64,000 bases of DNA, taken from assembly GCA_019057815.1 (NCBI GenBank), contig JAHLWR010000002.1, positions 1 through 64,000 of the forward strand, written 5' to 3'. The notes below the pieces were generated by a model, which worked only from the letters and a program-made list of their open reading frames with translations, did not search any database and had not been told where the DNA came from. Below are positions 1 through 64,000 of the stretch, piece after piece. Each line of letters opens with the position of its first letter. Position 1 is the first letter of the stretch. Source of the stretch: Candidatus Heimdallarchaeota archaeon (GTDB taxonomy: Archaea; Asgardarchaeota; Heimdallarchaeia; Heimdallarchaeales; Heimdallarchaeaceae). The position numbers and the translations under genes are program-made.

Positions 1-383
1 CTTTGAAGATTTACACCCTTGACAACTATCCTATTCAGTATGCCATGACCATGAATAACCTTGGTAATACTTACTTGAATCTAGCTGATGTTCGAGATAA
101 AGAAAACAATCTAGCTGAAGCTATTCACGCGTTTGAGGAAGCTTTGAAGATACGTACTGTTGACAACTATCCTCTAGATTATGCCATAACAATGTACAAC
201 CTAGGAGTAACATTCTATAAACAAGCTGAGGAAAGTGATAAGAAATTAAATTGTATGAAAGCTGACAAAGCCTTTCAAAACTCCTTAAAAATCTTTACTG
301 TTGAAGCTTTTCCAGATTATAATAAATTAATAAATGAAGCTCTTAAAGATCTTTCTGAACTCTGTCAAAATTATAAAGACTAA
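1..383 (+). CDS. Tetratricopeptide-repeat protein, C-terminal part (5' truncated by window edge)
   Basis: Repeated TPR-like units 'YPIQYAMTMNNLGNTY...AIHAFEEALKI' and 'YPLDYAITMYNLGVTF'; frame is open at the window start. Confidence 0.85.
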   Translation, partial: LKIYTLDNYPIQYAMTMNNLGNTYLNLADVRDKENNLAEAIHAFEEALKIRTVDNYPLDYAITMYNLGVTFYKQAEESDKKLNCMKADKAFQNSLKIFTVEAFPDYNKLINEALKDLSELCQNYKD

Positions 384-413
384 AATCTCCTCTTTATTCT
401 TTTTTTCTAATCT

Positions 414-922
414 TTCTATAGACGATTTTTATTATTGAATCTCTCTCACATTTATTATATTGGTCATCCTTGTGGTGCTAGCTCTGACGATTCTTTTCAT
501 CCTAATATTGCTGCTTTTGTTAATACTCTTTAAGAGGAAGATATGGTAAAAAACTTCTTCTCGGTGAGATTCAAGAGTGCTATAGTAAAACAGTTCAACA
601 CTCTTACCTTTCTTTTGGTTGTTTCCACTGTGATGCTATTTTTGGAGACTTTTATGTCTTTTAAGAAGTTGATAATTGGTTCTATCCTGATAAGATTCCT
701 AAAGACCTTTTTGTTGTTGATTTACCTCCTGATATTATCGAAATTCTTGAGAAAGATAGAGCTAAAAGAAAACAAGAATATTTTGATAGTCTTTCTAATG
801 AAGATTTTGAAGATTCCGACAATGAGTTTGTAGATAGTAAAAGAGCTTGTAGAGTATTTTTTAGTAGAGGAATTCAAACATATTTTGATCATTTTTTTGA
901 TACTGATAATAATGATGATTGA
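414..922 (+). pseudogene. Degraded Zn-binding hypothetical gene (motif like the C-terminus of CoiA-like proteins)
   Basis: Frame not in ORF track reads 'SHIYYIGHPC...' then, after a stop/frameshift near 530-540, 'GEIQECYSKTVQHSYLSFGCFHCDAIFGDFYVF*EVD...'; in-frame TAA 662-664, end TGA 920-922. Confidence 0.5.
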
Positions 923-1024
923 TTTTTTCTTAGGTTTTTCTGTGAACTATTTTTGTCGGAAACTTGAGAATTTCTTGGTTTTAGACCCCAGTTCTATTTT
1001 CTGTGATTCTTTAACTTATTTTTC

Positions 1025-1180
1025 TAACTCATTCCTTCCGTCAGTATTTTTCCTACTGCTCTTGTCGTCATCATGAACGTTTTCTTCAATTCCTCTTGTT
1101 CATATATCAGTTCATATAAATTCTTTAGCGATATCTCTCTCTTTTTCTCATCCACTATCTTTATCTCTATCCCCCCATCC
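1025..1180 (-). repeat. Copy A of a ~156-bp direct repeat (frameshifted paralogue of the 3' half of ORF 10075-10392)
   Basis: Aligns to 10076-10230 with 10 substitutions and a 1-nt indel (C6 vs C5); encodes 'IEIKIVDEKKREISLKNLYELIYEQEELKKTFMMTTRAVGKILTEGMS*'. Confidence 0.9.
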
Positions 1181-1577
1181 CCTTCTTCTCTTGTTTCTTC
1201 TTCTAATTATTACTTCTTCTCCTTCTTCTGTAACTATTTCCGCGTTTATCTCCTCCCTACTCTTACAGAGCTAAAAATCTCCCTACCATCTTTTCTGTAT
1301 TTTCTTTTTCTATTTTTTCTAAATTCTCTTTAATCTTCCTAGAATCCCCCCTTTCTTCTCTCTCGAACATACACCACTATGATAAAGGGATGATATTGAA
1401 AATTTAGTGAAAGAAGAAAACTAGCTTTGTGATTTTATCAAAAACGTTGTAAAAGAAGACTCCTTCTATTAGAGTTAGCACTGTTATTTCATTAAAAGTA
1501 TTATGGCGGAATGTTAAATTGGGTTTAATTAAAAGAAACAATATCCAGTAGAATTATAAACTTAGAAGTCTGTTTTT

Positions 1578-2318
1578 TCAGTTTTCTAATAAAATATTAT
1601 TAGTGTTTGTTTTTATGGTTGCTCTAATTTCATCTTTACACCTATTTTTTATCTGTGCAATCTTTTCTATTAGCTTGGGAATAATGGTTAAATAATCTTT
1701 ATTCTTACAATATGGATAATCGGTTTCTGTTAAAATCTGAGAAAGAGGACAATTTTGTATCAGATTTTTGCGAGACAATGCTGGAATATCATCAACATTA
1801 ACAGAAATGAAGTATCCTTGTTCAATTATTCGCTCTAACTCATCCATAGTACCATTAAAACGATGAAAAATAACTTTCTTGAAATGAAACGATGATAAAA
1901 TATCCAATATAGAAGAAAACAAAGATGGGGCGTGAAATTGTATCACATGCGCAGAAGAGAGATTGGAAAGTATCTCATATAAGTAGGTTTCTTGCTGGTT
2001 CATTGGACACTTAGAATTCTTATCTAATCCAATTTCAGATATTACATCTACACTTTCCATTCTACTGAATAAAATTCTGGAGAAATGATCAAAATAGTCG
2101 TAGTTTTTTGGATGAAAACCAAGACCTACGGATAAAATAGAACCCAATCTAGTACTAATTCTTATAGCTTCTTCATAATCTAAAAAATCTTCAGTAGCCA
2201 AGATAATGCCGATAGACATTTGTTTAAGTTTAGTGAGAAATGATTCATCAAACAACATTTTGTTCAGACAAGTGTGTAAATGACTGTGAATATCATAAAA
2301 CTTATATTTTGTGAACAT
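1578..2318 (-). CDS. qatD: TatD-family nuclease, QatD-like
   Basis: TatD motifs DIHSH, SEIGLD, IFH, ETDYPY; likely start ATG 2318 (MFTKYKFYDIHSH); adjacent to qatB/qatC-like genes. Confidence 0.8.
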   Translation of the reverse strand: MFTKYKFYDIHSHLHTCLNKMLFDESFLTKLKQMSIGIILATEDFLDYEEAIRISTRLGSILSVGLGFHPKNYDYFDHFSRILFSRMESVDVISEIGLDKNSKCPMNQQETYLYEILSNLSSAHVIQFHAPSLFSSILDILSSFHFKKVIFHRFNGTMDELERIIEQGYFISVNVDDIPALSRKNLIQNCPLSQILTETDYPYCKNKDYLTIIPKLIEKIAQIKNRCKDEIRATIKTNTNNILLEN

Positions 2319-2355
2319 ATTAATTCGCCATACAATTAATTGATAAGGGAAATCT

Positions 2356-2748
2356 ATGGGTACCGCTTCTAGGTCTGCTCCATTGAATGATAGCAAATAT
2401 AAAAGAATTTCTGAAGAGATTCGTTCTTCTATAAAAGAAAAGAATTATGCAAAAATGGCAGATAAAACAATAGATCTTGCAGCTAATTTGGCTGGTGTAG
2501 GAACAATATATGATGCAATTAAATCTGGAATTGCAGGTTATAAAATGTATCAAAAGACAGGATCTAAATCCGCAGGAGCAATGGAAGCTGTAAGAACATT
2601 TGCTAAGGAGGGTATTACATCAGGATTAGCAGAGGGAACGATGGCTGCGATAGGAGGAACTTTTTTGGGAAATAATATCGGCCTATATGCAAAAAGAGCA
2701 GCGACTTGGGCAATAGAAAAGAGCTATTCAAGATTAATAGGTGATTAG
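2356..2748 (+). CDS. qatB: QatB-like protein, N-terminal part
   Basis: N-terminus MGTAS resembles the MGTS start of QatB; Gly/Ala-rich helices; upstream of QueC-like gene; ends in TAG immediately followed by in-frame ATG. Confidence 0.6.
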   Translation: MGTASRSAPLNDSKYKRISEEIRSSIKEKNYAKMADKTIDLAANLAGVGTIYDAIKSGIAGYKMYQKTGSKSAGAMEAVRTFAKEGITSGLAEGTMAAIGGTFLGNNIGLYAKRAATWAIEKSYSRLIGD

Positions 2749-3057
2749 ATGAAAGAATTAACTTTAAATCAAATAGTCCAATCTGTTGTTGAAAACTATT
2801 TGAAGAATCTTACATTAGATTTAATTAAAAGAAACTTTACAGAAGAATTTTATAGCATTGAAGAAACAGAGGGTGATCCCTATAAGATACGTAAAAACAT
2901 TGAAGATTTAGTGGCAGAAACTGCAAAAAAAATTGCTTCAAAAATAGTGAACAAATTGAATGAACAAGATATTAAATCCATTGAAGACTTTGAAAAAAAT
3001 GAAAATGAACAAAAAATAAGAAAAATAATTGCAGATATACTAAAAATAACCAACTAA
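2749..3057 (+). CDS. QatB-like protein, C-terminal part (same frame as 2356-2748)
   Basis: ATG directly follows TAG 2746-2748; helical 'ELTLNQIVQSVVENYLKNL' resembles the QatB C-terminal half; fused length 233 codons. Confidence 0.55.
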   Translation: MKELTLNQIVQSVVENYLKNLTLDLIKRNFTEEFYSIEETEGDPYKIRKNIEDLVAETAKKIASKIVNKLNEQDIKSIEDFEKNENEQKIRKIIADILKITN

Positions 3058-3075
3058 TAAACGGAGCGGAGCTGA

Positions 3076-4446
3076 ATGGTTCAAGGATACCTAAAAATAT
3101 ATCAAATACTTGAGAGTAAGAATAGAATAGAAATACAAAAACTTATTTCAGTTGAAAGTAAAGGAAAAAAAGAAGTCATTCTGTCAGATAAGGGGATTGA
3201 TCTTGTTAAATATGGCGCTTATCTGTACTATTCAATCAGTTCTGCTTTCGATGAGCAAGAATTTTCAGTATTCTTTTGTAATGATAAATATTTCCAAAAA
3301 ATACAAAGCATAACTCAGGAGTTAATATATTTCTTTAATGGTTTTACAGATAGATTCAAACTGAGAATAAAGCCTATTAAATATAATAAGGAGATTATTG
3401 AAAATAATCAAAAATATGATAAAGTAATATTATTTTCAGGGGGATTAGACTCACTTGCACAGACAGTGAGAAGTATTGAAAATAGAGAAAAGATACTGCT
3501 ATGTTACACAAATCATAATACAAAAGTAACAGGAAATGTAAGAAAGCTAGTATCAGAACTGGAAAAAATGTTCAATATTAGATTAGATTTGGTGAAGATA
3601 AATTATTTGGGAATTAGATGTAAACATGGAAAAGAGCAAGGCATAATAAACAGTAGAGCGGCAGCATATGCTCTTAATGGAATAGCAATAGCTGATTCAG
3701 TAAATGCAAAAGAAGTAATTATACCAGAAAACGGTGCCATTGCAACATTACCTAAATTTGATATTTCAATAGAACCAACAAGAACAGTATCACCCTATTT
3801 AATGGAAAAAATAACTAATATTGGTTTTGATTTAACGGGTATAAAGCTATATGATTCATTAGCAAAAGAAACTAAAGCTGATGTAGTTAAAACCTTGAAG
3901 GGCAGGGAAAAACTCATTCACCTTTCCTATTCATGTACTCACCCAGGTAGACGTGATAAATTAAAGAAAGGCGAATTGCGAGATATTGGGAATTATCATT
4001 GCGGAACATGTTTAGCATGTTTTATAAGAATGACAGCTTTATTGGCTGTTGGAATTGATGAAAATAAAGCATTGTATAAACAAATGCCAATGGATTTTCA
4101 AACTATGTCAGAAATTTCTAAATACAAATATAAAAATAAATTTTATATATTAATTTCATTACTAGATTATTGCTATGACATTCTAGAGAGCACAAAAATA
4201 AACGAATTAAATCATTTTATTAGAAGTACAATAGAACTAAATCAAAATAGTCATTTCTCAGAATTTGAAGATTTAGATATATTATCCCTTCAGAGATCAT
4301 TTGCACTGGATATTTTAATAGGAATTAATGAATATTATAGAAAAAATAATCTTCATATGCAAAATTTTGTATTAGGAAAATCAATAAAATATCTTCTTGC
4401 AAAATTTGAGGTCCAATTAAATAACAGAAAGAAAGAATTAGATTAG
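3076..4446 (+). CDS. qatC: QueC-family PP-loop protein, QatC/Cap9-like
   Basis: PP-loop 'LFSGGLDS', 'IPENG', Zn site 'SYSC...HCGTCLACFIR'; 456 aa with N- and C-terminal extensions, about twice canonical QueC. Confidence 0.8.
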   Translation: MVQGYLKIYQILESKNRIEIQKLISVESKGKKEVILSDKGIDLVKYGAYLYYSISSAFDEQEFSVFFCNDKYFQKIQSITQELIYFFNGFTDRFKLRIKPIKYNKEIIENNQKYDKVILFSGGLDSLAQTVRSIENREKILLCYTNHNTKVTGNVRKLVSELEKMFNIRLDLVKINYLGIRCKHGKEQGIINSRAAAYALNGIAIADSVNAKEVIIPENGAIATLPKFDISIEPTRTVSPYLMEKITNIGFDLTGIKLYDSLAKETKADVVKTLKGREKLIHLSYSCTHPGRRDKLKKGELRDIGNYHCGTCLACFIRMTALLAVGIDENKALYKQMPMDFQTMSEISKYKYKNKFYILISLLDYCYDILESTKINELNHFIRSTIELNQNSHFSEFEDLDILSLQRSFALDILIGINEYYRKNNLHMQNFVLGKSIKYLLAKFEVQLNNRKKELD

Positions 4447-4662
4447 TTTGATTAAGTTAAATTGTGTGTTAACTATTAGAAAGGTTTCTTCCACTTTTAC
4501 AAGTATTGGTTTGTTCTACTGTTACATACTTTTTTGGACACCAGTATACCAAATACCTCTCTGTTCATATTTCAAAAGTTTGAACAATTTATCCAAAGTT
4601 CTGAAAAATTATTATGAAGGGGGAATTTGAGGAGGTTAGAAAGGAAAAGAGTAGAAATAGAA

Positions 4663-5676
4663 TTAAACATCACTCTTCTCAAACTTAAATTTCTTAAGAG
4701 ATTTCAACCAAAGATGTCCTGATGATGTCTTACTTAAATCCTTAGTAAGATTGATTAATTCTTGACTATTATCAATTTTTTCACATGAAGCTCCTGTTCT
4801 CTTATAGGATAAGTTTCCAACAAGAACTGGTTCTTCGCTTTTTGCTATTAGAACAATTAATGCTTTCTCTCCGTTAGTATTGGTTAGAATTCGATATTCA
4901 ATATCTTTGTTTGATATATCCTTAAGATTAGTGATAACACGATTTCTTATTTTGTCAGGGGGGTTATCAAGGTCATACAAGGTTCCGTCATCATTAAATC
5001 CTATACAAAGGACACCAGAAAAAGAGTTACTTAAACAACTAACTATTTTCCTCACATCATGAATTTCATCACTACTCTTAAACTCGAGTTCAAAATCCTC
5101 TGAGCTTGAAGCAGAATGGTGAATCCAATTGAGAATATCTTCATCTGTATAATGGCTTTTAAAGAACTGTCTATCCAATCCCAAATACTTACCAAAATGA
5201 AATGGTTCTTTGAAAAACTTCTCTCCAAAAGGGGTAATATTTACAAAATCAGGTAAAGAATCGGATAGTAGGTTATTATGTCTTATATATTCAATATAAC
5301 CTATAGAATGTGCAAAATAAATCGCTATAATAAACTCATTTAAAGGGATCTTTGCTTTAGTATAGAAGTTTTTTAGATCATCCATATTATAAGAGATTTT
5401 TTCTTTTGAAAAAAAGATGTTTAAAATTGATACAAGCTCATGAATTCTTCCACATGAGTAAAGAATCTCCATAGCAGTAGGTGAAAAAATATAATATTCA
5501 AGACCAAGTAAATTTCTTGGCATATAAACAAGTTCAACTTCTTCTAAGGAACGAAATAATCTCCATTCTTTTGGAGAAGATGGTTTGAATTTGAAACACC
5601 AACTTCCCTTTTCTAACATGGAATCATATAGTTTGGTTAGGAGTATCATTTGATCTTCAGTTATTTCTAATTTCAT
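4663..5676 (-). CDS. Schlafen/AlbA_2 domain protein with unknown N-terminal domain
   Basis: C-terminal 'EDFELEFKS...SCLSNSFSGVLCIGFNDDG...YKRTGAS'. Confidence 0.8.
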   Translation of the reverse strand: MKLEITEDQMILLTKLYDSMLEKGSWCFKFKPSSPKEWRLFRSLEEVELVYMPRNLLGLEYYIFSPTAMEILYSCGRIHELVSILNIFFSKEKISYNMDDLKNFYTKAKIPLNEFIIAIYFAHSIGYIEYIRHNNLLSDSLPDFVNITPFGEKFFKEPFHFGKYLGLDRQFFKSHYTDEDILNWIHHSASSSEDFELEFKSSDEIHDVRKIVSCLSNSFSGVLCIGFNDDGTLYDLDNPPDKIRNRVITNLKDISNKDIEYRILTNTNGEKALIVLIAKSEEPVLVGNLSYKRTGASCEKIDNSQELINLTKDLSKTSSGHLWLKSLKKFKFEKSDV

Positions 5677-5873
5677 CAAAAGTAGTTAGTTATAGAGTTT
5701 AAAAAGAAAACGTTGGAAGCTAGCCAAAAAAGATGAGTGGGTAGGAATGAAGAAAATATGGATGCTAGTTTAAAATCAAAGGAATTTTGTGGGAGTGGAT
5801 TCAACATCCTCTTTTTATTTAACTCATTTATTTGGTTTTATTGAAAAGATTCCAAGTAAATTGATAACATAGT

Positions 5874-5883
5874 CTTTATAAAG
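5874..5883 (+). promoter_or_regulatory. Putative TATA box for the cloverleaf RNA/NYN transcript
   Basis: CTTTATAAAG about 25 nt upstream of the first stem base (5906). Confidence 0.5.
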
Positions 5884-5903
5884 TTGTAAGAAAAGAATCT
5901 AAT

Positions 5904-6004
5904 GTCTCATAATTTCATGGAGCAATGTCAAAAGAAGGCATTGACTAACTAGAAATTTCTAGTAGATAAATGCAATCTAAACTTGCATCCATGGAGTTAT
6001 GGGC
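5904..6004 (+). ncRNA. Putative tRNA-like four-way-junction RNA (leader or standalone ncRNA) upstream of NYN gene
   Basis: 16-bp closing stem 5906-5921/5988-6003 plus hairpins 5923-5943, 5945-5965 and 5971-5987; all non-Watson-Crick pairs are G-U on the + strand. Confidence 0.6.
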
Positions 6005-7165
6005 TTTATGTTTAGTGGAGTGGTGTATTTGTCTTTAGATAAAGAAAGAACAATTATTGCCAAATCTTCCTATCCTCAACGTGCAGCTGTGATAATAGAT
6101 GGAGGATATTGGGATAATATCTTAAAATCTATTGGGAATCCAGATATAAATCTTGTTAGATTATGTGAAGATTTGTGCAATCCTGCTTATAGAATGAGAA
6201 CTTATTATTTTGATGGTAGTACAGAAGAAAGACAACCTTATTTTGATCACTTACAATTATATGATAGATTCGATGTTATATTAGGAGATGTAGCAACAAA
6301 AAAATTTCAATGTTCTTACTGTTCTAAAGAATCTGTCATTTATGGTCAAAAAAGAGTTGATATGCTTCTTGCAGTGAAGTTAGGGCATTTAGCCTCCACA
6401 AAACAGGTAGATGTGGTTATTTTAGTAGCAGGAGATAAAGATTTTCTCCCAGTCGTTAAAGTAGCCAAGGATGAAGGTGTAATAATTCGTTTAGCCTATT
6501 CAAGATTTCCTAAAGCAAATGTAGCTCCAGGTTTATATCAAAATGCTGATGAAAGGATACATTTGACAAAGAAATTTCTAGATAAGTATAAGAAACCTGA
6601 AAAAGTCAAAGAAAAAGAAGAAAAAACTAAAACAGAAGAAAAGAGGGAGAAAAAAAAGAAAGAACCAATTAAAGAATTTGATAACAAAACTACTCAAAAA
6701 TTAGTTGAGATACTAGCTGAGTTAATGAAAAGATATAGGGTACCTGTTTTTAATACGGGTGCATTTGGTGATCATCTTAAACAGATACAGTTTCCAATTT
6801 CATTTAAGATGCGAGAAATTGATGAATTAACAAATGGGAGAATAAAAACAAAATATCAAAATAATACTCTACATATTGAGATTTGTGAAGAGGATATGAA
6901 AAAAATTTTGCCGAATTTTGAACCTAGCGAGGATCCAGCTGTAACATTACTATTAGTCTCTCTTGAGGAGTTATTAGATGAAAAAGGTAAGGAATTTGTA
7001 GTTCACTATGAACTTGCTGAAAGATTATTCGTAAAAGAACCAGAATGGAAACAGAAATATGAATTTAAGGAAAAACATGCTTTCTCCTGTTTATTGAACT
7101 GGGCTTCAGAATTCATAGATGTAAAGAATGTCGCTGGAGAACTATTCATCGGATTGAAAAAGTGA
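5999..7165 (+). CDS. NYN-domain (LabA/DUF88, PIN fold) ribonuclease with C-terminal extension (possibly OST-HTH/LOTUS-like)
   Basis: 'AVIIDGGY', 'QKRVDMLLAV', 'LVAGDKDFLP'; true start may be TTG 6029 after GGAGTGGTG. Confidence 0.85.
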   Translation: MGFMFSGVVYLSLDKERTIIAKSSYPQRAAVIIDGGYWDNILKSIGNPDINLVRLCEDLCNPAYRMRTYYFDGSTEERQPYFDHLQLYDRFDVILGDVATKKFQCSYCSKESVIYGQKRVDMLLAVKLGHLASTKQVDVVILVAGDKDFLPVVKVAKDEGVIIRLAYSRFPKANVAPGLYQNADERIHLTKKFLDKYKKPEKVKEKEEKTKTEEKREKKKKEPIKEFDNKTTQKLVEILAELMKRYRVPVFNTGAFGDHLKQIQFPISFKMREIDELTNGRIKTKYQNNTLHIEICEEDMKKILPNFEPSEDPAVTLLLVSLEELLDEKGKEFVVHYELAERLFVKEPEWKQKYEFKEKHAFSCLLNWASEFIDVKNVAGELFIGLKK

Positions 7166-7201
7166 AAACAGATTGTTACATCAATAAAAGAATAACCATA
7201 A

Positions 7202-7423
7202 TTAGAAAAATTGGTCTAAATCTGATTGCTTCTTTTTTCTCATGAAATCTTTAAGTTCATTATTTTTCTGGTCGATGAACCATTGTTTGATTCTTCTATT
7301 GGGAACAACAACAGATTTAGGAACCCATATGGCTTGATCAGTGAAATTATCAATTATAGCAAGAGAAGCTTTCTCAGTCTCATGATCAACTTTACCTAAG
7401 CGATAATTAGAATATTCACCCAT
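7202..7423 (-). CDS. Small hypothetical protein (ETEKA...WVPKS motif, virus/MGE-like)
   Basis: 73-aa ORF from ATG 7423; motif recalled from small phage proteins. Confidence 0.55.
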   Translation of the reverse strand: MGEYSNYRLGKVDHETEKASLAIIDNFTDQAIWVPKSVVVPNRRIKQWFIDQKNNELKDFMRKKKQSDLDQFF

Positions 7424-7529
7424 ATTGAGAAAGTTGAGGTCTTTCAATATAAAAACATCAAAAAAAGCAATTCAGTTTCTCTTCAATACTGCGAAAAAAG
7501 ATATAAGTCATTATTACTTAAAATCATTT

Positions 7530-8363
7530 ATGATAAATCAAAAGAGATTAGAGGTTTTAAAAAGGCTTGAAGAGTTAAAATATCAATCAACTGTTGAAAA
7601 AAAGATAAAACTTCGCATCAGGAAGATACATGATTCATCAATTAAAACCGAGTATATCCAAAACCCCCCTACATGTTTTACCAGATTTACAGCAAATTAT
7701 AGAGAAAATATTAAATGTCTAGAAGAAATAAGAGTTAGTCTTAAATCTGCAAATCCAAAGATAAATATGCCTATTATACTACCAGAAACAGAAGAAGAAA
7801 TAAAAGAACTAGCATTAAATGTTGTTCCTTATTTCTCTCAAGGATATGAATTGTATAAAACCTCTTTAGACATGGACATAAACTCAAGTCCAATTGTTGA
7901 ATATTATGCTCTACTTCAAATAGTAAAAGGTGTTATATTGCTAGAATTAAATCCTATTGAAGATAAATTCTTCAATGCACATGGATTGGAACATGCTAAT
8001 AATGTTGAAACAGAGCATGTATATAGAGCTAAGCCAAAAACGTTTGGAGTATTCGCAGCCTTGTTAATACGTTGTACTGACTATCTAGTCAAAGAAGATG
8101 GAAGCAAAACATTTGCTATGGATTATTATTATAACAATTATAATCCTTCTTTAAAGGACATGATTAATGACCAACGAATCTCGCAGATTCCAGAAGCATT
8201 TATTTTTACTTGGATACTCTCAGAATTAGCTAGATACCAACCAAAAAAGTGGGAACAGATATGGGATGGGAAGAAAAATAATTGGATTATTCAAATTAAC
8301 AGATTTAGAGAAGAAAAGTTACCTATGGTAATAAGGAATTTGATTATTTCACATATTGATTGA
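7530..8363 (+). CDS. YaaC-like protein
   Basis: 'YFSQG.ELY', 'SPIVEYYALLQ', 'HGL', 'LSELARYQP..W' pattern; likely start ATG 7530. Confidence 0.7.
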   Translation: MINQKRLEVLKRLEELKYQSTVEKKIKLRIRKIHDSSIKTEYIQNPPTCFTRFTANYRENIKCLEEIRVSLKSANPKINMPIILPETEEEIKELALNVVPYFSQGYELYKTSLDMDINSSPIVEYYALLQIVKGVILLELNPIEDKFFNAHGLEHANNVETEHVYRAKPKTFGVFAALLIRCTDYLVKEDGSKTFAMDYYYNNYNPSLKDMINDQRISQIPEAFIFTWILSELARYQPKKWEQIWDGKKNNWIIQINRFREEKLPMVIRNLIISHID

Positions 8364-8392
8364 AGTATGTTAAACCAAAGTAGGTTTTGAAA

Positions 8393-8953
8393 ATGGATGA
8401 TGAAAAGAAAATTAGAATTATTGATAAAATAATAGAAATTAACTCAGAAATAAATAAATTTTGGAAAGAATCGCAAGGTTGGGCACCAATTAGCGCAGCT
8501 AAGTTACTAAGTAAATCAAGACTCGATAGACAGGTATCGTTAGTGCACTGTTTAAAGATATGGATAGAAGAACAAGATCTAAACAAAAAGGATGGTAGTC
8601 TTATTCTTGCTTGGACTAATCTTGGAAGTCTTGTAGAAGGAACTATGAAGTTAGTTCTTTCTATCTGGTATGAAACCTATAAGAAAGACATTAATGCAAT
8701 AAAGAAAAAAGGGAAACTAAATGATCCTGACTGTTTACCGCTTGAATCACTTAAGCAATTTTATAAAAAGAGTATTTGGGAACCATGGAAAAAAGAAGAA
8801 TGGAATGATTTTGTAGAACATATACAATACAGAAGAAATGCTATTCATTCCTTCAAACATAGAGAAATAGGAGATTTTGAAGAGTTTTTTTTATATGTTC
8901 AGAAGTATCTAGAGTTTCTAGAAATGATAAATAGAAAATTGCCATACCCTTAA
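8393..8953 (+). CDS. HEPN-domain protein (putative RNase effector)
   Basis: Rx4H motif 'RRNAIH' and N-terminal 'LGSLVE' helix; all-helical, ~186 aa. Confidence 0.7.
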   Translation: MDDEKKIRIIDKIIEINSEINKFWKESQGWAPISAAKLLSKSRLDRQVSLVHCLKIWIEEQDLNKKDGSLILAWTNLGSLVEGTMKLVLSIWYETYKKDINAIKKKGKLNDPDCLPLESLKQFYKKSIWEPWKKEEWNDFVEHIQYRRNAIHSFKHREIGDFEEFFLYVQKYLEFLEMINRKLPYP

Positions 8954-9279
8954 CTATGAAAAACTAATTAGTTACTATTAGAAGTAAATTCAGTAGGCAG
9001 AGTTTGAATCTCTTTTTTCCCTTTCTTATTCCAATTTATTTTTCCTTTCTTGAATTATTCAATAACCAATGCTTAATCCTGAAATCTTTATTTACAACAG
9101 ATTTAGGGATTCAGATAGGTTCATCAGTAAGGTCGTAAATAGTAACATAGAACGATTGTTGAGTCTCAGCAAGAAGACAAATAGAACAAACGAACATCAC
9201 TTAAGGACACATAATAACTGGTACTGGTTTTTCAATCTAATGAGTATTTTAATAGTAACAGGAAGCTTAGTAGCGGATA

Positions 9280-9507
9280 TCATATTTCTTGCATATGAAC
9301 AATAGACAGAGGGAAAATTACTTCCTCGGAATTAGTTGAATTTAACAATAAATTATATAGGTTCCTTTCTGAACTATCACCTTTTCCCTTAATATGTATT
9401 CTAGATAATCTAATCCAGTGGTTTAAATCCATATAGACATATTTTTTGTTTTTCAAATGATCTCTACTCAATTTGGAAATTTCACAAAGAAATATCTTTC
9501 TCTTCAA
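9280..9507 (-). pseudogene. Truncated PIN-like gene fragment
   Basis: 'VYMDLNHWIRL...FPLSIVHMQE' is a PIN-like N-terminus, then a stop with no continuation. Confidence 0.4.
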
Positions 9508-9606
9508 AGAATAATTCTTGAGTCTTCAAAACAAGTGTAAAAAGTCTCCTTCTTTTAAATGGCAGATGAACAACAACATGTCAGTCTTTTTTCTTTCCTT
9601 CCTTAT

Positions 9607-10074
9607 TTATCTCCATTTCTTGCTTTCTTCTTTACACAGACTGTCCTCATTTATTAGACCTAATTTGATATATAATTCCTCTGCTTTTCTCTCGATCAGT
9701 TTTTCTTCTATTTCTTCTTTTAATAATTTCAGTGTTTCTTCAGGTATCTCGTCCAACTCTTGTTTTATCTCTCTTCTCATTCCTTCTAACACTCTTTCAC
9801 TTATTTTCCCTAATATGTACTCATATGGCATTATCACCGCTATCAATCCTATTGTTATCCCTATTGTCATCACTACCCCCACCACTCTTGCTATTACTAT
9901 CACTATTGCTATAACTGTTCCCTCTTCTTTATACCAGAATGCTATTACTGTCACTATTACACTTATTATTACATATACTCCCCATTGCCCTATCTCTGTC
10001 CAATGAAAGAACTTTCTTTCCCTTTTTTCCATCCTTTTTACATATTCTCTCGCTATCTCTATTTCGCTTCTCAC
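9607..10074 (-). CDS. Hypothetical membrane protein (2 TM + charged tail)
   Basis: Two Ile/Val-rich segments; extremely purine-rich coding strand; GTG directly after upstream TAA. Confidence 0.55.
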   Translation of the reverse strand: MRSEIEIAREYVKRMEKRERKFFHWTEIGQWGVYVIISVIVTVIAFWYKEEGTVIAIVIVIARVVGVVMTIGITIGLIAVIMPYEYILGKISERVLEGMRREIKQELDEIPEETLKLLKEEIEEKLIERKAEELYIKLGLINEDSLCKEESKKWR

Positions 10075-10392
10075 TTAACTCATCCCTTCTGTCAGTATTT
10101 TTCCTACTGCTCTTGTCGTCATCATAAACGTTTTTTTCAATTCTTCTTGCTCATATATCAGTTCATGTAAATTCTTTAGCGATATCTCTCTCTTGTTCTC
10201 ATCTACTAGCTTTATCTCTATCCCCCATCCTCTTCCTTCCCTTTTTTCTTCTTCCATTTGTTCCTTCTGCTCTTCTATGAATCTTGCTAATATTTTCTCT
10301 AGTCTTTCACTGTTCCTTACCTTGTATTTTGCTATCTCTATACTCTTCTCTTCTTTTCCCCCATATATTTTCAGTATCATTCCCCACGTCAT
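10075..10392 (-). CDS. Hypothetical protein, MGE-like; contains repeat copy B
   Basis: 105 aa; 7 of 10 substitutions versus copy A are synonymous, indicating coding constraint. Confidence 0.7.
   Translation of the reverse strand: MTWGMILKIYGGKEEKSIEIAKYKVRNSERLEKILARFIEEQKEQMEEEKREGRGWGIEIKLVDENKREISLKNLHELIYEQEELKKTFMMTTRAVGKILTEGMS
10076..10230 (-). repeat. Copy B of the ~156-bp direct repeat
   Basis: ~93% identical to 1025-1180, same orientation. Confidence 0.9.
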
Positions 10393-10843
10393 TTCTCTTC
10401 TATCTTTTTATCTCTCATTTCCTTTTTATACTAGGCTAGTTTTCCCTACATCTAAATTGTGTTTTTCTCTATTCCCTGTAAACTACCACTAACCCTACCC
10501 TTTTTTTTAATTCTTGATGTATTACTTCAATTAATTCCGTCTTTACTAGTAAGCTCAATTAATAATCTTGCAAAAAAAATAATTTTTCTAACATCCTCAG
10601 TCGTTTCTTACTATCGCGACTAGATACATTAGTAGTCGTCTCTAACATACGACAACATTACCAAAAAGTATTTTTACGCTCTCTACTTACTCAATGGTTT
10701 TTTCTTCTAGAACGATTCAACAATTTAGTCGAATACTTTCCTCGACAAAAGAATCCCCCTTATAAAACTATCTGTTGACCTGAAAAATCATAAATTACTA
10801 ATTTACGTATTTTTTATATATATATCAATTAGAAGATTGTACA

Positions 10844-12241
10844 ATGTGTGATACTGTAGTAGCTATTGGAAACTCAACAAAAGATGGGAGCGTAATTCTT
10901 GGTAAGAACTCAAATAGGGTAGTCAATGAAACTCATAACATTGAGTATATTAAGGGAAAGAAAAATACTCGTAATTCAAAAGTAAAATGCTCTTTTATGT
11001 CTATTCCACAAATAGAGCAGACTTTTGATGTTCTTCTTCTTAAGCCTTTTTGGATTTTTGGTTGCGAAATGGGAGCTAATGAGTTTGGTGTAACAATAGG
11101 TAATGAAGCTGTTTATGCTAAAGAACCTCTCAGAGACAAAGGATTACTTGGTATGGATTTAATGAGATTAGCTCTTGAACGCTCAAAAACCGCAAAAGAC
11201 GCATTAGAAATAATCATATCATTATTGGAAAAATATGGACAGGGGGGGCAACATTCGTATAACATCAAAGGAAGAGATTATCATAATTCTTACATTATTG
11301 CAGATTCAAAAGAAGCTTGGGTTCTAGAAACCGCTGACAGATTTTGGATTGTTGAAAAGGTAAAAAACATACGAACAATTTCAAATACATTGTCCATTGG
11401 GATCGAGTATGATTTAATACATCCAGAGCTCATACAACACGCAATTAATAGAGGATTCTGCAAGTCTGAAGAAGATTTTCATTTTTCTAATTGTTTCATT
11501 CCAAAATTCAGGCTTTACCATGCGGTTAAGGAATCACAGCCTAGATCTCAGTTTTTCACTAAAGGTAAACAGAGAATGGAATGTACTACTGCACTCTTGC
11601 TGAAAAATAAAGGTAAGATTTCACCTGAAAATATAATGACTATTTTACGAAATCACAACATTTCTCCTAAAGACGAAGAAAAATGGTCTCCATCAAAAGC
11701 AACAGCAAAGAGTCTTTGTCACCATGCAACTGGGATGACTCTTCCTGATAATACTGTTGGTTCTCTTGTATCTCATATAAAAAAGGACATACAAATCCAT
11801 TGGGTAACAGGAACATCTGCACCTTGTATAAGTACCTTTAAACCAATATTTATGCCAGAGCCTGGATTTAAAATAAAACAGAAGCTTGGTGGATCCACCT
11901 ATGATTCAGAAAGCATCTGGTGGCAACATGAAAAACTGCATAGGTTAGTATTATTGGATTATCAGAATAGAATAAATGTTTTCAACGACGAAAGAAACAA
12001 ACTTGAAAATAAGTTTCTGAAAAAAACATATAACCTATTATCAAAAATTTCAGGAAAGCCATTAGCAAAAGATATTGAAAAGATGACTAAAATAACCAAA
12101 GATTCTTTTAAAGAAAGTAGAGAAAAAACTGATGAATGGATAACAAGAGTACAGTATCTTCCTATAGAATCAAAGACAAGAATTCTCTACAGAAGATGGT
12201 GGAATAAATTTAATAAAACTGACCAATTGAAAATCAATTGA
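10844..12241 (+). CDS. Peptidase C69/secernin-family Ntn hydrolase
   Basis: N-terminal nucleophile MCDT, 'GKNSNR', 'GCEMGANEFGV.IGNEAV', 'GMDLMRLALER'. Confidence 0.9.
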   Translation: MCDTVVAIGNSTKDGSVILGKNSNRVVNETHNIEYIKGKKNTRNSKVKCSFMSIPQIEQTFDVLLLKPFWIFGCEMGANEFGVTIGNEAVYAKEPLRDKGLLGMDLMRLALERSKTAKDALEIIISLLEKYGQGGQHSYNIKGRDYHNSYIIADSKEAWVLETADRFWIVEKVKNIRTISNTLSIGIEYDLIHPELIQHAINRGFCKSEEDFHFSNCFIPKFRLYHAVKESQPRSQFFTKGKQRMECTTALLLKNKGKISPENIMTILRNHNISPKDEEKWSPSKATAKSLCHHATGMTLPDNTVGSLVSHIKKDIQIHWVTGTSAPCISTFKPIFMPEPGFKIKQKLGGSTYDSESIWWQHEKLHRLVLLDYQNRINVFNDERNKLENKFLKKTYNLLSKISGKPLAKDIEKMTKITKDSFKESREKTDEWITRVQYLPIESKTRILYRRWWNKFNKTDQLKIN

Positions 12242-12247
12242 AAATGA

Positions 12248-12320
12248 AGCGTGAATTCAGAGTGCCAGTTGATGTCATAGGTAGACCTCCAACGGTAAAA
12301 CCTTCGTCATAATCCACGCT
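12248..12320 (-). ncRNA. Box C/D guide sRNA targeting the 16S rRNA 530 loop
   Basis: 9-bp terminal stem; C box AUGACGA; guide AGGUUUUACCGU; D' UGGA; guide CAACUGGCACU; D box CUGA; TATA-like TTTATTTT ~25 nt upstream. Confidence 0.8.
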
Positions 12321-12407
12321 GAACTCTATTTGAAGTTTCATAAAATAAAGTTTGTTATCACAATTCTAGCAACATATAAATATTTGTTGGGCTAATAAAA
12401 CAAATTA

Positions 12408-14162
12408 ATGAAGAAAATTGTACATCAATTCTTAGAAAAAAAATATCTTGAAACAAAGAAAGTTCATCAGTTACCCCAACTCTTTGAAAGATATAAAATA
12501 GTAAATAAATCATTGGTTACAGAATATCAAGAAGAATACTCCGGTTCTCAGATGTTAATTATTTCTGCTCTTTATAGTTCAGATTATATTATTACTTCTT
12601 CAGAAATAAGATTTGAGTTAGAAGATTCAGGTCGAAGGAAAGAAATAATTGAATTCTGGCAGTCTCTTTCTATTTCAAAAGAAAAAGATTGGCATGAATT
12701 AACACACCTCGTAGCTTTTACATACAGCATTGCTTCATTATTGAGAAAAAGATATTATTTTCAATTAGATAAAGGAATTAAAAAGGAGATAGCTGCAGAA
12801 CAAATCGCTGACTTCTTTTTAAGACACCTCTTGGAATTTTGTGTACAAAAATTTCCTGACATACCATTTGGATGGTTTGCATTTTTAAGTGAAACTGCAC
12901 TTTGTAGATCGGTTTTTTCTGAAATTATTACAAGAAGAAGTGAAACCATTCAAAATATACCTTCAGATGAAAGAGGATTAATTTCTCATCTCATTATGAA
13001 TCACCTTGTTACCGAACTTGAAAAGGAAACTAACAAATCTGTACCAATTCCCTATATCAAAGAAACTAGCATCTTTTACTTATTCACTTGTGATGAAGGA
13101 GGAAAGAAAAATGAGTATACATGCTCTAACATGAAAACCAGTGCCGAAAAAGCCATTCTTAAAGAGTTCCGTAAGTGTACTCCATTGATGGATTCGAATT
13201 ACCCACACATACTAAAGTATATCAGAACCAATTGTAAATATTCGAACCAATCTCCTCTATATAATCATTTTATTGTCCACGCTAAGTCAGGAAATTCTGA
13301 AGGGTGGGTTTCACTTTTATCACCTGTTGATGATATAAATCTAAGTATGATAGAATCACTTCTGCAAATGAAGTTAGAAGACATCAAATCATTCAACAAT
13401 TTGAAAAACAAACTACCTCCTGTAAACTACACCAAGGAGAAAGAAGCTGAGAGAGAAGAAATTGTTGAAATTATTCAAAAAGAAGAAACAAAAGGATTTT
13501 TCTCCAAATTTTTCTCCAAATTTAGGAAGAAAAAAGATACACTGGAAGAAGCTAAAACAGAAGAGAAAAAACCTTTTGATACTTGGAAGAAACTCATTAT
13601 GGAAGAATTGCTAGTTGCAAGCGTTGGTGGAATCAATCTTGGAATTGACTTTTATGATGACTATAGAGAGAATCAGTTTGTTATTAGCGGTGTTGTCGAA
13701 TCTGAAATAAAAGAAATTAACCCTACGGTATTCTACTCGGAAAAAGTCGTTTCTTTCCCCTCTGATTTATTAGATCCAATCATCATGTTAGTGAATTTAA
13801 GCAGAAATTGGACCAACCTAGTAACTAACCAAGAACCAATTTATGCCATTCCTGAAGAAGCTTTTTACTTAGATTCAGCTAATATAGAAGCACTAAGGTT
13901 GGCTGAATTTGTTATAGGAGATGACGGTCTCATTGGTATTCTAGCTGATAAATATGTAAAAAGTATAGTACTTATAGCCAAAGATGAACCAATATACAAA
14001 CGCCAACAAATACAGAAGAAAGTAAGGGAGCTGTTAAGTGCATATCAATCTAGAAAAAATTACAGCATTGTAGATGCTGGGAAAAGAACACTTTCTAGAG
14101 AGATAAATTGGGATAATGTTAACACTAGTTATGAAAAGCATCCACTCTTTTACAGGAAATGA
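12408..14162 (+). CDS. Hypothetical protein
   Basis: 584-aa ORF, no recognised motif. Confidence 0.8.
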   Translation: MKKIVHQFLEKKYLETKKVHQLPQLFERYKIVNKSLVTEYQEEYSGSQMLIISALYSSDYIITSSEIRFELEDSGRRKEIIEFWQSLSISKEKDWHELTHLVAFTYSIASLLRKRYYFQLDKGIKKEIAAEQIADFFLRHLLEFCVQKFPDIPFGWFAFLSETALCRSVFSEIITRRSETIQNIPSDERGLISHLIMNHLVTELEKETNKSVPIPYIKETSIFYLFTCDEGGKKNEYTCSNMKTSAEKAILKEFRKCTPLMDSNYPHILKYIRTNCKYSNQSPLYNHFIVHAKSGNSEGWVSLLSPVDDINLSMIESLLQMKLEDIKSFNNLKNKLPPVNYTKEKEAEREEIVEIIQKEETKGFFSKFFSKFRKKKDTLEEAKTEEKKPFDTWKKLIMEELLVASVGGINLGIDFYDDYRENQFVISGVVESEIKEINPTVFYSEKVVSFPSDLLDPIIMLVNLSRNWTNLVTNQEPIYAIPEEAFYLDSANIEALRLAEFVIGDDGLIGILADKYVKSIVLIAKDEPIYKRQQIQKKVRELLSAYQSRKNYSIVDAGKRTLSREINWDNVNTSYEKHPLFYRK

Positions 14163-14254
14163 GTCTTTTTCTTCCTTTTCTCTTTTTGCGGATAGAACTA
14201 TTAGAAATTAAATAAAAGGTAACTTATACTTTAGATTAGCGAAGGGTACCATAA

Positions 14255-15052
14255 ATGATTGACTACTTACAAACAGCTAATCACTATTTTGCTAAAGGAA
14301 ATGAAAACTTTGCAAGTGGAGACTATCTAAATAGCATTAAGGATTTAATATATGCCGAACAAATTTTTTCAACCCATGGAAACAATGAAAATGCTGCTAA
14401 TAGTTTGTACATTTTATCCATAGTTTATTCGAAAGTTGGGCAACTAGATCAATCTTTCAAGATAACAAAACAAGCGTATTTTGCTTTTAAGAAACTTAGA
14501 GAGAATGAAAAAATAGCAGAATGTGCTCTTAATCTTGGGAATTTCTACAGAGAGAGAGGAAAATTCAAAGAAAGCAAGCTATTTCTAGTTGAATCCATTG
14601 ACCTATTTATTAAATCAAAGAATTTCGAAAAGCTTGCTGATTCATGGAAAAGTTTAGGTCTTACTTACCAAACAGATTTAATGGAAAACTCTGAACACCC
14701 AAATCACATTGTTAATGCATATAAAACAGCTATTGAATTTTATAAGAAGGGAAAAAATAACAAGAAACAAGCGCTCACTGAGTTTGATTTGGGACAATTG
14801 TTGCTATCACATTCAAAAAATGACAAAGCGATTAAGTATTTAACAGCAGCATATATATTCTTCTCAAAACAGAATGATTTTGATTACACAATAACTCTCT
14901 GCCTTCAATTAGGGAGAATGCATCTAGAAACAGGAAAAAAAAGTAAAGCTGAACATTTCTTCAATCAAGGATTAACAATAATGAAGAAAAATGGAGTCCA
15001 TTTGGAATCTATAGAACAACTTCAGACAACAATTAACTCATTAAATATCTAA
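14255..15052 (+). CDS. Tetratricopeptide-repeat protein
   Basis: Repeated TPR helices (e.g. 'AECALNLGNFYRERGKFKES'). Confidence 0.85.
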   Translation: MIDYLQTANHYFAKGNENFASGDYLNSIKDLIYAEQIFSTHGNNENAANSLYILSIVYSKVGQLDQSFKITKQAYFAFKKLRENEKIAECALNLGNFYRERGKFKESKLFLVESIDLFIKSKNFEKLADSWKSLGLTYQTDLMENSEHPNHIVNAYKTAIEFYKKGKNNKKQALTEFDLGQLLLSHSKNDKAIKYLTAAYIFFSKQNDFDYTITLCLQLGRMHLETGKKSKAEHFFNQGLTIMKKNGVHLESIEQLQTTINSLNI

Positions 15053-15067
15053 TCCTTATTGAGAACA

Positions 15068-16675
15068 CTACTTCTTTCTTCTCTTCAATAGTATATGTTC
15101 AAATCTAACGTTTACTTCATCACTTACACTCAGAATTTCAATTTTCCTGAATTTCTGTGGAGCTTTGATTAAATCATAAAGAAACTTAGCATCAAAGTCT
15201 TCAAAGTGTTTCTTTTTAAGAACTGTTTTAGGTACTAAATGACCTAGAATTTGATACCCAGAAAAGACATTTTTAGATTTTTTCGCGGCTTTCTTCTCTT
15301 TAAGTGTTGAACCTACCATTAGCAGCGATAATAATTCATCGTTTTGATTTATTGCATTTATCACAATTATTTCCATATTGGTTAGAACATCGCTTTTTGA
15401 ATTCTGATAGCAAAATTCAAGAATTGTTTGTTTAACGTCAACTTTACCTTTAATAGCAGGATATAGTACCTTCTTGAACATTTCACGACTTAAACCGAAA
15501 ACTGCATCTGAATCACTTACTGAATTTCTATATTCTACATAATTGCCTTTTTTTCCCAGAAGAGTTGAAGCATCATTTTTAATTCTCAGTCTTTTTAGCT
15601 TGTTAGAGACATTGGAAGATGAAACAAGATCGTAAATCATACTAACACCAATAGTTTTAGATATTGAAAAAGCATAATTTTTACTTAGTTCTCGCTGTGT
15701 TTCAGAATCTAGGGTATCTGTTAAAGAGAGAGCTTTCTCAAGATAAATCAATGCATAGCTATGATTGTTGTAATCCCCCATACCAGTGGCTAAAGCAGCA
15801 TAATAATCAACTTGTTTACTAACTTTTAATTTCTCAATCAATTTTTCAACCTTAGCAACAAAAATAGATAATTGTTTATCTGAAATCTTTAAAATGTTTA
15901 CCAATATTGAAAGACGTCTTTTTGCTTCTTGTGGGTCTTGAATTTTTTGAATCGTGTTTAACACTACATCAACTCCTTTCTCAATTATTGATTGATATTT
16001 GGAAACTACGATTAATCCTGGATTCTCAGAAAAAAGATGTAGAAAGAAGTCTGTCGGCATTATTAATTTGTCATTTGGATATGGATGTGTTGTTATTATA
16101 TTTATGATATTAGAGCAATAATTAGCAGCTTTTGTATAATCTTTATTGAAAAGATGTATTAAACCTAAATTTACATCACAAAAAACAATGTTTTCATACA
16201 AATCGTGCTTTTGAGCAAGTTCTTTAGATTGTAATAAGTACTGACAAGATTTATCCTTTTCTAGAGTTCTATAAATTATGAATAAACGATTCCAAACTCT
16301 TATCTGATACTGTGGGTCGTCAAATTTTGCTGCAACTGTTTGTGCTTTCTTTGCTGCTTTCTCTGCCCCTTGAAAATCATTAACTAGCATAAATGAATCT
16401 GTTAACACTAAGTAGAAAGGAATGTAAAACCTCTTCGAAACCAAAGTTAGCAGGGGTTTTACTGCTTTCAAGATAATTAGAGCTTCAGTTCTTTTTTCTT
16501 TATTAAGAAACTCTTTACTCTCTTTTAAAAAATAGTCTACTAAATCATCATAAGTATAGCCTTGATCTAAGTTCAAATCTGACAGAATCTTTTGAAAGCT
16601 TTCTTTATCTTTTACTTGTGTTACTAATTCTGAAATTTTTATTCCTTTCAAGTACTTATGCAAAGAAGGGCTCAT
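15068..16675 (-). CDS. Hypothetical protein with TPR-like repeats
   Basis: 535 aa; 'VNLGLIHLFNKDYTKAANY', 'ALIYLEKALSL'. Confidence 0.75.
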   Translation of the reverse strand: MSPSLHKYLKGIKISELVTQVKDKESFQKILSDLNLDQGYTYDDLVDYFLKESKEFLNKEKRTEALIILKAVKPLLTLVSKRFYIPFYLVLTDSFMLVNDFQGAEKAAKKAQTVAAKFDDPQYQIRVWNRLFIIYRTLEKDKSCQYLLQSKELAQKHDLYENIVFCDVNLGLIHLFNKDYTKAANYCSNIINIITTHPYPNDKLIMPTDFFLHLFSENPGLIVVSKYQSIIEKGVDVVLNTIQKIQDPQEAKRRLSILVNILKISDKQLSIFVAKVEKLIEKLKVSKQVDYYAALATGMGDYNNHSYALIYLEKALSLTDTLDSETQRELSKNYAFSISKTIGVSMIYDLVSSSNVSNKLKRLRIKNDASTLLGKKGNYVEYRNSVSDSDAVFGLSREMFKKVLYPAIKGKVDVKQTILEFCYQNSKSDVLTNMEIIVINAINQNDELLSLLMVGSTLKEKKAAKKSKNVFSGYQILGHLVPKTVLKKKHFEDFDAKFLYDLIKAPQKFRKIEILSVSDEVNVRFEHILLKRRKK

Positions 16676-16746
16676 TATGAGTAAGTTTTTGAAAAGGTTA
16701 AATTTGTTTTGTTTTATCCTAAAACAAGAAAAAGTATGTAGAAAGA

Positions 16747-18246
16747 CTATCTTATTAGCATCGATTCTATTTCTTCCATAAGATTTGATTTTGCTATTGT
16801 ATTTTGCTCGCCAGTTTTAAGATTTCTTAGAGTCACTTTATTTTCTGCTAAATCTCGCTTTCCAACGATTACAGCTATAGGAACACCTCTATTTCCTGCA
16901 TCTTCAAGATGTTTAGAAAGCTTCCAATCAAATGGGTTGAACAGTGTTTTGAATTGCTTTCTAATTTCCTCAACAATTTCTGCTGTTTCTGTAATCACTT
17001 CTTTATTGATTGGTGCAACATAAACATCAGCTGAAGAACCATATTTTCTAACTCTTCCAAGTTTTTTAAGAATTGCGAGTAAAACTGTCTCACCCATACC
17101 AATTCCTGTAGCTGGGATTTTACTTCCGCCAAAAGCATTAATAAGCTGGTCATACCTTCCCCCACCGGCTATAGAACGAACAACAGAACCCGTTCTGTCA
17201 AAAAACTCATAAACAATACCGGTGTAATAATCTAACCCCCGAGCAACAGAAGTATCATATTCACAATCATCAAATATATTGTATAATTTAAGGTGTTTAC
17301 TAAGGTCTTCAAGAGTTTGTAGCGCGTTTTCAGCTCTCTCACCTATTTCCATAGTTCTTAATTTTTGTATTACAAAATCAGGAGAACCTCTCTGAGTGGT
17401 AAAATCATAAAATTTAGTGATTTGATTTTCATCTAAATCGATTTTTCTGAGAGCTTCTTTTACACTTTTTTCTTCTATTTCACTTAAATGGTCTAGATAT
17501 TCTGAAAAAACGTGATTTGAACGCAAACCACTATAATTTTTTTCCAACCTTGGATCTTGCTCCCAGATTGTGCGGAATTCTAGGGCTTTTTCTTTTGCTT
17601 TTTTCTTATCAGATAATTTTGCTACCAACTCTTTTTGAATAACATTCTGAAGAAATTTTCCTCTCGAATCAATTATCTTAATTACTTTAATATAATTTGG
17701 AATATTCAGATAATCAATATAGCATTGCATCAGTTCGCGACTATTGATTACACAAATAAATTCACCACTATTCAATCCCGTATCTTTAATTATTTTAATA
17801 GTTATAGCGATAATCTCAGCGTCTGCAGCGGGATGATCAACTCCTAGAATATCAGCATTATATTGGAAAAATTCTCTAACTCTTCCTTTTTGTGGTGTTT
17901 CATTTCTGAATATCCGTGGAAGACAATACCAACGCATGGGTTTAATGTATCTCTGATGTTGGTTAGCTATCATTCTAGCTAATGTGGGAGTTTGTTCAGG
18001 ACGAAGAACTAGTTTTCTTTCATCTTTACTGATTACTGTAAAGGTTTCATCAAGCAATTCTTGTCCTGACTTTATTTCTATAAGCTTCGCATATTCTAGA
18101 GATGGTCCTTCATATTCTTCATAACCAAATTCTTCTGAAACTTTTTTCATAGTACCCAATATGTGATTAATCTCTGCATAATCTTCAGGATAGTAATCGC
18201 GAAAACCTTTGATACCTTTCAGTATTTCTTTTAGCTCCGAATCCAT
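16747..18246 (-). CDS. hisS: Histidine--tRNA ligase
   Basis: 'KGFRDY', 'LRPEQT', 'FRNETPQKGRVREFFQ', 'RGLDYYTG', 'GGGRYD'. Confidence 0.97.
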   Translation of the reverse strand: MDSELKEILKGIKGFRDYYPEDYAEINHILGTMKKVSEEFGYEEYEGPSLEYAKLIEIKSGQELLDETFTVISKDERKLVLRPEQTPTLARMIANQHQRYIKPMRWYCLPRIFRNETPQKGRVREFFQYNADILGVDHPAADAEIIAITIKIIKDTGLNSGEFICVINSRELMQCYIDYLNIPNYIKVIKIIDSRGKFLQNVIQKELVAKLSDKKKAKEKALEFRTIWEQDPRLEKNYSGLRSNHVFSEYLDHLSEIEEKSVKEALRKIDLDENQITKFYDFTTQRGSPDFVIQKLRTMEIGERAENALQTLEDLSKHLKLYNIFDDCEYDTSVARGLDYYTGIVYEFFDRTGSVVRSIAGGGRYDQLINAFGGSKIPATGIGMGETVLLAILKKLGRVRKYGSSADVYVAPINKEVITETAEIVEEIRKQFKTLFNPFDWKLSKHLEDAGNRGVPIAVIVGKRDLAENKVTLRNLKTGEQNTIAKSNLMEEIESMLIR

Positions 18247-18403
18247 AGTAACCTATGTTGTGGAAATAATCAAATTATGATAAACTTTTTCTATAGACTC
18301 CTTTTTTTGTAAAAAGATGTAAAAAATCTTTAACAAGAAAAAAGGGAGAAGAGAATACTTACAGGCAAGTGTTTTACAGGGGCTTTAATAAGAATATTAG
18401 AAT

Positions 18404-18985
18404 ATGATAATGAGGTATCGAGTACAACAAAACCATCTCAGATTTTTATCGAAAGAAGAGTACTGGATACCGAAGAAACTTACACGATGGTCAAAAAACG
18501 CCTATAATCACACTTTGTGGTTAATGAAAGAGGAATGGAATAAGAAGAAAGCAAAATTACAAAAAAAGTATGATAAGCAAGGAATCAAAACTGGCACCAT
18601 AGTCATTGGGGAAATGAAAAACATTAAAAAGAATTGTAGGTTGGGGAAGAAAACTACACAGAATTTTCATTACATAACTTACAGCTTATTCGAGCAGAAA
18701 TTGATGACAAAGAGTGATTTTCATGGAATTGATTATAAGGAAGTTGATGAAGCCTACACCTCTTAAACTTGTTCTCAATGTGGTTAGAGAAGAAAAACCG
18801 ATCATAAATATCGAGGGTTATACGTTTGCTCTAACGGTGGGATAGTTTTGAATGCTGATGCTAATGGAGCCTTGAACATACTCAAGAAAGTATCCTCTGA
18901 GTCTTCTCCTGTGAAGATAGGTGGTAGTGGTTGTCTGAGTCGACCTTCACGTTGCTCTGTTGTTCCTCAACATAGTTACGTTTAA
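18404..18985 (+). mobile_element. tnpB: IS200/IS605-family tnpB remnant (internal deletion, in-frame stops)
   Basis: 'WSKNAYN', 'IVIGE', 'VDEAYTS*TCSQCG*...RGLYVC...LNADANGALNILKK'; stops at 18764 and 18785. Confidence 0.85.
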
Positions 18986-18996
18986 ACAAAAATAAG

Positions 18997-19031
18997 TCTT
19001 TGTACGTACGTACAAAGAACTTAGCTCATAC
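18997..19031. repeat. Perfect 22-bp palindrome overlapping copy 1 of a 26-bp direct repeat
   Basis: TCTTTGTACGTACGTACAAAGA (18997-19018); GTACGTACAAAGAACTTAGCTCATAC (19006-19031). Confidence 0.9.
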
Positions 19032-20120
19032 ATCCCATTTTCCGCATTTACTTCCCCATCTAGCAATCACTTTGTCTTCCATGATAACTTCTATTATCTC
19101 ACAGATATTGGGGCAACCTTTACACTCAAATCCTTTTGTCTGGTAGTTAATATCTGGGATTTGCCACCCAACAAATTTTGTTTCTCTTTCTGGATTTTTC
19201 ACAATCTTATTCATAGCTAGCATAGCTGCTCCAATCGCGCCCATAACATCATAATGCTCTGGAATGATTATATCGTCTTCATGTTTAATCTTGTTTTGCT
19301 TGATAAGAGAACGTCTGAGTGCATCCCTGATACCGACATTGGCAGCTACACCTCCTTGAAACATTATTGGACCAGTAATCTCTTTTCCTTTACCTACATT
19401 GTTCAAGTAATTTCGCACTAGTGCTTCACTCAATCCGCGGACAATATCTTCCACTGAATGACCAAGTTGTTGTTTGTGAATCATGTCTGATTCAGCAAAA
19501 ACCGTGCATCTTCCAGCAATAGCTACTGCATTATCTGACTTCAATGCTAAATCTCCAAATTCTTCTATTGGAATTTCTAGACGATTTGCTTGTTGATCTA
19601 GGAAGGAACCTGTTCCTGCTGCACAAACAGTATTCATTGCAAAGTCAACAGGTAATCCATTTCTAATTATTATGATTTTACTATCTTGACCACCTATCTC
19701 TATGATTGTTTGAATTTCAGGGTTCTCATTTAGAGAGGCAAGTGAATGAGCAGTAATCTCATTTCTTACAATATCTGCTCCAACAACTAATCCAGTTAGT
19801 TGTCTAGCGCTACCTGTTGCTCCGACACCACTAATTTGGAAATTCTCTCCTACCTTTTCTTTGAGAAGAGTAATTCCATATTGAATTGATTGAATTGGTC
19901 TTCCTTCAGTTCGTATGTACACTGATTCGACAAAATTTTTTTGACCATCTATAATTGCTAAATTCGTACTTATAGATCCTACATCTACTCCAAGGTAGTA
20001 TTTATCTAACGAAACTTCTAATGCAATTTCTTCATGTATAGATTCTAACATTTCTTCTTTTGAAAGAGTTTCAATTGAAGTCTTTCTCTCTTCATTCGGA
20101 CACTCGCAATTTTCAGTCAT
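19026..20120 (-). CDS. Acyl-CoA dehydratase activase (BadF/BadG/BcrA/BcrD ASKHA ATPase, HgdC-like)
   Basis: 'GVDVGSIST', 'IEIGGQDSK', 'CAAGTGSFL', 'RCTVFAES'; likely start ATG 20120. Confidence 0.92.
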   Translation of the reverse strand: MTENCECPNEERKTSIETLSKEEMLESIHEEIALEVSLDKYYLGVDVGSISTNLAIIDGQKNFVESVYIRTEGRPIQSIQYGITLLKEKVGENFQISGVGATGSARQLTGLVVGADIVRNEITAHSLASLNENPEIQTIIEIGGQDSKIIIIRNGLPVDFAMNTVCAAGTGSFLDQQANRLEIPIEEFGDLALKSDNAVAIAGRCTVFAESDMIHKQQLGHSVEDIVRGLSEALVRNYLNNVGKGKEITGPIMFQGGVAANVGIRDALRRSLIKQNKIKHEDDIIIPEHYDVMGAIGAAMLAMNKIVKNPERETKFVGWQIPDINYQTKGFECKGCPNICEIIEVIMEDKVIARWGSKCGKWDV

Positions 20121-21258
20121 AATTAAATGTCTCCCATGATATTTTCTCTTGTGTTTTACCATTACGTTCGTTTTCACGTTTAATCTTCAACATATCAATA
20201 AAAGCTTCAAGTCTCGTTTGAAAGCCTGCTTCTCCTGTTTGCTCATCAACAATAAGTGGAAGAACAGGCATACCATAATCATCAGTAACACTAGGAATTA
20301 TCGTTTGAGCAGTAAGTTCAGGCATACAACTAAATGGCCAAATGTGAACCATACCATCCCATCCAAATTCTCGAAGCAATATTGTTACTCCAATAGTTTC
20401 TGTCCCATCACCACCACAATACTGCTGAATATATGGACGTGCTTTTTCTCGATAGATTTTATAATGTTCCTTTACAAATGGATTGAGTTTCGCGGGTAAA
20501 TCTGTAAACTTCTTCAAAGAAACGGTGTTACGGCATATTACTCCTAAATTATTTAACCGACGATATAAATCCAGATGAAGCAATGGTTCATGAACAACAT
20601 AAATTTCACCTACAATACCTATTTTCAAGGGATCAGCTTCTTCATCTATTTGCACTTCTTCTTTAAATATCTCCGGAATTTGTTTATGGTATTTTTTTAC
20701 TTCCTTAACTTTATGAGTACTAAATAACTTATCATAAATTTCTTTAGCTACTCTATCCGTTTGCCCTTTTTCAATTTCCACCCCTCGATAAAAAGTTATT
20801 AAGTGCTCAATTAAATCAAGAGAATAATTCTTCACCCAAATTTTTCGAAGAGCTTTAAGTGTCTGCCATGTATTGAAATTGTTGCTAACTGATTTTAAAT
20901 CTCTCACCATCTCAAAAGGCAAGTGGTAATCAATATTTGTGTACTTTACTTCATATCCCAAATCTTCAGTAATTAGTCTTTGAAGGGGTCCATAACAACT
21001 AGCTCTACATGTCCCAATTCCTCCCATCTGAAAAACATGATTAGCTCCTCTTTCAATGCTTTCAATTTGAGAACCTAAACTCAGTTTGAAAGGAGTACAC
21101 ATCCATTCTGGTGAGTGTTCTGATCCTATTTCTAATGTTCGTTTATTGGGGGTAGACGGATTAACTATCCGCTCTTCCGGAACTTCCAATTCTAGAAATA
21201 TTGCCTTTAACAGTAAAGTTATTGGCCCAAAATGAGGATAAGTAACAATTGACTCCAT
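20113..21258 (-). CDS. 2-hydroxyacyl-CoA dehydratase-like/activase-associated protein
   Basis: 'SPEWMCTPFK', 'CRASCYG', 'IGIVGEIY', 'PFSCMPE', 'DEQTGEAGFQTRLEAF'. Confidence 0.8.
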   Translation of the reverse strand: MESIVTYPHFGPITLLLKAIFLELEVPEERIVNPSTPNKRTLEIGSEHSPEWMCTPFKLSLGSQIESIERGANHVFQMGGIGTCRASCYGPLQRLITEDLGYEVKYTNIDYHLPFEMVRDLKSVSNNFNTWQTLKALRKIWVKNYSLDLIEHLITFYRGVEIEKGQTDRVAKEIYDKLFSTHKVKEVKKYHKQIPEIFKEEVQIDEEADPLKIGIVGEIYVVHEPLLHLDLYRRLNNLGVICRNTVSLKKFTDLPAKLNPFVKEHYKIYREKARPYIQQYCGGDGTETIGVTILLREFGWDGMVHIWPFSCMPELTAQTIIPSVTDDYGMPVLPLIVDEQTGEAGFQTRLEAFIDMLKIKRENERNGKTQEKISWETFNYD

Positions 21259-21262
21259 TATC

Positions 21263-22435
21263 TCAGCTCCAACTCTCAAATATTGAACCAGATACCATTT
21301 TAACTGATTTAGGAATAGTCCCTGTACTCTTCTTCATTCGAAGGATATCACTAAAAGCTTCTAATCTAGTTTGAAATCCAGCTTCACCTGTATGAGCATC
21401 AAGAGATAATATAATAATAGGTGTTTCACTTTTGATTTTTTTTGCAAATAGTTTTGCATATTCCATAGAAACCGACACAGGTCCACAAATGAAATTGACA
21501 AGCATCAGTATTCCATCAATAGATTTATTCTCAAGAAAGTGCATCGCTGTACCAACGATCTCATGTTCAAATTCGAAATAAAAATAATCGTTTCTTCCAA
21601 AAAGATGTTTTTCTAATTGTTTTTTAGGTAATTTTTCAGGCTCTGAAAATTCTAAGCCATAGTTAACCATGGATAAACGTAAAATTTGCCTTTCAAGCAG
21701 TTTTCTAGGCATTTGTTCTGATGTTATAATATCTACACCTAATTTTTGTAGTCTCTGACGTACATCTAGTGATGCAAAACTATCATTTAGCACGTAAGTA
21801 TGCCCTATTAGAGCAACTTTCAATGGTTTTTCTCCATCTACAATCGCAGGTGCATCATTTAACAAAATTTCAGAGTTTTCCCATTTTTTAAGTGCCTCTT
21901 CATCTATACTTACATTTTTCATTGCAGTTTTGTGATCTTTTCTAGCTTTGAGAGCAGCATAGATTATTCTTAAAGGATTTTTTGTAAATTTGAATCCGAT
22001 TTCAAAAATTATTTTTACTAAACGCCAAAAACCATGTTTTTCCCTTGAAGTGCTATAATGAGGTCCAATGATTGGTGGTAAATTGTCTTTTGTATACTTG
22101 AGTATGTCTGCAAGAGCAACAAACTTAGGACAAGCGACTTCACGTTTTTTTCGACTAGCAAAGCGAGGAACAAAAATATAATCAATTTCTTTATCCAAAA
22201 GATCTAATACATGTCCATGGAACAACTTTGTTGAATAACATTCATCATCTAAGGTTTCCAAAACACCCCTATCTTTTGTTACTTTGTTTGTAGGTGATGA
22301 TAGGATAACTTCTGCTCCTAATGCCTCGAAGAAACTTTCCCACATAGCTTTAAAATAATAGTAAAGCAAAGCTCGAGGAAAACCAACTCTTTTCTTGCGT
22401 TTTTTATGCTGCTTAGTACTATTTTTTTCGCTCAT
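21263..22435 (-). CDS. CoA-activase-associated protein (DUF2229-like)
   Basis: 'VGFPRALLYY', 'ECYSTKLFHGH', 'CPKF', 'DAHTGEAGFQTRLEAF'; start ATG 22435 with GGAG upstream. Confidence 0.8.
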   Translation of the reverse strand: MSEKNSTKQHKKRKKRVGFPRALLYYYFKAMWESFFEALGAEVILSSPTNKVTKDRGVLETLDDECYSTKLFHGHVLDLLDKEIDYIFVPRFASRKKREVACPKFVALADILKYTKDNLPPIIGPHYSTSREKHGFWRLVKIIFEIGFKFTKNPLRIIYAALKARKDHKTAMKNVSIDEEALKKWENSEILLNDAPAIVDGEKPLKVALIGHTYVLNDSFASLDVRQRLQKLGVDIITSEQMPRKLLERQILRLSMVNYGLEFSEPEKLPKKQLEKHLFGRNDYFYFEFEHEIVGTAMHFLENKSIDGILMLVNFICGPVSVSMEYAKLFAKKIKSETPIIILSLDAHTGEAGFQTRLEAFSDILRMKKSTGTIPKSVKMVSGSIFESWS

Positions 22436-22623
22436 GAGTTTCTCTCCCAGATTGATTATCAGTAATTTTCTTTTTTTAAAGTAAGTTCTGATTAACAAAT
22501 CTTTAATTACTCAGCTTAGTTTTAAGGTTTTTTGTCAAAACGAAAAACAATACAAAACATAACATTGAGATATTTATCTAAAACGCTAATTAACCGCATG
22601 TTACTGTGTTAAAATACTATTTT

Positions 22624-22687
22624 TTCTTTGTATTACCAGCAAAAAAAATGCTCAAGTACTGGTACGTACAAAGAACTTAGCTCATAC
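22624..22687. repeat. Interrupted hairpin plus copy 2 of the 26-bp direct repeat
   Basis: TTCTTTGTA/TACAAAGAA and TACCAG/CTGGTA arms; 22662-22687 identical to 19006-19031. Confidence 0.9.
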
Positions 22688-22712
22688 TGTCAAAATTTAA
22701 AAGGAGGACAAA

Positions 22713-23693
22713 TCACTGATTATTATTATCTGTAACGCTTATTTCAAACATCGGTGATTGAGATTCTGACCAGAATATTTGTTTATCAATCATGTGTTTT
22801 ATTAAGTAACTTGTCAAATCAGCTTCCGTTAACTTGTTTTCTTTGGTTTTCACCAAACCACTGATTTCAGACACAAATTCAGTTAGAAGTCTCATTAGAA
22901 GATTAGAAGCTTCTAATTCTTTATTTCTTGTTGTAACAAGCCAACAGGAGATATTTTCATCAGCAGCCATAATTATTTGCCTTTCTGCGACTTTCATATA
23001 TTCTAATATTGATTCTCCTTTATTCGCAAATCTATACCTGATTATTGGGAATAAAGCATCTTCCTCTAGAGTTATTTGGGGTGTTCGAATTTTAGCTTCA
23101 ATTATATTGTTTCCAGTTCTTATATAAGCTACAAAATAGTCTACTGTAATCCCAACAACAATTAAATGATTGATTATTGAATTTGCTAACCAATCCTTTG
23201 TTTTTTCGATGTTTCTTCCCGTAACAGGTGAGATGGAAAAACATTCTATCTCAAAGGAATTAATTTTTTCAGTAAAATATTTAGTGATTTCATCTAATTC
23301 AGAATTATCAAGTTGTGCATCCCATGTGTTCACTAAGACTAGAATAGGAGACTTCTTTCTTACCCACTGAAGTGCTTTGATAAACCATTTTCTTGATTCC
23401 TCTAATCTTCTGGAATTAGTAGCATCTACAACGTAAATAAAAGCATCAGAACGTGAAATATAAGCCTTCCATAAAACTTTGCGAAAAGCCTCAGATCCTC
23501 CAAGATCTGTTATACCTAATTTTAATCCTTCCAAATCAAGAATCTCAGTATTTACACCAAAGGTCTTGTAGATTTCACTGATATCTTCTCTGAGTAGACG
23601 TTGAACAATACTAGTTTTACCCACGCCATCTAAACCGGCAATTGAGACTGTCAAATCCCTACTAGTAAGTAGACTGCTAAAATTGGTTGACAC
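22713..23693 (-). CDS. Arf-family small GTPase with C-terminal domain
   Basis: G1 GLDGVGKT, G2 KTFG, G3 DLGG, 'LWKAY', 'YVVDA'; G4 degenerate (NTWD). Confidence 0.85.
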   Translation of the reverse strand: MSTNFSSLLTSRDLTVSIAGLDGVGKTSIVQRLLREDISEIYKTFGVNTEILDLEGLKLGITDLGGSEAFRKVLWKAYISRSDAFIYVVDATNSRRLEESRKWFIKALQWVRKKSPILVLVNTWDAQLDNSELDEITKYFTEKINSFEIECFSISPVTGRNIEKTKDWLANSIINHLIVVGITVDYFVAYIRTGNNIIEAKIRTPQITLEEDALFPIIRYRFANKGESILEYMKVAERQIIMAADENISCWLVTTRNKELEASNLLMRLLTEFVSEISGLVKTKENKLTEADLTSYLIKHMIDKQIFWSESQSPMFEISVTDNNNQ

Positions 23694-23996
23694 ACAGTTG
23701 ACCTCATCTACCCCGATTCATATTTATTCGAAGATAATATTTATTCTAAGATAATGAATCGTCTGTGAACCCCACAATAAAAAATAAGCAAAGAACATTT
23801 AAAAAGATTACCAAACTAAAAAGGGAAATTGCTAGAAAAAACCACACAAAAAAGAACTTCACATTGAAAGAGAAATGACGTAAAAAGAGAACATCACTAG
23901 AGATTCAAAAATAGTCTTCCAATAGGAAAATATAAATATCAGAGATTGGAACAAAAAACGATATTATATATTCTTAATTGATGAGGTTAAATAATT

Positions 23997-25613
23997 ATGT
24001 ATGGACAACCCGTTTATATTATGAAAGAAGGAACAGAAAGAACAACAGGCAAAGATGCCCAAAGAAATAATATTATAGCTGCAAGAGCAGTGGCTGAAGC
24101 AATAAGATCAGCACTAGGACCAAAAGGAATGGATAAAATGCTGATAGATAACTTCAATGACGTCACAATAACCAACGACGGTGCCACAATTCTCAAAGAA
24201 ATTGAAGTTAATCATCCTGCTGCCAAATTTATTATTGATTTAGCTAAAACCCAAGATCAAGAGACTGGTGATGGTACAACTACTGTTGTTGTTCTTGCTG
24301 GTGAATTATTGAAACAATCTGAAGACTTATTAGATCTTGATATTCATCCTACTTTAATTATTGAAGGTTATAAATTAGCCCGTTTTGAAGCTGAAAAGAT
24401 TTTAGATGATATGGGTATTGCTGTTACTTTTGATGAAGATGACAAACTTAGATTTATTGCTCAAACTTCTTTAGCTTCCAAAATTGTTAGCGCTGAAAAA
24501 GAACCCTTATCAGAACTTGTAGTCAAAGCTGTTAAATCTGTTACTGAAGACATTGATGGCGAAAAAAGAGCTGATATTAATAATATTCAAATTCAAAAGA
24601 AGAGAGGTGGTAGCCTGTCCGATACTCGTCTTATTGATGGTATCATTCTCGATAAGGAGTTCGTTCATGCCGATATGCCAAAAAAGATTTTAGATGCTAA
24701 AGTTTTGTTGCTTGACAAGGGATTGGAACTATCTAAAACAGAAATTGATGCTAAAATTAATATTACCAGTCCTGAGCAAGTTCAAGCTTTTCTTGATAGA
24801 GAAGGTGAAATGCTCAAAGAAATGTCGGACAAAATTATTGCTTCTGGTGCCAATGTAGTGTTATGTCAAAAAGGGATAGATGATGTTATTCAACATCATT
24901 TAGCCAAAAACAACATTGCGGCAGTAAGAAGAATCAAGAAGAGTGATATGGAAAAACTTGCAAAAGCAACTGGAGCAATGATAACATCCTCCCTTGAAGG
25001 TTTGGAAACTTTCATTGGTGATGCTAAAAACGTAGAGGAAACTAAAATTGGCGACGATGACATGATTTTTGTTCAAGAATGCAAGAACCCCAAGGCTGTT
25101 TCTATCTTAATTCGCGGAGGAACAGAGATGATTGTAAATGAAGCTGAACGAGCTATTCATGATGCTTTGTGCGTTGTTAGACAAGTTATCCATGATAAAT
25201 TAATAGTTCCTGGCGGTGGAGCTCCTGAGATAAGAATTGCTCAAAAGCTAGGAAGTTTTGCTAAAAAACAAACATCCAAAGTACAACTTGCAGTTCAAAG
25301 ATTTGCTAAGGCTATGGAAATCATTCCAAGGACTTTAGCTGAAAACGCTGGATTAGACCCTATTGATGTCCTTTCAGAACTATACGCTAAACATTCTAAA
25401 GAAGAAGCATCTGGTTTTGGAGTAGATCCATTCTCAGGCAAAGTTAAAGATATGGCAAAAATGAATGTTTTTGAACCAATTTCTGTAAAAACTCAAGCAA
25501 TAACTTCAGCTGCAGAAGCTGCAGAAATGATCCTTCGTATTGATGATGTAATTGCTTCAAAAGAATTATCTGGTCCCAGTATGCCTGAAGGTCCAGGTCC
25601 AGAAGATTATTAA
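23997..25613 (+). CDS. ths: Thermosome (group II chaperonin) subunit
   Basis: '[10 protein letters not shown]', 'TNDGATIL', 'GDGTTT', 'PGGGAPE', 'ILRIDDVI'. Confidence 0.97.
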
Positions 25614-25669
25614 CATCTTCTACTTTCTTTTCTATTTTTCTATTCTTCTACTAAAAATTGTTCAATAAG

Positions 25670-25882
25670 TTATTTTGTATACGTTTGTAGAGTTTCAACT
25701 AGTTTTTTATTCATATCTTCCGTAACTTCATCTGAAACAAGTTCTACTAGCTGTATCCATGTACTATATGCTTGTTCTCTTATTGTAATGCTTGTGTCTT
25801 TCATATCTTTAATTATTATATCAAATACTTCTGGAGTAATAGCTTCATAGCCTTTATGGTTTTTAGGAGGCTTTAGTGTCAT
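25670..25882 (-). CDS. Small hypothetical protein
   Basis: 70-aa ATG-started ORF with upstream TTTTATA. Confidence 0.55.
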   Translation of the reverse strand: MTLKPPKNHKGYEAITPEVFDIIIKDMKDTSITIREQAYSTWIQLVELVSDEVTEDMNKKLVETLQTYTK

Positions 25883-26230
25883 TCAATCAAAAATACAATC
25901 ACTTGATATAAAACTCTTTCTCAGAATGATTGTTTCAGTAATAATTTAGATACATTTTCTTAATGAAATCCACAAATTGCATGATGAGAGAAGAATTAAG
26001 TGATACTCTCTTTAACTTTTTGAGCAACCTCTTTCATAATTATTCCCTAGTATTGCACTTGATAGGTAATTACAAATCATCAAAGGCTCTATTAACCTTC
26101 AATTATTAATGAAATCAAGAAAAGTAGGTTATAAAACATTACTTTGTACCAATATTATAAAAAACTTCAGATAAATCTTAATCTGACCAAAATTTTTTAA
26201 CTAATCGAATACTATTGGATATTGAATCAA

Positions 26231-27175
26231 ATGAAATTAACAGAAGTAAGTAAAGAAATTCGTTTGAAGCTTGAAGAAGCAGATTTCACTCTTGAATCTA
26301 TTGTTATAGCCCAAGCAAAAGACTTAGCATCAACATTCAATATAGATTTGGAGGAAGCTAAAAAAGTTATTATTGCAGCAGAGAAGGAACTTGGCATTTT
26401 ACCGATTTCAGCTGCTGAATTTCTTAAACTTGAAGAAAGGAGAGGAAAAATTACAACTGGTTCTAATGAACTTGATTCAGTTCTTGGAGGAGGAATCTGG
26501 ACACAGGAAATAACTGAACTTGCTGGTGGTTTTTCATCTGGTAAAACACAACTATGTTTTCAACTCTGTATAAATGTCCAATTATCATATGATGAAGGAG
26601 GATTGGAAGGAAAAGCTTTTTTTGTAGATACAGAGAGGACTTTTTCTCCAAAAAGAATAACTGAAATAGCTTCTTGCCGAAATCTAGAAATTGATGATGT
26701 TTTAAATAATATAATCATTGCACCCACATTAAATACAAACCATTTATTCTCTATTATTGAACAATTAGAGGACATTATTCCTAAAGAAAGGATTAAACTA
26801 TTAGTAATTGATAGCTTTGCTTCACATTTTAGATCTGAATATATTGGAAAAGAAAAACTAGTTGCCCGTCAACAAAAAATAATGCAAATAGCTGAAAAAT
26901 TAACATTATTAGCCGTTAGATATGATATCGCAGTTTTAGTTACAAATCAAATCATAGCTAATGTGGAAGATTTTCTGCATGGAAGCAGCGAGGAACCAGC
27001 ACTAGGATTTGCTTGGGCTCACAGACCTCAACAAAGAGTTTTCTTGCGTAAGTCACGAGGTAGTGCGAGAATAGCAAGATTGTTCGATAGCTCGAGAATG
27101 CCTGAACGAGAAGCCTTGTTCTATGTTACAGAAGCAGGAATAGCAGATGCAGCAACAAGGGATGTTTATATCTAA
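26231..27175 (+). CDS. RadA/Rad51-family recombinase paralogue
   Basis: N-terminal HhH-like domain, 'ITTGS.ELD.VLGGG', Walker A GGFSSGKT, 'DTERTF', 'LLVIDS', 'TNQ', 'RLFDS'. Confidence 0.88.
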   Translation: MKLTEVSKEIRLKLEEADFTLESIVIAQAKDLASTFNIDLEEAKKVIIAAEKELGILPISAAEFLKLEERRGKITTGSNELDSVLGGGIWTQEITELAGGFSSGKTQLCFQLCINVQLSYDEGGLEGKAFFVDTERTFSPKRITEIASCRNLEIDDVLNNIIIAPTLNTNHLFSIIEQLEDIIPKERIKLLVIDSFASHFRSEYIGKEKLVARQQKIMQIAEKLTLLAVRYDIAVLVTNQIIANVEDFLHGSSEEPALGFAWAHRPQQRVFLRKSRGSARIARLFDSSRMPEREALFYVTEAGIADAATRDVYI

Positions 27176-27245
27176 CAAGAAAAAGTAATTAGTTTAAAAT
27201 ATAGGGAAAAAATACTCCCGATTGTCAATATTTGTAGAGATAAGT

Positions 27246-27530
27246 TTAGTTATCTGCCGGTGTATAGACTTTTGTACGCCTACTCCCTATTACTTTTTTA
27301 ATAATAGATTTTGACTCAGCTTCACTGAGTATTTTCTTTGCAGTACTAACACGAATATTATATTTATCGGCTAAATATTGAGGAGTGATACCTCTGCTAT
27401 GTGGAAGTTCATCTTCAATTTTCTTTAATGTTTCTTCATCTGGAAACATATCACGTTCCATTGGTGTGAATTCTATTACAACACCAAATTTTTTCTTTTT
27501 CCTAATAACTTTCTTTTCTCGAGCTGCCAT
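27246..27530 (-). CDS. rps25e: Ribosomal protein eS25 (S25e)
   Basis: Basic N-tail, 'ITPQYLADKYNIRVSTAKKIL', 'RTKVYT'. Confidence 0.9.
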   Translation of the reverse strand: MAAREKKVIRKKKKFGVVIEFTPMERDMFPDEETLKKIEDELPHSRGITPQYLADKYNIRVSTAKKILSEAESKSIIKKVIGSRRTKVYTPADN

Positions 27531-27673
27531 TTATCTCTACCAAGGATTTTCATTGGAATTTTTAAATTGTTCTATCTATTAGAACTTTAGATAGAGTTAG
27601 ATAAAAACAACGGATAAGAATCTGAAAAACAAAAATATTATTAAGTTTAACAGAAACGAAACTATTGAAGGAT

Positions 27674-28672
27674 ATGGATGAACTTGAATTATTATTAAGC
27701 ACATTCAAAGGAGAAAATGACGAAAAAACACTCTTTAGCTTATGGAAACACTTTCCGCGTCTCGATCGAGATCCTGAGCTTTTAGCTGAAGCTCATATTA
27801 ATTTTTACAATAGACATAAATTTGATTTAATGAAAGTAAGTCCTCATGGTCGTTATTCCAATGTTGATTTTGGCTGTGAAATCGACAAAGAACATGATCC
27901 TGTCACAGGTTCAACACGTTGTAAGAATTGTATTATTAAAAAATTAGAAGACTGGGAAACCTTGGAACCTGTTGACGTTACAGAGGGAGAATTTGGTAAA
28001 CAGTTGAAATCATTAAAACTAATTCACAAAGAATTAGAAACTTTACCAAAAATGATGACTATTTTTAGTCCTTTAATGGTTGCAGCAAAACTCGATCCTA
28101 ATCTCGAGAAACACATCCAAACTAACCCAGGAACAGTAAGAGAAGCAATGTACATTATTCATAGTGTTATGGAAGAATTTTCTCTCGCAGCTGTTGAAGA
28201 AGGAGCTAATGGTTTGTTTATTGCTTCTCAGCATTTTAGAAAAACAAGTTTAGAATGGAAAGAAGTCGAAAGTTTTGAAATTTACTTCTTAGATAAAATT
28301 ATAAAACGCGCAAGTAAAAAAGCTACATTTTCAGTTATACACATTCATGGATTAGATATAGCTTTTGATAAGGTTACAAAACAACTAGCTTCTGAAGCTG
28401 TTAATTGGCATGACCAACTTACTTGGCCTAATATCGAAGAAGCGGCTGAAATATACAAAGGTGGTCTTCTTGCAGGAATCGATGAAAAAGAATTATTACT
28501 CAACGGAAGACCAGAAAATATGAAATCGCAGATTCAAAAAACATTAAATCTTGTAGAAAAAACAGACAATAGAATAATTATCTCTCCTGGATGTGTAATC
28601 CCTTATAAAATTCCTGATGAGAAATTAGATATTATAGGAGAAACGGTAAGAGCTTATAATAAGAGAAGGTAA
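27674..28672 (+). CDS. Uroporphyrinogen decarboxylase/MtaA-CmuA family protein
   Basis: 'SLWKHF', 'TIFSP', 'HIHG', 'IIISPGC'. Confidence 0.8.
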   Translation: MDELELLLSTFKGENDEKTLFSLWKHFPRLDRDPELLAEAHINFYNRHKFDLMKVSPHGRYSNVDFGCEIDKEHDPVTGSTRCKNCIIKKLEDWETLEPVDVTEGEFGKQLKSLKLIHKELETLPKMMTIFSPLMVAAKLDPNLEKHIQTNPGTVREAMYIIHSVMEEFSLAAVEEGANGLFIASQHFRKTSLEWKEVESFEIYFLDKIIKRASKKATFSVIHIHGLDIAFDKVTKQLASEAVNWHDQLTWPNIEEAAEIYKGGLLAGIDEKELLLNGRPENMKSQIQKTLNLVEKTDNRIIISPGCVIPYKIPDEKLDIIGETVRAYNKRR

Positions 28673-28676
28673 GAAA

Positions 28677-29330
28677 ATGGTACAAGAAGAAAATGAAGAA
28701 ATTATTCGCTTAATAAAAGCCCAAAGGTTTGGATGGGTTGATTTTATTTTGAATACCTTTTTTTCAGTTATTATGATTATAACCATATATGTCGTGATTG
28801 TTTTTTCTCGACCAGAAACGTTAACAGATTGGATATTAGCAATGATTACAACTATACTTCCCCTACTTTTTTTTGCAAATAGAGCTTTCAATGAATTGTT
28901 TTATACAAAGGATTATGTTAAAATAACAAATGAAATGATATATTTTAGATCTACTCCCCTATTAACAACAGGATTGCGCCCAAAGAAAAGAGAAATACCA
29001 ATTAGAGAAATAAAGAAGTATGGCGTATCCAAAATTTCACGAAAACTTTCAATTGACATGTTTAGACTTAAAAGAAAAGCTATGTTAGTTCTAGTGCTGA
29101 AAAGCGGTGAAAATGTAGTTACAGGTGAATTCATAGACAATCAGAAACTTTTTGAGATTGTAGCAATAATCCAACAAATTTATCCAAAAGCTAGATTATC
29201 TAAACCAACTCTTACGGCATATCCAGAGCTAAATGAAGTTCTAAAAGTGGCAAAACCTTCGAAGAAATTAAAGCAGATCAAGGACGATGAAGTAGATCTG
29301 GACAGTGTTGAAATAAGGCGACGTAGATGA
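28677..29330 (+). CDS. Hypothetical membrane protein (2 TM + possible PH-like domain)
   Basis: Two hydrophobic helices then a beta-rich domain. Confidence 0.7.
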   Translation: MVQEENEEIIRLIKAQRFGWVDFILNTFFSVIMIITIYVVIVFSRPETLTDWILAMITTILPLLFFANRAFNELFYTKDYVKITNEMIYFRSTPLLTTGLRPKKREIPIREIKKYGVSKISRKLSIDMFRLKRKAMLVLVLKSGENVVTGEFIDNQKLFEIVAIIQQIYPKARLSKPTLTAYPELNEVLKVAKPSKKLKQIKDDEVDLDSVEIRRRR

Positions 29331-29602
29331 TATTATTAAAAATATATTTAAAAAAAATTACGCTTAAGGCAAGCAATCGATATCAATTCTTTTGCATTAT
29401 TAGCTGTGTTTGATGAATAAGTGCATTTTATGAAATAAAAACATAATTCTCGAGTTCATATATCTGATATTGTTCATCTAGTAGGAGATAAACTATCATA
29501 TTATACTTATTTTCTCTTTTTTTTTTGTAATATCCACATTTCTGTTTTCTATCTTTAGTCTTTAAGATAAAATATATAAACAATAATGCTTTAAAAATCT
29601 AA

Positions 29603-30667
29603 ATGCAAACTGCTGAACAAGTTAACCAAATTCAAAAAGAAGGGAATATTGCTGTTATAGATATTGGAATCTCTACTCAACAAATTGTTGTACTAAATCC
29701 TTACAAACCTAAAGAACCACATTCTTACCAGCGTTTGTTTTTCCCTTTAACAAAATCGATACATGGCCTTGATAAGCACTTTAAATCACTTTTCCGATCA
29801 TATGCTGATTATAGAATTAGGAAGTTTATTATCTCAATTTCAGCAGCTCCTGTTTTTAGTTCAGCTAAAGATGCAGTTGAAACAATTTTGAACATAATAA
29901 ATCAATATATTAGCCCCCAAAGAATACTCTGTTTTTCTAATGATTCAAAATTTGTATCAGTAAATGAAGCTAAAACTAACCCAACAAGTGTTGTTTCGAC
30001 TGGATGGCGATCTTTGGGAGAAGTGTTAGGAGAGCTTGTCGAAAAAGATGCTCTGGTAATTGAGTTTTCAACTAGAACAACACAAATTACACCAGTTAAA
30101 GATGGAAAAATTGTCTCGTCTTCAGCATCAAATTATGATAGAGTTAGAAATGGAGAATTATTGTTTTATGGTTTCCTGGAAACGAATATATCACATATTC
30201 AAAACAAATTTGAATTCAATAATGAAGTTTTTTTCTTACCATATGAACTTCATGCTAAAGCAGCAGATATTCTCCTTATAACTGAAGATATTCAACCTTA
30301 CCAATATATATGTGATACTCCTGATGAACTGTTCAAAACTAAAGAAGAAGCTATGAACAGACTTAGGAAAGTGTTCAACATAACTGATCCAAGTTATGAT
30401 GAACAAAAACTCAAAATTATTGCAGAAGTATTAAAAACTCACCTTTTAGATCAAATAGAAATACAAATCAAGACAAAACTTACAGAATATAATCTTCAAA
30501 ATGTTGTTATCACTGGTCTAGGAGCCAGTATCCTTAGTCACCATCTTAAATCTAAAGGATTGAATGCAAAAATCATTGAATCTGTAAATAAACTTCCTAA
30601 TACAGAAATATGTCCTGCATATTGTATAGCTTATCTTTACTCCAAGAAGTTGATTAGTAATGGTTGA
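29603..30667 (+). CDS. Hydantoinase/oxoprolinase-family ASKHA protein (MfnF/Orf9-like), divergent
   Basis: 'VIDIG', 'TTQITPVKDG', 'RVRNGELLFYG', 'TPD', 'VVITGLG', 'CPAY'. Confidence 0.7.
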   Translation: MQTAEQVNQIQKEGNIAVIDIGISTQQIVVLNPYKPKEPHSYQRLFFPLTKSIHGLDKHFKSLFRSYADYRIRKFIISISAAPVFSSAKDAVETILNIINQYISPQRILCFSNDSKFVSVNEAKTNPTSVVSTGWRSLGEVLGELVEKDALVIEFSTRTTQITPVKDGKIVSSSASNYDRVRNGELLFYGFLETNISHIQNKFEFNNEVFFLPYELHAKAADILLITEDIQPYQYICDTPDELFKTKEEAMNRLRKVFNITDPSYDEQKLKIIAEVLKTHLLDQIEIQIKTKLTEYNLQNVVITGLGASILSHHLKSKGLNAKIIESVNKLPNTEICPAYCIAYLYSKKLISNG

Positions 30668-31898
30668 AAGAACCGATTTAAGTAACAGAATTAATGTAAT
30701 GTTATTTCATTTCGATCAAAGATTAGGTCCGAGACTACTCTTCAATGTAGCCGAAGTTTCAGATCCTAGAATAACATCAGCATTAACAAGATTAATGGAT
30801 TTCAACTTTCTACAAGAGATGAAAGCGTTTGTTAATGCTATGGCAAATGTTGTCTATTCAAGTATGTTTTTCTCTGTTCCAAATCCTTTAGCAAGAGGTG
30901 GAACTGAACAGTTTATGATTTCTATCGTAATTTTCGATCCCACAATCACAGAATATTTGATGGTATCTTCGTTAGAAGAGGAAATGGAGCAAACTACAAG
31001 TAAATTGATGATGTTAACTGAATTAATAATAATCGCAAATCATTCTAATCCTTCTCTTGAAAATTTTCCTGAATTGTCAAGTGATCTTCATGATTTGAAG
31101 GATAAAGTAATTGAAGTTTTTCAAGAATTATTTTATGGTCAATTTGAGGGGAAAAAAGATGCTATTTCACAGATACTAGGAAAAATAGGTAATGAAGCGG
31201 GGAAGAAGATAATTCAAAATCATTCTACAAAAAATATAAAGTCTTCGAGAGCTTACTTAACTGAAATTTTAAAGTCCCCTAAAATTTCTAGGTGGGGGAA
31301 ATTTACAATCTTGCACTACGATCCTGAGGAACGAGTAGCAAATATATCATTAAAAAACTCTATTTGGACAGATTCATTGGGTCTAATGGCTACAAAAGCC
31401 TGTGCTTTCATTGAAGGAATGTTAGAATCACTTTTTAGTCATATTCTTGGTGAGCCCATAATTTGCAATGAGATGAGATGTGCAGCAGAGTACAGTTATG
31501 TACAAGAGTGCTATTTCCAAATAGCTCCAAGAAGAATGAATCAAGAAAAAGTTTCCTACAGAGAGGAGCAAACGATAAGGGATATGGCCCTTGAAGACAG
31601 AAGGAAGACCATTGAATTAATAGAAACAGACATGGGCAAAACAATTTTCCAAGATTTAGATCCGATGATTAGATTAATACAACTTTTCAACAAAGCACCA
31701 TTTATATCAGATTTTTATATCGATGAAACAAAATTCTTGATTGTATGTAATTATTGGAGATATCCTGATGAAATCATATGCAATTCCTGCGAAAAATGGA
31801 TAAAAGAGAAATGTAAGGAGGAAATTAAACTCGTAAAAAGTCCTCATAGAATATGTGAAATAACATATGGTTTCGAAAAAAAACCTGAAAAAAAGTAA
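30660..31898 (+). CDS. uDENN/longin-like N-domain fused to V4R domain
   Basis: 'LFHFDQRLGP' and 'ARGG' at the N-terminus; V4R 'WG...C.FIEG.L...E.RC....C.F'. Confidence 0.65.
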   Translation: MVERTDLSNRINVMLFHFDQRLGPRLLFNVAEVSDPRITSALTRLMDFNFLQEMKAFVNAMANVVYSSMFFSVPNPLARGGTEQFMISIVIFDPTITEYLMVSSLEEEMEQTTSKLMMLTELIIIANHSNPSLENFPELSSDLHDLKDKVIEVFQELFYGQFEGKKDAISQILGKIGNEAGKKIIQNHSTKNIKSSRAYLTEILKSPKISRWGKFTILHYDPEERVANISLKNSIWTDSLGLMATKACAFIEGMLESLFSHILGEPIICNEMRCAAEYSYVQECYFQIAPRRMNQEKVSYREEQTIRDMALEDRRKTIELIETDMGKTIFQDLDPMIRLIQLFNKAPFISDFYIDETKFLIVCNYWRYPDEIICNSCEKWIKEKCKEEIKLVKSPHRICEITYGFEKKPEKK

Positions 31899-31921
31899 GA
31901 AAAGAAGAGAATTTTACTCTC

Positions 31922-33613
31922 TTAATTTAAACCTATAATTTTGCCTTCTTCAGTGAAGTCCATTTTCTCTGCAGATGGTACTGGAGGTAATCCCGGTATC
32001 AAAAACATGCTTCCACAAACAGGAACAATGAATTTAGCACCAGTATAAAGACGGACTTCATCAACATTTAAGGTCCAATCCTTTGGAGCTCCCATCATAC
32101 CCACTTTATCAGTCAAACTGAGTTGGGTTTTAGCCATACAAATAGGAAAGTCAGCGTATCCAAGTTTCTCGATAGCAGTTATATCCTGTAAAGCTCTTGG
32201 GGAGTATTCAACATCAGCAGCTCCATATATCTCTTTAGAAATTTTTTCAATCTTAACTTTTATTGGATCATTAAGTTCATAGATGAATTTAACATCACCA
32301 GAACCAGTCTCAATAGCTTCTAAAACAGCGTTAGCTAGTTCAATACCACCATCACCACCTTTCATGAAGACTTCACTAACAGCAGCAGTAACGCCTATTT
32401 CAGAGCATTTATCTTTAATCCATTGGATTTCTTCGTCATTATCGAAGGGGAAACGATTGATAGCTACAACTGGAGGAATGTTGAATTTGTTGAGCATGTT
32501 GTCGAGATGCTTTTCAACATTGCAAAATCCTTTAGCAAGAGCATCAAGGTTTTTGTTCTTAGCTTCTTCAAGATCTTTTACTCCTCCATGGAGATGAAGA
32601 GCTCTAACTGTGACTACAAGCACAACAGCAGAAGGAAAAGTATCATATTGACGAGCAACAATGTCAATAAATTTCTCAAAACCCAAGTCAGCAGCAAAAC
32701 CACCCTCGGTGATTGCATAATCTGCGAGTTTGAGAGCGAGTTTAGTGCCAATAACAGATGAGTTGCCATGAGCAATATTAGCGAAAGGTCCGCAGTGAAT
32801 AAAGCCTGGTACTCCTTCAAAGTTTTGTACAAGGTTTGGTTTTATTGCGTCTTTGAGTATTAGTGTCATAGCTCCTACTGCTTTTAAATCCCTTGCATAT
32901 ACTGCTTTATCATCGTATGTATACCCTACTAGTATACTTCCTAGTCTTTCCTTAAGTTCTTTAACATCTACAGATAATGCTAATAGGGCCATTATTTCTG
33001 AAGCAGCGGTTATAACAAAACCAGTGTTTCTTATTTCCCCACCTAACCTTCTTCCGCCAAGTCCGATGATGATATTTCTTAGTGCTCTATCATTTGCATC
33101 GATGGTTCTTGGCCATGTAACTTTTGTTGGATCCAGTTCTAGTTTGTTTCCCTTTGTTAGGTGATTATCAAGCAAAGCAGCCAGTAAATTATGAGCTGCG
33201 GTTATTGCGTGAATATCGCCTGTAAAATGTAGATTTATATCCCACATTGGAAAAACTTGCGATTGTCCTCCACCAGTTGCACCTCCTTTAATACCAAAGG
33301 TCGGTCCCATACTTGGTTCTCTTAATGCAAACATCACTTTTTTGCCTATCTTTTGTAAAGCTTGGGAAAGACCTATTGTTGTGACAGTTTTTCCTTCTCC
33401 TGCTCTTGAAGCAGTCATTGCTGTCACAAAAATTAATTTCCCATTAGGTTTATTTGAATTAAGTATTCTTAGCATTGTATCATACGATAGTTTAGATACA
33501 TACTTACCAAATTGCTCAAGGTCATCTTCTTCTAGGCCTATTTTTTTAGCAATCTCTCTAATATTTTTCATTTCTTTTTGCTTTTCTTGTGCAATCTCTA
33601 TGTCAGCTTTCAT
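31922..33613 (-). CDS. fhs: Formate--tetrahydrofolate ligase
   Basis: 'GEGKT', 'LREPSMGP.FGIKGGATGGG', 'GPFANIAHG', 'CMAKTQ'. Confidence 0.97.
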   Translation of the reverse strand: MKADIEIAQEKQKEMKNIREIAKKIGLEEDDLEQFGKYVSKLSYDTMLRILNSNKPNGKLIFVTAMTASRAGEGKTVTTIGLSQALQKIGKKVMFALREPSMGPTFGIKGGATGGGQSQVFPMWDINLHFTGDIHAITAAHNLLAALLDNHLTKGNKLELDPTKVTWPRTIDANDRALRNIIIGLGGRRLGGEIRNTGFVITAASEIMALLALSVDVKELKERLGSILVGYTYDDKAVYARDLKAVGAMTLILKDAIKPNLVQNFEGVPGFIHCGPFANIAHGNSSVIGTKLALKLADYAITEGGFAADLGFEKFIDIVARQYDTFPSAVVLVVTVRALHLHGGVKDLEEAKNKNLDALAKGFCNVEKHLDNMLNKFNIPPVVAINRFPFDNDEEIQWIKDKCSEIGVTAAVSEVFMKGGDGGIELANAVLEAIETGSGDVKFIYELNDPIKVKIEKISKEIYGAADVEYSPRALQDITAIEKLGYADFPICMAKTQLSLTDKVGMMGAPKDWTLNVDEVRLYTGAKFIVPVCGSMFLIPGLPPVPSAEKMDFTEEGKIIGLN

Positions 33614-33875
33614 AGTAATCATCATCGATTTCTGTTAATTCAATTTTTTTTGTGTTCTTTATATTAAAAAATATTTGTATCTATATTCAAAAAAAAATAA
33701 TTTTAATTTTGTAAAAATATACCTTCTACCTTATTTTGCACAATATCCAAAGTGGATGAATTACACCAACTTGAAGGAAGGAGACTTCTGTTATGTTCAG
33801 TTAAATAGATATATTCTAAAATGCCCATTCCTAGATAGTCATAGAAGTAGTGATGCCCAGTTTGAGTGTTTAATC

Positions 33876-34817
33876 ATGAAATGTGACTATCCTAATTGCA
33901 AATCTGATGAAGTGATACTTTTCTATTGCTCTTACTGTAAGGGTTCTTTTTGCCCGTCTCACAAAGATTCTATTACTCACAATTGCAAAGCGTTTACGCA
34001 ACAGACAGGAACAACGCGTCCAACCCCCCAAAGCTCAACATCTCAAACACCGACACCACAAGATGTTATGAGAGCATTTGCATATCAAGTTTCAAGAGCT
34101 GTTGGAGCACAACAATCTCAAACACGAACTCAAGCACCTCCTATGGATGAAAAGGCTAGAAAGAAGTTTATAGAGAAAAAATTAACGGAAAGAGGAGATC
34201 TTTTTTCTTTTGGTAGTGAAATAATAGACATCTTGTTTGGATTTGCTTTGATTGTTCTTGTATTCGGGTTCTTCAGATATGCAAGAACACAAGAATGGAC
34301 AGGATTTGTAGTATCTGGAATCCTTGTTGCAACAGCTTTTCTACCTCATGAACTCGCTCATAAATTTGAAGCTATTAGGAGAGGACAATTCGCGCGATAC
34401 ATTTTGTGGGTTCGTGGAATGATGTTTACCTTAATTACTCTCATTTTTGGTATAGGGTTAATTGTTCCTGGATTTGTTGCAATTGTACCTTTAACTCGAC
34501 AAATGAATAAGAAAGACTTAGGTATTATTGCTTTAGCTGGTCCCGCAATAAATGTTGTTATAGGCGTGGTAAGCTTGGTAATTGGTTTACTTACCCACTT
34601 TGCAATCATCCCATTCAGTGGTCTTTTCTCAGATCCTAACATTTTCATTCAAATTGCTCAATTTAACGCTTTAATAGCACTTTTCAATTGCATCCCTATC
34701 TGGCAGTTGGATGGGGCTAAGATTTTAAAATGGAACAAAGTGATCTTTTTTGTCTTAATACTAGCAAATATAGCAATTGCAGTCCCAACATTTATTTTGA
34801 ATCCTGATCTTTTTTAA
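33876..34817 (+). CDS. AN1-type zinc finger fused to M50 site-2 protease
   Basis: 'CDYPNC...CSYCKGSFCPSH.....HNC'; HELAH; 'NCIPIWQLDG'; start ATG 33876. Confidence 0.88.
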   Translation: MKCDYPNCKSDEVILFYCSYCKGSFCPSHKDSITHNCKAFTQQTGTTRPTPQSSTSQTPTPQDVMRAFAYQVSRAVGAQQSQTRTQAPPMDEKARKKFIEKKLTERGDLFSFGSEIIDILFGFALIVLVFGFFRYARTQEWTGFVVSGILVATAFLPHELAHKFEAIRRGQFARYILWVRGMMFTLITLIFGIGLIVPGFVAIVPLTRQMNKKDLGIIALAGPAINVVIGVVSLVIGLLTHFAIIPFSGLFSDPNIFIQIAQFNALIALFNCIPIWQLDGAKILKWNKVIFFVLILANIAIAVPTFILNPDLF

Positions 34818-34874
34818 TCAATTTTCCAAAAATGATTAAAACAAAAAGTAATAATAGTTATTTAGTTTAGTTAA

Positions 34875-34939
34875 GTAAAGGATGAACAAGGCATTGCTGA
34901 GAGCATAGCTCAATGACGAATCATAGTTAATCTGATTAT
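34875..34939 (+). ncRNA. Box C/D guide sRNA targeting 23S rRNA helices 69 and 71
   Basis: C AGGAUGA; guide ACAAGGCAUUG; D' CUGA; GAGC-AUA-GCUC hairpin; C' AUGACGA; guide AUCAUAGUUAAU; D CUGA. Confidence 0.85.
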
Positions 34940-35985
34940 CCTTGAATTATTGGATCTATTTCTCTAAGCTCTTTAAGGTTCCTTGCCCCTAGCAAAGCCA
35001 TAACACATTTCATTTCAGTTACATAACTTAATAAATAGGTTCTGAGAGCTTTTTCTCCTCCCCCATTAATAGCTTTAAGAATAGGTAATGCTAAAGAAAC
35101 ATAATCTGCTCCCAGAAGCAAGGCTTTAATCGCTTCAATTCCAGTCCATATTCCCCCAGAAGCGATTATTTTAACATTTTTTTTATTTTCAACGGATTTA
35201 ATATTGAGAATACTCTCTGCCGTAGAAACACCCCAATTCAAGAATTCAGATGACATTAGCTTAATGGAAGGATCAGGATTACGGTAAGTTTCTATTTTCA
35301 CCCAATTTGTTCCTCCTGCTCCAGCAACATCAACAGCATAAATGTCTAATGACATCAAATATTCAGCATCTTTCTTTGATATACCACTTCCTACTCCTTT
35401 AATTATGAGTGGATATTTTAGTTCTTTAATTAACTGTGAAATACTTTTCTTTAAATTCGAAAAATCCTTGTTACCTTCAGATTGTAGAAACTCTTGTTGG
35501 ATATTTACATGCAAAGCTAAACCATCTGCCTTTATCATAGTAATTGCATTTTCCGCATCATTTACATCATACTCATCTATAAATTGACCAATGCCTAGAT
35601 TAGCTAGAAGAGGAATATCAGAAGCGATATGTCTAACTTGATATGTTGTAACTAATTCAGGATTTTCAATAGCAGCACGTTGACTACCTACACCCATTCC
35701 TATAGAAAACTCTTGACAAATTTCCCCTATAATTTCGTTGATTTTTTTTCCTTTTCTGGAACCGCCTGTAATTCCAGATATTAGAATAGGAAAATTAATG
35801 GTTTTATTCAAGAATTTGGTTTCAAGATTAATATCATTTACTGAAAGTTCTTCGAACAAAGAAGGTCGTATTTGTACTTTCTCTAATCCATTAGACATTC
35901 CTTCATACACAACATTGTTTTCCAAACAAATGCGTATATGCTCTTCTTTTCTTCTTGAAATATCTGAAAGAGGTTCTTCATCCAT
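34936..35985 (-). CDS. fni: Type 2 isopentenyl-diphosphate isomerase (FMN-dependent)
   Basis: 'RKEEHI', 'GITGG', 'GVGSQR', 'DVAGAGGTNW', 'IASGG'. Confidence 0.95.
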   Translation of the reverse strand: MDEEPLSDISRRKEEHIRICLENNVVYEGMSNGLEKVQIRPSLFEELSVNDINLETKFLNKTINFPILISGITGGSRKGKKINEIIGEICQEFSIGMGVGSQRAAIENPELVTTYQVRHIASDIPLLANLGIGQFIDEYDVNDAENAITMIKADGLALHVNIQQEFLQSEGNKDFSNLKKSISQLIKELKYPLIIKGVGSGISKKDAEYLMSLDIYAVDVAGAGGTNWVKIETYRNPDPSIKLMSSEFLNWGVSTAESILNIKSVENKKNVKIIASGGIWTGIEAIKALLLGADYVSLALPILKAINGGGEKALRTYLLSYVTEMKCVMALLGARNLKELREIDPIIQG

Positions 35986-36117
35986 TATTTAAAGTCACTG
36001 AAAAGAAGAATAAAAAGGTTGAGCTTCATTATAACAAATTTTTATCTCCTTGTCAACTAAGGAAAGAGAAAGAGAGAAAAGGTAGGGATTACATAGGAAA
36101 AAAAGTAACAATAAGTT

Positions 36118-36330
36118 ATGATTGTTGTTCTCTGGACAGAAGTGATGGAGGTAACCAGCAATTCAGTATTGAGTGAACTTTGTCATCAGGCTAAAAATAT
36201 CTACAATCGAGCGAACTATCTGTAAAGACAAGGACAGCTATAACAGGGAAAATTTCTTTCCTATTATGACTTGGACAGGAAGATGAAGAAGGGAGAATGT
36301 TACACTATCCCTCCTGCCCATACTGCTTAA
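36118..36330 (+). mobile_element. tnpB: Second IS605-family tnpB remnant (N-terminal fragment with stops)
   Basis: Frame absent from ORF track: 'LSELCHQAKNIYNRANYL*RQ...FLSYYDLDRKMK...YTIPPAHTA*'. Confidence 0.75.
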
Positions 36331-36510
36331 CATAGTAGGAGAGTATGAAATGTACATCCTTAGAGTGAGCTATCCAGCGATGACCATCTACGAAAGACTC
36401 TGTTAGGAGATAAGGAGACAGAATCATATCACGACTAAGAACGAGGTACAAAGTTCAAAAAAGAATGGTTCAAAGGATAAAACCTTTATAGTAAAAGAAA
36501 AAACTCATTG

Positions 36511-36789
36511 ATGATGCATATGGAATTTTGCCCAAAGTGCGGGAAACTCCTAATACCTAAAAAGGAGGGTAAAATTAAGAAACTTGTCTGTCCTAACCCT
36601 AAATGTGATTTCGAACAGAAATTAGACTCTGATGTTTCGTACGAAGTTTCTGATAAAGTTAAACACAAAGCTAGTGATATAACTGAAGTGGTTGATGCTG
36701 AAGAGAGTGAAGACTTATCAGAAGAAGAATTAGTGGAAAGAAGAGAACGTTTTATAGAAAACATTGATCTTTATGAGACAGATAATTAA
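36511..36789 (+). CDS. RpoM/TFS-like protein with only the N-terminal Zn ribbon and an acidic tail
   Basis: 'MEFCPKCGKLLIP...LVCPNPKCDF'; no second Zn ribbon. Confidence 0.75.
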   Translation: MMHMEFCPKCGKLLIPKKEGKIKKLVCPNPKCDFEQKLDSDVSYEVSDKVKHKASDITEVVDAEESEDLSEEELVERRERFIENIDLYETDN

Positions 36790-36815
36790 CTAACAGCTCA
36801 ATAGAGGCTTTTTTT

Positions 36816-37742
36816 ATGCGTTGTGTATTGATAAGATTCTCTGAAATAGCTATCAAAGGAGCCAAGACAAGAAAAAGATTTACAAATATTTTGATTAATC
36901 ATCTCAAATATGTTCTCTTCAATCTTTACAACATCACCAACTTTGATGTAAAGAACCTATACAGTCGTATACTAGTTAGCTCAGAAAACAATGTACAAGT
37001 AAATAACATCGTAGCATCTTGTATACCTGGTGTTGTTAGTACAAGCATTGTTCATAAGACTTCTACAGAAACTGAGAATATTAACGAAATAATCACAAAT
37101 CACTATTTGGATAAAATAGGTAAGAAAAAAGCTTTTGCTGTTCGAGTGAAGCGAACAGGAAATCACACTTTTTCTAGTATAGAATTTGCAGCAAATATTG
37201 GTAGTTTTATTTATGATAGCTTTCCAGAAGGAAAGTTAAAAGTCGATTTAACCAATCCTGAGTACGTTCTATATTTAGATATTAGAGGAGAAGACACATA
37301 TATTTTTGATCACAAAACAGAGGGATTAGGAGGAATACCAGCTGGAAGTCAAGGAAATGTTCTAGTTCTTATTTCTGAGGAAGAAGAAGATTTATCAAAT
37401 ATCTTACAATTATACAAAAGAGGAGCTAATACACTAATATATTCACTGAAACCAGAAAAGGAATATTCAGAATCTTTTCTTCAACATTTAAAGTGGTTAA
37501 TCAAACTCCAACCTGTTTTAAAGAAAAAGGAGCAACCTATTTATTTTCCTCTCAAAAATTCCGATATCAGAAATATTCTCAAGGTTTATGAGTACAATAA
37601 GTGTTTTGGGATAGCATTAACTGCAAAAATGTTCGAAACCTATACTTCGCTTTTTCCTGTAAAAATACCACTATTTGTCCCTCATTTAGTCACAAGAATA
37701 CAAAAAGGTGAATTAGAAAGAATATTTTCTTTTATTCAGTAA
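36816..37742 (+). CDS. THUMP-domain ThiI-like protein with degenerate PP-loop
   Basis: 'IRFSEIAIKG', 'FAVRVKRTG.H.FSS', 'VDL.NP', 'GLGGIPAGSQG'; SGGxDS replaced by SEEEED. Confidence 0.8.
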   Translation: MRCVLIRFSEIAIKGAKTRKRFTNILINHLKYVLFNLYNITNFDVKNLYSRILVSSENNVQVNNIVASCIPGVVSTSIVHKTSTETENINEIITNHYLDKIGKKKAFAVRVKRTGNHTFSSIEFAANIGSFIYDSFPEGKLKVDLTNPEYVLYLDIRGEDTYIFDHKTEGLGGIPAGSQGNVLVLISEEEEDLSNILQLYKRGANTLIYSLKPEKEYSESFLQHLKWLIKLQPVLKKKEQPIYFPLKNSDIRNILKVYEYNKCFGIALTAKMFETYTSLFPVKIPLFVPHLVTRIQKGELERIFSFIQ

Positions 37743-38349
37743 TTTTCTTTCGTTCAATTTTCCCGTTGGGAGAAGATTCTGCGAAAACAACACCTTGAAA
37801 TTTTTCAACAATAATTTTCTCTTTTAGCCAAATTTTCTCTTTTAGCCAAGCTTTTCGACATGTATAGGATAAATATTCCTCTTTATCCCACCCTTGCTCA
37901 ACAGGCACTTGGGGTAATAACAATCCTCTATTTGATTTATGTTGAACAATAAGACCATCTCTTCCTATTTCAATTTGGTCGAGCAATTCTTGAGGGGAAA
38001 TATAATTTATTTTTTCTGGGGGAGTTAATACTGTTACTTCGAATATTAAAGAATCCAGTTCAGCAGTTTTCACAGGTGGAAAACGAGGATCGTTTAGAGT
38101 AGAATCTCTAGCTAAATCTATTACTTCTTCATATAAGGGAGCAATTCCTAATGGATACCCAATACACCCTCTTAAATCCGAACTTTCCCCTACAACCTTC
38201 CTAACTGTTACAAAAACCCCAGTCGTAAGTTTAGCTTGTTTTTCTATGGGTTTAAGAGGTTCAGGTTTTTTTCCTTCCTTTATCCACTCTTTAGCTGCAA
38301 AACGAGCTAATCTCACTAAATATTCCCCAGTTTCAGTTTTTACATCCAT
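37732..38349 (-). CDS. AMMECR1-domain protein
   Basis: 'GVFVT', 'LRGCIG', 'DPRFPP', 'GLLLPQV'. Confidence 0.93.
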   Translation of the reverse strand: MDVKTETGEYLVRLARFAAKEWIKEGKKPEPLKPIEKQAKLTTGVFVTVRKVVGESSDLRGCIGYPLGIAPLYEEVIDLARDSTLNDPRFPPVKTAELDSLIFEVTVLTPPEKINYISPQELLDQIEIGRDGLIVQHKSNRGLLLPQVPVEQGWDKEEYLSYTCRKAWLKEKIWLKEKIIVEKFQGVVFAESSPNGKIERKKITE

Positions 38350-38353
38350 ATGA

Positions 38354-38818
38354 TCACGTTTTTACGTTTTCCAATATGGCTTTAATATTTTCCCAATGTC
38401 TTCCTACCCAATAAATTTTCTTACAGTTTGTGCACTCCCAAAATTCATTATAATACTTGGCAGTTCCTTTGGGAATACGAGAAATAATTTTATCTTTGGC
38501 TTTTTTTTCCAAAATTCCATTACAAGCACTGCATCTTGAAAATCCGGGGTCGGTGGGATAACCCATTTCAAGTTCTTGTTTAAGTATCTTTAAGTGGTTT
38601 GTAATACCTTCATTCCCAATATTTAAGGCTTTTACACCTAATTTTTTGCTCTTCTCTAGAAGTGATTTAGATCTCGATAGAATAATTCTATCTTCAGATA
38701 AGGATTGTATTAGCATTTCTTTCTCTGTTTCATTGAATCTGTATAGAGTATCATACCCAAAAAATCTAAGAAATCGTGCAAGTTTGCCTAACATGCAATC
38801 TATATAGAATTTGTACAT
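38354..38818 (-). CDS. Mut7-C RNase domain protein
   Basis: 'DCMLGKLARFLRFFGYD', 'SRCSACNG', 'CTNCKKIYWVGRH'. Confidence 0.9.
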   Translation of the reverse strand: MYKFYIDCMLGKLARFLRFFGYDTLYRFNETEKEMLIQSLSEDRIILSRSKSLLEKSKKLGVKALNIGNEGITNHLKILKQELEMGYPTDPGFSRCSACNGILEKKAKDKIISRIPKGTAKYYNEFWECTNCKKIYWVGRHWENIKAILENVKT

Positions 38819-38872
38819 TAGTTTACTCCCTTGCAAATTTATGTTGTTAAGCTATCACAATTAAGAATACAA

Positions 38873-39466
38873 TTATTGTTCTACAGAGCAAGTTGGGCAA
38901 GCATATATCCCATCGATGTAGATTAGTTCATCTGAGTATACACGACAATCATCACAATAACCAGCATATTTGTTGGTATTTTCTTTGTTGTTTTCATCTT
39001 CACTTTTTTCTCTAATCAGTTTAATGTATTCTTGTTCTAAGAAAATTAATTGAGGGACTACCTTGAAAATATCTGTATCAGTGCAAATTCCTTCGACTCT
39101 CCCATTGGAATCAGTTATCACTAAATGCCTTATTCTTTCCTTAAACATCTTTTCCATTGCTTCAGTCAATGTTACATTTTGGTTAATAACAATAACAGGA
39201 GAAGACATAATTTCAGATGCTTTCACTGTTTCAGCATCAGTTTTTTGAGCAATCACATGTTGTATGAGATTCTCTTTAGTGATTATCCCAATTGTTATAT
39301 CCTCTTTATTAACAACAACTACTGAACCTATGCGATTTTTAATCATTAGCTTTGCACATACTTCAGCAGACGTCTGAGGAGTGATTGAAATTACCTGCTT
39401 TGTCATTATCTCACTTACTTTCATGTCAAATTCTGTTTTATCGAATATAGATTTCACATTAGTCAC
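38873..39466 (-). CDS. CBS-domain protein with C-terminal Zn ribbon
   Basis: Two CBS repeats; 'GYCDDC...CPTC'. Confidence 0.9.
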   Translation of the reverse strand: MTNVKSIFDKTEFDMKVSEIMTKQVISITPQTSAEVCAKLMIKNRIGSVVVVNKEDITIGIITKENLIQHVIAQKTDAETVKASEIMSSPVIVINQNVTLTEAMEKMFKERIRHLVITDSNGRVEGICTDTDIFKVVPQLIFLEQEYIKLIREKSEDENNKENTNKYAGYCDDCRVYSDELIYIDGIYACPTCSVEQ

Positions 39467-39596
39467 CGAAGTTATTACTCAATTAACATAAACATTATCA
39501 CTTTAAAGGTTTTACTTTTTCCTTATACGTATTAAATGCACATTATAATACACATTATAAAACTCTTAAATTTGGAGATAAAGCATGTTTAACAAA

Positions 39597-41612
39597 CTAG
39601 TCAACTATATCAGCATCTCCGGGAATAAATCGGATTAATTCATTAATATCAAGAGCTTCAAGTTTATATCGATCTTCTTCTGGACAATTTTGTAGAAATG
39701 TTTGACGTATTTGCTTAGCTAAGTTCCCTTTTTGTGTATCTCCTGGTTTAACTTGAACACAATAAACTGATTTATCGATAACACTTTGCAAAGGTCCTCC
39801 AATTATTTGAGCATATTGTTCATATAAAACAAAACCTACAGCATGAGCGATTTCTACGTTCTTAAAATAGTTTTTTTCACCGTATATCATAACACTACCC
39901 TTAGCTAAATACTGTCCTGATGGAGGTGTTAAACTAACTTGATTAGGAAGAACATAATACACATCACCAGCTAATTTCTTAACTTTCCAGAGGCTAGAAT
40001 AATTTAAAGCAAAAATAGCCACATCTTTCAACTGTTGCTCAGTTAGCTTGTTTTGACCATCTTTCACTATAACATAAGGTGCACCATGTACATCTGCATG
40101 AAAGAACAAATCTTCATCATCTAAATAGGTTTTAAGCAACCGTTCATTGGCTTTAAGATCTGTTCCTCCTACAACTGTGAATTTACCACACAAAAACCAA
40201 TGAAACTTTTCGTACCATCTTTTTTGTCTTTTAATAATTGGTTGTTTAGATTGCTCTTCTTTTTCAACAACATCTTCTATATCTTTACTCTCTTCAATTT
40301 GCTTTTTCGTTCTGTTAATAGCTTGCTCCGCACCTGGTATTTTTCGTCTAGCTTTCTTTGACTTCTCATAGAAAAGATTGGCATTTTCTACCAAAGAAAG
40401 AGTAAAATCCAACTCGATTTCTTCTTTGTTTTCTGCTGATTCATCTTCAAATGACAACCATATTTTCTTAGATTTTGGTTCAATTTTCTCATATACCGTT
40501 GCAGCGGTTATACCTTTTTCTTTCCCCATAACTAGTTTTTGTATAATATTTTCCCACTCAACACCACTTTTTCTTGCACCTATTATTGTAGAGAGCAAAT
40601 CGTCGACCGATGCAAAATTTGCATAGAGAAGATCACCTTTCCTCTTCTCTTTCTCTTCCTGAGATATGAGAGCAAGCAAATGTTTTTCTTGTTTTGACAA
40701 AATCTTCTGGAGTTTCGAGATTTTCCCGGAAACTTCTGCTTTATCTTCTTCAAGCTCTGGTTCTTCTTCTTGTAAAGAGAAGTAGTCATCAATAATTTCA
40801 TTGAAAGAATTAACTTCCTTAATCTCTAAATTATCATAACGAGAAAGAGGTAATGGAGATATATCAACAACGTCTCCATCATCAAGATACTCTAAATACT
40901 TGTAATCTTGATTTTGTATTATTTTCTGGAATGACATTATTTCTTCAAAGAGTAGTTTCTTCTCGTTTTCATCAAGATCAGAAGCGTTCTTAGCTTTAAT
41001 ACCCGCTTTTTTTACTACATCTTTGGAGTACGTTGGTCCAAGATCCATCATCATATTTAGAAAGGAAATTAGTTTTCCAGAATAAGCAGACACTTCTCTT
41101 TCTAAATCTTCAGAAGTAATATTCAATATGTTTTTGTCTGAAGAAGGAGGAAAGTTAAACGCTCTTCCTGGATGAATATCGCGATCTTTCATTCTTCTAT
41201 AATTGTAAGCCATATGAATCTTGTTTTCTGGACTTACTAAGATTATATTTCCATCATCAAATAATTCTATTACAAGTTTGTAGAAACCGTTTTTGTAGGC
41301 TATTTCAAAAACAATTATTCTATCTATTTTATGCTGGTAAAAATCCTTAACTGGAAGGTCTCTGATATGTTTGCGAAGCATTTGAATCTTGTTATTAGGA
41401 GATGAAGGCTTTTTTCTCTGATATTTTGTCACGTGAAATCTTTTTCCAAGTTCAATAACTAGCTCAAAAGGATTTTCTGATGCCTTACGAAATCGTAATA
41501 TCACACGATTTGTTCCTATCGAATAAATATTATTAACCCAACTGCCAATTATTTTTGGACGTAACTCATGGACTAAAGCAGATATGTCAATGCTTGACAA
41601 AAAAGTCTTCAT
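39597..41612 (-). CDS. rqcH: Ribosome quality-control factor Rqc2/RqcH (NFACT/NEMF family)
   Basis: 'LRKHI', 'DRII', 'ELF..GNIIL', 'ENAN.FYEK.KK', 'WYEKFHWF', 'HADVHGAP'; start ATG 41612. Confidence 0.93.
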   Translation of the reverse strand: MKTFLSSIDISALVHELRPKIIGSWVNNIYSIGTNRVILRFRKASENPFELVIELGKRFHVTKYQRKKPSSPNNKIQMLRKHIRDLPVKDFYQHKIDRIIVFEIAYKNGFYKLVIELFDDGNIILVSPENKIHMAYNYRRMKDRDIHPGRAFNFPPSSDKNILNITSEDLEREVSAYSGKLISFLNMMMDLGPTYSKDVVKKAGIKAKNASDLDENEKKLLFEEIMSFQKIIQNQDYKYLEYLDDGDVVDISPLPLSRYDNLEIKEVNSFNEIIDDYFSLQEEEPELEEDKAEVSGKISKLQKILSKQEKHLLALISQEEKEKRKGDLLYANFASVDDLLSTIIGARKSGVEWENIIQKLVMGKEKGITAATVYEKIEPKSKKIWLSFEDESAENKEEIELDFTLSLVENANLFYEKSKKARRKIPGAEQAINRTKKQIEESKDIEDVVEKEEQSKQPIIKRQKRWYEKFHWFLCGKFTVVGGTDLKANERLLKTYLDDEDLFFHADVHGAPYVIVKDGQNKLTEQQLKDVAIFALNYSSLWKVKKLAGDVYYVLPNQVSLTPPSGQYLAKGSVMIYGEKNYFKNVEIAHAVGFVLYEQYAQIIGGPLQSVIDKSVYCVQVKPGDTQKGNLAKQIRQTFLQNCPEEDRYKLEALDINELIRFIPGDADIVD

Positions 41613-41942
41613 TTTACCACCGAAATTTAGTTTTTTGTCGCTATATACTGCAAAACCAAACAGATTAAAAACAATTTGAAATTGAAGTGAGTCTGTGCTG
41701 TTAGATGATATACAGAAAAAACATTTCCTCAAAAGGGCCTTTTTAGATATACAAAGGTCAAAACGGATAGAAATCATTCAAATCGAAAAGCTTTTTATAC
41801 CCTATTTCTCCAGATGGAATAGATATTGTTAATTCAGTTATTAACAGTCTATGGGTGCACGAACGCAACTAAATGAAATATACAACACTAGAAATGAAAG
41901 TGTTAATGTGTGTCAACACGGTGATTTGGTTTGGACTTTAGC

Positions 41943-42359
41943 ATGAGAGGATTATTAGAACGAATTAAAAATGGTTTAAATCCCAAGAATATCTTGGCAA
42001 AAACCAATAAATCGTTTAAACGAACTATAACTGGTTTAAATCCTACGAACATCCGTGAAAAAATCAATAAAATGGCTAAAATGGACCAAGTATATTGGTC
42101 AAAAGTACTAATTGCTGGTGTAACAGGAATGATTTTTGGTTTTTCCAATTTTACAAAATGGCCAGCAACAACAACAATGCTAATAATTTTCTTAGCAATT
42201 TCAGGAGCTTGGGCTTTAATTTTAAGAAAAAAAGAACCAGGCATAAAAATAAGATCTTATTTCACTTCTGCGATTTTTCAATATTTTATCTCATTTGTTG
42301 CCATATGGACATTAATTTGGACTCTAATGTCTGTGCCTGAATCACATTGGCTTTACTAA
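41943..42359 (+). CDS. EMC6/RAB5IF(OPTI)-like small membrane protein
   Basis: 3 TM; 'DQVYWSKVLIAGVTGMIFG' and 'YFISFVAIWTLIWTL' match the family pattern. Confidence 0.65.
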   Translation: MRGLLERIKNGLNPKNILAKTNKSFKRTITGLNPTNIREKINKMAKMDQVYWSKVLIAGVTGMIFGFSNFTKWPATTTMLIIFLAISGAWALILRKKEPGIKIRSYFTSAIFQYFISFVAIWTLIWTLMSVPESHWLY

Positions 42360-42447
42360 AACTGTTCAAGTCCATCTTTTTCTTATTTCATCGTTTTTTT
42401 TTATCCCGACAAGAAAAAATATAAGGCTTGTACAAAATGATTCATAA

Positions 42448-42801
42448 ATGAGCACACAAAAGAGAAAATATAGTAGTAAATCTTCCAAAAATAAAAAAGT
42501 ACAACAAAATGAAATAGAAGTAGAAGAATCGCTAGTAAAGAAAAAGAAGATGAATGTAATATATACGATTGTTCTGGTAGTTATTTTTGGATCAGGGATA
42601 ATACTTTTAATTCTCTCAAATGTGGTTTTTAAAGACGGCGGAGATATAGCGTTTTTCATTTCATTGGGTATTATTGGGCTGGGAATAGTATTACTTACTC
42701 AGAGAAATGTTTACAAACAAACAAAACCAAGTTCTAAAAGTAAAAGCTCAGGAAAAGAAAAGGAAAAGGATGAAGGATTACAACTTCGTGCTAGACGATG
42801 A
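42448..42801 (+). CDS. Hypothetical membrane protein (2 TM)
   Basis: Two hydrophobic helices with basic tails. Confidence 0.7.
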   Translation: MSTQKRKYSSKSSKNKKVQQNEIEVEESLVKKKKMNVIYTIVLVVIFGSGIILLILSNVVFKDGGDIAFFISLGIIGLGIVLLTQRNVYKQTKPSSKSKSSGKEKEKDEGLQLRARR

Positions 42802-42887
42802 TTCCAACATATCTACTTTTCATTCGATCATAAGGTGTAATACTATAGAGTTACCAATAGTCAAATAGTGCCGACAGAAATCGTTTT

Positions 42888-43259
42888 ATGAGAAGAATGA
42901 TAGACGAAGATTTTAAGAGTCAAGTGGGGAAATTTCTTAAGAGGTATGGTAAAGTTAAAACTTTGGAGAATTTAAACAGTAGCGATAGTAGTCGAGTTCT
43001 TCCTTTTATTGTTGAAAACAAGGAACAAAAATTTGCAGTATTTGCTTTTCATTGGAAAAAGAGTATTGGCACTAACACAGTCATCAAAATAGAGCATCAA
43101 ATCAGTGATATGAACTGCGATGGAGCAATTGTGATTGGTTCAATATTTTCTCAGAATTCTTATGATATGGTTCAAAATTTGAGCGAAAGAGATCAAATAA
43201 GGATAATTCTAATTAAGAAAGATGAAATGAACGAGATTTTGCGTACTGCAAGCAGATAA
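42888..43259 (+). CDS. Mrr-like restriction-endonuclease-fold protein, probably inactive
   Basis: 'HWKKSIG...V', 'DGAIVIGS.FS' Mrr-like scaffold; catalytic D and QxK absent. Confidence 0.55.
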   Translation: MRRMIDEDFKSQVGKFLKRYGKVKTLENLNSSDSSRVLPFIVENKEQKFAVFAFHWKKSIGTNTVIKIEHQISDMNCDGAIVIGSIFSQNSYDMVQNLSERDQIRIILIKKDEMNEILRTASR

Positions 43260-43392
43260 AAACAATTGCAGGTTAATCTCCTCACGTTCTACTCAAGATA
43301 AATTATTGAAAACAGTTCTTTTTTTAAGAAAATTTCGAAGTTTCATTGATACAGAAAATTTAAAAAATAGGTTGTTAAATGTTAATCTGATT

Positions 43393-44040
43393 ATGCTTTC
43401 CCAACTTCGAGAACCAGTATCAAAGATTTTACATCCGATTGTTATCTTTTTTGCGAAATTGGGTATCCACCCAACAGCTTTTACAATCACTGGGATGTTA
43501 TTAACTCTTAGTGCGGGTATTTTCTTAGCCCTTAACAACTATCTAGTTGCATTGATACTATTCTTTATCGGAGTTCCGATGGACTATTTAGATGGTGGAG
43601 TTGCACGATATAGAAATATGGCTACAAAACAAGGTTCTTTTCTAGATAGTATTATAGATAGAATAAGTGATCTTGCCCTCTTTGGAGGTGTTGTAATCAG
43701 CGGAAAAGTCGATATTGTAACAGGTATTGTCATGGTTACTTCGACGCTATTAATTAGCTATATACGAGCAAAAGGGGAAAGTATTGGAGTCACAAAAATG
43801 GGAATGGGCATAATGGAAAGAGCTGAAAGATTACTCTTCTTGTTCGTATTAATCTTGTTATCCCTATTTATTCCCAGCTTTAACACTACAGTATTGTTCC
43901 CACTCAACCTTTTTGATGTTACACCTTTTGCATTAGGATACATGATCTTAACTACTTTATGTGTAATAACAGTAATTCAACGATTCGTATATGCTACCAT
44001 ACAATTAACAAAATCTGAAAAAAAAGTTTTAGAAACATGA
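43393..44040 (+). CDS. CDP-alcohol phosphatidyltransferase (archaetidylinositol-phosphate synthase-like)
   Basis: 'DYLDGGVAR...G..LDS..DR..D', 'SYIRAKGE', 'ERAER'. Confidence 0.9.
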   Translation: MLSQLREPVSKILHPIVIFFAKLGIHPTAFTITGMLLTLSAGIFLALNNYLVALILFFIGVPMDYLDGGVARYRNMATKQGSFLDSIIDRISDLALFGGVVISGKVDIVTGIVMVTSTLLISYIRAKGESIGVTKMGMGIMERAERLLFLFVLILLSLFIPSFNTTVLFPLNLFDVTPFALGYMILTTLCVITVIQRFVYATIQLTKSEKKVLET

Positions 44041-44148
44041 GTAGATATTAAGTAATAATAGCAATTTTTTTCTAGAATAAATATCTTCTAGCAGAAGAGC
44101 AAACATTTTATATCAAATATTAAAGTTAACCTGGAATACAGTGGTTTT

Positions 44149-44475
44149 ATGCCTAGCAATAAAAAAACTTCGAATCGTGGAAAAAAAACAATCAACGATT
44201 ACCCTGATGAAAAACACTCAGAAACAATAAAAGATTATTCTCAAACAAAAGAAATTGTTAAGGTATTATCTACTGAAATCGGTAATGTTGTTGACCAATT
44301 GTTAGGAGTAATATACAATGTTGAAACAGCTGACCGTTTTGCTGATTCGATAATAACTATCTATAAAAGGTTAGTTGGGGAAGGTATCACTCAAACAACA
44401 GCTGAAAAGATATTATGTGAATACTCAGCTAACATTGATAAATTCGCTTCAATGTTGAAAAAAAAGGATAAGTAA
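44149..44475 (+). CDS. Hypothetical protein
   Basis: 108-aa helical ORF. Confidence 0.65.
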   Translation: MPSNKKTSNRGKKTINDYPDEKHSETIKDYSQTKEIVKVLSTEIGNVVDQLLGVIYNVETADRFADSIITIYKRLVGEGITQTTAEKILCEYSANIDKFASMLKKKDK

Positions 44476-44892
44476 AAAAATCTGCGCTAATATTAAACCT
44501 CTGGAGGATAAAATGCGATGTCAAGTGGTTTTTCATCTTTATACTATGGAATTCTTATAAAACTGAAAACACTTTGGTATATGAAGAAAAAGAGAAAGAT
44601 GCAAAAATCGACAAAAAACTTCCTTAAAGGAAAATTGCAAGATGCAGAAATTAAATATTTTGACGATAAAATCATTGAAAATTATCTCAATATTTTCAAC
44701 TTACTATTAGATAAGAATATCTACGAGAAAATTCTCACAATTAAACAAAAAAAAGGTTAAAATCACAGGTAACAGGGATTTAGTTACATTTTTAAAAAAC
44801 AAAATATTTGAAAAGGTAGAATCACAGACTCTAATTGACCTTAACGTAATCTTTATTTTACAAGTCTTCTATATCCATATAGGAGCATTTTC

Positions 44893-45582
44893 ATGTCAAA
44901 CTACAAGAAATTTAAAGGAGAAACTATAAACAATTACATTCAAGAATATATTCCTTTAATCAATGTCGATAGCCCTACATTTGTAAAATTACCTGCAGAT
45001 AAGAAAGACAATAGGTTAAAAGATATTGAACGCGAGATAATCCAATACTGGGAACTACTTAATCCCATAATTAGAGAATATATCAAAATGATAGTTGACT
45101 ATCTAAATAATTTCGGTGAAGGAACCGAAAATCTTGATAGTTTACGTAGATCTTTAGATTTAGAATTACAAAATTCTTCAGAATTGTCAAATGAAAATAG
45201 AAAACTTAAAGCTCAAGTTTCTGATATGATGATAGATAAAAAAGGGTTAACAGAAAAATTAGATGATTTAATAAAAGAAAAACCCACGATTTCAAAAGAA
45301 GAATTTGAATCTCTGAAACTATTGACATCTTCAAAATTTGATATTTCAACTGGGGATTTTGAAACACTTCTTTCAAAAGCAGTTCAAGATGTGAGGGAAA
45401 GTGATGCAATGAAGAAAGCGCGTGAAGAGAAAGAGAAAATGCAAAAAGAACTTGAATCTGAAAAAGCACGCTTTGAAAAAATTCAACAAGAAGTTGGAGA
45501 AACTTTCCAAAAGAAGCTGATGGAGTATCAAGCTAGGCAAGATGAATTGGAAGAAGAACTCAAACAATATACCAAGAAATAA
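44893..45582 (+). CDS. Coiled-coil hypothetical protein
   Basis: AGGAG upstream; heptad-rich; 18 bp before Rab-like gene. Confidence 0.8.
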   Translation: MSNYKKFKGETINNYIQEYIPLINVDSPTFVKLPADKKDNRLKDIEREIIQYWELLNPIIREYIKMIVDYLNNFGEGTENLDSLRRSLDLELQNSSELSNENRKLKAQVSDMMIDKKGLTEKLDDLIKEKPTISKEEFESLKLLTSSKFDISTGDFETLLSKAVQDVRESDAMKKAREEKEKMQKELESEKARFEKIQQEVGETFQKKLMEYQARQDELEEELKQYTKK

Positions 45583-45600
45583 ACAAGAAAGGTGATCTAG

Positions 45601-46329
45601 GTGGCAAAATGGAACTTCAAAATTGTCCTTGCGGGTGATGGGGCTGTAGGAAAAACAAGTATAAGGGAACGATATATGGGTAAAGGCTTTACTGGTGACT
45701 ACCTTAAAACAATTGGGGCTGACTTCGCCTCGAAGAAGGTTAAAGTCGATAACCATGATATTAATTTTCAAATTTGGGACCTTGCAGGTCAAGATAGTTA
45801 TTCTGCTGTAAGAAGCACTTTTTATAGGGGTGCAATTGCATCTTTAATGGTTTTTGACTGTCAAGACCCTAAAACACTGACAAATCTCAAAAGTTGGATG
45901 GATGAAGCTATAGAAGGATCAAAAAATGGAATCCTTACTTTCTTTATTATAGCAAATAAAATCGATCTTGAAGAGAAACGTCGTGTCTCAAGGGAGATGG
46001 CTATAGAATTTTGTCATCGTGTAGAAAAAGACACTGGTATACGCATTTATTACTGTGAAACCTCAGCTTTGACAGGTCAAAACATTGCTGAAACTTTCGA
46101 CTTTCTTGGACATAAACTACTAAGTGCAAATAATGTTAAAATTAAAGAAAAACTTGCTATAACAGATGGAATAATTGATATTCATCAAGAAGTTGCAGAA
46201 GGAGCTACTATAACAGAGGGTGTAAGTAAAGAAGAGTTTGATGTTTTGAAAAACCGAATGGATAATATTGAAAAGAAAGTTAAAACTATACAGACAATAA
46301 TAAAGAAATTGGTTGAAAAAATACAATAG
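45601..46329 (+). CDS. Rab-like small GTPase with C-terminal coiled coil
   Basis: GDGAVGKT, TIGADF, WDLAGQ, NKID, ETSA; AGGTGA before GTG. Confidence 0.92.
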   Translation: MAKWNFKIVLAGDGAVGKTSIRERYMGKGFTGDYLKTIGADFASKKVKVDNHDINFQIWDLAGQDSYSAVRSTFYRGAIASLMVFDCQDPKTLTNLKSWMDEAIEGSKNGILTFFIIANKIDLEEKRRVSREMAIEFCHRVEKDTGIRIYYCETSALTGQNIAETFDFLGHKLLSANNVKIKEKLAITDGIIDIHQEVAEGATITEGVSKEEFDVLKNRMDNIEKKVKTIQTIIKKLVEKIQ

Positions 46330-46438
46330 TAAAAATCACTTAATTTCCCTTTTCTTCACTTCTTTTTCTAATGATTTGTGAGAAAATATTCTGATGTAGA
46401 AGTGTTTGTTTCACAATAAAAAAATAAAAAAACAATCA

Positions 46439-47728
46439 TTATTTAATTTTTCTCCCACAATCTGTACAAAATTCCACTCCCAATACTAATTTAGCGGAAC
46501 AATGAGGGCACATATTATATGTAAAGTTAGTTATTTGATGTACTTCGGAGATATTAACTTGACTCTCTAAGGTTTCTAAAATAACTTTATCATTTTTACC
46601 ATCTTTGCTACTTATCCAGTCTAAACTAGGTGACAGAGAATATTCTCTTAGCAATAATTCATACTCCATTGCGGTATTAGAGTCTTCAATAGCATTGAAC
46701 ATAAAAGCTGCTGAAAGCGACAACCATGATGCACATATAGCTACAACTCCCCATCCAGAGACACTACTAGTGTTTTGAAGGAAAAGGTTATTCATAAAAG
46801 ATATCAAAGGTTCTAAGCTTAATAAAGAAATAGTCACTGGAATAATGCATGAAAACACAGTAATCCCAAATATTCTCTTGAAACTAATTTTCTGAAACTG
46901 GAAAGAATTGAAAAATGTCTGAAAAATTCCAGATTTTCTTAATATAGTTAGTTTTTTTGCAATTCTAAATGGGGGAGAAGTTATTGTAATTATTGTTATA
47001 GTATAAGCAATCAAAATGTAGAATTGCGCACTAATCTCTAACTGTAAGAGGAAACTTGTTGAAATAGAAAACAATAATTGTATTAATGCAAGTATAATAC
47101 CAAAATGTAAAAGTTGGATTACAGAGTATATAATAAAACTCCTATGTTGTTTTCCAAAGGATATGTTCTTTTTCGTTATTAAAACAGAAAATATGTATTT
47201 TGATTTATAATAATTGAATACTATGAATAATAAAAACGAAACTGCAAACACGATATAGTGAGTACTTGAAGTATGGGGTGTTTTCAAATATAACAAGCAA
47301 CCTATTCCCATTAGAAACAAGAATGTTAAACTTGTGAATAGAGCGAAAAATAAGATTATTAGATTTTCAAACAAAGAAAAAGATTTGAATATTGATAAAT
47401 TTATTTTAAATGGAAAATTACCTTCAAGGTATTTAATCCTCCCTTTAAGTTTTAAAATTACATTATTACCATTAGTTGTCCATGCTAAAGGTTCATTATT
47501 TTCTGTCAATTTTATCATTCTTGATTGATTATTTTGCATCCCTTCAGATAAATTATCTGTATATGATCCCAATTGATTTAACGTGGATCTGTTTGACGAA
47601 GATCTTGAATCTATTGGTCTATCTGATGATTCTTGGACTCCACTTCCACAATAAGGACAAAATGCTACTTTAGAAGATAATATCGATTTACAGATAGGAC
47701 AACTTTTCTCCGAAATAAAATTCACCAA
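46439..47728 (-). CDS. Membrane protein with N- and C-terminal zinc ribbons
   Basis: 'CPIC...FCPYCG' and 'CPHC...FCTDCG' flanking ~6 TM. Confidence 0.8.
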   Translation of the reverse strand: MVNFISEKSCPICKSILSSKVAFCPYCGSGVQESSDRPIDSRSSSNRSTLNQLGSYTDNLSEGMQNNQSRMIKLTENNEPLAWTTNGNNVILKLKGRIKYLEGNFPFKINLSIFKSFSLFENLIILFFALFTSLTFLFLMGIGCLLYLKTPHTSSTHYIVFAVSFLLFIVFNYYKSKYIFSVLITKKNISFGKQHRSFIIYSVIQLLHFGIILALIQLLFSISTSFLLQLEISAQFYILIAYTITIITITSPPFRIAKKLTILRKSGIFQTFFNSFQFQKISFKRIFGITVFSCIIPVTISLLSLEPLISFMNNLFLQNTSSVSGWGVVAICASWLSLSAAFMFNAIEDSNTAMEYELLLREYSLSPSLDWISSKDGKNDKVILETLESQVNISEVHQITNFTYNMCPHCSAKLVLGVEFCTDCGRKIK

Positions 47729-47882
47729 TAAAATTTCTTTTCTGAATTTATATAATTCTGCAATACGTAGATGTTTTTATCAATTTGAAAGTTATTAGTA
47801 ATTGTATATTTTTGCTCTAAAACACTTAAGCGTTTTTCGACTGATTTATATAATTTGAAGCTTATTTGATATTTGAAAGCAT

Positions 47883-49343
47883 ATGCCTGACTCAACTGAT
47901 GATTCGCCAAATTTCATTGACTTCATTGAGATTGTTAGAAAATTAGAGAAAAAAGCATTCAATGTTGTTGATATCCCAATTAAAGCAATAAACGCAAAAG
48001 AAGATAACGAAAAAGAATCATTACAAGAGAAAGGGAAAGAAGATATAGTCGAATATGCAGAAGAAGAAGAAACAGAGGAAGTAGTCACTCAGCCAATCAA
48101 AATAGAGGAAAAGCTTATTGAAGTTGAAAAAGAAACAAAAAGCGAGGAAACAGCAAGATCAGAAGATGAAATCAATAAATTAGTGAAACAAATAGATGAA
48201 AGCTATCCAAGAATAGACATTAACATTTCAAATTTTTATTATGAAAACGAACTTCCAACAGATCAAGAAATGTCAGAGAAAATCAATTCTAAACTTACAT
48301 CTCTTGAATCGGTTCAAATACGAAAAAAGGAAACGAAATATTATCCTTTTGCACTTTGTAAGGTGTCCGGAAAAACAATATTCCATATACCTGTACCAGT
48401 AAATTTTGTTAATGTTCCGGTATATTATACTGAAAAAGATTCACTTCACAAATTGTTAGCTGCTACTTCTCAAGAATACCAAGGATTAGACAATCATGAA
48501 TATCAAAAATGGATTCAATCAATCACACAACTTCAACTGAAAATCAGTAAATTAATAGTTAAAGATGCACAAGATAAAATTTCTAAAAACCGACCATCTG
48601 AAATTGAAAATTTTCCTTTGGATTTCAATATCTTTTCTGAATTGTTGAGGAATTACAATGAAAAAATTAATAAAATTGAAAATTTTTCTTCAAATATTTA
48701 TAAATACTTAGAATCCTTTGTAAAAGAAGGGCAAAATAGCACGAGACTATGGAAGGGAGATGCAATCTTCGATCAAGTTAAGATGAAATTGCGAAAACAA
48801 TTAGAAACTATTCAACAAAATCAATTAGATTTAAGCCACCAAGTACAGGTGGATTTTCTAAAACTAAGAAAAATTCAGAAAAAGATAGAATCAAAGACAA
48901 AAAAATACAAAGAAGAGGAGAAAAAAGGTTCAGAAATAGAGCGAGAAGAAAAAGAAAAATTAATAAGGGAAATGAGAGACTTCCAAAGAAAAAAGCAACA
49001 ATTGCAGATAAAGATGAAAGAAACAAAAATCCGTGCAGAAGACTTGGAAGAATGGTTAAACATTCTATCTATCGATAATGTAAATGAAGCAGAACAACAA
49101 TTTATTTCCAGTTTTAAAGAAGAGTTTCTTCAATCTATAGAAAAGATTTTGGCTCAAGAAGATTATGATAAACTATTGGATAAAATCGAAACTGTTGAGT
49201 CAGATATCGAGCGCACTAGTATTCAACTAATATATGTACCTTTAACTTATTACACTTTTAATGCTAGACATTCAAATAAGAAAATAAGAGGTAGTACAAT
49301 ATACTCCTCATCAACAGAAGAAGTAATTTTATTGAATCCCTAA
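47883..49343 (+). CDS. Coiled-coil hypothetical protein
   Basis: 486-aa ORF with long K/E-rich coiled coil. Confidence 0.8.
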   Translation: MPDSTDDSPNFIDFIEIVRKLEKKAFNVVDIPIKAINAKEDNEKESLQEKGKEDIVEYAEEEETEEVVTQPIKIEEKLIEVEKETKSEETARSEDEINKLVKQIDESYPRIDINISNFYYENELPTDQEMSEKINSKLTSLESVQIRKKETKYYPFALCKVSGKTIFHIPVPVNFVNVPVYYTEKDSLHKLLAATSQEYQGLDNHEYQKWIQSITQLQLKISKLIVKDAQDKISKNRPSEIENFPLDFNIFSELLRNYNEKINKIENFSSNIYKYLESFVKEGQNSTRLWKGDAIFDQVKMKLRKQLETIQQNQLDLSHQVQVDFLKLRKIQKKIESKTKKYKEEEKKGSEIEREEKEKLIREMRDFQRKKQQLQIKMKETKIRAEDLEEWLNILSIDNVNEAEQQFISSFKEEFLQSIEKILAQEDYDKLLDKIETVESDIERTSIQLIYVPLTYYTFNARHSNKKIRGSTIYSSSTEEVILLNP

Positions 49344-49445
49344 AAATATTGGTAAACAATTATTAGAAAAAGAAGAAGTCTTACTTCACGAAAACCTACC
49401 AAATATAACTTTATTAGTGTTTATATTCAAATCGATTCAACGAGA

Positions 49446-50177
49446 ATGAAAAACGAAATAATTGTCTGTGAGTCTTTGACTAAAATTTTTACTATAGGTA
49501 ATAATAAACTATGTGCTGTTAACGATGTTTCATTCACTCTCACAGAAGGAGAGTTTGTTTCTATAATTGGTCCGTCAGGAAGTGGAAAAACTACACTTCT
49601 CAATTTAGTAGGCACTTTAGAAGTTCCAACAAGCGGAAAACTATTGATCAATGGAACTGATTTAGGAAGATTCACTGCTGCAGAATTATCGAATTTTAGA
49701 AGAAGAAACCTAGGTTTTATATTCCAGTTTTTCAATCTTGTAGACGGGTTAACATCATTTGAAAATATAGAATTACCGCTGATATTTGATTCAGTTCCTT
49801 TTGAAGAAAGGAAAAAAAGAGTTGATTCTTTACTTAAAGATTTTGAATTAAAATATTTAAGAGATAAGTTCCCTGAAGAAATAAGCTCCGGAGAGAGACA
49901 AAGAGTCGCCATAATGAGAGCTCTAATCAATGAACCTGCTTTACTCCTAGCTGATGAACCAACAGGTAATCTTGATACAACAACGGGACATGCGGTTTTA
50001 TCACTCCTAGAAGAACTGAATAAAGAGAGGGGAACATCAATATTGATGGTAACACATGATATATCTGCAGCTAAAAGAGCTTTAAGAACTTTGCACATGA
50101 TTGATGGAAAAATTGCCTATGATCAAAGGATAAGTAATGACATAGCAAAAATGAAACAAGAAGGAAAAGAAATCTAG
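49446..50177 (+). CDS. ABC transporter ATP-binding protein (LolD/MacB-like)
   Basis: GPSGSGKT, 'GFIFQFFNL', 'ISSGERQRVA', 'LADEPTGNLD'; no adjacent permease. Confidence 0.92.
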   Translation: MKNEIIVCESLTKIFTIGNNKLCAVNDVSFTLTEGEFVSIIGPSGSGKTTLLNLVGTLEVPTSGKLLINGTDLGRFTAAELSNFRRRNLGFIFQFFNLVDGLTSFENIELPLIFDSVPFEERKKRVDSLLKDFELKYLRDKFPEEISSGERQRVAIMRALINEPALLLADEPTGNLDTTTGHAVLSLLEELNKERGTSILMVTHDISAAKRALRTLHMIDGKIAYDQRISNDIAKMKQEGKEI

Positions 50178-50620
50178 AACTATTTTAAGAGGAATTCTCA
50201 CATAATGAATTATTAGCTTTATTGACAATAACTTGTTGATATCCTAGATAGTTTGAATAATAATTATAAGCTCTTTCACATCATATTTGTAGAGATTCGA
50301 GAAAAAAGGAGAAAGATAAGGAAAAAATGCAAAAACATGAATTAAGAATAATATTGCAAGATATATTATCAATTTATCTTAAAATCCGTTTAGCAAATAT
50401 ACAGAAGGAAACTAAATAAAGTAATTTTTGAAAGGAAATCAGTAATGCTTTTGGAAAAAATAATATCCTAATTGTCACTACATATAGGTTAAAATTGTTA
50501 AATATTTAGACACGAACTGAAGGGAACGCTTATAAATGCATATAAGGAAATTTGTATAAGTAAGAGAAAAACTTATTCTTCAGTAAACTTTACTGGAAGA
50601 AAATAAGGAGTATCTGAAAT

Positions 50621-51628
50621 ATGTCTTTAAAAGGTTTCATATTAAGAAGAACCATATATATTGTTCCAGTGATGATTGGCATCACTCTTATGAACTTCAC
50701 ACTTATTAATGTCGCACCTGGTGATCCTGTTCTTGTAAGATTGGGTTTGATTAAATGTGAAAATCCCGATTGTTATAATGCTGCATACAATAAAGAAGCT
50801 ATAGAAATGGGATTGCTCGACAATGACTTCTACACTATTCCTTGGTTATCAAGGTATGTTGATTTCCTTTCTGGCATCGCTAATTTTGACCTAGGAAGAT
50901 CTTGGTACTATACGCAAGCTGGTGAAGGTATACCAATAAGCCAGATAATCAAGGAAAAAGCTCCATATACTATCACACTCAACGTCCTATCATTTGTACT
51001 ATCACTGCTACTCGCGGGAGCCATTGGTGTTGTGTCAGCTACTCGTCAAAACTCTTTTTGGGATCGATCATTAACAATAGCTATGCTACTAGGATATTCA
51101 ATGCCACTATTTTGGCTAGCGAAATTAATAATGCTCGTTTCATTCTACTTGTTTGATTTTACGGGAGTAGCAAATAAGAACGCTTTTAGGAAACCCTTAT
51201 TCCTGAATCCGGAGTACTATAAATTCCTAATATTGCCAACACTAGCACTAACACTAGGAGGGCTGGTATTTATGGCAAGACTTGTTCGTTCACAACTACT
51301 GGAAATCTTAAGGCAAGATTATATTACAACAGCAAAAGCAAAAGGATTAGATAATCGAGCTGTTATATACAAACACGCTTTCCGAAATGGGTTACTTCCA
51401 ATTGTAACAATAATTGGAAGCTCTCTGCCAGGTCTACTAGCTGGATCAGTAATGGTTGAATCGGTTTTTGGATGGCCAGGATTAGGAACAGTGTTCTTAG
51501 AAGCAGCTTTATTCAGAGATTTCCCTCTGTTGATGGCGATTAACACAATCTTTCCACTAATGTTCTTGATAGCACGGTTACTGACGGATATAACGTATGT
51601 GTTTATAGATCCGAGGATTAAATACTAG
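50621..51628 (+). CDS. oppB: Oligopeptide/dipeptide ABC permease
   Basis: 'APGDP', 'DLGRS', 'DYITTAKAKGL', 'ESVFGWPGLG', 'DPRI'. Confidence 0.92.
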   Translation: MSLKGFILRRTIYIVPVMIGITLMNFTLINVAPGDPVLVRLGLIKCENPDCYNAAYNKEAIEMGLLDNDFYTIPWLSRYVDFLSGIANFDLGRSWYYTQAGEGIPISQIIKEKAPYTITLNVLSFVLSLLLAGAIGVVSATRQNSFWDRSLTIAMLLGYSMPLFWLAKLIMLVSFYLFDFTGVANKNAFRKPLFLNPEYYKFLILPTLALTLGGLVFMARLVRSQLLEILRQDYITTAKAKGLDNRAVIYKHAFRNGLLPIVTIIGSSLPGLLAGSVMVESVFGWPGLGTVFLEAALFRDFPLLMAINTIFPLMFLIARLLTDITYVFIDPRIKY

Positions 51629-51639
51629 GAAGTCTTGAA

Positions 51640-52707
51640 ATGGCAACAGTCGAAAAAGATCAGATTGAATTAGATGGAGAACTAATAGATGAAGCGACTC
51701 TCAAAGAAATAGACGCAATGAAGGGAGCTGGACAATGGAGCATCGTTTGGCGTAGGTTAAAGAAAGATAAAATGGGTATGTTTGGACTCTATATTGTTAT
51801 CTTTTTGATATTAATGGCAATCACCTCTTGGTTACTTTTAATGTACGATAATTGGTTAACCAACGCTGAATTGATTTTTGGTAATCCAGAGAATCCCTTA
51901 AGTCTTAACAATCTTTACGTGGAACTCTGGTTCCCGGGAATGGAAAAGACTAGTCCTCTAGTTCTCTTTAATCATCCAGAGTACAGTTTCTCAGATCAAG
52001 TGAAATTACCTCCCTCAATCACACATCCCTTCGGAACTGATGGGATAGGCCAAGATTTGTTTTCAAGAATGTTTTTTGGCTCAACTGTCTCACTAGCACT
52101 TGGCTTTATTGGTCAAATGATGACAGTAGTCATTGGCACAGTTTTAGGTTCCTTAGCAGGATACTATGGTGGATTGATTGATGATATCGTCCAAAGAGCT
52201 GTTGAATTACTATACTCTATGCCGGGTTTTATTCTAATAATCTTCATAATAGTACTTTTCGAAGACGTGAATATCCCAGGAGGGCGGTATGCTGTAGTAG
52301 TTATATTCTTATCACTCATTTCATGGGGTGGTGTAGCTCTAATTGTACGTTCAAACTTCTTCTCATTAAAACAACAAGATTTCGTAGAAGCAGAAAAAGC
52401 ACTGGGTGCGTCAGATATGCGGATTATCTTCAAGCATATCTTGCCGAATTCACTAGCACCGCTAATCATCATTATTACACTAGGTATAGCTGGAACAATA
52501 TTCCTCTTTGCAGCACTAGCCTTTTACGGCTTTGGTGACCCAAATGCTGTATCGTGGGGTGATGACCTTAACAAGTGGCAAAACTCACTTGTCGAGTATC
52601 CTTGGATGCCAATGTTCCCAGCGATGATGATATTCTTTACGGTTTTAGGTTTTAACATACTTGGTGATGCATTAAGAGATGCCTTAGATCCTCGTTTGAA
52701 GGATTAA
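51640..52707 (+). CDS. oppC: Oligopeptide/dipeptide ABC permease
   Basis: 'HPFGTD..GQD.FSR', 'FVEA.KALGAS..RIIFKHILPN', 'GDALRDALDP'. Confidence 0.92.
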   Translation: MATVEKDQIELDGELIDEATLKEIDAMKGAGQWSIVWRRLKKDKMGMFGLYIVIFLILMAITSWLLLMYDNWLTNAELIFGNPENPLSLNNLYVELWFPGMEKTSPLVLFNHPEYSFSDQVKLPPSITHPFGTDGIGQDLFSRMFFGSTVSLALGFIGQMMTVVIGTVLGSLAGYYGGLIDDIVQRAVELLYSMPGFILIIFIIVLFEDVNIPGGRYAVVVIFLSLISWGGVALIVRSNFFSLKQQDFVEAEKALGASDMRIIFKHILPNSLAPLIIIITLGIAGTIFLFAALAFYGFGDPNAVSWGDDLNKWQNSLVEYPWMPMFPAMMIFFTVLGFNILGDALRDALDPRLKD

Positions 52708-53062
52708 AAAAATCTCCCTCTTTTTTTTATTTTATTTTTAGTTAAATATTTAAGTTGCTTTTTGATTAATTTATTAGACAAAAGATATGTAGCCTTTATG
52801 CATAATTGTTTTACCTCGTACTAACAAGTTATAGTATACTATTGACAACTTGCACAGAATGATTTAGTAAATGAAATAAAAGGATATTACAAGAAACTAA
52901 ATTTTTTTTCTAAATGGGAAGAAAGTAGTGTAAATAATTTGAGTTGAGATTAAATAACTAACAAGAGTCAACAGTTACATTTATAATGGTTTAGACTTTC
53001 TTCCTATCAAAGCATGCTAATTTATAGCTTTAACAGCTTATAAGATATCTCAAAGTGATTTT

Positions 53063-54121
53063 ATGAGTAGACCGCAAGAAGATATATTACTAGAAGTTAA
53101 AGGCTTAAGGACATACTTTTTTACAGAAGAAGGTGTCGTTAAAGCTATTGAATCTATAGACTTCGTGGTTTATAAATCAGAGACCCTTGGTCTTGTAGGA
53201 GAATCAGGATCAGGTAAAAGTGTTTCAGCACTTTCAATATTAGGAATAGTTCCAGACCCTCCTGGTAAAGTATTAAGGGGGGAAGTTGTTTTCCATGGTC
53301 AAGATCTTCGTAAACTTTCCAGTTCAGAAATGCGTAAGATTCGTGGTAATCAAATTGCTATGATTTTCCAAGACCCTATGACAAGTCTTAATCCTGTTTT
53401 CACTGTTGGTAATCAGATTGCTGAAGCGATTATACTTCATCAGAAAGTCAATAAGAAGGAAGCGCGTGAAAAATCCATCAAAATTATGTCCCTTGTCGGT
53501 ATTCCTTCAGCGGATGAACGTGTTGATAATTATCCTTTTGAATTCTCAGGAGGTATGAGACAACGTGTTATGATTGCTATGGCTTTATGTTGTAATCCTG
53601 AGCTTCTTATAGCCGATGAACCTACAACTTCCCTTGATGTTACCATTCAAGCTCAGATTCTTGAGCTACTTAAGGCTACCAGTGAAGAATTCGATATGAG
53701 TATTATTCTTATTACTCACGATATGGGTGTTATCGCCGAGATGTGTGACCGTGTAGCTGTAATGTACGCTGGTTACATTGCAGAAGTTGGAGACATTATG
53801 ACAATTTTTCGTAACCCTTTTCATCCGTATACTAGAGGTTTACTTGGTGCTATACCGCGTCCCGATGCCAATCGTGAAGATCTCACTATTATTCGGGGAG
53901 CCATTCCGAATTTGATTAATCCTCCGTCTGGGTGTCGTTTCCATCCTCGTTGTGATTATTGGATGCAAGGTCTTTGTGAAAATGAAGTTCCTGTTCTTTT
54001 GGAACTAGAGCCTGGTCATATAATTATGTGCCATTTATACACAGAAGAAGGTAAAGCCTTCCTCGCTCAACGCAAGATTGACCCTGAGACATATATGAAA
54101 CAAGTATTAGCAGCTCAATAG
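53063..54121 (+). CDS. oppD: Oligopeptide/dipeptide ABC ATPase
   Basis: GESGSGKS, '[10 protein letters not shown]', 'SGGMRQR', 'GCRFHPRC'. Confidence 0.94.
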
Positions 54122-54134
54122 AAAGGTGAAGAAT

Positions 54135-55355
54135 ATGAGTTCAGATACATCATTAAAAGATAAAATACTCGCTCGAGCTGGAAAAGGTATCCTTGGTTCT
54201 TCTCGACTTCGTATGAAAGAGATGGAAGAAGATGTTGTTTTAGAGATTGTTAACCTTCGTAAATTCTTTGAAATCCCCATTCCTTTTGAGACCACTTGGT
54301 TTTTAATAGCTTTCATTGCATCCTTAGTTGTTTTTGCATTCCAAACTATGGTAGGTCTCATTTTGATGGGTGCAGTTATTGTAGCTTACTTTGGACTACC
54401 GTACATACCACCTTTCAATAAACGTCCGAAAATAGCATACTTAAAGGCTGTAGATGGTATTGCCATAAAAATCAAAAGAGGTAAAATTATTGGTCTTGTT
54501 GGAGAATCTGGTTGTGGGAAAAGCACCGCAGCTAAAACAATTATCCGTTTACTGGAGCCTACATCAGGAGCTGTTTATTTCCAAGGTATCGATATAAATA
54601 GGCTCACGAGCGAAGAAATGAAAGAAGTTAGAAGGCACATGCAAATAGTCTTTCAAGATCCTTATGCATCTCTAAATCCACGAGCTACGGCTCATGACAT
54701 AATCGCAGAACCATTTGATATTCATGGTATTGCGTCAGGTGATGAAGCTAGTTTCCGTGTTCTTAAATTAATAAAAGATGTTGGTTTAGCTCCTCATCAT
54801 GCTTATAGATATCCGCACGAATTTTCAGGAGGACAAAGACAAAGGTTGGGTATCGCAAGAGCTCTTGCTCTCGAACCAGATTTCATTGTAATGGATGAAC
54901 CTGTAAGTAACCTAGACGTTTCTGTTAGGGCTGCAATAATCCAGTTAATTCTTGACTTACAAAAGAAGATGGGGTTGACTTATCTATTTATTGCTCACGA
55001 TTTATCACTTGTTAAAATCCTATGTGACGAGGTTTATGTAATGTATCTTGGTAAGATTATGGAGGCAGGTACAAGTGATGACGTCTTCGAAGATATGAAA
55101 CACCCATACACTAAAGCACTTATATCAGCTGTCCCTGTTGCAGATCCAACAAAAAGATCAAAGAAAATCTTCTTACAAGGAGAAATACCAACACCTATAA
55201 ATCCTCCACCAGGATGCAAATTCCAAACAAGATGTCCACTTGTTTCTGACATCTGCAGAGTAGACGAATCACCTGAAAAATGGTATAGTAAAACTCATGT
55301 ATGTTTTTGCCACAATGTTGAAGGTGGAGAAGACAGTTCAGAAGCATTCTATTAG
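54135..55355 (+). CDS. oppF: Oligopeptide/dipeptide ABC ATPase with N-terminal hydrophobic insertion
   Basis: GESGCGKS, 'FQDPYASLNPR', 'YPHEFSGGQRQR', 'GCKFQTRC'. Confidence 0.92.
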   Translation: MSSDTSLKDKILARAGKGILGSSRLRMKEMEEDVVLEIVNLRKFFEIPIPFETTWFLIAFIASLVVFAFQTMVGLILMGAVIVAYFGLPYIPPFNKRPKIAYLKAVDGIAIKIKRGKIIGLVGESGCGKSTAAKTIIRLLEPTSGAVYFQGIDINRLTSEEMKEVRRHMQIVFQDPYASLNPRATAHDIIAEPFDIHGIASGDEASFRVLKLIKDVGLAPHHAYRYPHEFSGGQRQRLGIARALALEPDFIVMDEPVSNLDVSVRAAIIQLILDLQKKMGLTYLFIAHDLSLVKILCDEVYVMYLGKIMEAGTSDDVFEDMKHPYTKALISAVPVADPTKRSKKIFLQGEIPTPINPPPGCKFQTRCPLVSDICRVDESPEKWYSKTHVCFCHNVEGGEDSSEAFY

Positions 55356-55361
55356 AAATAG

Positions 55362-55405
55362 TAGTCCCGCCTTAAAAGTGCGGTACTAAAAATTTTTTTC
55401 TTTTT
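55362..55405 (+). terminator. Hairpin plus T-tract after oppF
   Basis: TAGT-CCGC...GCGG-ACTA stem followed by a T run. Confidence 0.5.
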
Positions 55406-55494
55406 CATATTTTGTTGCAGAACTGTGACAAGATTTATTTAGTTATTTCATAATATTTAACTGTTTCAATATATCAATTTGAGGAGAAGAAAGT

Positions 55495-56247
55495 ATGAGT
55501 AAAGTTAATCTTGAATCGGCCCAAAATGGCACAGAACGTTTACAAAACGAACTTAAGGAATTGCTTCAATTTACTACCAGTCAGAATGAGGAACTTTTAA
55601 AGCACTTAACAGATCTTAAGTATAATTTAACTGAAAAATCTAGAAAAACAGAGCAATTATCAGAAAGCATAGCTACTGAAGAGACTAAAAAAAGGGTCCG
55701 TGCAACTGAACTGGAAGAGTTGAATACTGAACTCCAAAAATTAAATCACCATAAAGATGTTCTACTTTCTGAGATATCCAGCCAACAGAAAGATATTGAA
55801 CAGCTTTCATTTATTATTCTTGAAAAAGAAAAATCTAAAACGGAAGTAAGTATTTCAGTAGATTCCTTGACTCAACGCATTGCTGAGCAGAATAGGAAAA
55901 TGGAGGAACATGAAGTTCTCATCGACGCAATTAATGAGGAGTATAAAGAAGATTCCCTCAAAAAAGACACTATTTATGCACAAATAACTAGTCAATACAA
56001 TAGCATGATGTCTAAATCTAAAGCATTAAAATTTCTAGTTAAGAAAGATATCGTTATCCTTCCTGAAATTAAAGTAATACGCAGCTTAAAAGTTCCAGGT
56101 ATGGATTCTGAACAAAACATTCGTAAAACTTCCGGTGTTTCTGACCAAATTATTAGAAACATTCTACTAGACTTAGATAAAAGAGAGATTATCTCTTTTG
56201 ATCCTTTATCAGGAAAAGTTCAAATTTTAGACGAAATTGACATTTAG
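55495..56247 (+). CDS. Long coiled-coil protein with C-terminal winged-helix-like domain
   Basis: ~180-aa heptads then 'PEIKVIRSL...IRNILLDLDKREII'. Confidence 0.75.
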   Translation: MSKVNLESAQNGTERLQNELKELLQFTTSQNEELLKHLTDLKYNLTEKSRKTEQLSESIATEETKKRVRATELEELNTELQKLNHHKDVLLSEISSQQKDIEQLSFIILEKEKSKTEVSISVDSLTQRIAEQNRKMEEHEVLIDAINEEYKEDSLKKDTIYAQITSQYNSMMSKSKALKFLVKKDIVILPEIKVIRSLKVPGMDSEQNIRKTSGVSDQIIRNILLDLDKREIISFDPLSGKVQILDEIDI

Positions 56248-56260
56248 GAGGTATATAGAA

Positions 56261-57013
56261 GTGGCAATCGAAGAAAAAATATTAGAAAATCTTTCAAGTT
56301 TAAGGAAAAACATAGGCGAACTAAATTCCCGTTTTAAAGATAAAATAGAGAGTCTAAATAATATAATTGAAACAGCGTTTGAAGATGCAAGGTTAATCCC
56401 TCAATTCATCGAATCTCTAGAAACGACATTAAAAGGGATAAATCAAGAAATTTCTGTGATCACTGAAAATTTAAGCAATAGTAAAGATACTATTCAAAGT
56501 GTTAAAACAGAAATTGAAATTCAAGAATCCACGAAAAATGATTTAATTGTTAAAGAAGAGCAAAACCGAGAGACTGTCAACTCTTTAGATTCAGAGATAA
56601 CAGAATTCAAACAAAGAAATGAACAGTTACAACTAGAATATGACACTGTAAAACAGCAAGCTCAGCAAAGAAAAGAAGAGTACCACAACCTTCAGATAGA
56701 TGTCAAGGGAGAATTGTCAAAAATCGAAACAAAAATCAAGGAAGCAGAAGAGAAACTAAAAGTAGCCAAAGAAGAGAACAAACTAATAGTCTATTTAATG
56801 GAAGCAGGACTTTTAGATGTACCAGAAGCCGAACTAGTAGCAATGATTGCAGCTCATCCTGAAGGCATGAAAATAGAAGAAATTAAAGGAAAGGTGAAGA
56901 TACCTCCAGTTAGAGTGCAACCAATACTCAATAATCTGCTGGAGAAGATATTAGTCTACAATGAACACCAAGAATCATACACTATTAAAGAAGATATTAA
57001 AGATGAACTTTAA
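56261..57013 (+). CDS. Long coiled-coil protein with C-terminal winged-helix-like domain (same architecture as previous gene)
   Basis: AGGAGGT before GTG 56261; heptads then 'PEAELVAMIAAHPEGMKIEEIK...VQPILNNL'. Confidence 0.75.
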   Translation: MAIEEKILENLSSLRKNIGELNSRFKDKIESLNNIIETAFEDARLIPQFIESLETTLKGINQEISVITENLSNSKDTIQSVKTEIEIQESTKNDLIVKEEQNRETVNSLDSEITEFKQRNEQLQLEYDTVKQQAQQRKEEYHNLQIDVKGELSKIETKIKEAEEKLKVAKEENKLIVYLMEAGLLDVPEAELVAMIAAHPEGMKIEEIKGKVKIPPVRVQPILNNLLEKILVYNEHQESYTIKEDIKDEL

Positions 57014-57156
57014 TTTCAATTTTTCCAAAACTTTTTCTTTTTTACGTAATATCTTGTTTTGTTATTGGGAAATTGGAATGTGAGAAATCATCTATGTAAT
57101 ACTGTAATCTTTTTAAAGTAAGTAAAACTTCAGAAATCAACCTTTGTTTCATATAA

Positions 57157-58518
<1,362 letters not shown>

Positions 58519-58534
58519 GAATAATGGATGATTA

Positions 58535-58551
58535 GACGGAAACTTTCCGTC
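58535..58551. terminator. Inverted repeat between convergent gdhA and PEP-synthase-like genes
   Basis: GACGGAAA-C-TTTCCGTC. Confidence 0.55.
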
Positions 58552-58556
58552 AACTT

Positions 58557-61538
58557 TTATTCTTCTTTACTCCTTTTTTTCGGTTTTATTATCATTCCTT
58601 CTCCTTTTTGTGCATCAATTCTAATTATAAATGGGTTTTTGATTCTAATATGACGAACATACTCCAAATCAGTAATAACTTTCTGCTGGTCAATCCATTT
58701 CCAGTCAATAAAATGGCGATTTGATTCATGTTTAATATGTAAATAGCCAATATTGGAATTTACAATGTTTGTAAAGAAATGGCTCCCTTGTGAGAAGTCA
58801 ACATTAAAATCTTTCAAGTTTGCTTCTATCATAGCTCCGACTCCACTGATATGTTGCCATTTCACTGGGATACCTAGAAAACGGTCAGCAGTACCCCAAC
58901 GTCCAAAACCTATTAAAATGTAAGGTCTTTTTTCTTCTAATAATTTTGCGTTAAGTTTACTGATTTCCCCCACCATTTCTAGAGTTTTTGTTCTATTGAA
59001 ATTCTTTGGTTTTACAAAAACTATATCACGTATATCTTTTCTAAGAAGATTACCAGATACATTTGAAGAATAAGCCAAAATTTGATTTATATTTATTGCT
59101 TCAAGATCCACAGAATGTAAAGCCTCTTGTTGTAAAAATGGTCGAATTTGTAAAAAGTAAAATATATCTTTATCTTTAGAGCTCTTTTTGAAATCCGCTG
59201 CAAATTCAATCTCTATTGAACAACCCATTACACTTTCTCCAACTGAAAGTACTTTAGAGACCAATTCAGCCAGCCTAAAGTCTTTATATTTCAGTTGTTG
59301 GTTAAATGTTATAACTGGAGAACCTTCACCGTAAAAACCACTTTGAAGACTTTGAGAAGTAAAATCGTAAGTGTCCGCAATTTTTGTTAGTGTATTGTCC
59401 TGAATTGCATCACTTAAGTTGAGTTCTATTACAAAAGGGTCATCAAGCAGAATGTCAAACTCTTTTTCCACTAGATCAATTGCATAGAATTTTGATTGAC
59501 TATGTTCTAGGAGCAAATCAGGAGTGGAGTAAAAGTTGAGTTTTGGATATCTGGGACAGAATCTAACTGATGACCCTCCTTCTACGATCATTTTACCTAG
59601 ACCTAACGCTACTTGTGAGATTCTGTCTTCGGGTTTCATATAATCTCCAAAGGGATAATAATTGTAAGAGGATGCTGTTCCTGAAAAATCAGGATAAAAT
59701 CTGTTATTATGCTCATTTCCAACAACGTTTTGGATAACTACAGCCATTTTAGATTCTTCTACAGTTTGATTAATTGCTTCAGAATAAGACCGAGCTAGTT
59801 CTAGAAAAGGTGAGGCATATACAAGTTTTATTGCTGTGTATAATCGCTCTAAGCGCGTTTCTATTTCAGTATCATTATTAGGGATCATATATGTATTGAA
59901 GATTCCTGCAAAAGGTTGATAAGCCGAATCTTCTAAAAGGCTTGAAGAGCGAACAGCTAGCGGAATGTTCATATCTTTTAGGAGGAAACGTAAATCATTA
60001 CGAAGACTCTCAGATAACTTGGCTTTTACAAACTTCTTTTTGATATCATCATCTGAAATTCTCGAAAGAGCAAAATCATAAAGGTTATTATCTTCCATGA
60101 ATCTATCAAATTCATCGGTTCCAATTACAATTGTTTTTGGAATATCTATTATTATATTTTTAAATTCATCTCCAATTAAGAACGAATTTAGAAGAAACAT
60201 GAGAAAAGCTAAACCTCTACCTTTACCTCCTAGTGAGCCAGGCCTTAGCCTAAGAAATAGAATCTCTGGATGGTAGTTCTCACGAGAGAAATCATTAACA
60301 ATCCCTCTTGTTTTTTCAACAACTATTTCTTTAACTGTATCAAGTAAAAACTGTCTTAATTCTTCTGCAGAAAATTCTGAAACTTTTCTTGGTTTCAATT
60401 TGTGAGCTGTTTCAAATTCCCCTCTTGCATTAAGCCAATTAGAAAAATGATCATTTGTTCCATGATAAACTAGTGTTTCAGCGGGAACTTCACTGAGTTG
60501 ATTGTAAAAATCTATTACATCCTTGACTTTTACAATGGTTTTACCTTTACTAGTTTGAAAAACAAAATCACCGAAACCCACGCGATTAAGAAGCCATTTT
60601 TGAAATTCCCACATCATTCCATGACTTCGTTTGTGAATAAACCAACAACCAAGTTTTTTAGCTTTATCTCTATATTTTTCTTTACTGGATTGAAGAACTA
60701 TTGGTAGGTTAGTTGTTTCTTTCTTTAGTTTCTCAACGAATGCAAATCCAGCATTTTTATCAAGTATTCCATCTTTTGGGAATTCAATATCAGAAACTAT
60801 ACCAAGAACATTATCTTTGTACTTTTCATAGTACATTATTGCTTCCTCATAAGTCTCAGCTAAGAGAATTTTAGGTCGGATTCTCATCTTAAGTAAATCT
60901 TGAAAATCATTTGTTCCTTCAGTGGTTAATCGGTGGGTTTGACGCATTAACTCACCATAGAGTTCAGGTAGGAGAAGAGAGTAAAAACGGATAGAATCAT
61001 CAATAAAAATAAAAACTCTAACATGTCCATGTTTAGTGTCATAATCAGCATTAAACTTATCTTCTAAATGCTTAATTATAGCCACGAAAATTTTGGAATC
61101 CCCATTCCAGACAAATATTCTATCTATACCTTCTCTTTTTTCATAATCTGGTAAGTATTTAATCTCTACAACACTTGTTAGGAGAAGAATAACGGGAATA
61201 TCATGGATTTCTTTTACGTTTTTTCCAAAAGAGAAAGCATCCATATCTCCAAGTCTCCTCATTGTAATTACTAAGTCGAATTTCTTTTCCTGTATCATTT
61301 CAAGTGCCATAGCTGCAGAAGATACTCGAGTTATACGAGGAAGAGTCCTGAGATTTAAGGTCTTAAATTCTTCATATATTTGATCAGAAAGACGACCATC
61401 TTCCTCAATCAAGAAGGAATCATAAATACTACTAACAAGAAGAACATTACTCATTCTTATAGCCATTAATTCATGAAAAATTTTGTGTTTCGGTTTGTAC
61501 TCAAGATAGAACTTTTCATCATCTTTTGTGGTAGCCAA
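58557..61538 (-). CDS. PEP/pyruvate-binding (PPDK_N) domain protein with receiver-like N-terminal domains
   Basis: 'GSLGGKGRGL', 'AVRSSSLLED', 'LQIRP', 'GRWG', 'SQGSHFF'; GAGGAGG before TTG. Confidence 0.85.
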   Translation of the reverse strand: MATTKDDEKFYLEYKPKHKIFHELMAIRMSNVLLVSSIYDSFLIEEDGRLSDQIYEEFKTLNLRTLPRITRVSSAAMALEMIQEKKFDLVITMRRLGDMDAFSFGKNVKEIHDIPVILLLTSVVEIKYLPDYEKREGIDRIFVWNGDSKIFVAIIKHLEDKFNADYDTKHGHVRVFIFIDDSIRFYSLLLPELYGELMRQTHRLTTEGTNDFQDLLKMRIRPKILLAETYEEAIMYYEKYKDNVLGIVSDIEFPKDGILDKNAGFAFVEKLKKETTNLPIVLQSSKEKYRDKAKKLGCWFIHKRSHGMMWEFQKWLLNRVGFGDFVFQTSKGKTIVKVKDVIDFYNQLSEVPAETLVYHGTNDHFSNWLNARGEFETAHKLKPRKVSEFSAEELRQFLLDTVKEIVVEKTRGIVNDFSRENYHPEILFLRLRPGSLGGKGRGLAFLMFLLNSFLIGDEFKNIIIDIPKTIVIGTDEFDRFMEDNNLYDFALSRISDDDIKKKFVKAKLSESLRNDLRFLLKDMNIPLAVRSSSLLEDSAYQPFAGIFNTYMIPNNDTEIETRLERLYTAIKLVYASPFLELARSYSEAINQTVEESKMAVVIQNVVGNEHNNRFYPDFSGTASSYNYYPFGDYMKPEDRISQVALGLGKMIVEGGSSVRFCPRYPKLNFYSTPDLLLEHSQSKFYAIDLVEKEFDILLDDPFVIELNLSDAIQDNTLTKIADTYDFTSQSLQSGFYGEGSPVITFNQQLKYKDFRLAELVSKVLSVGESVMGCSIEIEFAADFKKSSKDKDIFYFLQIRPFLQQEALHSVDLEAININQILAYSSNVSGNLLRKDIRDIVFVKPKNFNRTKTLEMVGEISKLNAKLLEEKRPYILIGFGRWGTADRFLGIPVKWQHISGVGAMIEANLKDFNVDFSQGSHFFTNIVNSNIGYLHIKHESNRHFIDWKWIDQQKVITDLEYVRHIRIKNPFIIRIDAQKGEGMIIKPKKRSKEE

Positions 61539-61634
61539 CTTGTTTCCTCCTCAACATATAGAACAATATGTTAGACTAATATAAGTCTTTTATTTCATAA
61601 ATAATAAAAAACAGAAAAAGGAAAATAAGTTCCT

Positions 61635-62978
61635 TCAACCACTTACTTCTCTAGATAGCGCTTTCCCCTCTTTTCCAGTTGTTTTCACAAAAAGCATAAA
61701 TATCAGAGCGATTGCTAGGAATACTATTGAATATAAAAAGAGATACTTAACTCCTATTAAATCCCATAGTGCACCAGCAATAACTGGAGAAAGAATTGCT
61801 GCAGTTGCTACGAAGAAATAATAAAGTCCAGTAAGTGTTCCTAGTTTTTTTGTTCCCGCCATTTCCCAAACAATTACAATGCTATTAACATTGATCATAG
61901 CCCAGAAAATACCTCCTAAGAACAACATCATCCCAACTATAATTATCTCCCAAGTCCATTTAAATGGTAAAAAGGTTATGAATTCTTGTAGTGCTGAATT
62001 TGGGAACAATGAGAGAAGTACGATTGGAATTAAAACAATTGAAAGTCCAATAATACCCATTAGTATTATTTTTCGCCGATTTATTTTCTTTGCCATCAAG
62101 CCTGCTGGAATAGCTGCTAAAATGAAAGTTAAGGAATATATTCCTAGTAACATAGAAGCATCAGCTTCAGCCATATTGAGGTGATAAGCAGCATAAGTAC
62201 TAAACCATGTTTCTAAGGCGTTAAATGCAAAAAACCATGATGAAATCGCCAAGAAAATGAAGAGAAGACTTTTATCTTTACTAGTAAAAAGCTCTTTTAT
62301 CGCTTCAAAAAGCTTAACTTTTTCCTTAACTTCAACATCAACGCGCTTTTTTGTTTCTTTAATAGTGAATATAAGAGCAACTAAACATAGAAGCATTATA
62401 ACAGACACAATCCAGAAGGACAAATTGGGGTTGACTTTGTAAACAGCAGACATAACGAAAAGACCAATTAAAGCTCCTACACCGCCCATGAGATTTATCA
62501 TAGCATTACCTCGACTTCTGAACTCTTTAGGTACTAAATCAGGCATTAAAGCTACTACAGGAGCTCGATAAAGCGCCATAGCAATGTTAAAACCACCGAT
62601 AGCCACAAGTAGTAAAATAAACATTTCTTGAAAAGTAGAAAGTAAGCCGAAGAAAATTGCTGCAATTGGAATGCCAATGATAATAAAAGGCATTCTTCGA
62701 CCCCATTTTGTCCAGATATTGTCACTAACGTTTCCCAACCATGGTTGAAGTGTAATTGCTGCGATATTGTCGAGCACCATTATGACTCCAATTACTGTTT
62801 TTTCTCCTTGGAAATTTAATAAATTATCTAAGTATCTCGGCACATAAATATTGAACATCGCCCATGTTATAGCTGTTGTAAAGAAACCCAAGCCTAAAAC
62901 AGCAGTAAAAACATAAGAGAAACTCTTCCCTTCTTGGGCATCTTTATAATTATTTTTCATTTTACTAAAGAATTGCAT
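61635..62978 (-). CDS. MFS transporter (sugar/GPH-like)
   Basis: 12 TM; 'SD..WTKWGRRMPF', 'ALMPD..P...RS'. Confidence 0.88.
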   Translation of the reverse strand: MQFFSKMKNNYKDAQEGKSFSYVFTAVLGLGFFTTAITWAMFNIYVPRYLDNLLNFQGEKTVIGVIMVLDNIAAITLQPWLGNVSDNIWTKWGRRMPFIIIGIPIAAIFFGLLSTFQEMFILLLVAIGGFNIAMALYRAPVVALMPDLVPKEFRSRGNAMINLMGGVGALIGLFVMSAVYKVNPNLSFWIVSVIMLLCLVALIFTIKETKKRVDVEVKEKVKLFEAIKELFTSKDKSLLFIFLAISSWFFAFNALETWFSTYAAYHLNMAEADASMLLGIYSLTFILAAIPAGLMAKKINRRKIILMGIIGLSIVLIPIVLLSLFPNSALQEFITFLPFKWTWEIIIVGMMLFLGGIFWAMINVNSIVIVWEMAGTKKLGTLTGLYYFFVATAAILSPVIAGALWDLIGVKYLFLYSIVFLAIALIFMLFVKTTGKEGKALSREVSG

Positions 62979-63086
62979 GCATATAAGGAATAGAAGAATT
63001 ATATATATTTTATTAATTTTTTTGATAGAAAAACGTTAAAATATTGGAAAAATGGATGAGAAGACATTTTTTTTGGGTACTGAGTT

Positions 63087-63119
63087 ATTGTTTCACTCAA
63101 CCTTTATAAATGAAACAAT
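63087..63119. promoter_or_regulatory. Inverted repeat enclosing a TATA box (putative operator)
   Basis: ATTGTTTCA-N15-TGAAACAAT with TTTATAAA at 63103-63110; third half-site at 63151-63159. Confidence 0.45.
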
Positions 63120-63197
63120 TCGTTGCAGTCAGTTCTTTTTAAAAAGACGCTTTGTTTCACCTAATTGAATATATCTACCCAAGTACTAAAACAAATT

Positions 63198-64000
63198 ATG
63201 AAGGTTCTATTATCTGGGGCATTTGGGAATGTTGGAGAAAGTACTCTTAAAGAGTTACTGAAGAAAGGTTATGATGTTAGATGTTTTGATTTAAAAAATC
63301 CTAGAAACGCAAGAATAAGGAATAAATTATCAAAACATGGAAAATTTGAAGTCATTTGGGGGGACATAAGAGAAAAAGAAACTGTTAACAATTTGGTTCA
63401 GGGTGTCGACTGCATAATTCACCTTGCAGCTATAATCCCACCTTTAGCGTATGAACGACCGAAACTAGCCTATGAAGTGAATGTTCAAGGAACAAAAAAT
63501 CTAATTAATGCTGCTGAAAAGATGGAAAATCCGCCTAAATTCATTTATTCCTCATCCATTGCAGTCCACGGCAATACAATGAATAAAAAACCACCCACGA
63601 AGATAGATGATGCACTTAAGCCATTAGATTATGATAACTATGCAAAGCACAAAATCGAGATAGAACAAACTCTATGGGCGAGTAGACTCCCTTGGATTAT
63701 TTTACGATTTGCTGCAATTACTCCCTTTGACATGAAGTGGGATGTTCCTGACATTATGTTTGAAATTCCTTTAAAGCAGAGGATAGAAATAGCTGATACT
63801 CGTGATGTAGGATTAGCTTGTTCTAATGCAGTAGAAGCCGATGTAGTTGGAAAAACGCTTTTTATTGGTGGAGGTAAAGGTAACCAATTATTGCAACGCG
63901 AGTATGTCTCCAAGATGTTAGATGTTATGGGAATTGGAATGCTACCTGAAGAAGCATTCAAACCCGTGAATGACTTTGATGACTTTTACCACTGTGATTG
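63198..64000 (+). CDS. NAD-dependent epimerase/dehydratase (extended SDR), 3' truncated
   Basis: Not in ORF track: 'MKVLLSGAFGNVG', 'IHLAA', 'VNVQGT.NL', 'YAKHK'. Confidence 0.9.
   Translation, partial: MKVLLSGAFGNVGESTLKELLKKGYDVRCFDLKNPRNARIRNKLSKHGKFEVIWGDIREKETVNNLVQGVDCIIHLAAIIPPLAYERPKLAYEVNVQGTKNLINAAEKMENPPKFIYSSSIAVHGNTMNKKPPTKIDDALKPLDYDNYAKHKIEIEQTLWASRLPWIILRFAAITPFDMKWDVPDIMFEIPLKQRIEIADTRDVGLACSNAVEADVVGKTLFIGGGKGNQLLQREYVSKMLDVMGIGMLPEEAFKPVNDFDDFYHCD

Follow-up and report, generated by a model that had tools for sequence, protein, structure and literature searches.

Several nuclease systems are controlled through a hairpin in the message that encodes them. RNase III cuts the leader of the E. 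coli rnc message, Drosha cuts the 5' hairpins of DGCR8, and the eukaryotic PIN/NYN-like enzyme Regnase-1 cuts a stem-loop in its own mRNA. In these systems the message of the nuclease gene carries a conserved hairpin, and its recognition by the system's own enzyme gives negative feedback. A second arrangement is found in the type III toxin-antitoxin systems (ToxIN, CptIN and TenpIN), where an endoribonuclease gene follows directly after the gene of an RNA that shares its strand and promoter. The RNA there consists of several pseudoknotted repeats of 34-36 nt, a terminator precedes the toxin gene, and the toxins are of the ToxN type. [quoted passage not shown]

The NYN/LabA-like enzymes were called functionally uncharacterised in the 2017 classification of the PIN superfamily (PMC5499597). 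In MARF1 and the prokaryotic PIN-(OST-HTH) proteins, the winged-helix/LOTUS modules joined to the nuclease are thought to recruit RNA substrates (Anantharaman 2010, as relayed in PMC5499597). We found no literature report of a cognate RNA for these proteins, and searches for NYN together with Asgard, or for an NYN RNA motif, returned nothing relevant. To our knowledge few cis-regulatory RNAs have been described in Asgard archaea.

Here we describe a conserved hairpin RNA in front of an NYN nuclease gene in a 64,000-nucleotide stretch of Candidatus Heimdallarchaeota DNA (the window). It resembles the rnc, DGCR8 and Regnase-1 systems in its conserved hairpin, and the two tandem hairpins of DGCR8 have a counterpart in one Asgard clade, but the enzyme families differ and cleavage of the Asgard leader is only a proposal. 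As in type III systems, the RNA stands immediately upstream of the nuclease gene on its strand wherever the flanking DNA of a true copy suffices to show it, and the two would share a promoter. Unlike them, it has no array of short repeats: most loci carry a single rod of ~100 nt, a tandem pair is confined to the L019/L021 clade, there is no conserved terminator, and the candidate toxin is an NYN protein. The likeness to AbiF/RCd22 is that a structured leader RNA precedes an RNase gene in a defence or mobile setting; that system differs in being bacterial and terminator-ended, with a HEPN Abi_2 RNase and two short abiF motifs (an Rfam family), for which a search of the window gave no match.

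Results

A rod-shaped RNA in front of an NYN gene

The features of the locus are listed in Table 1. The initial annotation had pointed to a structured element behind a TATA box, and this stands: the element has a folding energy of -38.8 kcal/mol (z = -7.97), which none of 200 shuffles matched, and across the 15 elements folded z ranged from -4.3 to -8.8 with no shuffle equal. The 16-bp closing helix that it described exists, with all non-Watson-Crick pairs of the window copy G.U on the + strand, and ATG 5999 does lie within the 3' strand. It was also right to exclude a tRNA. A search of the window with ARAGORN gave no tRNA or tmRNA gene, and an Rfam 15 search of the window at gathering thresholds matched 0 families; in E-value mode the best sub-threshold matches were snoRNA models (E = 1.7 and 6.1), the tRNA clan being absent even at E <= 10. 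The leader hairpin is a new structured RNA family, absent from Rfam.

Table 1. Features of the leader hairpin and NYN gene (positions in the window)
Feature	Position	Strand	Remarks
TATA box TTTATAAA	5876..5883	+	22 nt before 5906
Leader hairpin RNA	5906..6003	+	98 nt, rod-like
Basal helix, 5' strand	5906..5921	+	conserved pairing
Basal helix, 3' strand	5988..6003	+	contains ATG 5999
Shine-Dalgarno-like site GGAGTGGTG	6017..6025	+	13 nt past hairpin
NYN nuclease gene with two winged-helix domains	6029..7165	+	378 aa from TTG 6029
NYN (PIN-like) domain with CxxC insert	6080..6583	+	AF2 model, pLDDT 81
C-terminal tandem winged-helix module	6668..7162	+	LOTUS-like, presumed RNA-binding; AF2 model, pLDDT 95

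All 18 of the hand-defined elements fold as a rod, mostly 97-108 nt long, with ~40 paired positions, constrained length and usually a four-base terminal loop. The four-way junction with T-arm geometry that had been proposed for the window copy fared less well. It reaches -34.8 kcal/mol where the rod has -38.8, its two diagnostic arms have a pair probability of 0.007, and it makes up <1% of the ensemble. In L018, the closest relative (protein 59% identical), the equivalent fold has -26.4 kcal/mol against -41.5 for the rod. The cloverleaf is thus a minor fold of one copy that is not conserved in relatives, and with ARAGORN also blank we rejected the tRNA reading.

Conservation and strand

The element set comprised the 18 copies defined by hand and three from a metagenome scan. 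In the 18-bp basal helix, pairing holds in 91-94% of cells, compared with 39-46% (~42%) for slid controls; ten pairs have changed on both sides, and the covariation score was reached by 0 of 500 shuffles. The initial annotation had set covarying structure upstream of NYN homologues as a check, and such structure is present. The helix is also conserved in sequence and includes a conserved U.G wobble. Its cells in the 18 elements contain 47 G.U pairs and two A.C pairs, which indicates selection on the sense-strand RNA. In seven of the eight elements compared, folding favours the plus over the minus strand by 7-25 kcal/mol, and the covariance models R1 and R2 score the sense strand above the antisense by 24-49 bits.

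The rod interior diverges quickly in sequence among relatives. Compensatory changes inside it were four kept to one broken between the window copy and L018, and likewise between L019a and L021a. L012 and L025 agree at 97 of 97 hairpin bases, whereas their coding sequences have 85% identity and differ at 106 of 350 third positions; this comparison points to strong purifying selection on the hairpin.

Distribution and gene neighbourhood

In Asgard genomes of the Heimdall, Hod and Loki types, and in metagenomes, a hairpin of this kind immediately precedes an NYN homologue and is encoded on its strand; nearly every NYN homologue checked had one. The 3.7-Mb genome of the window holds a single copy by BLAST and covariance model. 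Of 83 genomes of the class 10 carry the hairpin, always immediately 5' of an NYN homologue on its strand, and models R1 and R2 found one copy per genome except for a tandem pair in G024. A phylum-wide sample searched with R2 under stricter filters gave matches in 3 of 151 genomes, all of the same class. More distant homologues, reached through their proteins, also carry the hairpin; the Loki-type copies L028 and L065 were obtained by such protein-guided searches. A pattern scan of metagenomes yielded six true rods, with an NYN gene downstream in all five that had enough contig, and the remaining 12 of its 18 matches were chance, with neither rod nor NYN gene.

Held-out copies scored 23-67 bits with R2. 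R1 missed the divergent copies L065, L068, L070 and L071, which were recognised by eye; R2 recovers three of these but misses the 172-nt copy of L068. At L069, the most divergent full-length homologue (28% identity), no hairpin was seen. A dispersed repeat or MITE unlinked to NYN genes, which the initial annotation had named as a way for its reading to fail, was rejected: the window's genome has one copy, and all true copies whose flanking DNA was long enough to check stand in front of an NYN homologue. Since nearly every homologue checked comes with it, the hairpin most likely serves its own nuclease as a control or partner RNA.

From locus to locus, as far as genes were called, the NYN gene has different neighbours. 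In the window they include QatC and QatD homologues, and at other loci an Eco57I-type restriction-modification gene, DUF87 and HNH genes, Tn7-like genes and a DNA methylase. The association with a Schlafen gene that had been suggested did not hold up. A search of 24 other NYN loci, 94 kb in all, gave no Schlafen homologue, and we rejected the link, this neighbour being peculiar to the window locus.

Leader geometry and gene start

In archaea the TATA box has its centre ~26 nt upstream of the transcription start. Each promoter-proximal hairpin listed has a TATA-like box 21-25 nt ahead of its first paired base, so transcription is predicted to start at the helix, in the window at ~5905-5906 on its first base. 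A Shine-Dalgarno-like site follows the helix after 10-13 nt, with GGGAG or GAGAGGGA at the same distance in most homologues, and the DGGYW codons lie 75-94 nt after the helix. The hairpin folds alone and the ribosome-binding site stays free, with no sign of its sequestration. Neither a T-tract nor a terminator is conserved downstream of the hairpin, and several loci lack any T-tract.

Gene callers place the NYN start at ATG 6008, and the extended open reading frame of P0002 runs through the hairpin. The place of ATG 5999 reads CGTGG, CAAGG, CACGG or CGCGG in homologues. This ATG is probably not the start codon, and because it is not conserved we rejected both a start there and an upstream open reading frame inside the hairpin. 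Comparison of homologues puts the start after the hairpin and favours TTG 6029, with ATG 6008 and GTG 6020 or 6023 as possible alternatives, which corrects gene starts that annotators had extended into the hairpin.

In the L019/L021 clade a spacer of 75 nt comes after the tandem pair of hairpins; it lacks a Shine-Dalgarno-like site and contains a conserved TATA-like block 28 nt before the ATG. The NYN gene of this clade may have its own leaderless transcript, in which case the hairpins would act only in trans or on read-through RNA.

The NYN protein

The protein matches Pfam NYN (PF01936) at 1.6e-10, with 42.1 bits against a cut-off of 24.2, and Foldseek matched its NYN domain to 2qip and to the MARF1 NYN domains 6fdl and 5yaa. 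Residues D24, D62, D128, D136, D174, C95 and C98 are invariant across homologues. The NYN active site is intact, and the protein is MARF1-like in domain layout, a nuclease joined to winged-helix modules. The C-terminal module gave winged-helix matches with Z of 7-9.7, many from unrelated winged helices, and among them the LOTUS domains 3s93, 3rco, 8wxs and 5cd8 at Z of 7.0-7.7. A Pfam search of the three C-terminal regions found no family at E <= 10, although divergent OST-HTH members may escape the profile. In this respect the protein differs from PIN-(OST-HTH) proteins, the likeness to LOTUS being that of the generic winged-helix fold only.

HEC-09, an NYN protein listed by PADLOC as a defence candidate, also matches, at E = 2.4e-12 over residues 65-198, but in HEC-09 the NYN domain is C-terminal and the layout of the window protein is different. 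In the single published test of HEC-09, the representative used did not protect against the phages tried (bioRxiv 10.1101/2024.01.29.577857).

Discussion

Our preferred reading, to which we give slightly less than an even chance, is that the NYN mRNA begins with the hairpin as its 5'-terminal leader and that this RNA is the ligand or substrate of the nuclease itself. Transcription would begin at the first base of the helix, and the tandem winged-helix module would recognise the conserved basal helix with its U.G wobble. Protein bound 10-13 nt from the ribosome-binding site could then block initiation. Alternatively or additionally, the NYN domain could cut the leader and expose the message to decay. 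By either route the nuclease would limit its own synthesis in a negative feedback. This proposal draws support from the stable fold, covariation, purifying selection, NYN linkage and constant geometry of the hairpin, and from an intact active site together with a winged-helix module of a nucleic-acid-binding kind. Against it are the tandem hairpins with a possible separate gene promoter in the L019/L021 clade, the homologue L069 without a hairpin, and the variable mobile or defence-type neighbourhoods and patchy spread, which would fit a conflict system better than a homeostatic housekeeping enzyme. The initial annotation had offered an autoregulatory substrate, a decoy or an antitoxin; this class of explanation remains the best for an NYN RNase, shorn of the tRNA mimicry and the Schlafen partner.

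The main rival to autoregulation is an RNA antitoxin or inhibitor, cut from the message or made separately, that would keep a toxic NYN effector of defence or abortive infection in check until the RNA is depleted by infection or stress, much as in type III systems and AbiF/RCd22. We think it unlikely on balance, but a good deal of the evidence is compatible with it. The surroundings of the gene are of a defence or mobile kind, with QatC and QatD in the window and other such genes elsewhere, its NYN domain matches a PADLOC candidate, it is patchily distributed (the 10 of 83 genomes), and the L019/L021 clade has tandem hairpins with a possible separate promoter for the gene. A hairpin with a terminator also lies just upstream of many bacterial and Methanoregula NYN-only relatives. 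However, each message carries a single hairpin and a T-tract or terminator behind it is not conserved, so that an excess of RNA is not assured, short tandem repeats are missing, the nuclease falls outside the ToxN, CptN and TenpN families, and the sole published test of HEC-09 gave no protection. It is improbable, more so than an antitoxin, that the leader works without the nuclease, as a shield against 5'-3' exonuclease or as the site of another regulator. Helices at the 5' terminus do stabilise messages, the predicted transcript start coincides with the first paired base, and the ribosome-binding site stays free. Yet a generic stabiliser would need neither an 18-bp helix conserved in sequence down to a fixed U.G wobble, nor a ~100-nt rod under strong purifying selection, nor an exclusive tie to one rare gene family.

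The remaining readings carry very little weight. The rod might be a precursor that the NYN nuclease dices, like a pre-miRNA, into guide or regulatory RNAs; the many paired positions, the usual four-base loop, the constrained length and the MARF1-like layout would suit this, and if true it would mean a hairpin-processing small-RNA pathway based on NYN rather than RNase III in the closest archaeal relatives of eukaryotes. We consider it very improbable. The interior of the rod diverges quickly, so no conserved guide is apparent, complementary targets were not found in the window's genome, and the loci with called genes show no linkage to Argonaute. Still fainter is the chance that the selected object is a DNA palindrome, whether operator, cruciform or the end of a mobile element. 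The basal strands are inverted repeats, and R2 still gives the antisense strand 25-38 bits, but the excess of G.U over A.C cells and the weaker minus-strand folding speak against this, as do the single copy and a position that has stayed fixed while the protein diverged to ~35% identity. Schlafen proteins cut tRNA, and a four-way fold can be drawn for the window copy at some cost in energy, both of which count for a tRNA-like cloverleaf mimicking the substrate of an NYN or Schlafen nuclease. We give this idea next to no credence: the fold is lost in L018 and absent from every other copy, ARAGORN and Rfam are blank, and the 24 other loci searched have no Schlafen gene. Comparison among copies has largely refuted it already.

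The hairpin thus adds to the Asgard archaea a structured RNA family with clear covariation, and it provides a concrete candidate RNA ligand for a nuclease of the NYN and winged-helix type. Taken with the hairpins in front of bacterial NYN-only genes, it suggests that an NYN nuclease with its own upstream RNA is a design general to bacteria and archaea. This would point to an under-recognised group of toxins or defence effectors under RNA control, or to autoregulation as a common scheme. Models R1 and R2 found nothing at the bacterial loci L029-L032, and the regions upstream of the bacterial relatives L029-L050 showed no TEG147, abiF or other family apart from an unrelated purine riboswitch in L033. 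By eye, the upstream hairpins of the bacterial NYN-only relatives have no obvious sequence similarity to the Asgard rod. The proteins there are ~185 aa long, and the hairpins are short and end in a GC-rich terminator with a U-tract.

A conserved RNA rod upstream of the NYN gene

The structured RNA upstream of the NYN gene is real, though it had been given the wrong shape. On the plus strand its fold energy is -38.8 kcal/mol against a shuffle mean of -15.3 (z = -7.97; 0 of 200 shuffles as stable), and the minimum-energy structure is a single long imperfect hairpin with a 16-bp helix at its base. The initial annotation had this closing helix right, but drew a tRNA-like four-way junction above it. 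That cloverleaf is 4 kcal/mol worse than the rod, and its two diagnostic arms have a pair probability of 0.007. In the nearest relative, locus L018 (protein 59% identical), the rod is again favoured (-41.5 against -26.4 kcal/mol for the cloverleaf equivalent). ARAGORN found no tRNA in the window. The tRNA-mimicry reading is rejected. Substitutions between the window and L018 compensate inside the rod, with four double changes kept and one broken. All 18 hand-defined elements are single rods, mostly with four-base terminal loops, and in the 14 folded against shuffles z ranged from -4.3 to -8.8, with no shuffle matching any of them. The window DNA is AT-rich and from an Asgard archaeon, the closest records found being Heimdallarchaeota and Hodarchaeota MAGs. 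Rfam gave no match for the window at either gathering or E-value thresholds; the hairpin is a new RNA family.

In a 16-sequence alignment, 91% of cells in the 18-bp basal helix, the outer stem closing the rod, are paired, and sliding the partner lowers this to 39-46%. Both sides have changed in ten pairs, and the covariation score was reached by none of 500 shuffles; a 10-sequence set behaved similarly. An end-anchored count over 18 elements gave 92% pairing, and one U.G wobble is conserved in 13 of them. The excess of G.U over A.C cells in this count (47 against 2), together with plus strands that fold 7-25 kcal/mol better than minus strands in seven of eight elements compared, indicates selection on a sense-strand RNA rather than on a DNA palindrome. 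Purifying selection extends over the entire rod. Between loci L012 and L025 the hairpin is identical at 97 of 97 bases, while the coding region is 85% identical (106 of 350 third positions differ) and the upstream DNA 88%; three further locus pairs show the same ranking.

Distribution of the rod

The element is present once in its own 3.7-Mb genome, which rejects a repeat. The NYN protein family is small: a search of 5.8 billion proteins yields 6 clusters at E <= 1e-10, and an exhaustive one about 15 full-length clusters (50% identity). Among full-length homologues with fetchable DNA, down to about 35% identity, the hairpin lies directly upstream on the same strand (loci L018, L019, L021, L012/L025, L026, L027, L011, L060, L061, L067, L065, L068, L070, L071 and the Loki-type L028). 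The exception is the most divergent, L069 (28% identity), which has no hairpin; nor has L013, a C-terminal-only relative. Most copies are 97-108 nt long. Two of 131 and 172 nt keep the basal helix around enlarged interiors, so the rod tolerates distal insertions.

Of 83 genomes of the class, 10 gave a match to a covariance model built on 10 copies (R1). Each has one element, except genome G024 with a tandem pair, and every match directly precedes an NYN homologue. A second model built on 16 copies (R2) recovers held-out copies at 23-67 bits and scores the sense strand 24-49 bits over the antisense. When 241 million metagenome records were scanned for an exact pattern, 18 matched, of which six were true rods, with an NYN gene immediately behind in all five that had enough contig; the other 12 were chance matches with neither rod nor NYN gene. 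The proposed link to the NYN gene is upheld.

At least 8 of the 14 fetched bacterial and Methanoregula NYN-only relatives have a short hairpin, a GC-rich terminator and a U-tract just upstream of the gene, the first hairpin being similar-looking in L029, L033 and L034. Rfam has no family for these hairpins. Because these relatives carry this arrangement, and those searched (L029-L032) have no R1 or R2 match, the Asgard rod is a distinct RNA, on what looks like a shared theme. The hairpin/NYN pair is a new form, in archaea, of the design in which a nuclease has a leader or partner RNA of its own.

Features of the window and of related NYN loci
Feature	Location	Strand	Remarks
Structured RNA (rod)	window 5906-6003	+	basal helix strands 5906-5921/5988-6003
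Canonical archaeal TATA box	window 5876-5883		
Divergent upstream ORF	window 4663-5679	-	Schlafen AlbA_2 domain
TatD-like (QatD profile, 3e-22) and QueC-like (QatC profile, 2e-25) genes	window 1578-4446		two small ORFs between
YaaC-like gene (PF14175, 2e-13)	window 7425-8363	same as NYN	directly after NYN gene; weak PADLOC PDC-S05 matches
197-nt direct repeat, 88% identical	window 1025-1221 and 10076-10272		flanks ~9-kb stretch
Tandem hairpins	L019:2721-2923; L021:2723-2925		two copies 1-2 nt apart
Enlarged hairpins	L068:2808-2979 (172 nt); L070:300-430 (131 nt)		basal helix kept, interior bigger
Short hairpin, GC-rich terminator hairpin and U-tract	L029, L033, L034, L036, L037, L041-L043		~150 nt upstream of each NYN start

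Predicted promoter and start codon

At each promoter-proximal hairpin a TATA-like box ends 21-25 nt upstream of the first paired base. In archaea the centre of the TATA box lies about 26 nt upstream of the start site, and from this spacing the transcript is predicted to begin with the helix. Past the helix, most loci have a Shine-Dalgarno-like site (GGGAG, GAGAGGGA or GGAGTGGTG) at 10-13 nt and the start codon at 20-35 nt; the DGGYW codons come at 75-94 nt. The hairpin folds independently and leaves the ribosome-binding site unmasked; no conserved T-tract follows it across the loci compared. At locus L028 (Lokiarchaeon CR_4), N runs between the hairpin (L028:628-725) and the NYN coding region make the spacing unreadable.

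Gene callers put the NYN start within or just past the hairpin (window 5999-6028; L018:322), and the call for the homologue P0002 is 27 codons too long at its start and takes in the helix's 3' strand. ATG 5999 lies inside that strand in the window and is not conserved. In the family alignment the start falls some 20 codons upstream of the DGGYW motif. On this alignment and the L018 comparison we favour TTG 6029; ATG 6008, from which the window protein was called, and GTG 6020/6023 are possible.

The L019/L021 clade differs, with a 75-nt spacer after its tandem hairpins that has no Shine-Dalgarno-like site. From a conserved TATA-like block in this spacer, 28 nt upstream of the ATG, the NYN gene may be transcribed separately as a leaderless message.

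The NYN protein and its predicted leader

The downstream ORF encodes an NYN nuclease (PF01936). Its AF2 model (pLDDT 81) has an N-terminal NYN domain with a CxxC beta-hairpin insert, a disordered Lys/Glu-rich linker and a C-terminal module of two winged helices (pLDDT 95 when modelled alone). The NYN domain matches the structures of LabA-like 2qip and MARF1 NYN domains, and as its acidic residues are invariant among homologues the enzyme is probably active. Pfam finds nothing in the C-terminal module, which matches winged helices generally (Z 7-9.7), LOTUS domains among them (Z 7.0-7.7). The layout resembles that of 'PIN-(OST-HTH)' proteins, predicted to be stand-alone RNA-degradation systems whose helix-turn-helix part recruits the substrate (PMC5499597). 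The NYN domain also matches the PADLOC candidate HEC-09, which gave no phage protection in the single published test (bioRxiv 10.1101/2024.01.29.577857).

The partnership is fixed, the helix is conserved in sequence and keeps its wobble, the nuclease has a winged-helix module attached, and the ribosome-binding site lies at a constant 10-13 nt. All of this points to recognition of the leader by its own nuclease as the most likely reading. We tentatively favour negative feedback, in which the nuclease would either bind the leader and block initiation or cleave off the 5' helix, leaving the message exposed. RNase III acts in this way on the rnc leader, Drosha on DGCR8 hairpins and Regnase-1 on its own mRNA.

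The hairpin could instead be an RNA antitoxin or inhibitor of the nuclease, the main rival and in our view a less likely reading. The tandem hairpins and possible separate promoter of L019/L021 would suit such a role, as would the mobile genomic contexts and the bacterial parallels, but the rod departs from the classical type III design in being single per message and having no terminator. Feedback and inhibition are compatible, and one need not exclude the other.

Genomic neighbourhood

The initial annotation also tied the RNA to the divergent Schlafen gene. This link fails, as no Schlafen homologue was found at 24 other NYN loci (94 kb covered). The stretch of the window that holds the NYN gene is rich in nucleases and includes QatC- and QatD-like genes, which look like a rearranged Qat-like defence module; no QatA was seen near them. 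The two direct repeats may delimit an island; in the ~9 kb between them lie the Qat-like, Schlafen, NYN and YaaC-like genes. Where genes were called, the neighbours of the NYN gene vary from locus to locus, and elsewhere include Nmad3, a DNA methylase, DUF87 with HNH, an Eco57I-type restriction-modification gene, Tn7-like genes and a MarR-type regulator.

Follow-up and report, generated by a model that had tools for sequence, protein, structure and literature searches.

The minus strand of the window (the whole stretch of 64,000 nucleotides analysed, taken from contig C43 of a 3.74-Mb archaeal genome with 32.8% GC) carries an unannotated 73-nt element that runs from position 12320 to position 12248. 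Judged from its sequence and conservation, this element is a genuine stand-alone box C/D sRNA gene, and its D' guide is predicted to direct methylation of U531 (Um531) in the decoding centre of the host 16S rRNA. The explanation that we consider highly probable as a whole is that the RNA acts in a ribonucleoprotein with L7Ae, Nop5 and fibrillarin, that the D' guide selects U531 and that the D guide plays an accessory part.

The first-pass annotation, made from the letters of the sequence, had proposed a box C/D sRNA with a particular sequence and order of boxes. The reverse complement of 12248-12320 matches that string exactly; the location of the element on the minus strand had gone unmentioned. 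Read on this strand, the element consists of a 9-nt stem strand followed by one extra U, box C, a 12-nt spacer, box D', a 9-nt linker, box C', an 11-nt spacer, box D and a second 9-nt stem strand. The element and its flanks contain the following features.

12340..12349, minus strand: TATA-like promoter element, UUUAUUUUAU, at about -29 to -20 from the first nucleotide of the stem (direct reading)
12312..12320, minus strand: 5' strand of the terminal stem (C stem of the K-turn, 9 bp), paired with 12248-12256
12304..12310, minus strand: box C, AUGACGA (consensus RUGAUGA), with C for U at position 5 and the GA dinucleotide intact
12292..12303, minus strand: D' guide, 12 nt; positions 2-11 counted from D' read GGUUUUACCG and are antisense to 16S 528-537
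12288..12291, minus strand: box D', UGGA, with GA kept
12279..12287, minus strand: D'-C' linker, 9 nt, with a mini-hairpin of 2-3 bp here and a hairpin of 3-8 bp in relatives
12272..12278, minus strand: box C', AUGACAU, degenerate, with GA retained; its C5 and A6 are able to pair with G2 and U1 of D'
12261..12271, minus strand: D guide, 11 nt; its core CUGGCAC is antisense to 16S 515-521 and its position 5 faces C518
12257..12260, minus strand: box D, CUGA (direct reading)
12248..12256, minus strand: 3' strand of the terminal stem, paired with 12312-12320 and backed by covariation
12230..12247, minus strand: U-rich tract with two UUUU runs, 3' of the stem, overlapping the stop codon of the convergent ORF 10844-12241

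Boxes C and D are those of an archaeal C/D sRNA, the substitution at position 5 of box C being the sole departure. A 3-nt bulge (UAU) separates the stem from the GA dinucleotide that faces the GA of box D, which is the standard layout of a K-turn. The internal motifs D' and C' keep their GA dinucleotides, though they are degenerate in the window copy; divergent C'/D' motifs are still functional, at least in yeast (PMC3116282). The two spacers, of 12 and 11 nt, lie within the norm of 10-12 nt for archaeal guides (PMC7994747). The minimum free energy of the RNA is unremarkable (z-score -1.72), as expected, since the guides of a C/D RNA stay open.

The gene lies within a gap of 166 nt between the plus-strand ORFs 10844-12241 and 12408-14162, antisense to both. 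The former encodes a Peptidase_C69-like protein (E 5.8e-10), and the 584-aa product of the latter has no Pfam match. Orthologues of the peptidase-like protein flank the sRNA throughout the host family, and orthologues of the 584-aa protein do so in genera g1, g3 and g4. The position of the sRNA is syntenic within this family (f1); copies from Hodarchaeota stand in another context, which is conserved among themselves. A T/A-rich box about 20-30 nt upstream recurs among homologues, and in genera g1 and g3 it is preceded by a purine-rich stretch and lies at the same distance from the stem. The genome being AT-rich, we regard the TATA-like box as supportive only. Most homologues, those of Hodarchaeota included, have T-rich tracts 3' of the stem, and the U-rich tract downstream of the window copy is likely an archaeal terminator. 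In copies from genus g3 (L005-L031), a UAUCGCAA motif is also conserved some 40-45 nt 5' of the sRNA, just before the promoter-like box. ARAGORN found no tRNA in the window, and no Rfam family matched anywhere in it at gathering thresholds.

The host genome encodes the proteins of a C/D ribonucleoprotein. Two genes of the L7Ae family were found, together with adjoining genes for the other two components:

C4:35100-35765: fibrillarin, 303 bits
C4:36017-36694: Nop5, 220 bits, adjoining the fibrillarin gene

A single 16S gene is present along with a 23S gene of 3375 nt, both on contig C23. The two are divergent (16S on the minus strand, 23S on the plus strand, about 900 nt apart, at G000:C23:18421-24175, L001/L002), and the 23S, compared with a model of 2987 positions, probably carries expansion segments.

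Homologues of the element were detected by BLAST in all 30 other genomes of the host family. An alignment of 25 distinct copies (A1) was assembled, and a covariance model (R1) was made from the relatives. R1 found one copy per genome in 29 of the 30 family genomes, covering all five genera, with E-values from 1e-11 to 1e-21, and it scored the window copy at 79.6 bits (E 2.7e-17, at 12247-12321). A strict pattern of box C, guide and D' occurred exactly once per genome in 29 genomes of the host family and in 18 of 22 Hodarchaeota genomes (family f5); a looser pattern added three f5 genomes, bringing the Hodarchaeota to 21 of 22. The strict pattern was absent from 348 other Asgard genomes, and its reversed controls gave no match. 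Looser patterns aimed at diverged copies, in other families or with an A opposite position 534, gave matches only at the control rate. Six candidate loci obtained with looser patterns (L244-L249) were inspected and rejected, none having C/D architecture. Among the matches listed for named prokaryotic genomes, the bacterial ones were attributable to chance.

The secondary structure is supported by covariation. Over the 25 copies, 93% of the cells of the terminal stem and the D'-C' hairpin were paired, against 19-46% when the partner strand was slid; 9 of 11 pairs were altered on both sides, and none of 500 shuffles did as well. For the terminal stem in the model structure, 7 of 8 pairs were changed on both sides and 96% of cells were paired (25 homologues). 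The first hairpin pair is GC in 25/25 copies and the second is CG in 15, UA in 6 and GC in 4; Hodarchaeota copies have longer covarying hairpins. The match to R1 and the covariation of stem and hairpin thus bear out the identification of the element as a box C/D sRNA. The boxes vary within recognisable limits. Box C is AUGAUGA, GUGAUGA or GUGAUGU in relatives, the UGACGA variant of the window copy being the commonest among Hodarchaeota copies, and the D' position is occupied by UUGA, UCGA, AUGA, CCGA or the canonical CUGA. Box C' is variable in family f1 and is the canonical AUGAUGA in Hodarchaeota copies. For box D, CUGA is present in 29 of 30 copies from f1 and in each of the 13 Hodarchaeota copies that were parsed; CCGA replaces it in three other copies from Hodarchaeota. 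A census of C/D candidates over the 3.7-Mb genome placed the window element first among those targeting rRNA, and no candidate from the reversed-genome control reached a score of 9. Its search expression was strict, returning 8 candidates in the genome and 3 in the control. As non-canonical sRNAs escape it, the census gives no count of the sRNAs of this organism.

Some loci depart from the usual arrangement. In two Hodarchaeota genomes (L227 on G070:C106 and L228 on G072:C65) a box C of the form AUGAAGA is followed by the same D' guide and CUGA, but no C'/D half could be recognised beyond them; both loci may hold a single-guide form of the RNA or a degraded one. In one genome of genus g3, a second copy (L070, G022:C117:15376-15454) lies about 2 kb from the normal one. 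Its 3' half, from D' through the hairpin, C', the D guide and D to the stem, is identical to that of the normal copy, and the half proximal to box C, with the D' guide, differs. This looks like guide turnover by duplication.

The D' guide forms 11 contiguous pairs, ten Watson-Crick and one G·U, with host 16S at E. coli positions 527-537 (host SSU 467-477), in a numbering that we take to be set by the universal 530-loop sequence. The host sequence at 528-537 is CGGUAAAACC. An alignment of the guides to the organism's own 16S, with at least 9 bp required of either, had been put forward in the first-pass annotation, and the D' guide exceeds that length. The uridine selected is also the one named there by the N+5 rule: position 5 of the guide (A) forms a Watson-Crick pair with U531 (host U471), and this register follows from the canonical CUGA that orthologues have at the D' position. 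Position 1 (U) wobbles with G527. The match is the unique best site among host SSU, LSU and 25 tRNAs, and a 10-bp site spanning position 5 is reached by only 1.1% of shuffled guides (p about 0.011). The same match is present in the 16S of G004, G012, G014 and G073. In the last of these, a Hodarchaeota genome, the 16S match (L241, G073:C9:1695-3919) extends over 2225 nt for 1478 model positions, implying an insertion of about 750 nt, either an intron or an expansion.

Positions 2-11 from D' are identical in 43 of 43 parsed copies; at positions 1 and 12 all four bases occur. This invariance is partly built into the pattern by which copies were collected; BLAST and model searches, which are independent of the pattern, returned the same genomes and no variant copies, which mitigates the bias. 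The invariant block agrees with the 10-nt substrate limit and core pairing region of C/D ribonucleoproteins (PMC7229835). An A at position 534, which had been deduced from the guide alone, is indeed present in the 530 loop (GGUAAAACC) of the host (G000) and of every other 16S of the class that was read (G004, G012, G014, G073, G033, G035 and G056), the loop being the same in all. In E. coli and most archaea this position is a U. Because the target is invariant in every sRNA-bearing lineage, no covariation between guide and target can be observed. A534 is also present in families of the class in which the sRNA search found none. Taken together, the length, uniqueness and register of the pairing lead us to predict Um531 as the product of the D' guide.

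Perfect pairing of both guides would have implied U522 and A527, a compensatory change of a conserved 16S pair, along with mismatches to the 515F primer. Neither expectation was borne out, as host 16S has C522 and G527 and fits 515F; the alternative offered at the time, a wobble of the guide U with G527, is what position 1 of the D' guide makes.

The D guide pairs with 16S 514-521 (SSU 454-461) through seven Watson-Crick pairs and one G·U pair (with G514), with position 5 in Watson-Crick register with C518. From this, a second methylation, Cm518, had been proposed, and it has fared poorly. An equally good rRNA site is found by 70% of shuffled guides, so that the complementarity is non-significant, and the N+5 nucleotide changes with lineage: it is C518 in genera g1, g2, g4 and g5 and in some Hodarchaeota copies, G517 in genus g3, where one nucleotide has been lost, and C519 in most Hodarchaeota copies. 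A true dual guide, directing Cm518 besides Um531, is in our estimate possible but doubtful. The pairing is contiguous, its target GUGCCAG occurs only once in host rRNAs, and every lineage retains the GGCA core, whose complement is UGCC (516-519); the crenarchaeal Sac sR115, Pca sR28 and Tte sR114 have the same topology, with D' directed to A535 and D to G515. Yet the flanks of the core and its register vary, and the complementarity stays at 6-8 bp, never longer, in about 45 copies despite an invariant target. The AA conserved on the 5' side of the core lies opposite C522-C523 and cannot pair with 16S, and matches equal to that at 514-521 exist at SSU 797-803 and in tRNA-Pro(CGG) at 24-31. On balance, methylation of C518 through this pairing is unlikely.

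The D guide might instead be an orphan, or serve a tRNA, the 23S, a pre-rRNA spacer or an mRNA, its likeness to 16S 515-521 being coincidental; we would entertain this only tentatively. Orphan guides are common in archaea (PMC7994747), and both the non-significant match and the conserved nucleotides that cannot pair with 16S suit such a reading. Individual lineages offer other partners: the g3 guide forms seven Watson-Crick pairs and a G·U with LSU 41-48, at the 5' end of its own 23S, as good as its 16S match, and the g4 guide forms 8 bp with LSU 741-748. Matches of 9-11 bp are many across the genome, in coding DNA and at chance expectation. A search of 16S, 23S, 25 tRNAs and the whole genome yielded no convincing alternative site, the tRNAs being those called by ARAGORN, which probably misses intron-containing ones. 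What weighs against an orphan guide is that no alternative site is common to all lineages. The only rRNA segment with at least 6 bp to every version of the D guide is 16S 513-521, and its distance of 6 nt from the D' target is usual for archaeal dual guides. We conclude that the D guide more likely makes an accessory pairing to the other strand of helix 18, or is an orphan, than directs a second methylation. Accessory pairing by a second guide region has been documented for yeast snoRNAs (PMC3116282).

In the mechanism that we favour, with U531 as the methylation target and the D guide as an accessory, the transcript would fold into two motifs, a terminal C/D K-turn that the 9-bp stem closes and, internally, a C'/D' K-turn or K-loop, and would bind host L7Ae, Nop5 and fibrillarin. 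The D' guide would form its maximal duplex of 10 bp plus one wobble with the 530 loop of helix 18 (527-537) in nascent 16S, and fibrillarin would thereby be placed on the ribose of U531, which adjoins the decoding nucleotide G530. The D guide would most likely add 6-8 bp of accessory or chaperone-type pairing to the opposite strand of helix 18 (514-521), the 16S linker of 5 nt between them (522-526) presumably passing around the C'/D' motif.

It could also be argued that the RNA is mainly a folding chaperone that holds the strands of helix 18 apart during assembly, with methylation secondary or absent. The two guides are antisense to strands that pair together in mature helix 18, and a chaperone role has been proposed for dual guides (PMC7994747, PMC4644070). 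We consider this improbable as the main function, since the invariant block covers exactly positions 2-11 from D', which is catalytic geometry and more than pairing alone needs, and a full set of catalytic RNP proteins is encoded. The remaining alternative, chance box-like motifs in AT-rich intergenic DNA with no functional RNA, finds some footing in the imperfect box C and C'/D' of the window copy and is effectively refuted by the covariation, the synteny, an E-value of about 1e-17 to the family model and the presence of one copy each in about 50 genomes from two families.

Helix 18 is a known hotspot of archaeal methylation by dual guides (PMC4644070). In Sac sR115, Pca sR28, Tte sR114 and Iho sR21 (Dennis et al. 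2015, PMC4644070), as in the Heimdall RNA, the D' guide is directed to the 3' strand of 16S helix 18 and the D guide to the 5' strand. The sites differ: the Sac sR115 group is predicted to methylate A535 and G515, whereas U531 and, less firmly, C518 are predicted for the Heimdall RNA. Its guides also have other sequences (Sac sR115 was compared), and the members of that group are compact thermophile-type sRNAs, in contrast to the Heimdall RNA, which has a terminal stem of 9 bp and whose relatives have an internal hairpin. The equivalent positions, U508 and C494/C495 in the numbering of that paper, are not among the sites predicted for seven species in its supplement (PMC4644070). Archaeal C/D families in Rfam (snoPyro_CD, sR1, sR21 and others) resemble the Heimdall RNA in box order, spacers of about 12 nt and dual-guide layout. 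An Rfam search at E up to 10 with the window RNA and Hodarchaeota copies gave only noise-level matches, the best for Hodarchaeota being sub-threshold at 15-20 bits.

The uridine predicted to be methylated is also methylated in eukaryotes, as Um578 in yeast (by snR77), Um627 in human and Um580 in Arabidopsis (PMC2794176, PMC3511168). The equivalence of U531 with the yeast and human sites, which had been noticed at the outset, therefore stands. The eukaryotic guides form Rfam clan CL00057, comprising snR77 (yeast), SNORD65/HBII-135 (human), snoR77Y (plants), Nc CD24 (Neurospora) and TtnuCD7 (Tetrahymena). Clan and Heimdall RNA have a common target, the uridine in the universal GGUAA of the 530 loop (Um575 in Neurospora, U572 in Tetrahymena), and both use the D' guide, with ACCGU abutting the D' box in identical register (Rfam consensus, Nc CD24). 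Comparison with the Rfam models of snR77 and SNORD65 had been suggested, and it gave a divided answer. Site and D' register are the same; in sequence, the top match of the window RNA, snoR77Y, is at noise level, its 17.5 bits (E 0.97) falling short of the gathering score of 52 by which Rfam decides membership, and Hodarchaeota copies had no CL00057 match in Rfam. In the consensus of snoR77Y the D spacer has CUGGC three nucleotides from box D, as does the Heimdall RNA. The guides differ where the targets differ, A534 in the Heimdall lineage against U in eukaryotes; a further difference is that U5 snRNA is the assigned target of the D guide in Nc CD24.

These likenesses raise the question of descent. 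Orthology with the SNORD65/snR77/snoR77Y clan, the Heimdall/Hodarchaeota sRNA being its archaeal counterpart and eukaryotes having inherited the guide from a Heimdall-group ancestor, is in our view an unlikely, minority possibility. It would be favoured by the same nucleotide, the same D' guide and register, the CUGGC of the plant consensus and the restriction to two Asgard families, which we take to be those usually placed nearest to the eukaryotes. Against it, the similarity falls below threshold and is mostly imposed by the common target, and searches of other Heimdallarchaeia families did not recover the sRNA. The likeness may well be convergent, since a common target forces guide similarity; Hoeppner and Poole reached the same verdict on other archaeal/eukaryotic pairs (PMC3511168). 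The clan has been traced to LECA, archaeal counterparts of LECA snoRNAs are very few, and the archaeal/eukaryotic site equivalences amount to a handful, none of them for CL00057 (PMC3511168). The link with eukaryotes is thus best described as an equivalence of site and guide usage, a functional analogy in which the Heimdall RNA is predicted to work at the counterpart of yeast U578 through its D' guide, as members of the clan do.

To our knowledge, annotations of Asgard genomes hardly ever include C/D guide RNAs, and none is described in the papers searched. The present RNA represents a well-supported C/D sRNA family common to Heimdallarchaeota and Hodarchaeota MAGs, and model R1 is ready for its annotation. 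Through its predicted target it extends the decoding-centre hotspot of thermophile sRNAs to mesophilic Asgard archaea and offers a concrete test of whether individual snoRNAs, beyond the machinery, predate eukaryotes.

Two further C/D candidates were observed in the same genome. The first, at 34875-34939 on the plus strand of the window, has a terminal stem, box C AGGAUGA, box D' CUGA, a short hairpin, box C' AUGACGA and box D CUGA, and its D' guide matches host 23S 2037-2046 with 10 of 10 Watson-Crick pairs. A perfect match of its D guide to H69 was rejected, the pairing found being only a G·U-rich one at LSU 2434 (8 Watson-Crick and 3 G·U). The second lies outside the window (G000:C39:10355-10405, plus strand) and ranked second in the census; it is a fully canonical C/D sRNA, with AUGAUGA/CUGA present twice and a 9-bp stem, and its D guide forms 10 bp, one of them G·U, with 23S around position 3015.

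Follow-up and report, generated by a model that had tools for sequence, protein, structure and literature searches.

We propose that the short intergenic segment at 34875..34939, on the plus strand of the 64,000-nucleotide stretch of Candidatus Heimdallarchaeota DNA analysed here (the window), encodes a box C/D sRNA with a predicted length of about 60-65 nt. As judged from sequence comparison, this is very probably an independently transcribed, dual-guide archaeal sRNA of the Heimdallarchaeaceae; the element is new and unannotated, and is otherwise an ordinary archaeal box C/D guide RNA of a known class. It predicts ribose methylation of an adenosine in the helix 69 loop of 23S rRNA (E. coli A1913), in a Heimdallarchaeon that is presumably mesophilic, at the position that is methylated in yeast, human and Dictyostelium.

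Architecture of the element and its genomic setting

The layout described in the original prediction (C, D', hairpin, C', D) is exact to the base on the plus strand between 34879 and 34935. Box C (AGGAUGA, 34879-34885) has G at position 2 of the consensus RUGAUGA, with its GA dinucleotides intact; the position at which U is thereby replaced by G is one that we take to lie in loop L3 of the k-turn. There follow an 11-nt D' guide (34886-34896; ACAAGGCAUUG as RNA, ACAAGGCATTG as DNA), box D' (CUGA, 34897-34900), a 4-bp hairpin (GAGC-AUA-GCUC, 34901-34911), box C' (AUGACGA, 34913-34919), a 12-nt D guide (34920-34931; AUCAUAGUUAAU as RNA, ATCATAGTTAAT as DNA) and, finally, box D (CUGA, 34932-34935). 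All four boxes are therefore present, with spacers of 11 nt and 12 nt, and archaeal guides fall in the range of 10-12 nt (PMC7994747).

Box D directly abuts the stop codon of fni, just as had been noted: the minus-strand open reading frame at 34936-35985, whose stop codon is the TTA at 34936-34938, encodes a type 2 isopentenyl-diphosphate isomerase (TIGR02151, 363.9 bits; cut-off 281.3). This gene lies outside the RNA and is convergent with it. Upstream, on the plus strand, is a gene for an AN1 zinc-finger/M50 peptidase-like membrane protein (33675-34817), and both neighbours are conserved synteny partners of the element. No open reading frame of at least 40 amino acids covers the sRNA on either strand. 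About 20-30 nt 5' of box C sits an A/T-rich, TATA-like motif (34846..34858, plus strand; consensus AAAGATAATTAT, here AAGTAATAATAG), whose conservation across 26 family loci is 0.86, as against 0.57 in the spacer that separates it from the sRNA. Its position would suit a putative archaeal BRE/TATA promoter from which transcription begins shortly before box C.

The hairpin that separates boxes D' and C' has 98.9% of its cells paired (28-51% in slid controls), and three of its four pairs show two-sided changes (AU/UA, GC/CG, CG/UA). Its surroundings have k-turn geometry, in that the stem follows directly after box D', and on the opposite strand there is a 3-nt bulge (AAU, 34912-34914) and then G-A; we regard as strongly supported the reading of this hairpin as the canonical stem of a predicted internal C'/D' k-turn. 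The D'-C' linker of archaeal sRNAs is typically a short k-loop; unlike that, the linker here is a covarying hairpin, and the element further differs from archaeal dual-guide sRNAs in the G at position 2 of its box C.

Across the family the terminal stem is weak and inconsistent (55.7% of cells paired), only 2-4 A-U or G-U pairs being possible in the source genome; in the homologues of a second family, f10, it is a clear 4-6-bp helix (e.g. GGCUCC/GGAGCC). Overall, the fold is no stabler than that of shuffled sequences (z = -0.91). A 7-bp helix in the minimum-free-energy structure, joining box C (34879-34885) to UUAUCCU (34936-34942), was rejected, being absent in relatives and accompanied by a z of only -0.91. 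The UUAUCCU segment is itself the complement of the last fni codons and stop, and can pair with box C in the source genome only; such a helix would compete with k-turn formation.

Pairing with the host 23S rRNA and a proposed mechanism

The source genome carries a single 23S gene (C23:20801-24175, 3375 nt, plus strand) and a single 16S gene (C23:18421-19894, minus strand). These lie adjacent and divergent (G000:C23:18421-24175), and are thus not one operon transcript; moreover, the 23S match is 3375 nt long and its model has 2987 positions, which implies insertions or expansion segments.

Both guides were predicted to be antisense to 23S rRNA, and the host's own gene contains exact complements of 10 nt and 9 nt. 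The D' guide forms 10 contiguous Watson-Crick pairs with 23S 2037-2046 (AATGCCTTGT; E. coli 1937-1946), which by the N+5 rule points to G2040, whilst the D guide forms nine with the helix 69 loop, at 23S 2011-2019 (TAACTATGA; E. coli 1911-1919), and points to A2013. In each case the N+5 nucleotide is inside the duplex, and the two sites are 27 nt apart; host 16S has no match of at least 8 nt to either guide.

On host numbering these sites are E. coli A1913 and G1940, as had been proposed. The helix 69 loop reads UAACUAUGA in the host and UAACUAUAA in E. coli, where its three U residues are 1911, 1915 and 1917; because these anchor the numbering, A2013 corresponds to A1913. G2040 corresponds to G1940 because the count from there runs through a gap-free, conserved stretch. 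We take A1913 to be the nucleotide that contacts the decoding centre. The same loop in E. coli holds psi1915 and psi1917 (PMC2794176), along with A1912 (PMC4644070).

In the source genome and its genus-mate the D duplex is 9 bp long and AU-rich, with two G-C pairs, and position 2 of the guide is an A opposite C1910, where most relatives have G.

A chance cluster of short motifs in AT-rich intergenic DNA might be suspected from the frequency of 4-7-nt boxes in such DNA, and from a relaxed half-motif scan of the genome, which gave 12 matches in the real sequence and 8 in the reversed one. The full four-box pattern, however, searched as a strict regular expression over the 3.7-Mb genome, yields just two candidates, and only the copy at 34879-34935 has rRNA complements in both guides. 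When each guide was shuffled 20,000 times with its composition preserved, a Watson-Crick run of at least 10 that included N+5 arose in 114/20,000 for the D' guide, and a run of at least 9 in 928/20,000 for the D guide; both shuffled guides matched 23S no more than 100 nt apart (at least 8 nt each) in 28/20,000 (0.14%). Independently of the shuffles, comparative conservation excludes a chance origin, the sRNA being conserved in more than 40 genomes overall, and we therefore regard accident as effectively refuted by the comparative data and as scarcely credible. The relaxed scan, which took rRNA complementarity into account, was uninformative at these rates, and its extra matches looked like coding sequence.

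The source genome encodes the proteins of a C/D sRNP: the genes for fibrillarin (PF01269, 303 bits) and Nop5 (PF01798, 220 bits) are neighbours on contig C4 (C4:35100-36694), and that for L7Ae (PF01248, 91.5 bits) is at C38:281763-282029. We infer transcription, RNP assembly and two methylations, and the mechanism that we suggest rests on the established C/D sRNP model. L7Ae would bind in two places, at the terminal C/D motif and at the internal C'/D' k-turn, the latter closed by the covarying 4-bp hairpin, and Nop5 and fibrillarin would then assemble on the sRNA. By pairing with nascent 23S rRNA at the helix 69 loop, the D guide would bring the ribose of A2013 (E. coli A1913) into the fibrillarin active site; the D' guide, pairing 27 nt downstream (E. 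coli 1937-1946), would target G2040 (E. coli G1940). As both sites lie close together on one rRNA strand, the sRNA probably also holds the intersubunit-bridge region open during folding.

Distribution and guide-target covariation among Asgard archaea

It had been anticipated that orthologues would adjoin fni in related genomes, and these were found in other Heimdallarchaeaceae. When 60 relatives were searched at the DNA level, the sRNA was recovered from a further 26 genomes of the family, with 81-99% nucleotide identity along some 60-80 nt, and an exact-pattern scan matched Heimdallarchaeota, Ca. Heimdallarchaeum endolithica and Ca. H. aukensis among them. At every family locus where the contig shows it (about 25 other genomes), M50/AN1 is followed by the sRNA and then by convergent fni, and outside the source genus the flanking fni and M50 proteins are only about 48-63% identical. 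Columns of the 26-locus family alignment average 0.91 in conservation across the sRNA, where boxes and guides hardly vary, and 0.57 in both flanks.

The boxes themselves were compared in an alignment of 22 homologues (A1), in which the GATGA of box C and the ATGA-N-GA of box C' are invariant, as is the CTGA of box D within the family. Box D' follows the pattern C-N-G-A in all homologues (CTGA, CCGA, CAGA, CGGA), and the homologues from Ca. Heimdallarchaeum (L026, L027), like every one from families f10 and f20, have the canonical U at position 2 of box C.

These last two families emerged from a covariance model (R1), built from 22 sequences and searched against 150 genomes of the phylum. In the source genome its sole match is the element itself (34874-34940, 85.8 bits). 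Matches were obtained in 12 of the 13 genomes of the element's own family (f1), in 11/26 of f10 (which contains records labelled Thorarchaeota) and in all five of f20 (which contains records labelled Njordarchaeota), with one copy per matching genome, and in none of the genomes sampled from families f3 (0/4) and f5 of the same class. All homologues carry the invariant guide core TCATAGTTA, 2 nt before box D, and all copies therefore aim at A1913. Position 1910 of 23S is C in the Heimdallarchaeaceae and in f10, where most guides have the opposing G and so form a 10-bp duplex; in one f20 genome (G089) it is G, and the guide has C, again giving 10 bp. Since the core of the D guide is invariant across three Asgard families and covaries with 1910, we argue that there is selection on the pairing register. 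The element is a well-supported example of an Asgard box C/D sRNA, for which a usable covariance model is now available and the order M50/AN1, sRNA, fni serves as a synteny anchor.

These comparisons also bear on whether the element is an RNA gene at all. It takes up a short gap between convergent genes, right against the stop codon of fni, as might a conserved DNA- or mRNA-level element (a terminator or regulatory site shared by M50/AN1 and fni) with an accidental likeness to a C/D RNA. Such a site, however, would leave unexplained the two adjacent rRNA complements and the guide-target covariation; neither a G+C-rich terminator hairpin nor a T-run is present, the overall fold is no stabler than shuffled sequences (z = -0.91), and in f10 and f20 the homologues have unrelated genes as neighbours but retain boxes, spacing and guide. 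We consider this reading very improbable, and an sRNA gene remains the one that we prefer.

The D' guide has a different history. Most family members keep it, and its target is identical in 16/16 recovered family 23S sequences, but one subclade (G014, G016, G017, G024, G026, G029; loci L019, L021-L025) has lost the D' complementarity (an example of its diverged guide is AAAAAUGAGUG), whilst keeping the sRNA and the D guide. In G014, G017 and G026, the three members with 23S recovered, the 1937-1946 target has not changed, and D' function is thus dispensable at least in this subclade, where the guide is either retargeted or decaying. By lineage, the D' guide is directed to G1940 in the source genome (10 bp) and to G1945 in f20 (10 bp), and in f10 it forms only 6-7 bp, near 1933-1934 of the family's own 23S. 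The element thus presents a case of double-guide evolution, in which a fixed D guide covaries with its target, whilst the D' guide shifts among G1945, G1940 and loss.

A real box C/D sRNA might, in the source genome, act as a single guide or mainly as a folding chaperone, producing one methylation, or neither at high stoichiometry. This would accommodate the sister subclade, which retains the RNA without D' complementarity, and the f10 D' guides, which pair over 6-7 nt only, together with the source genome's own D duplex of 9 AU-rich pairs where relatives have 10; a chaperone role for closely spaced double guides has, moreover, been proposed (PMC4644070). The constancy of the D guide core in three families and its covariation at 1910 argue otherwise, as do the 10 perfect pairs of the D' guide in the source genome, and a 9-bp duplex is within the archaeal range (10-12-nt guides, PMC7994747) for a presumed mesophile. 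On balance we think a single guide or chaperone unlikely, and favour two working guides.

Some apparent extensions of this distribution were set aside. Matches in metagenome-assembled genomes (MAGs) labelled 'Nitrososphaerota' and 'Crenarchaeota', which would have placed the element in TACK archaea, are identical sequences from one genus (g32) of family f20, in the same phylum, and pattern matches in a Nitrosomonas MAG (L037) and a 'Thermococci' MAG (L047) are taken to be due to chance, being without upstream C and D' boxes.

Helix 69 is itself variable in some families. In f3 (L089-L097) the loop sequence is UAACCAUGA, in which C stands where E. coli has psi1915, and in L093 it is UAACCUUGA; the compensated guide, TCATGGTTA, was found in 0/12 genomes of f3, and its matches elsewhere were at the control rate. 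In genus g8 of family f4, from the same order (L098-L100; G033, G035, G037), helix 69 is radically different and is without the universal UAACUAUGA loop, having a stem GGUUUG/CAAACC with a loop AAUAUC or longer, and a 6-nt insertion in L099; R1 did not find an sRNA homologue in the one f4 genome searched.

Relation to archaeal and eukaryotic guide RNAs

The element is outside every curated Rfam family. At gathering thresholds there was no Rfam match in the whole window, and relaxing the search to E up to 10, over 111 nt, gave weak C/D-type matches only, none near a gathering score; sR52 (RF01306) and sR2 (RF01139) agree in box architecture only, at 14.8 and 10.6 bits against gathering scores of 50 and 42.

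By target, the closest archaeal sRNA is sR91 of Ignicoccus hospitalis (label I91), whose D guide is directed to 23S A2179 and whose D' guide to G2211 (PMC4644070, Additional file 1). Alignment position A2178 is E. coli A1912, so that A2179 corresponds to A1913, and G2211 to G1945. The two RNAs share the C, D', C', D layout and guides of about 12 nt and, as compared by target positions alone, a D guide on the same helix 69 adenosine with a D' guide on the neighbouring strand. They differ in the D' target (G1945 for sR91, G1940 for the Heimdallarchaeaceae element) and in their hosts, a hyperthermophile and a low-G+C Asgard archaeon, respectively; it is with the f20 homologues that sR91 has exactly the same pair of targets, A1913 and G1945. 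A further sRNA, sR40, has its D' target at G2206 (PMC4644070, Additional file 1), which is E. coli G1940. Each of A1913, G1940 and G1945 is thus already a predicted sRNA target in Crenarchaeota, and helices 68, 69 and 71 are hotspots of archaeal methylation, with dense predictions around A1912 (Dennis 2015, PMC4644070).

The identification of A1913 with yeast Am2256, the target of snR63, was likewise borne out. Yeast psi2258 and psi2260 are E. coli 1915 and 1917 (PMC2794176), and in the host the U that matches psi2258 comes two nucleotides after A2013, which makes A2013 the counterpart of yeast A2256, human A3739 and Dictyostelium A2522. A RiboMeth-seq study of Dictyostelium equates Am2522 (CD4) with yeast Am2256 (snR63) and human Am3739 (U46) (PMC8817022), and in eukaryotes the site has been mapped as Am by experiment (PMC8817022, PMC2794176). 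By alignment, snR63, SNORD46/U46 and CD4 act on this same helix 69 nucleotide, in a loop (UAACUAUGA) that is common to all, and their guides likewise adjoin box D, with an identical register. These eukaryotic RNAs exceed the element in length and, so far as is listed, have this site as their only target.

Likeness in sequence is confined to the guide and box D. The 3' guide and box D of DdR4, a Dictyostelium family in Rfam that has probably been renamed CD4, align to 34919-34937 with 17/19 positions identical, scoring 12.9 bits against a gathering score of 70; the matches of both DdR4 and GlsR7 span guide and box D only, and a cmscan of all Rfam families with E up to 10 gave no match to the snR63 or SNORD46 models. 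In view of this low score, and of the unmatched snR63 and SNORD46, we read the DdR4 likeness as what a shared target forces.

The original prediction saw in this shared site a bearing on the ancestry of snoRNAs. At the level of rRNA position A1913 is indeed shared with eukaryotes, but the ancestry argument is weaker than was stated: crenarchaeal sRNAs have already been predicted to act at these sites (PMC4644070), and the target shared with eukaryotes is therefore not specific to Asgard archaea. For the same reason our view of snoRNA origins is unchanged, and functional constraint, rather than descent, may account for the shared target. A bolder possibility, which we put forward tentatively and think doubtful, is that the D guide to A1913 belongs to one continuous lineage, running from an Asgard ancestor (possibly together with Crenarchaeota) to the eukaryotic snR63, SNORD46 and CD4, whilst its partner D' guide drifted along the adjacent strand. 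The proposed course of that drift is G1945 in the Njord-like f20 and in Ignicoccus, G1940 in the Heimdallarchaeaceae, and loss or weakness elsewhere. Were this so, it would be one of very few snoRNA families traceable across eukaryogenesis.

In the literature searched, we found no catalogue of Asgard box C/D sRNAs. The same window holds a second candidate, at 12248-12320 on the minus strand, to which the original prediction also referred and which looks plausible. In reverse-complement order it reads AGCGUG, GAUUAUGACGA, AGGUUUUACCGU, UGGA, a linker, AUGACAUCA, ACUGGCACU, CUGA and CACGCU (terminal stem); host 16S contains an exact complement of 10 nt to its D' guide (CGGTAAAACC, at 468-477), and a 7-nt complement to its D guide (GTGCCAG, at 455-461).
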